Part shown: piece by piece, positions 1 to 64,000 of the stretch
Position numbering within the stretch: the first letter of the stretch is position 1
Layout: every line of letters starts with the position of its first letter
Source: Escherichia coli
Lineage (GTDB): Bacteria; Pseudomonadota; Gammaproteobacteria; Enterobacterales; Enterobacteriaceae
NCBI RefSeq assembly: GCF_048403405.1
Contig: NZ_CP183129.1
Reading direction: 5' to 3' (one strand)
DNA length: 64,000 nt
The notes under the pieces: generated by a model
Told to the model about the DNA's origin: nothing
The model's input: the letters and a program-made list of their open reading frames with translations, nothing else
Databases searched by the model: none
Position numbers and translations under genes: made by a program

Positions 1-25775: not shown

Positions 25776-26410
25776 TGTTTTGCCGCCTTGATGAGAGTGG
25801 TTTTCACCGGGAAATAATCCGCGCCGAGATACTGTTCCGACTGGCGAATTTGCCCTTCGCTGTCGATCCAGTAGCGGTTATGCCAGCGCGCCTGGTCGGT
25901 GGAGACTTCTTCGTCCAGCACGCGAACCGGGGTTTCATCGCTGCCGACTTTGACGGTATCGGTGCCATCCCATTTGAAGACTGAGCGTGCGGTGGCGTAG
26001 CGTACCTGCTGGTACTCGGTCCAGCCCATCGTGCGCGTCCAGATTGCACCATCAACAATTTGTGCGGGTTTAATCAGCGGGTCGGCAGCAAGGTTATTCA
26101 CCTCAATCAGGTTGTCGCCGCCAAGCAGAGTCTTCACCAGACGACCATGTTGTGTGACGAGAGTAGCCTGATCCTGAGTGACCCATTTTTGTTGTCCGTC
26201 TTCAGCGAAGGCCAGCACCACAAATAACTGCGGTCCGCCATTAAGCTGCATGTACTGGCTGGCGTAGGGCATATTTTGAATATCATCGTCCGTCAGCTGT
26301 ACGCCTGGCGTGCCGAACAGACTGTCCCACAGTGAATTGCCCAGCTCTTTAGTCGTGGCTGAACAGGCCTGTAATAGCAGGCAGATAAGAATGAGTGCAG
26401 GTCGCTTCAC
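25772..26410 (-). CDS. yjbF: Lipoprotein of the yjbEFGH locus (GfcB-like)
   Basis: Lipobox LLLQAC-S; I chose the GTG at 26408-26410 (212 aa); the track's upstream start at 26440 is the alternative. Confidence 0.8.
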   Translation of the reverse strand: MKRPALILICLLLQACSATTKELGNSLWDSLFGTPGVQLTDDDIQNMPYASQYMQLNGGPQLFVVLAFAEDGQQKWVTQDQATLVTQHGRLVKTLLGGDNLIEVNNLAADPLIKPAQIVDGAIWTRTMGWTEYQQVRYATARSVFKWDGTDTVKVGSDETPVRVLDEEVSTDQARWHNRYWIDSEGQIRQSEQYLGADYFPVKTTLIKAAKQ

Positions 26411-26523
26411 GACTCTTCTCCAGGGGGGCAGAATAACCACACCGGAGTGTGGTTATGGTAAATCCCTTCATACTTCAAGCCACAGATGCAATGACTCGAA
26501 TTATTTTGGGGATACATACTTTA

Positions 26524-26766
26524 TTACTGGGTACTGGTGGTCGTGGTTGTTGTGGTCCCGGTATTAGAACCATCACCGCCACCGGTTGCCGCGAGCGCGA
26601 CACCCACCGCCGAGCTTACGGTGCTGACGCTGGTCGCGGAGGAACTCCCCGCCGAAACCGACGTTGCTGCCGACCCTGCCGCTTCGCCCACCTGTACAGG
26701 TGCAGCCCACGCAGAAGTCGCCGCAAGCGCAGATATGGCAAAAATGCCATACAGAACTTTTTTCAT
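26524..26766 (-). CDS. yjbE: Thr/Ser-rich secreted small protein (GfcA-like)
   Basis: [47 protein letters not shown]...[10 protein letters not shown], 80 aa. Confidence 0.85.
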
Positions 26767-27073
26767 AACAATTTCCCTTCATTGAATGAATGGAGATTTA
26801 CCCAAAAACATTTCGGGCGGGATCGAGTATACACAACTAAAGCATGCGAATTACGGCGCGGGGAATTAGCGATGGCGTTTTAGGATAATTGGAATGAATA
26901 TCAAATATAAGTTTCAACTTATATTTAAATAACAATAAAAATCATAAACTTAAAATAAAAACAAAAGTAATTAATCTGCGTATTTTCCGAAATAAACAAC
27001 GATTAAAAATCTATTTTAGGATTAACCTCACGGTATGATTTCCGTTAAATCACAGACAAGGGGATTTATCTGA

Positions 27074-27100
27074 TAAAAAAATGCCGACATAACGTCGGCA
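27074..27100 (-). terminator. Intrinsic terminator after pgi
   Basis: Hairpin tgccgac-ataa-cgtcggca with a T-run on the minus strand 20 bp past the pgi stop. Confidence 0.6.
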
Positions 27101-27120
27101 TTGTTATTAAGGTTTATAAA

Positions 27121-28770
27121 TTAACCGCGCCACGCTTTATAGCGGTTAATCAGACCATTGGTCGAGCTATCGTGGCTGCTGATTTCTTTGTCATCTTTCA
27201 GCTCTGGCAGAATACGGTTCGCCAGCTGTTTACCCAGTTCCACGCCCCACTGGTCGAAGGTGAAGATGTTCAGGATCACGCCCTGAGTAAAGATTTTGTG
27301 CTCATACAGCGCAATCAACGCACCCAGGCTGAACGGAGTGATTTCACGCAGCAGGATGGAGTTGGTCGGGCGGTTACCTTCGAACACTTTGAACGGCACC
27401 ACGTAGTCAAGCGTTGCCGGATCTTTACCCTGATCACGATATTCCTGCTCAACCACTTCGCGGGATTTACCAAACGCCAGCGCTTCGGTCTGAGCAAAGA
27501 AGTTAGACAGCAGTTTCTGGTGATGATCAGAAAGCGGGTTATGGGTGATAGCCGGAGCGATGAAATCGCACGGTACCATTTTGGTTCCCTGGTGGATCAG
27601 CTGGTAGAACGCGTGCTGACCGTTCGTGCCGGGTTCACCCCAGATAATCGGGCCAGTCTGGTAATTCACGACGTTACCGTTACGGTCAACGTACTTACCG
27701 TTGGACTCCATATTGCCCTGCTGGAAGTACGCCGCGAAACGGTGCATATACTGGTCATACGGCAGAATCGCTTCAGTTTCCGCACCAAAGAAATTGTTGT
27801 ACCAGATGCCAATCAGCGCCAGCAGTACAGGCAGGTTTTTCTCGGCAGGCGTGGTGGAGAAATGCTTGTCCATCGCGTGTGCGCCAGAAAGCAGTTCAAC
27901 GAAGTTATCAAAGCCGATGGAGAGAACAATCGACAGGCCAATCGCTGACCATAAAGAGTAACGACCACCGACCCAGTCCCAGAACTCGAACATGTTGGCG
28001 GTATCAATACCAAACTCGCCAACGGCTTTGGCGTTGGTTGAGAGCGCCGCAAAGTGTTTCGCAACGTGTTTTTCATCACCAGCCGCTTTCAGGAACCAGT
28101 CACGCGCACTATGGGCGTTGGTCATGGTTTCCTGAGTGGTGAAGGTTTTAGATGCTACCAGGAACAGCGTGGTTTCCGGGTTTACTTTTTTCAGCACTTC
28201 CGCGATGTGAGTCCCATCGACGTTAGAAACAAAGTGCATGTTCAGGTGGTTTTTGTACGGACGCAGTGCTTCGGTCACCATGTATGGGCCGAGGTCAGAA
28301 CCGCCGATCCCGATGTTCACTACGTCAGTGATTGCTTTGCCGGTATAACCCTTCCACTCACCGGAAATAATCGCTTGCGAGAAGGTTTTCATCTTCTCCA
28401 GCACCGCGTTGACTTCCGGCATAACGTCTTTGCCATCAACCAGAATCGGGGTATTGCTACGGTTACGCAGCGCTACGTGCAGCACGGCGCGGTTTTCGGT
28501 GCGGTTGATCTTCTCACCAGAGAACATCGACTTAATCGCGCCCGCCAGATCGCACTCTTTCGCCAGATCTTGTAATTTCGCCAGCGTCTCTTCAGTGATG
28601 CGGTTTTTGGAGTAATCCACCAGCATCTGATCGTCGAAGGTTGCGGAGAACTTAGAAAAACGATCGCCGTCTTTAGCAAAAAGATCGGCGATCGTAACGT
28701 CTTTCATTTCATCGAAGTGTTTCTGTAGTGCCTGCCAGGCAGCGGTCTGCGTTGGATTGATGTTTTTCAT
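27121..28770 (-). CDS. pgi: Glucose-6-phosphate isomerase
   Basis: [41 protein letters not shown]... 549 aa; track ORF trimmed by two codons. Confidence 0.95.
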
Positions 28771-29015
28771 TAGCAATACTCTTCTGATTTTGAGAATTGT
28801 GACTTTGGAAGATTGTAGCGCCAGTCACAGAAAAATGTGATGGTTTTAGTGCCGTTAGCGTAATGTTGAGTGTAAACCCTTAGCGCAGTGAAGCATTTAT
28901 TAGCTGAACTACTGACCGCCAGGAGTGGATGAAAAATCCGCATGACCCCATCGTTGACAACCGCCCCGCTCACCCTTTATTTATAAATGTACTACCTGCG
29001 CTAGCGCAGGCCAGA

Positions 29016-29200
29016 AGAGGCGCGTTGCCCAAGTAACGGTGTTGGAGGAGCCAGTCCTGTGATAACACCTGAGGGGGTGCATCGCCGAGGTGATTGAACG
29101 GCTGGCCACGTTCATCATCGGCTACAGGGGCTGAATCCCCTGGGTTGTCACCAGAAGCGTTCGCAGTCGGGCGTTTCGCAAGTGGTGGAGCACTTCTGGG
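29016..29200 (+). ncRNA. Lysine riboswitch (L-box) in the lysC leader
   Basis: Leader contains conserved L-box segments AGAGGCGC, GGAGGAGCC and TGCATCGCCGAGGTGA about 100-280 nt upstream of the lysC ATG. Boundaries are approximate. Confidence 0.7.
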
Positions 29201-29294
29201 TGAAAATAGTAGCGAAGTATCGCTCTGCGCCCACCCGTCTTCCGCTCTTCCCTTGTGCCAAGGCTGAAAATGGATCCCCTGACACGAGGTAGTT

Positions 29295-30644
29295 ATGTCT
29301 GAAATTGTTGTCTCCAAATTTGGCGGTACCAGCGTAGCTGATTTTGACGCCATGAACCGCAGCGCTGATATTGTGCTTTCTGATGCCAACGTACGTTTAG
29401 TTGTTCTCTCGGCTTCTGCTGGTATCACTAATCTGCTGGTCGCTTTAGCTGAAGGACTGGAACCTGGCGAGCGATTCGAAAAACTCGACGCAATCCGCAA
29501 TATCCAGTTTGCCATTCTGGAACGTCTGCGTTACCCGAACGTTATCCGTGAAGAGATTGAACGTCTGCTGGAGAACATTACTGTTCTGGCAGAAGCGGCG
29601 GCGCTGGCAACGTCTCCGGCGCTGACAGATGAACTGGTCAGCCACGGCGAGCTGATGTCGACCCTGCTGTTTGTCGAAATCCTGCGCGAACGCGATGTTC
29701 AGGCACAGTGGTTTGATGTACGTAAAGTGATGCGTACCAACGACCGATTTGGTCGTGCAGAGCCAGATGTAGCCGCGCTGGCGGAACTGGCCGCGCTGCA
29801 GCTGCTCCCACGCCTCAATGAAGGCTTAGTGATCACCCAGGGATTTATCGGTAGCGAAAATAAAGGTCGGACAACGACGCTTGGCCGTGGAGGCAGCGAT
29901 TATACGGCAGCCTTGCTGGCGGAGGCTTTACACGCATCTCGTGTTGATATCTGGACCGACGTCCCGGGCATCTACACCACCGATCCACGCGTGGTTTCCG
30001 CAGCAAAACGCATTGATGAAATCGCGTTTGCCGAAGCGGCAGAGATGGCAACTTTTGGTGCAAAAGTACTGCATCCGGCAACGTTGCTACCCGCAGTACG
30101 CAGCGATATCCCGGTCTTTGTCGGCTCCAGTAAAGACCCACGCGCAGGTGGTACGCTGGTGTGCAATAAAACTGAAAATCCGCCGCTATTCCGCGCGCTG
30201 GCGCTTCGTCGCAATCAGACTCTGCTCACTTTGCACAGCCTGAATATGCTGCATTCTCGCGGTTTCCTCGCGGAAGTTTTCGGCATCCTCGCGCGGCATA
30301 ATATTTCGGTAGACTTAATCACCACGTCAGAAGTGAGCGTGGCATTAACCCTTGATACCACCGGTTCAACCTCCACTGGCGATACCTTGCTGACGCAATC
30401 TCTGCTGATGGAGCTGTCTGCACTATGCCGGGTAGAAGTGGAGGAAGGTCTGGCGCTGGTCGCGTTGATTGGCAATGACCTGTCAAAAGCCTGCGGCGTT
30501 GGCAAAGAGGTATTCGGCGTACTGGAACCGTTCAACATTCGCATGATTTGTTACGGCGCATCCAGCCATAACCTGTGCTTCCTGGTGCCCGGCGAAGATG
30601 CCGAGCAGGTGGTGCAAAAACTGCATTTTAATTTGTTTGAGTAA
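29295..30644 (+). CDS. lysC: Lysine-sensitive aspartokinase III
   Basis: MSEIVVSKFGGTSVADFDAMNRSADIVLSDANVRLVVLSASAGITN... 449 aa with C-terminal ACT domains. Confidence 0.95.
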   Translation: MSEIVVSKFGGTSVADFDAMNRSADIVLSDANVRLVVLSASAGITNLLVALAEGLEPGERFEKLDAIRNIQFAILERLRYPNVIREEIERLLENITVLAEAAALATSPALTDELVSHGELMSTLLFVEILRERDVQAQWFDVRKVMRTNDRFGRAEPDVAALAELAALQLLPRLNEGLVITQGFIGSENKGRTTTLGRGGSDYTAALLAEALHASRVDIWTDVPGIYTTDPRVVSAAKRIDEIAFAEAAEMATFGAKVLHPATLLPAVRSDIPVFVGSSKDPRAGGTLVCNKTENPPLFRALALRRNQTLLTLHSLNMLHSRGFLAEVFGILARHNISVDLITTSEVSVALTLDTTGSTSTGDTLLTQSLLMELSALCRVEVEEGLALVALIGNDLSKACGVGKEVFGVLEPFNIRMICYGASSHNLCFLVPGEDAEQVVQKLHFNLFE

Positions 30645-30653
30645 ACACAGTAT

Positions 30654-30695
30654 GGCCCGGAAGACATTATTTCGGGCCGTATTGTTTTTCTTGTC
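30654..30695 (+). terminator. Possible intrinsic terminator after lysC
   Basis: ggcccg...cgggcc stem followed by gtattgtttttctt; the loop is large, so this is weak. Confidence 0.4.
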
Positions 30696-30897
30696 ATTAT
30701 GCTCATCAATAAACGAGCCTGTACTCTGTTAACCAACGTCTTTATCGGAGAATAATTGCCTTTAATTTTTTTATCTGCATCTCTAACTAATTAGAGAAAG
30801 AGATAAATAGTTAAGAGAAGGCAAAATGAATATTATCAGTTCTGCTCGCAAACGAATTCCCGTACACTGAACTCTCTGGCTCACTGAGGGCACAATC

Positions 30898-31170
30898 ATG
30901 GCACTCCCCCGTATTACCCAAAAAGAGATGACTGAACGCGAGCAGCGTGAACTAAAAACACTGCTGGATCGGGCGCGGATTGCGCATGGTCGCGTGTTGA
31001 CTAATTCGGAAACCAACAGCATTAAAAAAGAGTACATCGATAAGCTGATGGTTGAGCGTGAAGCAGCAGCAAAAAAAGCCCGCCAATTGAAGAAAAAGCA
31101 GGCTTATAAACCGGATCCTGAAGCGTCATTTAGCTGGTCAGCAAATACGTCGACGCGCGGCAGGCGCTGA
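30898..31170 (+). CDS. yjbD: Small basic protein YjbD (DUF3811)
   Basis: MALPRITQKEMTEREQRELKTLLDRARIAHGRVLTNSETNSIKKEY... 90 aa. Confidence 0.85.
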   Translation: MALPRITQKEMTEREQRELKTLLDRARIAHGRVLTNSETNSIKKEYIDKLMVEREAAAKKARQLKKKQAYKPDPEASFSWSANTSTRGRR

Positions 31171-32043
31171 TTAACGCCCCTTCTTTTTACGCCCCGGCGA
31201 GGTAAAACGCTTACCGTTGGACGCCGGGCGACCGCCTTTTTCCGCCGTTTTTTCCATCTTAACGACTGGACGTTTGATGCCCGCCGTTTTCGGTTTGGCC
31301 TTCGTTTTAGGTTTTGCCTCGGAAGAGGAATTTTCGATGAGCTTAAAGAGGTCGATTAACTCATCGTCAGTTAAATCGCGCCACTCACCCAGCGGAATGC
31401 CGCTTAAGCTGACGTTCATAATGCGCGTACGTTCCAGCTTTTTCACTTCGTAACCAAAGTGCTCGCACATGCGCCGGATCTGACGGTTCAGCCCCTGCAC
31501 CAGGGTAATGCGGAAGACAAACGGCGCTTCTTTTTTGACTTTGCACTTTTTCGTCACCGTCCCGAGGATCGGCACCCCCGCCCCCATACCACGAATAAAT
31601 TCATCGGTAATCGGTTTATCGACCGTCACCAGATACTCTTTCTCATGATCGTTACCCGCACGGAGGATCTTATTCACCAGATCGCCGTGATTGGTGAGGA
31701 AAATCAGCCCCTGGGAGTCTTTATCCAGGCGGCCAATCGGGAACACGCGTTTGCTGTGGTTAACGAAATCGACAATGTTATCGCGCTCGCCATCTTCGGT
31801 GGTGCTGACAATACCGACGGGCTTGTTCAGGGCGATAAGTACCAAATCTTCGGCTTCCCGAGGCTCAATCAACTGACCGTTTACTTTCACAACGTCGCCG
31901 GGTTTCACCTGATCGCCAATGGTGGCTCGCTTGCCATTAAGGAACACATTGCCTTGCTCGATATAGCGATCCGCTTCGCGGCGTGAGCAAATTCCGCTTT
32001 CGCTGATGTATTTATTTAAACGGACTGATGAGTCGGGCAGCAT
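31171..32043 (-). CDS. rluF: 23S rRNA pseudouridine synthase F
   Basis: [39 protein letters not shown]... with S4 and RluA-type catalytic domains and a Lys-rich tail; 290 aa. Confidence 0.9.
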
Positions 32044-32390
32044 AAATTCTCCTGTAAAACGCGGAATATACCGTACCTCTTAGCGGGGAAAAACAGGGTT
32101 ATGCGGCAACGTCGAAATTAAATGTGATCTGCCACGCCTTTTATCACAAAAGTGTCTCCGGAAGTACGATGCAAATTTGCCTGGCAAAATAAGGATAATC
32201 AACATATTACGAATCGCTGCACACCTGTGCTGATGACTACTACGCAGAGAAACAAATGTGCAAGAGAAAGCGCTATTTCTCCCCATGCAAAGAGTGAAAA
32301 ATCGCTTTGAAAGGCCATCATGATGGGGTTATATCAGATCAAGCGGTGAGAAAGCGTATTTGCACAAATGTGCAGAACCAGGAGGCGGCA

Positions 32391-33338
32391 ATGGAAAACA
32401 GTGACGATATCCGTTTGATTGTGAAGATTGCCCAACTCTATTACGAACAGGATATGACGCAGGCGCAAATCGCGCGCGAACTGGGTATTTACCGCACCAC
32501 CATCAGCCGCTTGCTTAAACGAGGCCGCGATCAGGGAATTGTCACCATCGCCATCAACTATGACTACAACGAAAATCTCTGGCTGGAGCAGCAACTGAAG
32601 CAAAAGTTTGGCCTGAAAGACGTTGTGGTGGTGTCGGGAAATGATGAGGATGAAGAGACTCAACTGGCGATGATGGGGTTACACGGCGCGCAACTGCTGG
32701 ATCGCTTGCTGGAGCCTGGCGATATTGTCGGTTTTTCCTGGGGTCGCGCGGTGAGCGCACTGGTTGAAAACTTGCCGCAGGCGGGGCAATCGCGGCAGTT
32801 AATCTGCGTACCAATTATTGGCGGACCGTCCGGTAAACTCGAAAGCCGCTATCACGTAAACACATTAACCTACAGCGCGGCAGCGAAGCTGAAAGGGGAA
32901 TCGCATCTCGCAGATTTTCCGGCTCTGCTGGATAACCCCTTAATTCGTAATGGGATCATGCAGTCTCAGCACTTTAAAACCATCTCTGCCTACTGGGATA
33001 ATCTGGATGTCGCCCTGGTGGGAATTGGCTCACCGGCCATTCGCGACGGCGCTAACTGGCATGCGTTTTATGGTGGTGAAGAGAGTGACGACCTGAATGC
33101 CCGCCAGGTTGCTGGCGATATTTGCTCGCGCTTTTTTGATATTCACGGCGCAATGGTTGAAACGAATATGAGCGAAAAAACACTCTCTATCGAAATGAAT
33201 AAATTAAAGCAGGCGCGGTATTCCATTGGCATTGCCATGAGTGAAGAAAAATACAGCGGAATTGTTGGTGCACTGCGTGGAAAATATATTAATTGTCTGG
33301 TAACGAATAGCAGCACAGCTGAACTATTACTGAAATAA
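32391..33338 (+). CDS. sorC: SorC-family transcriptional regulator of the sorbose operon
   Basis: MENSDDIRLIVKIAQLYYEQDMTQAQIARELGIYRTTISRLLKRGRDQGIV... (HTH plus sugar-binding domain); ATG at 32391 preceded by AGGAGG; 28-codon track extension trimmed. Confidence 0.8.
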   Translation: MENSDDIRLIVKIAQLYYEQDMTQAQIARELGIYRTTISRLLKRGRDQGIVTIAINYDYNENLWLEQQLKQKFGLKDVVVVSGNDEDEETQLAMMGLHGAQLLDRLLEPGDIVGFSWGRAVSALVENLPQAGQSRQLICVPIIGGPSGKLESRYHVNTLTYSAAAKLKGESHLADFPALLDNPLIRNGIMQSQHFKTISAYWDNLDVALVGIGSPAIRDGANWHAFYGGEESDDLNARQVAGDICSRFFDIHGAMVETNMSEKTLSIEMNKLKQARYSIGIAMSEEKYSGIVGALRGKYINCLVTNSSTAELLLK

Positions 33339-33407
33339 AAATCTTCCCGATGTTTACCGTAATAAAAATTACGGCGGGTCCCTATTATCTAAAATCAGGA
33401 GTCTGTT

Positions 33408-34214
33408 ATGCAAACGTGGTTAAATTTGCAGGATAAAATCATTATCGTCACCGGCGGCGCATCCGGTATTGGTCTGGCGATTGTAGAGGAATTATTAGCA
33501 CAAGGCGCAAACGTACAGATGGTAGATATTCACGGTGGCGATGGTCAATATGAAGGTCATAAAGGCTATCAGTTTTGGCCGACCGATATTTCCAGCGCCA
33601 AAGAGGTAAATCATACGGTAGCGGAAATTATCCAGCGTTTTGGTCGCATCGACGGTCTGGCCAATAACGCCGGGGTCAATTTCCCGCGTCTGCTGGTCGA
33701 TGAGAAAGCGCCTGCCGGGCAGTATGAACTCAACGAAGCTGCATTCGAAAAAATGGTCAATATCAACCAGAAAGGCGTTTTTCTGATGTCGCAGGCGGTG
33801 GCGCGACAGATGGTCAAACAACATGATGGCGTGATTGTGAATGTTTCCTCAGAAAGTGGGCTGGAAGGCTCAGAAGGCCAAAGCTGTTACGCCGCGACCA
33901 AAGCCGCGCTCAATAGCTTCACGCGCTCCTGGTCGAAAGAGCTGGGTAAGCACGGTATCCGTGTGGTCGGTATCGCGCCAGGGATTCTGGAAAAAACAGG
34001 ACTGCGCACGCCGGAATATGAAGAAGCGCTGGCGTGGACGCGCAATATCACCGTCGAGCAGCTGCGTGAAGGCTATACCAAAAATTCCATTCCTATTGGG
34101 CGCGCCGGAAGATTAGCAGAAGTGGCTGATTTTGTTTGTTATCTGCTGTCTGAACGCGCCAGCTATATCACCGGAGTAACCACTAACATTGCAGGCGGCA
34201 AAACGCGCGGCTAA
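33408..34214 (+). CDS. sorD: Short-chain dehydrogenase (D-glucitol-6-phosphate dehydrogenase-like)
   Basis: SDR signatures TGGASGIGLA (Rossmann fold) and YAATKAA (YxxxK); 268 aa. Confidence 0.85.
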   Translation: MQTWLNLQDKIIIVTGGASGIGLAIVEELLAQGANVQMVDIHGGDGQYEGHKGYQFWPTDISSAKEVNHTVAEIIQRFGRIDGLANNAGVNFPRLLVDEKAPAGQYELNEAAFEKMVNINQKGVFLMSQAVARQMVKQHDGVIVNVSSESGLEGSEGQSCYAATKAALNSFTRSWSKELGKHGIRVVGIAPGILEKTGLRTPEYEEALAWTRNITVEQLREGYTKNSIPIGRAGRLAEVADFVCYLLSERASYITGVTTNIAGGKTRG

Positions 34215-34223
34215 GGAGGCTTT

Positions 34224-34631
34224 ATGGTCAATGCCATTTTTTGCGCCCACGGCAAATTAGCCTGCGCCATGCTGGAATCGGTTCAGATGGTGTACGGCGA
34301 TGCCAGGGTCGAGGCAGTTGAATTTGTGCCCGGCGAGAACGCCGGAGACATTGTGGCAAAGCTGGAGAAGTTAGTGAGCATTCACAATCATGGCGAGTGG
34401 CTAATTGCCGTGGATTTACAGTGCGGTAGCCCGTGGAATGCAGCAGCGACGCTTGCGATGCGCAATCCGCACCTGCGGGTGATCAGCGGCCTTTCCCTGC
34501 CACTGGCGCTCGAACTGGTTGATAACCAGGACAGCATGAATGTTGATGAACTGTGTGAACACCTGACGCAAATCGCAAAGCAAACCTGCGTTGTCTGGAA
34601 ACAACTGGCAACAGCGGAGGAGGATTTCTGA
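34224..34631 (+). CDS. sorF: PTS mannose-family EIIA component (sorbose)
   Basis: MVNAIFCAHGKLACAMLESVQMVYGD... with an N-proximal His as in ManX IIA; 135 aa. Confidence 0.85.
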   Translation: MVNAIFCAHGKLACAMLESVQMVYGDARVEAVEFVPGENAGDIVAKLEKLVSIHNHGEWLIAVDLQCGSPWNAAATLAMRNPHLRVISGLSLPLALELVDNQDSMNVDELCEHLTQIAKQTCVVWKQLATAEEDF

Positions 34632-35125
34632 TGAACATTACGCTCGCCCGCATTGATGACCGCCTGATCCACGGTCAGGTCACTACCGTCTGGTCGAAAG
34701 TGGCTAACGCCCAGCGCATTATTATCTGCAATGACGAAGTTTATAACGATGAAGTTCGCCGGACATTATTGCGTCAGGCTGCGCCACCGGGAATGAAGGT
34801 TAACGTGGTCAATATTGAAAAAGCCGTCGCGGTTTATCACAACCCGCAATATCAGGACGAAACCGTTTTTTATCTTTTCACTCGCCCACAGGATGCCTTA
34901 GCGATGGTTCGCCAGGGGGTAAAAATAGACACCCTGAATATTGGCGGCATGGCCTGGCGGCCCGGTAAAAAACAGTTAACCAAAGCGGTTTCATTAGATG
35001 ATGATGATATTAACGCATTTTATGAGTTAAATAATCTTGGCGTCATACTGGATTTACGCGTCGTAGCGTCAGATCCCTCAATCAATATTATCGACAAAAT
35101 AAACGAACAGTTAATCGCAAATTAA
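34631..35125 (+). CDS. sorB: PTS mannose-family EIIB component (sorbose)
   Basis: MNITLARIDDRLIHGQVTTVWSK..., the RIDDRLIHGQ phospho-His motif of IIB-Man; 164 aa. Confidence 0.85.
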   Translation: MNITLARIDDRLIHGQVTTVWSKVANAQRIIICNDEVYNDEVRRTLLRQAAPPGMKVNVVNIEKAVAVYHNPQYQDETVFYLFTRPQDALAMVRQGVKIDTLNIGGMAWRPGKKQLTKAVSLDDDDINAFYELNNLGVILDLRVVASDPSINIIDKINEQLIAN

Positions 35126-35190
35126 ATAATAGCGCCTGTGTACATATGCTTTAACAGGCAGGGATGACGACACTTAAAAGGTGACAAATC

Positions 35191-35988
35191 ATGGAAATAA
35201 GTACCCTACAAATCATTGCTATATTTCTTTTTTCCTGTATTGCCGGAATGGGCAGCGTGCTGGATGAATTTCAGACTCATCGCCCGTTAATTGCCTGTAC
35301 GGTGATTGGTTTAATTCTCGGTGATTTAAAAACCGGAATAATACTCGGTGGTACGCTGGAATTGATAGCTCTCGGCTGGATGAACGTCGGCGCGGCGCAA
35401 TCTCCAGATTCTGCACTCGCCAGCATAATCTCCGCCATTCTGGTTATCGTTGGTCAGCAAAGCATCGCCACCGGAATCGCCATCGCGTTGCCTGTGGCTG
35501 CGGCAGGCCAGGTGCTGACGGTGTTTGCCCGTACCATCACAGTAGTGTTCCAGCACGCGGCGGATAAAGCAGCAGAAGAGGCGCGGTTTCGCACTCTCGA
35601 TATTCTGCATGTCTCCGCGCTTGGCGTGCAGGCGCTGCGCGTTGCTATTCCGGCACTGATTGTCTCGCTGTTCGTCAGCGCCGATATGGTCAGCAATATG
35701 TTAAACGCCATTCCCGAATTTGTGACCCGAGGACTACAGATTGCTGGCGGTTTTATCGTGGTGGTCGGTTACGCCATGGTGCTACGTATGATGGGCGTGA
35801 AATATTTGATGCCTTTCTTTTTCCTCGGTTTCCTCGCAGGTGGCTACCTCGATCTCAGTCTGCTGGCGTTCGGTGGCGTCGGCGTGATCATGGCCCTGCT
35901 CTACATCCAGCTAAATCCACAGTGGCGTAAAGCTGAACCTCAACTCCAGGCCACCGCCTCCACCGCCCTTGACCAACTTGACGATTAA
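35191..35988 (+). CDS. sorA: PTS mannose-family EIIC component (sorbose)
   Basis: 265 aa hydrophobic protein following IIB in the operon. Confidence 0.85.
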   Translation: MEISTLQIIAIFLFSCIAGMGSVLDEFQTHRPLIACTVIGLILGDLKTGIILGGTLELIALGWMNVGAAQSPDSALASIISAILVIVGQQSIATGIAIALPVAAAGQVLTVFARTITVVFQHAADKAAEEARFRTLDILHVSALGVQALRVAIPALIVSLFVSADMVSNMLNAIPEFVTRGLQIAGGFIVVVGYAMVLRMMGVKYLMPFFFLGFLAGGYLDLSLLAFGGVGVIMALLYIQLNPQWRKAEPQLQATASTALDQLDD

Positions 35989-35998
35989 CGGAGCCATC

Positions 35999-36823
35999 AT
36001 GGAACAGAGAAAAATTACACGCAGCGATCTGGTGAGCATGTTTCTGCGCTCCAACCTGCAACAGGCGTCCTTTAACTTTGAACGTATTCACGGGCTGGGT
36101 TTTTGCTACGACATGATCCCCGCCATCAAGCGACTTTACCCATTAAAAGAGGATCAGGTTGCGGCGCTCAGGCGACACCTGGTGTTCTTCAATACCACGC
36201 CAGCCGTATGTGGCCCGGTCATCGGCGTCACTGCCGCCATGGAAGAGGCGCGGGCCAACGGCGCGGAAATTGATGACGGTACCATTAACGGCATCAAAGT
36301 CGGTCTGATGGGACCATTGGCAGGAGTTGGCGATCCACTGGTCTGGGGAACGCTGCGCCCGATTACCGCCGCGCTCGGCGCATCTCTGGCACTTTCGGGC
36401 AACATTCTCGGCCCGCTGCTGTTTTTCTTTATTTTCAATGCGGTGCGTCTGGCGATGAAGTGGTATGGCCTACAGCTCGGCTTTCGCAAAGGGGTGAATA
36501 TCGTCAGCGATATGGGCGGGAATGTGCTGCAAAAACTCACCGAAGGCGCGTCGATTCTCGGACTGTTTGTGATGGGCGTGCTGGTGACCAAATGGACGTC
36601 AATCAACGTACCGTTGGTGGTTTCACAAACGCATGCCGCCGATGGCTCCACCGTCACCATGACCGTGCAGAACATTCTCGACCAACTTTGCCCTGGTTTG
36701 CTGGCGCTCGGTCTGACGCTACTGATGGTTCGTCTGCTCAACAAAAAAATTAACCCGGTATGGCTGATTTTCGCCCTGTTTGGCTTAGGGATTATCGGCA
36801 ATGCGCTGGGCTTCCTGTCCTGA
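35999..36823 (+). CDS. sorM: PTS mannose-family EIID component (sorbose)
   Basis: MEQRKITRSDLVSMFLRSNLQQASFNFERIHGLGFCYDM... typical IID-Man N-terminus; ATG at 35999 preceded by GGAG; 274 aa. Confidence 0.85.
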   Translation: MEQRKITRSDLVSMFLRSNLQQASFNFERIHGLGFCYDMIPAIKRLYPLKEDQVAALRRHLVFFNTTPAVCGPVIGVTAAMEEARANGAEIDDGTINGIKVGLMGPLAGVGDPLVWGTLRPITAALGASLALSGNILGPLLFFFIFNAVRLAMKWYGLQLGFRKGVNIVSDMGGNVLQKLTEGASILGLFVMGVLVTKWTSINVPLVVSQTHAADGSTVTMTVQNILDQLCPGLLALGLTLLMVRLLNKKINPVWLIFALFGLGIIGNALGFLS

Positions 36824-36874
36824 TTCTTCGCCCCGGCACGACTGCCGGGGCCATCGCTCAACATGAGGTGGTTT

Positions 36875-38104
36875 ATGAAAACAACAGCTCTGCGTCTTTA
36901 TGGTAAACGTGATTTACGCCTGGAAACCTTTGATCTTCCTGAAATGCAGGAGGATGAAATCCTCGCGACGGTGGTCACCGACAGCCTGTGCCTCTCTTCC
37001 TGGAAAGAGGCCAATCTGGGTGAAAATCATAAAAAAGTACCCGACGATGTGGCGACCAACCCCATCATCATCGGCCACGAGTTTTGCGGCGATATTCTGG
37101 CCGTGGGTAAAAAGTGGCAGCACAAATTCCAGCCGGGTCAGCGTTATGTGATTCAGGCCAACCTGCAACTCCCCGACCGCCCGGACTGCCCCGGCTACTC
37201 CTTCCCGTGGGTAGGCGGCGAAGCGACGCATGTGGTTATTCCCAACGAGGTCATGGAACAAGATTGCCTGCTGGCATACGACGGCGAAACCTATTTTGAA
37301 GGCTCGCTGGTTGAACCGCTTTCCTGCGTGATTGGCGCGTTCAACGCCAACTATCATCTTCAGGAAGGTAGTTATAACCACACGATGGGGATTCGCCCGC
37401 AAGGGCGCACGCTGATCCTCGGCGGCACCGGACCAATGGGACTGTTGGCGATTGATTATGCGTTGCATGGACCGGTTAACCCGTCGCTGCTCGTCATTAC
37501 CGATACCGACAACGACAAATTGAGTTATGCGCGCAAGCACTATCCATCAGAACCGCAAACACTGATTCATTATCTCAATGCCGCCGATGCAGCATTTGAT
37601 ACGTTAATGGCACTGAGTGGCGGTCACGGCTTCGATGATATTTTCGTCTTTGTGCCTAATGAAGGACTGGTGACTCTCGCCTCTTCCTTGCTGGCGACAG
37701 ATGGTTGCCTGAATTTCTTCGCCGGACCGCAGGATAAACATTTCAGCGCGCCAATTAATTTCTACGATGTGCATTATGCATTTACCCACTACGTGGGCAC
37801 GTCAGGCGGCAATACCGATGACATGCGCGCAGCAGTCAAATTGATTGAAGAGAAAAAAGTGCAGGCCGCAAAAGTGGTAACACATATTCTTGGGCTGAAT
37901 GCCGCGGGCGAAACCACGCTTGAATTGCCTGCCGTCGGCGGCGGCAAAAAGCTGGTGTATACCGGGAAATACCTGCCGCTTATGTCACTCACGCAGATTC
38001 AGGATCAAGCACTGGCGGCAATTCTGGCGCGTCATCAGGGGATCTGGTCCGGTGAGGCGGAGCAATATCTGCTCACTCATGCAGAGGCAATTTCCCATGA
38101 TTAA
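36875..38104 (+). CDS. sorE: Zinc-dependent medium-chain dehydrogenase (L-sorbose-1-phosphate reductase-like)
   Basis: MKTTALRLYGKRDLRLETFDLPE... MDR/ADH family (GHEFCGDI) with a GxGxxG-like nucleotide site (LGGTGPMG); ATG at 36875 with RBS GAGGTGG. Confidence 0.8.
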   Translation: MKTTALRLYGKRDLRLETFDLPEMQEDEILATVVTDSLCLSSWKEANLGENHKKVPDDVATNPIIIGHEFCGDILAVGKKWQHKFQPGQRYVIQANLQLPDRPDCPGYSFPWVGGEATHVVIPNEVMEQDCLLAYDGETYFEGSLVEPLSCVIGAFNANYHLQEGSYNHTMGIRPQGRTLILGGTGPMGLLAIDYALHGPVNPSLLVITDTDNDKLSYARKHYPSEPQTLIHYLNAADAAFDTLMALSGGHGFDDIFVFVPNEGLVTLASSLLATDGCLNFFAGPQDKHFSAPINFYDVHYAFTHYVGTSGGNTDDMRAAVKLIEEKKVQAAKVVTHILGLNAAGETTLELPAVGGGKKLVYTGKYLPLMSLTQIQDQALAAILARHQGIWSGEAEQYLLTHAEAISHD

Positions 38105-38263
38105 TCGCGCTACTTAACTCTGCATGTCGCTGGCTGGTCGCCGCGGCAACTTCGCGACCGGATGTGCGGCTGATTGCTGAAGCAGCACAATTTGCATGAG
38201 AAGGATAAAAAATATCAGCGCCTTAAGGGGCGCTCAAATTGGTGGCAAAGTACACATTGTTTA

Positions 38264-38364
38264 TGCCGGATGCGGAATGAAGCCTTATTCGGCATACATA
38301 ATCTCGAAAATTCAATATATTGCAGTTATCTGGTAGGACTGGTAAGCGTAGCGCATCAGGCAAT
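38264..38364. repeat. REP/BIME pair between sorE and pepE
   Basis: tgccggatgcggaatgaagccttattcggcatac and inverted gtaggactggtaagcgtagcgcatcaggca. Confidence 0.6.
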
Positions 38365-38485
38365 GCTGTGTTTGTCATCAGTCTCAGCGCCCGGTGCAAT
38401 ACGTGACATCGTGAGCCATGTCAGTAAGTGGTTAAATTCGCAGTGGTAGCATGCCTCCCGTGATTTCTTACTAACCGGAGAAGTA

Positions 38486-39175
38486 ATGGAACTGCTTTTA
38501 TTGAGTAACTCGACGCTGCCGGGTAAAGCCTGGCTGGAACATGCACTGCCGCTAATTGCTGAACAGTTGCAGGGTCGCCGTTCAGCGGTGTTTATCCCTT
38601 TCGCTGGCGTAACGCAGACCTGGGATGATTACACAGCGAAAACGGCTGCGGTTCTCGCTCCGCTGGGTGTTTCTGTCACCGGTATTCATAGCGTTGTCGA
38701 TCCCGTTGCCGCGATTGAAAATGCTGAGATCGTGATTGTCGGCGGCGGTAATACTTTCCAGTTGCTGAAACAGTGCCGCGAGCGCGGGCTGCTGGCACCA
38801 ATTACTGACGTGGTGAAACGTGGCGCGCTGTATATTGGCTGGAGCGCAGGCGCTAACCTTGCTTGCCCAACCATTCGTACCACCAACGATATGCCGATTG
38901 TCGATCCGCAAGGTTTCGATGCGCTAAATCTGTTCCCGCTGCAAATCAACCCGCACTTCACCAACGCGCTGCCGGAAGGTCATAAAGGTGAAACCCGTGA
39001 ACAGCGTATTCGCGAACTGCTGGTCGTCGCGCCAGAACTCACAATTATTGGTCTGCCGGAAGGTAACTGGATCACAGTGAGTAAAGGTCACGCAACGCTG
39101 GGTGGCCCGAACACCACTTATGTGTTTAAGGCTGGTGAAGAAGCGGTTCCGCTGGAAGCGGGTCACCGTTTTTAA
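38486..39175 (+). CDS. pepE: Peptidase E (alpha-aspartyl dipeptidase)
   Basis: [41 protein letters not shown]... 229 aa. Confidence 0.9.
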
Positions 39176-39181
39176 GTGAAT

Positions 39182-39255
39182 TGCCGGATGCATGATCCGG
39201 CATCTTGTACATAGTGCCTGATGCGACGCTTTACATGTCTTATCAGGCCTTCAGG
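39182..39255. repeat. REP-like palindromic units / terminator region between pepE and yjbB
   Basis: Hairpin tgccggatgcatgatccggca and REP-like gcctgatgcgacgctttacatgtcttatcaggcc. Confidence 0.5.
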
Positions 39256-39264
39256 GTCACGGTA

Positions 39265-40896
39265 TTAATACTCGTCCCGTCCTTCATCTTCATCCGGCTG
39301 TTCCAGCACACTGTAAGCCACCGAACAAAACAGCGAGTTCAGACGCTGCATATCTCCCAGTAAGCCTAAATGTAGCGAACTGGTTTCAATACTCTGCACG
39401 TTTTGCTGGTGCAGGCGATCGACGTGGGCGTGAGAATAGCGGCGATTAAGAATGCGAAAACGATGTTTGCTGCGGCGCAAACGACGGGCGCTGGTAACAT
39501 CGCCAGAGAAGAAAACCGACATTGCCAGTTTTAAATTACTGAGCAATTGCTCATAGAGCGCATCCAGTTCCTTCAAGCCATCAAGCGAAAATGCTCGCCT
39601 TGCAGCCAGCGATTTGTCGGCAATTTCGCTGCCCATGCGCTCGACGATATCGGAGGCCTGCTCAAGGTTAAGCGACATTTCGATGATCTCCGCCCAGCGA
39701 CGCGACTCTTCCTCCGCCAGCTCTTCTTTTGGCATTCGCGCCAGATACAGCTTAATGGCGGTGTAGAGAACGTTGATATCATCTGCCAGCTTACGCAGCT
39801 CTTTCTCCTGCCGTGGCTCGCCGTGCATCACTTTATTCAACCCTTCCATCATCTGTTCCATGGCGTCGCCAATGCGCAGGGTTTCGCGCGCGGCGTTCGC
39901 CAGAGCAAGCGTGGGCGTATCCAGCGCGCTGACATCCAGATGTTTAGGCCGTAGCTGGGTATCCAGTTCCGGTTCATCGCGAATAATCGTTTTGCAAAAC
40001 CGTGCCATCGGGTCAACAAATGGCAGCATGACCAGGCAACGTACAAGGTTGTAGAAGACATGGAAATAGATCACCAGTTCCGCTTTTGGCAATGACAACT
40101 TCCCCATTGTCTCTGCCAGCAAATGGACAAACGGCAGGATAATCAGGCTACCCACCAGCTTAAACAGCAGACTACCCAGCGCGACACGGCGGGCTGCGGC
40201 ATTGGCGGCACTGTTGTTGAGCATCGCCAGCAGGCCGGAACCGAGGTTAGCACCAATCACCAGACAGAGCGCCACGGGGAAGGAGATAATGCCTGCAGCG
40301 GTCAGAGTCGCGGTCAGCAGTACAGCAGCAAGGCTGGAGTAGCTGATAATGGCGAACATCGCGCCAATCAGCGCATCCAGCAGAATGTCACCCGTCAGCG
40401 AGGCAAAGATCACCTGAACGCCGTTTGCCTGGGTGATCGGCGTTACGGCCTGCACAATCAACTCCAGCGCCAGCAAAATCAACCCAAGACCAATACCGAC
40501 GCGGCCCAGTTGCCCGGCGCGTGACTGTTTGCGTCCGAGGAAAAAAATCACGCCGATAAAAATAAGTAATGGTGACAGCCAGGATAAATCGAAGGTGAGA
40601 ATACGCGCCATTAGCGCCGTCCCGACATCTGCACCCAGCACAATCACCAGAGCCGGTGCGAGGGCTACCAGATCCTGAGCGACGAACGAGGTCACCAGCA
40701 TGGTGGTGGCATTACTGCTCTGTACCAGTGCGGTAACGCCGATCCCCGCGCAAAAGGCGAGCGGCTTTTTTTCGACGCTCCGGCTAAGGACAGTACGCAA
40801 ACGCGCGCCGAAGACGCGCATTACGCCGGTTCGAACAATATGCGTCCCCCAGACCAGCAGGGCGACGGCAGAAAGCAGGTGAAGCAGCGTTAACAC
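39265..40896 (-). CDS. yjbB: Na+/phosphate cotransporter family membrane protein
   Basis: 543 aa; N-terminal polytopic membrane domain plus a C-terminal PhoU-like domain. Confidence 0.9.
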   Translation of the reverse strand: MLTLLHLLSAVALLVWGTHIVRTGVMRVFGARLRTVLSRSVEKKPLAFCAGIGVTALVQSSNATTMLVTSFVAQDLVALAPALVIVLGADVGTALMARILTFDLSWLSPLLIFIGVIFFLGRKQSRAGQLGRVGIGLGLILLALELIVQAVTPITQANGVQVIFASLTGDILLDALIGAMFAIISYSSLAAVLLTATLTAAGIISFPVALCLVIGANLGSGLLAMLNNSAANAAARRVALGSLLFKLVGSLIILPFVHLLAETMGKLSLPKAELVIYFHVFYNLVRCLVMLPFVDPMARFCKTIIRDEPELDTQLRPKHLDVSALDTPTLALANAARETLRIGDAMEQMMEGLNKVMHGEPRQEKELRKLADDINVLYTAIKLYLARMPKEELAEEESRRWAEIIEMSLNLEQASDIVERMGSEIADKSLAARRAFSLDGLKELDALYEQLLSNLKLAMSVFFSGDVTSARRLRRSKHRFRILNRRYSHAHVDRLHQQNVQSIETSSLHLGLLGDMQRLNSLFCSVAYSVLEQPDEDEGRDEY

Positions 40897-41059
40897 GAGT
40901 TCAGGTTCTCCTTATCGTTATATGTTCCTGAAGCAATTGAATGACCAAAGGACCGGAAACACGCTGACTGGCATCTTTACTGTGCCTTTTGACCTTCGTT
41001 TTTCCGGCTAAGATTATTCCAGCCTGATTCCAGTATAAGTGTTTCATATTAATAAAGAG

Positions 41060-41084
41060 ACAGGGCACTCATTGAGCGCCCTGT
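41060..41084 (-). terminator. Intrinsic terminator after metH
   Basis: Hairpin cagggcgctcaatgagtgccctg with a T-rich tract on the minus strand about 30 bp past the metH stop. Confidence 0.5.
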
Positions 41085-41115
41085 TTGTTGTAAGGAAAAG
41101 TGACAGATTTGTGAA

Positions 41116-44100
41116 TCAGTCCGCGTCATACCCCAGATTCGGTGCCAGCCAGCGCTCAACATCTGAGACGCTCATACCTTTACGGCGGGCATAGTCTTCA
41201 ACCTGATCGCGCTGGATTTGCGCCACCGCGTAATACTTGCTGTCCGGGTGGCTGAAGTACCAACCCGAAACCGATGCACCAGGCCACATGGCGAAAGATT
41301 CTGTGAGTTTCATGCCAGTGTGTTTTTCCACTTCCAGCAGCTCCCAGATGGTGGCTTTTTCCGTATGTTCCGGGCAGGCCGGATAGCCCGGTGCCGGACG
41401 GATGCCCTGGTAGTTTTCGCGGATCAGTTCTTCGTTGCTGAGGTTCTCGTTCGGCGCATAGCCCCAGTAGACTTTACGCACACGCTCATGGAGATACTCC
41501 GCAAAGGCTTCGGCTAAACGGTCGGCAAGCGCTTTCACCATGATTTTGTTGTAATCATCGTGCTGCGCTTCAAAGGCATCAGCCAGTGCGTCCTCTTCCA
41601 GCCCGCCAGTCACGGCAAATGCGCCGATGTAATCTGCTTTACCAGAAAGCTTCGGCGCAACGAAGTCAGCGAGACAGTAGTTAGCGAAGCCGGTTTTTTC
41701 GGTCTGTTGACGCAGATGGTGGCTGACGTTGATCACATGGGTGCGCGTTTCGTCACGGTAGATTTCAATGTCATCGCCCACACGGTTTGCCGGGAACAGC
41801 CCCACCACGCCACGCGGATTCAGCGTTTTTTCGGCGCTTAATTTATCCAGCATGTCATTGGCGTCTTTAAACAGACGCTGCGCCTCAACGCCCACCACTT
41901 CATCTTCCAGAATGCGCGGATACTTCCCGGCCAGCGACCAGGTCATAAAGAACGGTGTCCAGTCGATGTAATTACGCAGCGTTTCGATGCTGGCTTCGAC
42001 TTCCTGCACGCCGAGACGGTGCGCCACCGGCGGCGTGTAAGCCTGCCAGTCAAAAGCGAAGTCGTTATCACGCGCCGCTTCCAGCGTGACCGGTGGTGTG
42101 CGTGGTTTCTTGCGCCCGTGCTGAATACGCACGGTTTCGTACTCCTTGCGGGTACGAGCAACGAAATCATCGCGCTGAGTGTCGGAAAGCAGCGCCGCCA
42201 CCACACCAACGGTGCGCGAAGCGTTCTGCACATACACCGTCGGGCCGCTGTAGTTTTGCTCGATCTTCACCGCCGTGTGTGCTTTAGAGGTGGTCGCGCC
42301 GCCAATCAGTAACGGAATGGTGAAGCCCTGACGCTCCATCTCTTTCGCCACGTTAACCATCTCGTCCAGCGACGGCGTGATAAGCCCCGAAAGTCCAATC
42401 AGATCAGCATTCACTTCTTTAGCGGTACGGAGAATTTTTTCCGCAGGCACCATAACGCCGAGATCGACAATTTCGTAGTTGTTACATTGCAGCACCACAC
42501 CAACGATATTTTTACCGATGTCGTGGACGTCGCCCTTCACGGTGGCGATCACCATCTTGCCGTTGGTTTTGCCCTGCTCTTTGCTGGCTTCAATAAACGG
42601 TTCGAGGTAGGCCACCGCCTGCTTCATCACACGCGCCGATTTGACCACCTGTGGCAGGAACATTTTCCCTTCGCCAAACAGATCGCCGACCACGTTCATG
42701 CCGTCCATTAGCGGGCCTTCAATCACCTGAATAGGGCGCTCCGCCTGCAGGCGGGCTTCTTCGGTGTCCTGCTCGATAAACTCGGTAATGCCTTTGACCA
42801 GCGAGTATTCCAGACGTTTATTCACTTCCCACGAGCGCCACTCCGCCTGCTGGGCGTTAGCGGTGTCGTCGGTTTTGCTGCCGCGATATTTCTCGGCAAG
42901 CTCCAGTAAACGCTCAGTGCCATCGTCGCGACGGTTAAGAATCACATCTTCCACCGCGTCGCGCAGTTCAGCGGGTAGGTCGTCGTAAATCGCCAGCTGC
43001 CCGGCGTTGACGATCCCCATATCCATGCCATTGCGAATAGCGTAGTAGAGGAACACCGCGTGAATGGCTTCGCGCACCGGATCGTTGCCACGGAATGAGA
43101 AAGAAACGTTAGATACGCCGCCGGAGATCAGCGCGTGCGGCAGTTCGCGTTTGATGTCTTCACACGCGCCGATAAAATCCTGTGCGTAGTTGTTGTGCTC
43201 TTCAATGCCAGTTGCGACCGCGAAGATGTTCGGGTCGAAGATGATATCTTCTGGCGGGAAGCCAACTTCTTCGGTGAGGATTTTGTACGCCCGACGGCAA
43301 ATCTCGATTTTCCGTGCGCGGGTATCGGCCTGCCCCTGTTCGTCAAAGGCCATTACCACAACTGCCGCACCGTAACGACGCAACAATTTCGCGTGATGGA
43401 TAAAAGCGTCGACGCCTTCTTTCATTGAAATAGAGTTAACAATGCCTTTGCCCTGGATACACTTCAGACCTTTTTCAATGACATCCCATTTTGAGGAGTC
43501 GATCATAATCGGCACGCGAGCGATATCCGGTTCACCGGCAATCAGATTGAGAAAACGCACCATCGCCGCTTCGGCGTCGAGCATCCCTTCATCCATATTG
43601 ATATCGATAATCTGCGCGCCGTTTTCCACCTGCTGGCGGGCCACATCCAGTGCCTCGCTGTATTTCTCTTCTTTGATCAGGCGCTTGAACTTAGCGGAAC
43701 CGGTGACGTTGGTGCGTTCACCCACGTTCACAAACAGGCTATCTTCGCCAATGTTCAGCGGCTCCAGGCCGGACAAACGGCAGGCTACGGGGATTTCCGG
43801 CAGTTTGCGCGGCGCTAATCCTTCTACTGCACGACTCATCGCGGCAATATGTTGTGGCGTGGTGCCACAGCAGCCGCCGACGATATTGAGAAAGCCCGCT
43901 TGCGCCCATTCACGTATTTGTTTTGCCATCGTGTCGGCGTCGAGATCGTACTCACCAAAGGCGTTGGGTAGCCCGGCGTTCGGGTGCGCGGTGACGTAGC
44001 ATTCCGCAATCCGTGATAATTCCTGCACGTACTGGCGCAGTTCGTCTGGCCCCAGCGCACAGTTAAGGCCGAAAGTCAGCGCTTCGGCGTGGCGCAGAGA

Positions 44101-44799
44101 GTTATAAAACGCTTCGGTGGTCTGCCCGGAGAGCGTGCGCCCGGAGGCGTCGGTGATGGTGCCGGAGATCATAATCGGCAGCTCAACGCCCAGCGCTTCA
44201 AACTCCGTTTTCACCGCAAAGACCGCCGCTTTGGCGTTAAGGGTGTCGAAAACGGTTTCAATCAGGATCAGATCCGCACCACCTTCCACCAGCGCTTTGG
44301 TGGATTCGCGATAGGCCGCCACCAGCTGGTCAAAAGTGATGTTGCGGAATGCCGGATCGTTGACGTCCGGAGAAATAGACGCCGTGCGGTTGGTCGGGCC
44401 GAGAACACCGGCAACGTAGCGCGGTTTCTCCGGCGTGCGGGCAGTCCACTCGTCAGCACAAGCGCGCGCCAGTTTGGCGGCAGCGAAGTTGATTTCCGCC
44501 GATAGGGATTCCATCTGGTAATCCGCCATCGCAATGGTCGTGGAGTTGAAGGTGTTGGTTTCGATGATATCCGCGCCCGCTTCAAAGTAGGCGTTATGGA
44601 TAGCGGCGATCACTGCCGGTTTACTGAGTACCAGCAGGTCGTTGTTGCCTTTGAGGTCGCATGGCCAGTCGGCAAAGAGTTCACCACGAAAATCGGCTTC
44701 ATTCAGTCGATAGCTCTGGATCATGGTGCCCATACCGCCGTCCAGCACCAGAATACGTTCATTTAACTGCGCACGCAGTTGTTCCACTTTGCTGCTCAC
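41116..44799 (-). CDS. metH: B12-dependent methionine synthase
   Basis: ...[31 protein letters not shown]... through the C-terminal ...[11 protein letters not shown]; 1227 aa. I chose the GTG at 44797-44799; the track start at 44820 is seven codons upstream. Confidence 0.95.
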
Positions 44800-44998
44800 A
44801 CTTGCTCCCGACACGCTCAACCCAGATTTAATAAAAATTCAACAAACCATACTGGCATAAACGCATCTGTGGTAAAAGCGACCACCACGCAACATGAGAT
44901 TTGTTCAACATTAACTCATCGGATCAGTTCAGCAACTATTGCATTAGCTAACAATAAAAATGAAAATGATTTCCACGATACAGAAAAAGGAGACTGTC

Positions 44999-45823
44999 AT
45001 GGTCGCACCCATTCCCGCGAAACGCGGCAGAAAACCCGCCGTTGCCACCGCACCAGCGACTGGACAGGTTCAGTCTTTAACGCGTGGCCTGAAATTACTG
45101 GAGTGGATTGCCGAATCCAATGGCAGTGTGGCACTCACGGAGCTGGCGCAACAAGCCGGGTTACCCAATTCCACGACCCACCGCCTGCTAACCACGATGC
45201 AACAGCAGGGTTTCGTGCGTCAGGTTGGCGAACTGGGACACTGGGCAATCGGCGCACACGCCTTTATGGTCGGTAGCAGCTTTCTCCAGAGCCGTAATTT
45301 GTTAGCAATTGTTCACCCTATCCTGCGCAATCTAATGGAAGAGTCTGGCGAAACGGTCAATATGGCGGTGCTTGATCAAAGCGATCACGAAGCGATTATT
45401 ATCGACCAGGTACAGTGTACGCATCTGATGCGAATGTCCGCGCCTATCGGCGGTAAATTGCCGATGCACGCTTCCGGTGCGGGTAAAGCCTTTTTAGCCC
45501 AACTGAGCGAAGAACAGGTGACGAAGCTGCTGCACCGCAAAGGGTTACATGCCTATACCCACGCGACGCTGGTGTCTCCTGTGCATTTAAAAGAAGATCT
45601 CGCCCAAACGCGCAAACGGGGTTATTCATTTGACGATGAGGAACATGCGCTGGGGCTACGTTGCCTTGCAGCGTGTATTTTCGATGAGCACCGTGAACCG
45701 TTTGCCGCAATTTCTATTTCCGGACCGATTTCACGTATTACCGATGACCGCGTGACCGAGTTTGGCGCGATGGTGATTAAAGCGGCGAAGGAAGTGACGC
45801 TGGCGTACGGTGGAATGCGCTGA
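44999..45823 (+). CDS. iclR: IclR repressor of the glyoxylate shunt operon
   Basis: MVAPIPAKRGRKPAVATAPATGQVQSLTRGLKLLEWIAESNGSVALTELA... 274 aa; track ORF trimmed by 13 codons. Confidence 0.9.
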   Translation: MVAPIPAKRGRKPAVATAPATGQVQSLTRGLKLLEWIAESNGSVALTELAQQAGLPNSTTHRLLTTMQQQGFVRQVGELGHWAIGAHAFMVGSSFLQSRNLLAIVHPILRNLMEESGETVNMAVLDQSDHEAIIIDQVQCTHLMRMSAPIGGKLPMHASGAGKAFLAQLSEEQVTKLLHRKGLHAYTHATLVSPVHLKEDLAQTRKRGYSFDDEEHALGLRCLAACIFDEHREPFAAISISGPISRITDDRVTEFGAMVIKAAKEVTLAYGGMR

Positions 45824-46139
45824 CTTTTTCTGGCGGGCAGAGGCAATATTCTGCCCATCATACCTGAGTGGCAATAGAATAAGGGTGTCTGTTAATCGCA
45901 TTGACGCCAAAATAACTTATTGTCATACACTTCACACGCTTTTATTACCTCAGCATTATTTTTAAACATCAAACCACTTAATTATTAACAAAATCGCAAG
46001 ATCTCATTCCACCGAAACTTTTACGGCTGCATTATGAGATTGAGCGATTTATGATATTTCTTTACTTGTAATCATATTAAATTTTTTCACTGTTCTGATA
46101 GTTAAAATTCAAGACATCAATAAACAATGAGATATTTAA

Positions 46140-50049
<3,910 letters not shown>

Positions 50050-50088
50050 TTAATTCGCCCCTCGCCTTACGGAAAGGGGCGTTGGTTG

Positions 50089-51393
50089 TTAGAACTGCGA
50101 TTCTTCGGTGGAGCCGGTCAGCGCGGTGACTGAAGACGTGCCGCCCTGAATAATGGTCGTCACTTTATCGAAATAACCTGTACCCACTTCCTGCTGGTGA
50201 GAAACGAAGGTGTAACCATCTTTCGCGGCGGCGAATTCCGGTTGCTGCACTTTCTCAACGTAGTGCTTCATACCTTCGCCCTGGGCATAGGCGTTTGCCA
50301 GGTCAAACATGTTGAACCACATGCTGTGGATACCTGCCAGGGTGATGAACTGGAACTTGTAGCCCATATCCGACAGCTGCTGCTGGAAGCTGGCAATAGT
50401 TTTGTCGTCAAGGTTTTTCTGCCAGTTGAACGACGGCGAGCAGTTATAAGCCAGCAGTTTGCCCGGATATTTCGCGTGGATAGCTTGTGCAAAGCGACGC
50501 GCCAGTTCCAGGTCTGGCGTGGAGGTTTCACACCATACCAGGTCAGCATATGGCGCATACGCCAGGCCACGGCTGATCGCTTGTTCAATACCTGCATGAG
50601 TACGGAAGAAGCCTTCGCTGGTACGCTCGCCGGTAATAAATTCGCTGTCATATGGGTCGCAATCGGAGGTAATCAGATCCGCCGCATCAGCATCGGTACG
50701 AGCAACCAGCAGGGTTGGAACGCCCGTCACGTCAGCTGCCAGACGCGCCGCGACCAGTTTCTGAATAGCTTCCTGAGTTGGCACCAGCACTTTGCCGCCC
50801 ATATGACCGCATTTCTTCACTGATGCCAGCTGATCTTCGAAGTGAACTGCCGCTGCACCGGCTTCAATCATCGCTTTCATCAGTTCAAAGGCATTCAGGA
50901 CACCGCCAAAACCGGCTTCCGCATCAGCAACGATCGGCAGGAAGTAATCGACATAGCGCGGATCGCCCGGCTCAATGCCCGCGGACCATTGGATCTGATC
51001 CGCACGGCGGAAAGTATTGTTGATCCGCTCCACCACAGCTGGCACCGAGTTTGCCGGATAGAGCGACTGATCCGGATACATGCTGGCCGCCAGGTTAGCG
51101 TCCGCCGCTACCTGCCATCCCGACAGATAGACTGCTTCAATACCCGCTTTCGCCTGTTGCAGCGCCTGACCGCCAGTCAGTGCACCGAGGCTGTTGATGT
51201 AGCCTTTTTTCGACTCGCCGTGCAGCAGACGCCACATTTTCGCCGCGCCCAGTTGCGCCAGCGTGCATTCAGGATTGACTGAACCGCGTAATTTCACCAC
51301 ATCTTCCGCGCTGTATGGGCGAGTAATGCCTTCCCAACGCGGTTGAGTCCACTCTTTCTGTAATTCTTCAATTTGTTGTGTACGGGTTTTCAT
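50089..51393 (-). CDS. aceA: Isocitrate lyase
   Basis: [38 protein letters not shown]... with the KKCGH active-site motif; 434 aa after trimming five codons. Confidence 0.95.
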
Positions 51394-51422
51394 GTGCAGA
51401 TGCTCCATAGTTATGTGGTGGT

Positions 51423-53024
51423 TTACGCTAACAGGCGGTAGCCTGGCAGGGTCAGGAAATCTATTAACTCATCGGAAGTGGTGATCTGTTCCATCAAGCG
51501 TGCGGCATCGTCAAAACGCCCCTGGGAGAAACGTTCTTCGCCCAGTTCGCTGGCAATGACTTTCATCTCTTCGCCCAGCATCTGGCGGAACAAGGCTTTG
51601 GTCACCGGTTTGCCATTGCTCAACGTTTTTTGATGATGGATCCATTGCCAGATTGAGGTACGGGAAATTTCAGCCGTCGCAGCATCTTCCATCAGGCCAT
51701 AAATCGGCACACAGCCGTTGCCAGAGATCCATGCTTCGATGTACTGCACAGCCACGCGAATGTTGGCGCGCATACCTTCTTCGGTGCGTTCACCATCACA
51801 AGGTGCCAGCAGCTGATCGGCAGTAATCGGCGCGTCTTGTTCGCGCATCACTTCAAGCTGATTTTTACGGGAGCCGAGAATGTCGTTGAATACCGCCATT
51901 GCCGTATCCGCAAGGCCTGGGTGGGCAATCCATGTGCCATCGTGACCGTTATTAGCTTCCAGCGATTTATCCGCTTTTACTTTGTTGAGCACCTGGTTAT
52001 TGCGCTCTTCATCTTTGCTCGGAATAAATGCCGCCATACCGCCCATCGCAAAAGCACCGCGTTTATGGCAGGTTTTAATCAACAGGCGTGAGTAAGCATT
52101 CAGGAAGGGTTTATCCATCGTCACTGCCTGTCTGTCTGGCAGGACGCGATCGGGATAGTTTTTCAACGTTTTGATATAACTGAAGATGTAATCCCAACGA
52201 CCGCAGTTCAGACCAACAATATGGTCACGCAGCGCGTGAAGGATTTCGTCCATCTGGAACACGGCGGGCAGCGTTTCAATCAGCAACGTCGCCTTGATGG
52301 TGCCGCGCGGCAGATTAAAGCGATCTTCTGCATAGCTGAAGACTTCGCTCCACCAGGCCGCTTCCTGCCAGGACTGGGTTTTCGGCAGATAGAAATAGGG
52401 ACCGCTGCCCTTTGCCAACAGTGCCTGATAGTTGTGGAAGAAATAGAGCGCAAAATCAAACAGGCTACCGGGGATTGCCTCACCACGCCAGGTGACATGT
52501 TTTTCCGGCAAGTGCAGACCGCGTACCCGACAAATCAACACCGCTGGATTGGGCTTGAGCTGATAAATTTTGCCTGCTTCATTGGTATAGCTGATGGTGC
52601 CGTTAACCGCATCGCGCAGGTTAATTTGCCCGTTGATCACTTTGTTCCAGTCTGGTGCCAGTGAATCTTCGAAATCGGCCATAAAGACTTTCACATTGGC
52701 GTTGAGCGCGTTGATCACCATCTTGCGCTCAACCGGGCCGGTAATCTCTACCCGACGATCTTCTAAGTCCGCAGGAATCCCGCGAATTTTCCAGTCAGCA
52801 TCGCGAATGGAAGCTGTTTCCGAAATAAAATCAGGCAACGTTCCGTTATCGATATCCTGCTGCTGCTGAATGCGCGCTGCCAGAAGTTTATTGCGTTGTG
52901 GCGTAAAATGCGTCACCAGCTCAGTCAGAAATTCTACCGCTTCGGCAGTAAGAATTTGCTTCTCCTGCTCGCCATACGGCCTTATGAAAGCCAGTTCATC
53001 GGTTGTTGTTGCCTGTTCAGTCAT
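51423..53024 (-). CDS. aceB: Malate synthase A
   Basis: [36 protein letters not shown]... 533 aa after trimming six codons. Confidence 0.95.
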
Positions 53025-53089
53025 CGTGCAGCTCCTCGTCATGGATCCGAAAACTTCCCCACTGTGAACGAAGGATCGTTGTGCGCTTT

Positions 53090-53170
53090 TCGTTCAGCAC
53101 AACTAAGACTACTCATTTAAAATGCAAAATCAAAAACAATTTCCATTTTAATTAAAAATACATGATAACT
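53090..53170 (-). promoter_or_regulatory. aceBAK promoter region with a candidate IclR operator
   Basis: AT-rich tract upstream of aceB containing, on the minus strand, AAATGGAAATTGTTTTTGATTTTGCATTTT, which resembles the IclR box (TGGAAAT...ATTTCCA-like); read by eye. Confidence 0.45.

Positions 53171-64000: not shown

Follow-up and report, generated by a model that had tools for sequence, protein, structure and literature searches.

The AT-rich region between pgi and yjbE of Escherichia coli as a probable upstream activating region of the RcsA-RcsB-activated yjbEFGH operon

Introduction

The yjbEFGH operon of Escherichia coli is listed among the operons activated by RcsA together with RcsB, and it is one of those induced most strongly by the Rcs pathway. 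Envelope damage induces it 20- to 50-fold, together with wca and rcsA. The rcsA gene itself has two RcsAB boxes, which lie ~170 bp before its start site in DNA also bound by H-NS, and it is derepressed in an hns hha mutant. A second type of site, the RcsB box, follows the pattern TN(G/A)GAN4TC(T/C)NA.

The DNA upstream of yjbE is a known control region, whose regulation by Rcs and IHF is already on record. Debaugny et al. state, second-hand, that the yjbE promoter region carries one IHF binding site and two RcsB binding sites. The same authors describe an occupied nucleoprotein complex from which ParB is excluded in exponential, stationary and rifampicin-treated cells, an exclusion that vanishes once the region is deleted. 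Mutations of yjbEFGH also recur in experimental evolution, in connection with mucoidy, phage resistance and predator resistance, and a correct map of the control region helps in interpreting intergenic mutations, such as the sweep in one of the elements described below (box B).

Here, we describe the conserved elements of the spacer that separates pgi from yjbE, within a 64,000-nucleotide stretch of E. coli DNA (hereafter, the window). An earlier note on this DNA had proposed an AT-rich, envelope-stress-activated control region, and the second part of this proposal is borne out by the literature as RcsA-dependent activation through the Rcs pathway; the tract thus lies upstream of an operon known to depend on RcsA and RcsB. 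We report three RcsAB-box-like elements, their spacing relative to the helical period, an activator-dependent type of promoter and a predicted 5' UTR with two hairpins, and we weigh this arrangement against silencing by H-NS, an sRNA gene on the opposite strand and a mere spacer.

Materials and methods

All positions are those of the window, and K-12 coordinates were obtained by subtracting the window position from 4,262,672. Conservation was assessed on an alignment of 26 genera (columns on average 51% identical), from which the conservation profile was computed. RcsAB boxes were compared with the 14-bp consensus TaAGaatatTCctA (Wehland & Bernhard 2000), in which T1, A3, G4, T10, C11 and A14 are invariant.

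Results

The pgi-yjbE locus

The 901 bp around the tract are 100% identical to E. coli TUM14771, and they are found at 95-100% identity in 5,425 of 5,426 complete E. coli genomes. On the minus strand, the ORF list and the RefSeq annotation of the identical strain give the order pgi, terminator, AT-rich tract, yjbE, yjbF, yjbG and yjbH (Table 1), with 354 bp between pgi and yjbE. When the REP-type insert of ~144 bp that K-12 carries directly after the pgi stop codon is set aside, only 2 positions of the spacer differ from K-12, and this near-identity means that the K-12 literature applies.

The proteins encoded by the operon match Pfam PF11106, PF11102, PF20616/PF06251 and PF06082, corresponding in order to the YjbE, YjbF/GfcB, GfcC and YjbH families, with E-values from 5e-33 to 8e-270. 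By Pfam, both gene content and gene order are those of the four-gene Gfc/Yjb set for outer-membrane polysaccharide secretion, and the Gfc-type secretion set that the earlier note had recognized in the operon is therefore supported for all four proteins.

The pgi-proximal end of the spacer (27103-27120) is structurally variable among E. coli, the REP-type insert (509-655 of the K-12 locus) being carried by K-12 and many other strains. In strain GN06156, a copy of IS200C occupies the pgi-distal part of the spacer, at a distance from the yjbE start that exceeds 400 bp. The K-12 REP insert does not interrupt the 345 bp that control yjbE, and apparently neither does the IS200C copy. A palindrome, TTATC-N-GATAA, is present just past the T-run of the pgi terminator (27066-27076), where the 26-genus alignment displays a conserved block (27065-27079). 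Further away, a lysine riboswitch (Rfam RF00168, 99.5 bits; 29007-29203, plus strand) precedes lysC (29295-30644, plus strand) and is an expected, known element.

Table 1. Features of the pgi-yjbEFGH locus, in window coordinates
Feature	Position	Strand	Basis
pgi, glucose-6-phosphate isomerase, upstream neighbour	27121-28770	-	ORF list, RefSeq
pgi intrinsic terminator (10-bp stem 27102-27080, then T-run)	27073-27102	-	terminator scan
Rfam RF02053 (STnc430) match	26963-27112	+	77.7 bits against a gathering score of 47
AT-rich core, 78.7% A+T	26881-27035	none	composition, alignment
Box A, TGAGGTTAATCCTA then AAAT, RcsAB-box-like, centred ~-204 from the predicted start	27017-27030	-	consensus, conserved block
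Box B, TGCGTATTTTCCGA then AATA, RcsAB-box-like, centred ~-164	26977-26990	+	conserved block 26984-26993
IHF-like core AATCATAAACTTA, in the middle of the AT-rich spacer	26940-26952	+	WATCAANNNNTTR with 1 mismatch
Box C, TTCCAATTATCCTA then AAAC, centred ~-68	26881-26894	-	conserved block 26878-26887
-35 hexamer position, GTAATT, poor consensus match	26849-26854	-	promoter scoring
Block TTGTGTATACTCGA holding the -10 hexamer	26823-26836	-	varies at one position in 1/26 genera
Predicted transcription start (~K-12 4,235,853)	26819	-	inferred: 7 nt past the -10; hairpin 1 begins right after
5' UTR hairpin 1 (CCCGAAA...TTTTGGG), 5' end of the predicted mRNA	26801-26817	-	RNAalifold, single-sequence fold
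5' UTR hairpin 2 (CCATTCATT-C-AATGAAGGG; inverted repeat I1)	26774-26793	-	RNAalifold
yjbEFGH	22942-26766	-	ORFs, RefSeq names, Pfam
yjbE	26524-26766	-	ORF, RefSeq, Pfam
yjbF	25772-26410	-	ORF, RefSeq, Pfam
yjbG	25038-25775	-	ORF, RefSeq, Pfam
yjbH	22942-25038	-	ORF, RefSeq, Pfam

Composition and conservation of the tract

Positions 26767-27073 contain 68.4% A+T against a mean of 49.0% for the window, which ranks them in the top 1.8% of all segments of 307 bp. An AT-rich tract between the pgi terminator and yjbE, as described in the earlier note, is thus confirmed in both position and richness, and the run quoted there, aataaaaatcataaacttaaaataaaaacaaaag, was located at 26934-26967 on the plus strand. 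The richness is unevenly distributed: the 150 bp starting at 26876 reach 80.7% A+T, the highest value of any 150-bp segment in the whole 64 kb, whereas the 114 bp adjacent to yjbE (26767-26880) contain only 56%.

The ~70 Enterobacteriaceae species recovered all share the pgi-yjbE arrangement together with an AT-rich core (69-83% A+T), which ends 60-196 bp, and mostly ~90-145 bp, upstream of the start codon; such recurrence of the core argues for a maintained feature rather than drift. Across the 26 genera, the central ~80 bp of the core have kept their composition and length but not their sequence. Outside the promoter-proximal block, the conservation peaks coincide exactly with three short elements, designated boxes A, B and C, and the DNA between them is unconserved.

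Within the AT-rich spacer, E. coli harbors a perfect palindrome of 11+11 nt, AAATATAAGTT-ga-AACTTATATTT (26903-26926), which E. whittamii does not have; in DNA this rich in A+T, such a palindrome could have arisen by chance, or it may be a species-specific site. Further strongly AT-rich stretches of the window, with up to 73-78% A+T, are located at 12555-14016, 45838-46277 and 53050-53242.

Three RcsAB-box-like elements

The earlier note had proposed a motif scan for an RcsAB box, and conserved RcsAB-box-like motifs are indeed present in the tract. Box A matches 6/6 invariant positions of the consensus, while matching by eye gave 5/6 for box B and 4/6 for box C, of which only the right half resembles an RcsAB box. 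Box B is oriented opposite to boxes A and C. The three elements have in common the half-site TC[CT][TG]AAA(A), and boxes A and C additionally contain an exact 9-nt direct repeat with a spacing of 136 bp.

Similar sequences are found in K-12 upstream of two classic targets of RcsAB. The TCCTAAAA tail of box A recurs upstream of rcsA, in the RcsAB-consensus-like sequence TAAGGATTATCCGAAAAA, and upstream of wza, in TAAAGAAACTCCTAAAAAC and TAATATAATTCTTAAAAAT, all with a tail of the form TCC[TG]AAAA. For box C, the resemblance to the rcsA upstream sequence extends to identity over ATTATCC[TG]AAAA. We take TAAGGATTATCCGAAAAA (rcsA) and TAAAGAAACTCCTAAAAAC (wza) to be the published RcsAB boxes.

Where the half-site varies between species, it drifts within TC[CT][TG]A, and it does so independently in boxes A and B, which fits separate protein sites. 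The motif TCYKAAAA occurs 5 times in the 64 kb against 10 expected, 2 of these 5 occurrences falling within the 354-bp spacer. Taken loosely, the RcsAB core pattern shows no enrichment over the window, with 13 matches against 23 expected.

Two other matches of the window deserve mention. At the start of a zur-like ORF, TAAGGACATTCTTA (4578-4591, plus strand) matches the RcsAB consensus well and is probably a chance occurrence, given that the loose pattern is not enriched. The occurrence of TCCTAAAA at 3483-3490 was considered as an Rcs site near yjbJ and dropped, as it lies inside an AT-rich ORF of 318 aa (3339-4295, minus strand). This ORF and its flank (3690-4530), located between dusA-like (1939-2982) and zur-like (4553-5128) genes, look like a strain-variable island by composition.

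Helical phasing and the IHF-like core

In the ~80 bp between boxes B and C, the sole conserved part is TCA-N5-TTA (plus strand), whose TCA and TTA columns are 90-100% conserved. At the aligned place, the IHF consensus is matched perfectly in 15 of 70 species and with at most one mismatch in 45. Over the window, this consensus is not enriched (58 found vs 54 expected), and the match of E. coli, with 1 mismatch, is no better than chance. As neither the RcsAB nor the IHF consensus is enriched in the window, the case for these sites rests on conservation together with the second-hand statement in the literature.

The distances between the elements vary in discrete steps. Box C is separated from the -10 by 54 bp in 53 species and by 42-43 bp in 8, the others falling within 41-55 bp (41 in one). 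From box A to box C, the distance is 145-148 bp (49 species), 133-138 bp (13 species) or 123-124 bp (5 species), with nothing between these classes. Most species show a distance of 46 bp from box A to box B, against 35 bp in E. coli. A V-test, which treats lineage-level departures from the modal spacing as independent events, gave P ~1e-4 for an 11-bp period and 3e-3 for a 10.5-bp period. Insertions and deletions in ~11-bp steps indicate that length changes are tolerated only as whole helical turns, hence that bound proteins contact one another on a given face of the helix. From this phasing by itself, we infer that IHF may assist a bend or loop of the intervening DNA.

Predicted promoter and 5' UTR of yjbE

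The sequence from -73 to +20 relative to the yjbE ATG is almost invariant in the 26 genera, and the -10 hexamer TATACT (26826-26831, minus strand) is fully so. In contrast with this -10, the best -35 score does not exceed 3/6 in any species (70/70), and the promoter scan called no consensus promoter on the yjbE strand. The combination of an invariant -10 with a poor -35 is a signature of activator-dependent promoters.

The predicted start leads to a yjbE 5' UTR of ~53 nt. Since both the -10 and this start fall within the 114 bp adjacent to yjbE, the promoter is likely located in this portion of ordinary composition, with the AT-rich core lying upstream of it, untranscribed and distinct from a leader. 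The AT-rich leader upstream of the operon that the earlier note had described is consequently retained as a regulatory region upstream of yjbEFGH, and the term leader is abandoned.

The RNAalifold consensus of 61 species places two hairpins in the predicted 5' UTR. In hairpin 1, one pair alternates between C-G, U-G and U-A. Hairpin 2 is predicted to pair with the Shine-Dalgarno sequence AAGGGA (26774-26779), and all 7 of its predicted pairs are identical in 61/61 species, an invariance that leaves no room for a covariation signal. Its surroundings are nearly invariant too, whereas the spacer overall is ~50% identical, and this near-invariance suggests a trans-acting partner. DsrA was considered as a partner of the invariant 5' UTR and rejected: among 3,456 background windows, the duplex energy of -20.0 kcal/mol ranks at the 59th percentile. 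We also looked for a further copy of the 5' UTR, such as one preceding gfcA, but each of 5,420 E. coli genomes contains the sequence at a single place.

Possible silencing by H-NS

The alternative that survives best takes silencing, suggested in the earlier note, as the main role of the tract: H-NS would nucleate on the core of 79% A+T and repress yjbE, with Rcs acting chiefly by anti-silencing. This proposal, drawn by analogy, is a credible one to which we would nevertheless give clearly less than an even chance. The tract displays the extended AT-richness of an H-NS-silenced promoter (78.7% A+T over 155 bp), includes the 150-bp segment richest in A+T of the whole window and has kept this composition in ~70 species. 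It also has a precedent at rcsA, where H-NS binds the DNA that contains the distal RcsAB boxes and where loss of hns and hha derepresses the gene, and the literature indicates that the region is occupied in vivo with or without active transcription. Weak matches to the high-affinity H-NS motif (tCG[at]T[at]AATT), with 2 mismatches, number 6 in the 354 bp, an enrichment over the ~1.2 expected; closer matches, with one mismatch or none, are absent. Curvature prediction, which the earlier note had put forward as a check, does not help this alternative either: the core has a predicted static curvature of at most ~24 degrees, which is unremarkable next to the 95th percentile of the window (30 degrees), in a wedge model whose values are meaningful only as a ranking within the window. 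Our literature search found no report linking H-NS or hns to yjbE, yjbF or yjbG, and composition alone leaves the 11-bp quantised spacing and the conserved TCA...TTA core unexplained. The two proposals are compatible, and silencing by H-NS could be a layer within the model of an upstream activating region rather than an alternative to it.

A match to the STnc430 family on the opposite strand

The plus strand of the distal tract matches the Rfam family STnc430, an observation absent from the earlier note. STnc430 was predicted as an sRNA of Salmonella between pgi and yjbE, i.e. at the same orthologous locus and on the same strand as the match reported here. The distal tract might accordingly be an sRNA gene of the plus strand, with a promoter at 26929-26956 and its end at the bidirectional pgi terminator. 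The score exceeds the gathering score of the family, the match is immediately preceded by a promoter-like ATAACA-16-TAAAAT with its end at 26956, and other genera commonly have a TA[AT]AAT-like hexamer in that position. Against these points, STnc430 was a purely computational candidate, with 0 cDNA reads in both libraries of the source study, which gives it as "not probed" by Northern, and the full promoter is present at that place in only 6 of 70 species. The main helix of the model is formed by box B paired with box A, so that the modelled structure is an inverted repeat of DNA motifs, devoid of covariation: at its two variable positions, the pair is broken in 8/20 and 15/20 genera. RNAalifold recovers only the terminator, whose hairpin covaries cleanly (98% paired, with compensatory changes at 3 pairs in 20 genera). 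On the plus strand, this hairpin is followed by a poor U-tract and was not called a terminator by the scan. A structured sRNA was therefore rejected on the pair counts, the RNAalifold result, the poor conservation of the promoter and the absence of reads in the source study; we regard an sRNA gene as improbable here, and homology to conserved regulatory DNA rather than RNA best accounts for the match. The family itself probably models conserved protein-binding DNA, which calls for caution in annotation pipelines.

It is very improbable that the tract, as an unusually AT-rich piece of intergenic DNA, does nothing specific other than hold a promoter: E. coli intergenic DNA is generally higher in A+T than coding DNA, and the central ~80 bp are unconserved in sequence, but composition, overall length, the three blocks and the helical phasing of the indels have been kept in ~70 species despite a substitution-saturated spacer, and the literature reports an in vivo protein-occupancy signal that is lost on deleting the region.

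Discussion

We propose that the tract acts as the upstream activating region of the RcsA-RcsB-activated yjbEFGH promoter, and we estimate the probability of this explanation at about three in four. In this proposal, a core promoter with an invariant -10 and a poor -35, located 60-90 bp upstream of the yjbE start codon, would need an activator. Box C would act as the proximal site (~-68), and boxes B and A would form an inverted distal pair (~-164 and ~-204). Boxes B and C would flank an AT-rich spacer of 80-90 bp, unconserved in sequence and with the IHF-like core inside, so that with a bend or loop assisted by IHF, the RcsAB complexes of the distal pair would come close to box C and RNA polymerase. 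Richness in A+T would probably serve bendability, and by analogy with rcsA, this DNA may also bind a nucleoid protein such as H-NS, which RcsAB would displace. The mRNA would begin at ~26819 with a 5'-terminal hairpin, followed by the invariant second hairpin, predicted to occlude the ribosome-binding site.

The IHF and RcsB sites of the literature independently match the elements that we found by conservation, with the caveat that three boxes are proposed here and two RcsB sites are mentioned there. Our findings leave the known Rcs regulation unchanged. What they add is small, namely the phase-locked spacing, the third box, the invariant hairpin occluding the ribosome-binding site and the weakness of STnc430, and they do not amount to a new kind of system.

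A more ambitious hypothesis would see in the control region an undescribed two-layer switch, in which a phase-locked complex of three boxes would form around an IHF bend and the hairpin of the 5' UTR occluding the ribosome-binding site would be opened by a trans-acting factor or a physical cue. We hold this version to be doubtful. If such a phase-locked complex existed, insertions of half a helical turn would abolish induction, whereas insertions of a full turn would not.

A Reg-Seq preprint of 2026 places yjbE among the candidates for an osmotic-stress activator motif common to yjbJ and ybaY. Several of the candidate genes, including yjbJ and osmB, are reported to be Rcs-regulated, and for this reason RcsB could be the factor behind the motif. 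No TCYKAAAA was found near the expected position of yjbJ in the window.

In a K-12 population selected with phage T7, a T-to-C change at 4,235,682 was fixed together with yjbH Y102S (PMC10044975). This coordinate corresponds to position 26990 of the window, which is the last, invariant base of box B. The change may be a hitch-hiker of the yjbH missense mutation.

Among the described systems, rcsA resembles yjbE by the sequence ATTATCC[GT]AAAA, by boxes placed far upstream (~170 bp, to be compared with ~-164 for box B of yjbE) and by activation through RcsA and RcsB. The rcsA boxes are, however, adjacent direct copies 11 bp apart, whereas the distal pair of yjbE is inverted, with its members 40-51 bp apart, and a proximal half-box comes as a third element; silencing by H-NS is established at rcsA but can be extended to yjbE only by analogy. 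Like yjbE, wza (cps, colanic acid) belongs to an RcsA-dependent exopolysaccharide operon, the two being co-induced by envelope stress, and its TAAAGAAACTCCTAAAAAC is accompanied by a second TCTTAAAAA element 35 bp away; wza differs in its long leader with a JUMPstart/ops element (GGCGGTAGCGTG), in contrast to the predicted ~53-nt 5' UTR of yjbE, which features two hairpins and no ops. Finally, the group 4 capsule operon gfcABCDE-etp-etk encodes GfcA, B, C and D, paralogous by Pfam to YjbE, F, G and H. This relationship concerns the coding genes and not the tract, and gfcA is devoid of a yjbE-type 5' UTR, a sequence that is single in each E. coli genome.

Follow-up and report, generated by a model that had tools for sequence, protein, structure and literature searches.

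Why does the interval between rluF and pepE differ among Escherichia coli strains by a whole sugar operon, and was that operon gained by some of them or lost by others? In K-12 MG1655 the two genes are spaced by 211 bp with no sor genes in between, a short empty spacer that had been predicted and that both our alignment and earlier work bear out (PMC2808357), and in the strain analyzed here the interval is occupied by the L-sorbose genes sorCDFBAME. Published work already describes the operon, where it lies, how it is spread over the phylogroups and what it does, and the original prediction was right to treat it as a known system (PMC2808357, PMC12817954, PMC13410766).

The sor cassette and the K-12 empty site

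The window, by which we mean the whole 64,000-nucleotide stretch of DNA analyzed, is 100% identical to E. coli strain 4621 and 97–99% identical to O157:H7, O55:H7, O111:H8 and others. The gap from the rluF start codon (32043, minus strand) to the pepE start (38486) is exactly 32044–38485, and it is filled by seven intact plus-strand ORFs at 32391–38104 in the order sorC, sorD, sorF, sorB, sorA, sorM and sorE, just as expected for a complete same-strand cassette between these flanks. The left core flank, rluF (31171–32043, minus strand), encodes a 23S rRNA pseudouridine synthase (NF007784, 607 bits), and the right core flank, pepE (38486–39175, plus strand), encodes dipeptidase E (NF003642, 357 bits); both carry these names in the annotation of identical DNA.

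Alignment of the interval with K-12 and with sor-positive genomes, which the original prediction had proposed, shows that K-12 homology stops at 32080 and resumes at ~38396–38405. The rluF-proximal spacer (32044–32080) and the pepE-proximal spacer (38396–38485, plus strand) are thus common to the K-12 empty site, and the ~6.3-kb sor-linked segment between them (32081–38395, plus strand) is missing from K-12, where its counterpart is 93 bp (positions 1682–1774 of the K-12 locus, L002). Of these 93 bp, the first ~20 are still similar to the intergenic region on the rluF side of sor in Citrobacter, and the remaining ~60–70 bp have no match in any sor locus examined. A simple deletion does not explain these orphan bases, which could possibly be filler DNA or the product of allele replacement from a sor-negative relative.

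The site was scored in 5,426 complete E. coli genomes and has two states: the cassette is present in 2,865, the K-12-type empty site in 2,557. The junction thus varies between strains and sets this one apart from K-12, as predicted. The empty site is one uniform allele in all 2,557 genomes, and cassette identity among E. coli is 97–100%, which is core-like. In published surveys the frequency of sor is 9.6% in phylogroup A and 12.1% in B1 and exceeds 86% in each of the others, and K-12-type genomes fall mainly in A and B1 (PMC12817954).

Ancestral residence or insertion

Which of the two alleles is the older? In a comparison confined to sor-bearing loci, 27 of them share the order yjbD-rluF-sorCDFBAME-(sdhL)-pepE-yjbB; they belong to E. 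whittamii, Escherichia sp., Pseudocitrobacter, Citrobacter, Klebsiella, Raoultella, Enterobacter spp. and Cedecea. In these loci the cassette occupies the rluF–pepE/yjbB site in the same orientation in at least eight genera, and the identities of the sor proteins follow those of the flanking genes. Such cross-genus synteny points to ancestral residence followed by loss, rather than to insertion. We consider it very probable that the rluF–pepE interval holds an intact chromosomal sorCDFBAME cluster that is an old resident of the Enterobacteriaceae, in which sdhL has been inactivated and which has been lost from K-12-type genomes. Lineage loss is the most likely reason for the absence of the cassette from K-12, and one event would have removed the entire cluster from K-12-type genomes, leaving the uniform 211-bp spacer.

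Alternatively, an ancestor of this strain could have acquired the cassette horizontally, as an accessory island inserted into an rluF–pepE spacer that was empty as in K-12. That K-12 and 47% of complete E. coli genomes lack the cassette is compatible with this, as are the ~60–70 bp of K-12 spacer without counterpart in sor loci, and ~10% of the genomes in phylogroups A and B1 carry sor, suggesting that recombination has brought it back in some of them (PMC12817954). However, an insertion of this kind does not sit well with a shared position and orientation in at least eight genera accompanied by flank-like divergence, nor with a divergence within E. coli of up to ~3%, as in core genes. Moreover, no integrase or transposase ORFs were found between 30000 and 41000 and no tRNA between 28000 and 42000, the cassette junctions have no direct repeats (the longest shared junction word is 4–5 nt), and the GC content of the sor-linked segment is typical (0.512, compared with 0.510 for the window). 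For these reasons, insertion in this strain's ancestry is unlikely. The earlier description of the cassette as a known accessory island with insertion endpoints is therefore correct in calling the system known, but its wording implies a gain where synteny points to loss. Against ancestral residence, a position shared across genera could in principle also stem from homologous recombination via conserved flanks.

The sdhL relic and the REP pair

Is the cassette in this strain itself complete? All seven sor ORFs are full length against the orthologues in the 27 loci, and in that sense the predicted completeness stands; as a refinement that does not contradict it, the seven-gene cassette evidently derives from an ancestral operon of eight genes, of which sdhL survives only as a relic. 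Comparison with intact copies from E67, E. whittamii and others places this 112-nt shikimate-dehydrogenase-like relic at 38097–38208 (plus strand), where a 701-nt internal deletion has fused codons 1–19 to the final ~54 nt and codon 7 has changed from CAA to TAA, a premature stop. The ancestral eighth gene overlaps the sorE stop codon. A full-length sdhL ORF of ~270 aa with Shikimate_dh_N and NAD(P)-binding domains is not in the window and is intact only in relatives, whose SdhL is ~68% identical to Haemophilus influenzae SdhL HI0607 (PDB 1npy) over 268 residues. The eight-gene form (ST648/E67 type) is present in 177 of the 5,426 genomes, and we infer that most sor-positive E. coli, including the window strain, lost sdhL through this same deletion. 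Just 3' of the relic, a GC-rich hairpin (AGCGCC-TTAAGG-GGCGCT, 38217–38234) may mark where the sor transcript ends, a role that is uncertain because the terminator scan calls it terminator-like on the minus strand only.

A REP pair lies between the relic and the pepE-proximal junction. It is contained in a 169-bp segment (38223–38391) bounded by an 8-bp direct repeat, TCAGCGCC, at 38215–38222 and 38384–38391; in the sor-positive strain E67 the segment is absent and a single TCAGCGCC is found. The left arm (38264–38298, plus strand) is a decayed Y-type REP, orthologous to copies in E. whittamii and Escherichia sp. that are well preserved and canonical (GCCGGATGCGGCGTGAACGCCTTATCCGGCCTAC), and further copies of the Y-type family occur in the window at 10586 and 19307. 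The right arm (38333–38362, minus strand) is a Z2-type REP, inverted relative to the left, with 2 mismatches to GCCTGATGCGCTACGCTTATCAGGCCTAC, a match of which none are expected by chance. The inverted arms read TGCCGGATGCG and CGCATCAGGCA, and a sister BIME with the same linker is located at 10561–10685 of the window. The REP consensus sequences used here, which we take to be the canonical ones, are backed by the other copies in the window. The predicted REP pair at ~38264–38364 is real, a partly decayed BIME. Its predicted place at the pepE-proximal boundary is refined, not contradicted: since the pair is missing from some sor-positive strains (E67), it is a separate, independent indel within sor-linked DNA, and not the joint of the polymorphism.

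Candidate regulatory sites upstream of sorC

Conservation in the rluF–sorC intergenic region was scored as invariant columns across 11 genera. The most rluF-proximal conserved block (TGTGATC ... CCTTT ... ACAAAAGTG, 32123–32154, plus strand) is a candidate regulatory site of CRP-like or SorC type. Downstream are two conserved TGTGC/GCACA motifs (32219–32263, plus strand) of putative regulatory function, a GCACA-N3-GTGC inverted repeat at 32219–32230 and CAAATGTGCAA at 32253–32263. An invariant GGTTATATCAGAT block (32327–32339, plus strand) is a tentative candidate for the -10 element of the sor promoter, and a consensus promoter scan did not flag it. Finally, a perfect palindrome, TGCACAAATGTGCA (32361–32374, plus strand), closely precedes the ribosome-binding site of sorC. 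This sequence is invariant across the 11 genera bar one single-base change in Pseudocitrobacter, and no other exact copy occurs in the 64-kb window. The palindrome is a candidate operator at which SorC may autoregulate its own expression.

Could the operon nevertheless be cryptic or non-functional in this strain, for instance through a regulatory defect? The adjoining sdhL is already a pseudogene, which is a sign of decay at the locus; against this, none of the seven ORFs is truncated or disrupted, the window preserves the regulatory blocks that are conserved across genera, and thousands of genomes share this architecture, sorbose-using ST131-type strains among them (PMC12817954). A silent operon in this strain thus seems very unlikely.

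Sor proteins and the proposed pathway

The first gene, sorC (32391–33338, plus strand), encodes a 315-aa SorC/DeoR-type regulator with an N-terminal HTH and a sugar-phosphate-binding domain; on identical annotated DNA it starts at ATG 32391, as opposed to an upstream TTG at 32307, and its product is named a sugar-binding transcriptional regulator. The protein aligns from residues 1–315 with residues 1–315 of Klebsiella pneumoniae SorC (PDB 2w48) at 611 bits and ~86% identity. sorD (33408–34214, plus strand, 268 aa) encodes an SDR-type D-glucitol (sorbitol)-6-phosphate dehydrogenase that matches NF004817 at 497.6 bits (cutoff 304), with TGxxxGxG and YxxxK motifs readable in the translation. A complete mannose-family PTS follows, comprising IIA, IIB, IIC and the family-specific IID, all above cutoff: sorF (34224–34631, plus strand, EIIA, 135 aa; TIGR00824, 144.8 bits, cutoff 98), sorB (34631–35125, plus strand, sorbose-specific EIIB, 164 aa; TIGR00854, 223 bits), sorA (35191–35988, plus strand, EIIC, 265 aa; TIGR00822 (EII-Sor), 424 bits, cutoff 340) and sorM (35999–36823, plus strand, EIID, 274 aa; TIGR00828, 472 bits, cutoff 293). 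SorB keeps the RIDDRLIHGQV motif with the phosphorylatable His, and scores 303.6 bits at ~85% identity against K. pneumoniae IIB-Sor (PDB 1nrz), compared with 170 bits for the mannose IIB (IIB-Man).

The last gene, sorE (36875–38104, plus strand, 409 aa), encodes an MDR, polyol-dehydrogenase-like protein with Pfam ADH_N and ADH_zinc_N domains. It starts at 36875, as opposed to 36863, on identical annotated DNA, and PGAP names it "sorE: L-sorbose 1-phosphate reductase" on 100%-identical RefSeq DNA. Its matches to curated NCBIfam families are weak, among solved structures the protein is closest to those of sorbitol dehydrogenase and ketose reductase, and a Cys39/His68/Glu69 pattern in the translation suggests the zinc dependence that had been proposed. 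The direct comparisons with experimentally characterized references cover SorC and SorB, and these two matches, together with the family matches of SorD, SorF, SorA and SorM and the sorE name, bear out the predicted sorCDFBAME content and order.

The sor system of Klebsiella and E. coli has an established pathway, and the window proteins would be expected to follow it. Phosphate from PEP would be relayed via EI and HPr to SorF and SorB, and SorA and SorM would then take up L-sorbose to yield L-sorbose-1-phosphate. SorE would reduce this product to D-glucitol-6-phosphate, which SorD would oxidize to D-fructose-6-phosphate for entry into glycolysis, and SorC would both repress and activate the operon in response to sorbose.

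Published genetics connects the same genes with growth. EAEC 042, whose sor operon adjoins rluF, grows on L-sorbose, and MG1655, without the operon, does not (PMC2808357). In ST131 and ST648, no genes respond to L-sorbose with stronger induction than the seven sor genes, and competitive fitness is altered by sorE and sorAM knock-outs and by knock-in into an ST10 strain (PMC12817954). Moreover, ST131 uses sorbose without sdhL (PMC12817954), which indicates that the seven-gene form, as in the window, is sufficient. It is extremely improbable that the PTS and the two dehydrogenases serve another sugar (mannose, fructose, fructosamine or another ketose) under a label based on homology only, since the generic scope of the NCBIfam IIA–IID models for the mannose, fructose and sorbose families and the weak SorE family matches are outweighed by the preference of IIB for IIB-Sor (303 against 170 bits), the similarity of SorC to its Klebsiella counterpart and the E. 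coli genetics and omics that tie the operon to L-sorbose (PMC12817954, PMC2808357).

Comparison with known systems

The mannose (manXYZ) and N-acetylgalactosamine (aga) systems of E. coli belong to the same PTS family as sor (TC 4.A.6, IIA/IIB/IIC/IID). In contrast to these, the window has IIA and IIB as separate polypeptides, its PTS proteins score under the cutoffs of the ManX and Aga equivalog models, and the catabolic genes linked with them are sorE and sorD, not those of the mannose or aga pathways. The sorCDFBAME operon of K. pneumoniae, described by the Lengeler laboratory, has the same seven genes, order and inferred pathway, and the window operon is its E. coli orthologue, not the Klebsiella operon itself. 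The Klebsiella-group loci examined (K. oxytoca, K. grimontii, K. michiganensis and others) keep the eighth gene intact, and sdhL of the HI0607 class is intact in relatives, whereas the window has only the prematurely stopped pseudogene. Closest of all are the E. coli sor operons described for EAEC 042, ST131, ST648 and CFT073 (PMC2808357, PMC12817954, PMC13410766), which lie at the same locus by rluF with the same seven genes and from which the window shows no difference of substance; it carries the common seven-gene form, with sdhL deleted as reported for ST131, and not the eight-gene form of ST648 and E67.

Gene content of the rluF-pepE interval

The original prediction placed an L-sorbose operon, sorCDFBAME, at 32044-38485, and this interval is exactly the gap between the start codons of rluF (31171-32043, minus strand) and pepE (38486-39175, starting at 38486), each identified by an equivalog model well over cutoff and annotated as such on 100%-identical DNA of E. 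coli strain 4621. Seven plus-strand ORFs occupy the gap, separated by short spacers or overlapping by 1 nt. The product of the first, sorC (32391-33338), aligns end to end with the sequence of the crystallised K. pneumoniae SorC (2w48; 315/315 residues, ~86% identity), and that of sorD (33408-34214) scores 497.6 bits against the sorbitol-6-phosphate dehydrogenase model NF004817 (cutoff 304). The mannose/fructose/sorbose IIA, IIC and IID models are matched over cutoff by sorF (34224-34631), sorA (35191-35988) and sorM (35999-36823), respectively, and a IIB model by sorB (34631-35125). The last gene, sorE (36875-38104), encodes Pfam ADH_N and ADH_zinc_N domains; its closest solved structures are sorbitol dehydrogenases and one ketose reductase, and the NCBI pipeline annotates it as sorE, L-sorbose 1-phosphate reductase. 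The order of regulator, SDR, IIA, IIB, IIC, IID and MDR is the published sorCDFBAME order. Could the transporter belong to another PTS? That reading was rejected because SorB scores 303 bits against K. pneumoniae IIB-Sor (1nrz, ~85% identity) as opposed to 170 bits against the mannose IIB domain; best hits did not fall to another PTS, and K-12 has no sor genes. Gene identity is settled by PDB references, RefSeq annotation and literature, and the prediction was correct both in its observation and in interpreting the operon as an already known system. An Rfam scan of 30600-39400 found no family.

Direction of the polymorphism

In K-12 MG1655, the spacer between rluF and pepE is only 211 bp. Among 5,426 complete E. 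coli genomes, the cassette is present in 2,865 (at least 80% of a 6.7-kb query) and the K-12-type empty site occurs in one piece in 2,557, mostly at an identity of at least 99%, so that nearly all genomes show one of two states. The window and K-12 are homologous up to 32080 and again from ~38396-38405; between these points K-12 has 93 bp (MG1655 locus L002, 1682-1774). Since homology covers 37 bp upstream of rluF and ~81-90 bp upstream of pepE and no more, the upstream regions of the two genes differ between the alleles. The origin of the K-12 spacer was searched in all fetched loci by blastn-short and by Smith-Waterman alignment against shuffled controls. Approximately the first 20 of the 93 bp are similar to Citrobacter sor intergenic DNA on the rluF side, at a borderline score of 20 (best shuffle, 18), and ~60-70 bp (especially L002 ~1700-1765) have no counterpart in the fetched sor loci of any genus. 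These orphan bases may be filler DNA or an imported allele. On the far side of rluF, yjbD and rluF meet stop codon to stop codon in the window (31168-31173). K-12 has an extra 132 bp between yjbD and rluF (L002, 640-771) containing a GC-rich palindromic repeat, CCCCTCACCCTAACCC...GGGGCGAGGGG, which is therefore a second small indel polymorphism adjoining the sor site.

Was the operon gained by strains such as this one, or lost by K-12? A SorE scan with one genome per species yielded 80 loci, onto which thirteen local proteins were mapped. The order yjbD, rluF, sorCDFBAME, (sdhL), pepE and/or yjbB was found in 27 loci, from E. whittamii, one Escherichia cryptic-clade strain, one divergent E. 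coli, Pseudocitrobacter (n = 3), Citrobacter (n = 6), Raoultella (n = 4), Klebsiella (n = 5; the K. oxytoca group and K. indica), and several 'Enterobacter sp.' and Cedecea. In E. albertii and two further Citrobacter loci the left side is cut and sorE-sdhL-pepE is visible, and in Erwinia, Pantoea and Mangrovibacter the sor operon lies at another position. Across loci, the identities of the sor proteins follow those of the flanking genes; for the window and K. grimontii these are 87% for SorC and 86% for SorE, and 93% for RluF, 90% for PepE and 90% for YjbB. Divergence of the cassette among E. coli lineages reaches ~3%, like that of core DNA, and sor is reported from >86% of genomes in each phylogroup other than A and B1 (PMC12817954).

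The best reading of these comparisons is that sor is an ancestral locus that was probably lost once toward K-12-type genomes and later exchanged by recombination. The original prediction had described an accessory island inserted at this site; its absence from K-12 and its strain variability stand, and the cross-genus synteny argues for loss as the direction of change, not gain. A mobile island was also rejected because no ORF of the region resembles a mobility gene, an ARAGORN scan of the region found no tRNA, the GC content of the sor-linked segment (0.512) is that of the window (0.510), and no direct repeat longer than 4-5 nt is common to the junctions. The case for ancestral presence followed by loss in K-12-type genomes bears on how strains 'acquired' the operon, a point described as open in one recent paper.

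An eighth gene and its relic

In E67, a sor-positive E. coli strain, an extra 270-codon gene, sdhL, directly follows sorE. Its protein has shikimate-dehydrogenase domains, matches NF009202 and is ~68% identical to H. influenzae SdhL (HI0607, PDB 1npy); 5-ketofructose reductase (PDB 7cok) is among its weaker structural relatives. The sdhL ATG sits within the sorE stop region (CATGATTAA), so the two genes overlap at the sorE stop codon. The sdhL ORF is intact, at 269-270 codons, in 27/27 loci checked, from Escherichia, Citrobacter, Pseudocitrobacter, Klebsiella, Raoultella, Enterobacter sp. and Serratia sp. (7698-8510 in locus L003, and just after sorE in L004-L046). In loci L010, L012, L013, L022, L032 and L046, from several Citrobacter and K. 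spallanzanii, sdhL and pepE are separated by an extra 2-8 kb, which makes the pepE-proximal side of the locus a place of variation across genera.

Most E. coli, including the present strain, lack a working sdhL. Alignment with the intact gene reveals a relic on the sorE-proximal side at 38097-38208, in which 38097-38154 corresponds to codons 1-19, with codon 7 changed from CAA to TAA, and 38155-38208 to the 3'-terminal ~54 nt with the stop codon; an internal deletion of 701 nt separates the two parts. The listed sor-positive E. coli other than E67 align to the window in one piece and therefore share the relic architecture. These alignments show the usual seven-gene sor form of E. coli to be a decayed eight-gene operon.

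The shikimate-dehydrogenase-like enzymes of the SdhL class are not known to have an established physiological substrate. The conserved coupling of sorE and sdhL suggests a sorbose-linked role for this class, which thereby gains a testable genomic context as an orphan enzyme class. The gene is kept in only 177/5,426 E. coli genomes, a count consistent with the published sequence-type distribution, in which sdhL occurs in ST648, where it is co-induced by sorbose, and is missing from ST131 and the remaining sequence types of that study (PMC12817954). That report places sdhL 'upstream' of the operon, whereas it lies downstream of sorE in the sequences compared here. From the ancestral eight-gene unit and the ST648 co-induction, we tentatively raise the rather doubtful proposal that the SdhL substrate might belong to sorbose-linked ketose/polyol metabolism and not to the shikimate pathway.

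Repeat elements at the edges of the locus

The predicted REP pair near pepE (~38264-38362) is a genuine, partly decayed BIME, as judged from its arm matches, their inversion and a linker common to another pair in the window. On the minus strand, the right arm (38333-38361) differs from the Z2-type REP at 2 positions. The left arm (38264-38298), a decayed Y-type inverted to the right arm, fails a 3-mismatch consensus scan and is accepted as a REP only because its orthologues in E. whittamii, Escherichia sp. MOD1 and E. coli SCPM-O-B-8794 are canonical Y-type REPs. These labels rest on consensus scans and orthologous copies, and the K-12 RefSeq feature table has no REP features for the region. 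A second Y + Z2 pair at 10561-10685 has the same ~35-nt linker, and a further lone Y-type REP lies at 19307-19340. The 169-bp segment bearing the BIME is flanked by an 8-bp direct repeat, TCAGCGCC. Because E67 lacks the segment and has a single copy of the octamer, the BIME is a separate indel within the sor-linked DNA. It stops a few bases short of the point where K-12 homology restarts, but it is not the joint itself.

Insertions of ~125-215 bp, ERIC-type intergenic repeats in appearance, lie between rluF and the sor regulatory region, just upstream of rluF, in Citrobacter sp. Cu233 (L008, ~5025-5150), Enterobacter sp. JUb54 (L019, ~4935-5150) and K. indica (L031, ~4870-5000). This is another sign that the rluF-sor spacer tolerates small repeat elements.

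Candidate regulatory sites upstream of sorC

Scanning 31900-38600 for promoter and terminator consensus sequences was uninformative, with no excess of matches over shuffled sequence and none upstream of sorC, and the regulatory sites are therefore defined by cross-genus conservation only. An 11-genus alignment of the rluF-sorC intergenic region contains invariant blocks at 32123-32154 (TGTGATC ... ACAAAAGTG), 32219-32230 (GCACA-N3-GTGC), 32253-32263 (CAAATGTGCAA) and 32327-32339 (GGTTATATCAGAT), and a perfect palindrome, TGCACAAATGTGCA, at 32361-32374, which directly precedes the ribosome-binding site of sorC and occurs only once in the 64-kb window. We infer that the TGTGCA-type motifs, namely the palindrome and the blocks at 32219-32230 and 32253-32263, are candidate operators for SorC, with the TATATC block as a candidate -10 region.

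Relation to known sor systems

Work characterising the sor operon goes back to the early 1990s in Klebsiella, and the operon has also been characterised in E. coli; its literature reportedly includes Wöhrl 1990, Lehmacher 2007, and Woodward & Charles 1982. Enterococcus crotali and E. ureilyticus (L033, L035) have the same sorC-D-F-B-A-M-E order, with 60-73% protein identity for most genes, and in the bee-gut symbiont Gilliamella (L037-L047) sorFBAME is followed by sorC with no sorD adjoining. These clusters are distant relatives of the sor operon with rearranged regulation.

In the established scheme, the EII complex of SorF, SorB, SorA and SorM imports and phosphorylates L-sorbose to L-sorbose-1-phosphate, SorE reduces this to D-glucitol-6-phosphate, SorD oxidises the latter to D-fructose-6-phosphate, and SorC acts as both positive and negative regulator of the operon (PMC13410766, PMC12817954). 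The pathway encoded here would follow the same steps, from SorFBAM uptake through SorE reduction and SorD oxidation under SorC control. Sorbose is used by EAEC 042 but not by MG1655, in which the operon is missing (PMC2808357). Where E. coli strains carry the operon, its seven genes are more strongly induced by sorbose than any others, and sor knock-outs and a knock-in alter competitive fitness (PMC12817954). ST131 lacks sdhL and still uses sorbose (PMC12817954); the seven-gene architecture seen in the window is therefore sufficient. The operon itself only places this strain among the sorbose-positive, non-K-12-like E. coli, and what the present analysis adds to the known system is the probable direction of the polymorphism, namely loss, the sdhL relic and the conserved candidate regulatory sites.

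What the first reader, a model, noticed from the sequence alone, without database searches (positions are those of the whole stretch)
32355..32390. Short inverted repeat directly upstream of sorC as a candidate SorC operator
tgcaca-aa-tgtgca (two 6 bp arms, about 32362-32375) sits about 15 bp upstream of the sorC RBS and start. SorC-family regulators typically autoregulate at palindromic operators in their own promoter. The sorC-rluF intergenic region also contains a CRP-like half-site pair (tgtgatctgccacg, about 32127-32140).
Basis: inference. Interest (0 to 1): 0.3.

Follow-up and report, generated by a model that had tools for sequence, protein, structure and literature searches.

The report
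Conserved SorC operator before sorbose operon
The short palindrome just upstream of sorC is very probably the main DNA site where the sorbose regulator SorC binds to control its own operon, and it is one of several related sites in a conserved control region; this is an ordinary kind of feature, but it seems not to have been mapped experimentally.

Summary
It lies 5 bp before the sorC Shine-Dalgarno sequence and 16 bp before the ATG. A 6+6 repeat of this kind is not beyond chance on its own (P about 0.43). Three other lines of evidence support it. It is the most conserved 14-bp stretch of the rluF-sorC intergenic region across 24 non-redundant enterobacterial orthologues. A second palindrome (GCACA-N3-GTGC, 32218-32231) sits exactly 143 bp upstream in nearly all species, with a half-site at 32252-32262. 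The same TTGCAC half-site lies upstream of SorC homologues in Firmicutes and Chloroflexi. Its geometry (TTGCAC-N4-GTGCAG) matches the B. subtilis DeoR half-operator, and SorC keeps the two DeoR arginines reported to contact DNA bases. The best conserved sigma-70-like promoter (-35 at 32307, -10 at 32330) puts the repeat at about +20 to +33, a repressor position. No copy lies between sorC and sorD. The CRP-like site is conserved only in its left half, and the E. coli copy is at chance level. This is a new member of a known kind, of modest interest.

The parts
32361..32374 (.). Box O1: perfect inverted repeat TGCACA-AA-TGTGCA, the finding itself and the proposed primary SorC operator
   Evidence: It is identical in 25 of the 28 sequences compared (window plus 27 enterobacterial orthologues) and is the most conserved 14-bp window of the intergenic region (0.991).
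32359..32376 (.). Extended conserved element TTTGCAC-AAAT-GTGCAG(a/g). Read as TTGCAC-N4-GTGCAG, it has the 16-bp geometry of the B. subtilis DeoR left half-operator.
   Evidence: 13 of the 41 invariant columns of 32120-32390 fall here. The DeoR operator ATTGAACAAAATTTCAAT comes from PMC11229326.
32218..32231 (.). Box O2: second palindrome TGCACA-CC-TGTGCt. Across species GCACA-N3-GTGC is conserved and the spacer is free.
   Evidence: It starts exactly 143 bp upstream of O1 in 24 of the 27 orthologous loci, and 144 bp in Serratia.
32249..32262 (.). Box O3: half-site (a)CAAATGTGCAA, right half only in E. coli, 112 bp upstream of O1. In Kluyvera it is a full palindrome, TGCACAAACGTGCA, at -101.
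   Evidence: (D14).
32143..32156 (.). Box B: symmetric variant aTCACAAAAGTGTC (gACACAAAAGTGTC in most species). It may be a weak SorC box or the site of another factor.
   Evidence: (D2).
32120..32141 (.). CRP-like 22-mer AAATGTGATCTGCCACGCCTTT. The left half matches the consensus perfectly and is conserved; the right half is weak. It marks the upstream edge of the conserved sor control region.
   Evidence: for conservation, including in the Serratia, Pantoea and Entomohabitans loci (L018, L019, L022), whose DNA upstream of this block does not align with the rluF-adjacent loci. One search shows the E. coli copy is at chance level.
32197..32209 (+). IHF-core-like AATCAACATATTA (WATCAANNNNTTR), preceded by an A-rich tract
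   Evidence: conserved AATCAR-N4-TTA; 5 matches in 64 kb, 2.65 expected.
32296..32312 (+). Predicted UP-like A-tract GAAAAAT (32296-32302) and -35 hexamer TTGAAA (32307-32312)
   Evidence: best conserved sigma-70-like promoter in all 27 aligned sequences, window included; block G. Prediction only.
32330..32335 (+). Predicted -10 hexamer TATATC with a 17-bp spacer, inside the nearly invariant block TGGGGTTATATCAGATCA (32324-32341). The predicted TSS is about 32342.
   Evidence: No experimental TSS was found.
32380..32385 (+). sorC Shine-Dalgarno AGGAGG. In most other species a GGAG directly abuts the repeat (TGTGCAGGAG).
32391..33338 (+). sorC, a SorC-family regulator with an N-terminal HTH and a sugar-binding domain. 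Residues 1-46 are identical to K. pneumoniae SorC (PDB 2W48).

Best explanation
The repeat is the core of the primary, high-affinity operator (O1) for SorC, the regulator encoded by the first gene of the sorCDFBAME operon. One dimer of SorC DNA-binding domains (HTH type, SorC/DeoR subclass) would bind the two TTGCAC half-sites, which are spaced as in the B. subtilis DeoR half-operator. O1 lies between the predicted promoter (-35 TTGAAA, -10 TATATC, TSS about 32342) and the ribosome-binding site, at about +20 to +33. Without sorbose, bound SorC would block transcription of sorC and of the whole operon, which is negative autoregulation. SorC is a tetramer with two pairs of DNA-binding domains. 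A second palindrome (O2) is held exactly 143 bp upstream, with a half-site (O3) at -112. The second pair of domains therefore probably contacts O2/O3. This would loop out the promoter during repression, or leave SorC upstream of the promoter to activate once sorbose is present, or both. Shown here: the site's existence, its extreme conservation, its recurrence, its co-occurrence with the regulator across phyla, and its geometric match to a solved family operator. Inferred: actual binding, the TSS, the roadblock mechanism and the looping.
For: (1) O1 is the most conserved 14-bp window of the intergenic region in 24 non-redundant orthologous regions, while its flanks diverge. (2) Within about 6.9 kb around sorC, GCAC-N4-GTGC occurs only in the sorC upstream region in every enterobacterial locus. 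In 24 of the 27 orthologous loci the second box lies 143 bp from O1 (Serratia 144; Kluyvera 101). In the 64-kb window the 14-mer with up to 2 mismatches is found only at these two places. (3) The motif travels with the regulator. Three Firmicute homologues (43-48% identity) share the recognition-helix sequence YRTTISR and carry TGCACAATTGTGC-type boxes upstream, paired at 19-20 bp. Chloroflexi homologues carry GTGCAATTGCAC. TGCAC/GTGCA is enriched in the 200 bp upstream of the 17 non-enterobacterial homologues (25 observed, 5.5 expected, Poisson about 1e-9). (4) TTGCAC-AAAT-GTGCAG has the same 6-4-6 layout as the DeoR left palindrome TTGAAC-AAAA-TTTCAA. SorC keeps both arginines (YRTTISRLL against SRPTVSRLL) that are reported to contact DeoR operator bases. 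(5) SorC is reported to be both repressor and activator of the operon, and a tetramer whose two DNA-binding domain pairs can bind two separate sites (PMC2943609; PMC12817954). (6) The only sigma-70-like element conserved in all 27 aligned sequences lies just upstream of O1. (7) Kluyvera lost the PTS genes but kept the sorC-like gene together with the boxes.
Against: There is no binding experiment, and no TSS is available to me. The primary papers (Woehrl 1990, Wehmeier 1994, de Sanctis 2009) are not held. The predicted -10 (TATATC) lacks the usual final T, so the promoter assignment and the +20 to +33 position are uncertain. Unlike DeoR, CggR and the Firmicute homologues, O1 has no partner box about two helical turns away. 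The spacer AAAT and the flanks of O1 are invariant, whereas the spacer of O2 varies freely. This hints at an extra constraint on O1, for example at the RNA level. The 143 bp spacing equals 13.6 turns at 10.5 bp per turn, which is not an integer number.
Confidence: 0.82

Rival explanations
1. The repeat acts as an RNA hairpin in the sorC 5' leader. It would tune translation or mRNA stability of the regulator, instead of or in addition to serving as a DNA operator.
For: The RNA can form a 7-bp stem with a 4-nt loop (-8 kcal/mol, z = -3.3). In most species the 3' arm abuts or overlaps the GGAG Shine-Dalgarno sequence. The spacer ('loop') and flanks are invariant, unlike at O2.
Against: The stem shows no compensatory or wobble variation at all in the window and 27 orthologues. 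The same sequence motif, not merely complementarity, recurs upstream of the predicted promoter at O2/O3 and in other phyla. Some of those copies have a zero-length spacer (GCACAATTGTGC), which suits a dimeric protein site and not a hairpin. Rfam gives no match. In E. coli the predicted fold does not pair the Shine-Dalgarno sequence with the hairpin.
Confidence: 0.1
2. The site belongs to a different transcription factor. One candidate is CytR, which recognises TGCAA/TTGCA octamers together with CRP. Another is some unidentified global regulator.
For: TTGCA/TGCAA cores resemble the CytR half-sites GTTGCATT and AATGYAAC quoted in PMC5137460. A CRP-like site exists in the same region.
Against: The match to the CytR octamers is poor (TTTGCACA matches GTTGCATT at 5 of 8 positions). 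There are no tandem CRP sites flanking O1. The box co-occurs with SorC homologues in Firmicutes and Chloroflexi, and box type tracks the recognition-helix sequence.
Confidence: 0.04
3. It is a chance palindrome with no function.
For: A single perfect 6+6 inverted repeat is expected by chance in a region of this size (P about 0.43). Three other perfect repeats occur nearby.
Against: It is invariant across enterobacterial genera whose flanking sequences have diverged. It is duplicated at a fixed spacing. It is conserved across phyla.
Confidence: 0.01

Closest known systems
[quoted passage not shown]
   Same: It has the same class of DNA-binding domain and a near-identical recognition helix, with both base-contacting arginines conserved. 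It has the same palindrome layout, with 6-bp arms starting TTG, a 4-bp A/T spacer and 16 bp overall. The regulator is a tetramer built as a dimer of dimers.
   Different: The DeoR operator is a compact 39-bp unit with two half-operators about two turns apart that overlaps -35, and DeoR is a pure repressor encoded outside the operon. O1 has no partner at about 20 bp. Its partner palindrome is 143 bp away. It lies downstream of the predicted promoter. SorC is also an activator and is the first gene of its operon.
B. subtilis CggR operator of the gapA operon (SorC/CggR subfamily; PMC2943609, PMC11229326)
   Same: The regulator is the first gene of the operon it represses. The operator lies downstream of the TSS (+32 to +77), comparable to the predicted +20 to +33 here. 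Binding by the tetramer is cooperative.
   Different: CggR has a different, winged-helix DNA-binding domain, a different motif (CGGGAC...GTC) and two adjacent half-operators.
Loop-forming sugar regulons with separated operators (AraC O2-I1, GalR OE-OI, E. coli DeoR); comparison from general knowledge
   Same: Two operators more than 100 bp apart bracket a promoter. Regulation is dual positive and negative (as with AraC). A possible architectural-protein site and a CRP-like site are present.
   Different: Looping by SorC has not been demonstrated, and the protein family is different. The comparison is an analogy only.
K. pneumoniae sor operon regulation by SorC (Woehrl, Wehmeier and Lengeler 1990, PMID 2277638; structure 2W48)
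   Same: This is the orthologous system. Residues 1-46 of the DNA-binding domain are identical. Klebsiella and Raoultella orthologues carry the identical O1.
   Different: I could not read these papers. A 2010 review-level statement says that operators in the family had been identified only for DeoR and CggR.

Membership tests
Operator of a SorC/DeoR-subfamily regulator | A cognate SorC-family regulator (HTH DNA-binding domain plus sugar-binding domain) is encoded at the locus | tested here: met
   Pfam PF04198 Sugar-bind (1.4e-80) plus N-terminal HTH matches. The protein is an orthologue of K. pneumoniae SorC, PDB 2W48 (1.9e-183), and aligns with DeoR 8R7Y over both domains.
Operator of a SorC/DeoR-subfamily regulator | A palindromic half-operator sized for one DNA-binding domain dimer (about 16 bp, TTGnAC arms, A/T spacer) | tested here: met
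   TTGCAC-AAAT-GTGCAG compares with the DeoR OL sequence TTGAAC-AAAA-TTTCAA. This is a sequence comparison only.
Operator of a SorC/DeoR-subfamily regulator | A second half-operator about two helical turns away, so that one tetramer binds both | tested here: not met
   No box lies within about 19-22 bp on either side of O1 in the enterobacterial alignment. The feature is met in the three Firmicute homologues, at 19-20 bp. In enterobacteria the partner palindrome is 143 bp upstream.
Operator of a SorC/DeoR-subfamily regulator | The motif co-occurs with the regulator across taxa and tracks the recognition-helix sequence | tested here: met
   All loci with the helix YRTTISR (27 enterobacterial orthologues plus the window, and 3 Firmicutes) carry TGCACAAWTGTGC-type boxes. 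Chloroflexi with SRVKVYR carry GTGCAATTGCAC. Enrichment is 25 observed against 5.5 expected.
Operator of a SorC/DeoR-subfamily regulator | The position overlaps or lies just downstream of the regulated promoter | tested here: inconclusive
   The best conserved sigma-70-like element predicts a TSS at about 32342, which puts O1 at +20 to +33. No experimental TSS was found.
Operator of a SorC/DeoR-subfamily regulator | Direct, effector-sensitive binding by the purified regulator | not testable with these tools
   This needs EMSA, footprinting or ChIP.
   The left 11 bp, AAATGTGATCT, match perfectly and are conserved. The right core is ACGCC, 2 of 5 (ACACC in many species). The E. coli copy has 3 core mismatches, which is chance level.
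   The centre, 32130.5, is about -211.5 from the predicted sor TSS. It is about -72.5 from a rluF TSS that I predict only from a minus-strand TATATT. Both TSSs are inferred.
Structured RNA leader element | Base pairing maintained by compensatory substitutions | tested here: not met
   The stem columns are invariant, so there is no covariation. Rfam gives no match. The sorC-sorD hairpin, by contrast, does show compensatory changes.

The most novel reading that the evidence does not exclude
SorC's long-known but unexplained double role as repressor without sorbose and activator with it may rest on a conserved, phase-locked nucleoprotein architecture spanning about 270 bp. The elements would be a high-affinity operator in the leader (O1), a second palindrome at a fixed 143 bp (101 bp in Kluyvera, which is 143 minus 42, or four turns at 10.5 bp per turn), a half-site, an IHF-like bend site and a CRP-like site. 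A SorC tetramer would loop out the promoter in the absence of sorbose. On induction it would release O1 while staying at the upstream boxes to activate transcription. In addition, the TTGCAC half-site would be an ancient recognition code shared by this SorC clade across Proteobacteria, Firmicutes and Chloroflexi.
Probability: 0.3. Interest if true: 0.5.

Novelty: new member of a known kind. Interest (0 to 1): 0.32.

Why it matters
SorC gave its name to a large family of sugar-responsive regulators. According to the accessible literature (PMC2943609), however, operators have been defined only for DeoR and CggR (and later LsrR). A precise, testable operator map would allow direct EMSA, footprinting and structural work on how one tetrameric regulator both represses and activates. 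The map here comprises O1 at 32361-32374, O2 at 32218-32231, a half-site at 32252-32262, and candidate promoter, IHF and CRP elements. The sor operon is also enriched in high-risk pathogenic E. coli lineages (PMC12817954), so its control region has some applied interest. The result is still the expected kind of feature, an autoregulatory palindromic operator, and not a surprise.

Tried and rejected
(1) An upstream promoter with -10 GATAAT at 32194-32199. It is not conserved (CAGAAT in most species), has no -35, and ranks low in the cross-species promoter scan. The block reads better as an IHF core.

(2) The consensus promoter scan finds nothing in the intergenic region. This fits a weak, activator-dependent promoter.

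(3) CytR as the binding protein: poor octamer match and wrong taxonomic distribution.

(4) An analogy with the LsrR box: the published LsrR box sequences (AACAAT, AAGATTTAA) do not resemble the SorC box, so I dropped it.

(5) An Rfam search of 32000-32500 gave no hit.

(6) An operator in the sorC-sorD gap: none in the window or in any locus that extends past sorC.

(7) A partner box about 20 bp from O1: a weak AGCAAATATGTGAT lies 15 bp upstream in the Klebsiella, Mangrovibacter and Serratia loci only. It is not conserved, so I rejected it.

(8) The literature. The key papers (PMID 2277638 and 19232357) are not held. The Acta D paper on the DNA-binding domain complex was not found. No TSS data for sorC turned up, and no RegPrecise or operator statement was found.

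(9) The CRP consensus with up to 3 mismatches over 22 bp gave no hit. The core pattern gave chance-level counts.

Full report
CONTEXT. The window is E. coli chromosome. rluF runs on the minus strand (31171-32043). A 347-bp intergenic region follows, then sorC (ATG 32391, stop 33338), then sorD, F, B, A, M, E and pepE. An identical intergenic region occurs in 2872 of 5426 complete E. coli genomes. The sorC product has an HTH plus a PF04198 sugar-binding domain. It is the orthologue of K. pneumoniae SorC (PDB 2W48), and residues 1-46 are identical.

THE OBSERVATION. It ends 5 bp before the AGGAGG Shine-Dalgarno sequence and 16 bp before the ATG. On its own it is unremarkable. Perfect 6+6 repeats with 0-8 bp spacers occur about 1.1 times per 347 bp in this window. 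In shuffles of the region, 43% contain at least one. Three other perfect repeats lie in the same intergenic region.

The repeat becomes significant through recurrence. The 14-mer with up to 2 mismatches occurs only twice in 64 kb, at 32218-32231 (TGCACACCTGTGCT) and 32361-32374, against 3.9 expected for the whole window. An exact 11-mer copy, ACAAATGTGCA, lies at 32252-32262.

COMPARATIVE EVIDENCE IN ENTEROBACTERIA. A scan of one genome per species returned 44 loci encoding SorC relatives. Twenty-seven are enterobacterial, from Escherichia, Pseudocitrobacter, Citrobacter, Klebsiella, Raoultella, Mangrovibacter, Serratia, Pantoea, Cedecea, Entomohabitans, Enterobacter and Kluyvera. All but three show sorCDFBAM; the exceptions are the two Kluyvera loci and one locus that ends just after sorC.

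The element TTTGCACAAATGTGCAG is identical in 25 of the 28 sequences compared (window plus 27 orthologues). Kluyvera has one spacer change and Serratia one flank change. The sequence on both sides diverges. In 24 regions less than 95% identical to each other, the 14-mer at 32361 is the most conserved 14-bp window of the whole intergenic region (0.991). Thirteen of the 41 invariant columns of 32120-32390 lie in 32359-32376.

A second palindrome, GCACA-N3-GTGC, lies exactly 143 bp upstream in 24 of the 27 orthologous loci (144 in Serratia). Its half-sites are invariant and its spacer varies freely. Within about 6.9 kb around sorC, GCAC-N4-GTGC occurs only in the sorC upstream region in every enterobacterial locus. 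Most loci have exactly these two boxes. Two have only O1 under the exact pattern, and Entomohabitans has a third box.

Kluyvera has an 11-bp deletion. Its full second palindrome is at -101, which is 143 minus 42, or four turns at 10.5 bp per turn. No box lies in the sorC-sorD gap in the window or in any locus that extends past sorC.

EVIDENCE ACROSS PHYLA. Three Firmicute homologues (43-48% identity) regulate non-sor genes but share the helix sequence GIYRTTISR. All carry the box upstream of their own gene. Terrilactibacillus and Paenibacillus have TTGCACAATTGTGC, a -10 element, then a half-site 19 bp on. Pseudalkalibacillus has TTGCACAATTGTAC and TGTACATTTGTGCAA 20 bp apart, abutting the Shine-Dalgarno sequence.

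Chloroflexi homologues (25-29% identity, helix SRVKVYR) carry one or two GTGCAATTGCAC-type palindromes within 60 bp of the start. TGCAC/GTGCA is enriched in the 200 bp upstream of the 17 non-enterobacterial homologues, with 25 observed against 5.5 expected (Poisson about 1e-9). The motif therefore follows the regulator, not the sorbose genes. Kluyvera agrees: it keeps a sorC-like gene and its boxes but has a shikimate-dehydrogenase-like gene in place of the PTS genes.

FIT TO THE FAMILY. The solved DeoR left half-operator is ATTGAACAAAATTTCAAT, bound by one dimer of DNA-binding domains (PMC11229326). Read as TTGCAC-AAAT-GTGCAG, O1 has the same 6-4-6 layout and the same 11-bp separation between the symmetric G and C. 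SorC aligns with DeoR as YRTTISRLL against SRPTVSRLL. This keeps both arginines (DeoR R34 and R39) that are reported to contact bases and to be conserved in the subfamily.

The family rule of two half-operators about two turns apart holds in the Firmicute homologues. It does not hold for O1 in enterobacteria.

PROMOTER AND MECHANISM (INFERRED). The generic promoter scan found nothing in the intergenic region. I scored every aligned position in all 27 aligned sequences (window included) with a simple sigma-70 matrix. One element stood out: -35 TTGAAA (32307-32312), a 17-bp spacer, and -10 TATATC (32330-32335), with a mean of 5.8 bits and a minimum of 3.2. An A-tract (32296-32302) lies upstream of it.

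This predicts a TSS near 32342 and places O1 at +20 to +33, between promoter and ribosome-binding site. That resembles the CggR operator at +32 to +77. On this numbering O3 is centred at -86.5, O2 at -117.5, the IHF-like core at -139, box B at -192.5 and the CRP-like site at -211.5.

SorC is reported to repress without sorbose and to activate with it. It is a tetramer whose two pairs of DNA-binding domains can bind separate sites. I therefore propose that O1 is the repression site. O2/O3 would serve as the second contact, by looping and/or as the activation site. I found no TSS data, and the weak -10 leaves this step uncertain.

RIVALS. An RNA hairpin is thermodynamically possible (7 bp, -8 kcal/mol). 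It might explain why the spacer and flanks of O1 are invariant. However, the stem shows no covariation. The same sequence recurs upstream of the predicted promoter and in other phyla, sometimes with a zero-length spacer. Rfam finds nothing.

CytR-type recognition fits poorly and cannot explain the Firmicute and Chloroflexi boxes. Chance is excluded by the conservation.

THE CRP CLAIM. The string is at 32123-32136, not 32127-32140. The 22-mer AAATGTGATCTGCCACGCCTTT has a perfect and conserved left half and conserved flanks, but a weak right core. The E. coli copy is at chance level. It marks the upstream edge of the conserved sor control region. It is present even in the Serratia, Pantoea and Entomohabitans loci, whose DNA upstream of this block does not align with the rluF-adjacent loci. 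It lies far from the predicted sor TSS. CRP control is plausible but unproven.

NOVELTY. In the accessible literature, operators in this family are described only for DeoR, CggR and LsrR. The 2025 E. coli sor paper does not analyse the promoter. I could not read the original Klebsiella papers, so prior description of the palindrome cannot be excluded. I rate this a new member of a known kind, of modest interest.

Noticed in passing
window 33357-33374 (sorC-sorD gap): The hairpin CCGTAAT-AAAA-ATTACGG just after the sorC stop codon keeps its pairing through compensatory changes in 18 species (UA/CG, AU/GC and GC/AU at three pairs). It may be an intercistronic terminator, attenuator or processing/stability element that separates regulator expression from structural-gene expression.
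   Followed up: partly
window 32324-32342: The block TGGGGTTATATCAGATCA is almost invariant across genera and includes a GATC (32337-32340) between the predicted -10 and the TSS. It is more conserved than a -10 hexamer alone would need. It could be an additional protein site or involve Dam methylation. This is unexplained.
   Followed up: partly
window 32197-32209: A conserved match to the IHF core consensus (AATCAACATATTA), preceded by an A-rich tract. It lies almost exactly midway between box B (centre 32149.5) and the O3 half-site (centre 32255.5).
   Followed up: partly
window 32143-32156: The conserved symmetric variant of the SorC box (gACACAAAAGTGTc; ACAC/GTGT in place of GCAC/GTGC) lies next to the CRP-like site. 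It could be a weak SorC box or the site of another factor.
   Followed up: partly
L023 and L024 (Kluyvera), positions 2900-5700: Between rluF and pepE, Kluyvera has a sorC-like gene (70% identity) followed by a shikimate-dehydrogenase-like gene and no sorbose PTS genes. It still keeps the SorC boxes and promoter blocks, with an 11-bp deletion.
   Followed up: partly
L036, L037, L040, L045 (Chloroflexi MAGs), 60 bp upstream of position 3001: Distant SorC-family homologues carry one or two GTGCAATTGCAC / TGTGCATTTGCACA palindromes just after a consensus-like promoter (TTGACA...TATTCT/TATCCT). This suggests the same half-site used in an everted arrangement.
   Followed up: no
window 32065-32070 (minus strand) and 32120-32141: A conserved minus-strand TATATT may be the rluF -10 element. 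The CRP-like site would then be centred about -72.5 from that predicted TSS, a classical class I distance. The site could therefore serve rluF, the sor operon or both.
   Followed up: no
window 32176-32188, 32264-32281, 32315-32326: Three other perfect 6+6 inverted repeats lie in the same intergenic region (TTTGCC-T-GGCAAA, GAGAAA-N6-TTTCTC, CCATCATGATGG). None is conserved in perfect form across species. They illustrate that a short palindrome alone is weak evidence.
   Followed up: yes
window about 29000-29210 (upstream of lysC, 29295-30644): An identical E. coli record annotates a lysine riboswitch upstream of lysC. This is a known feature unrelated to the finding.
   Followed up: no
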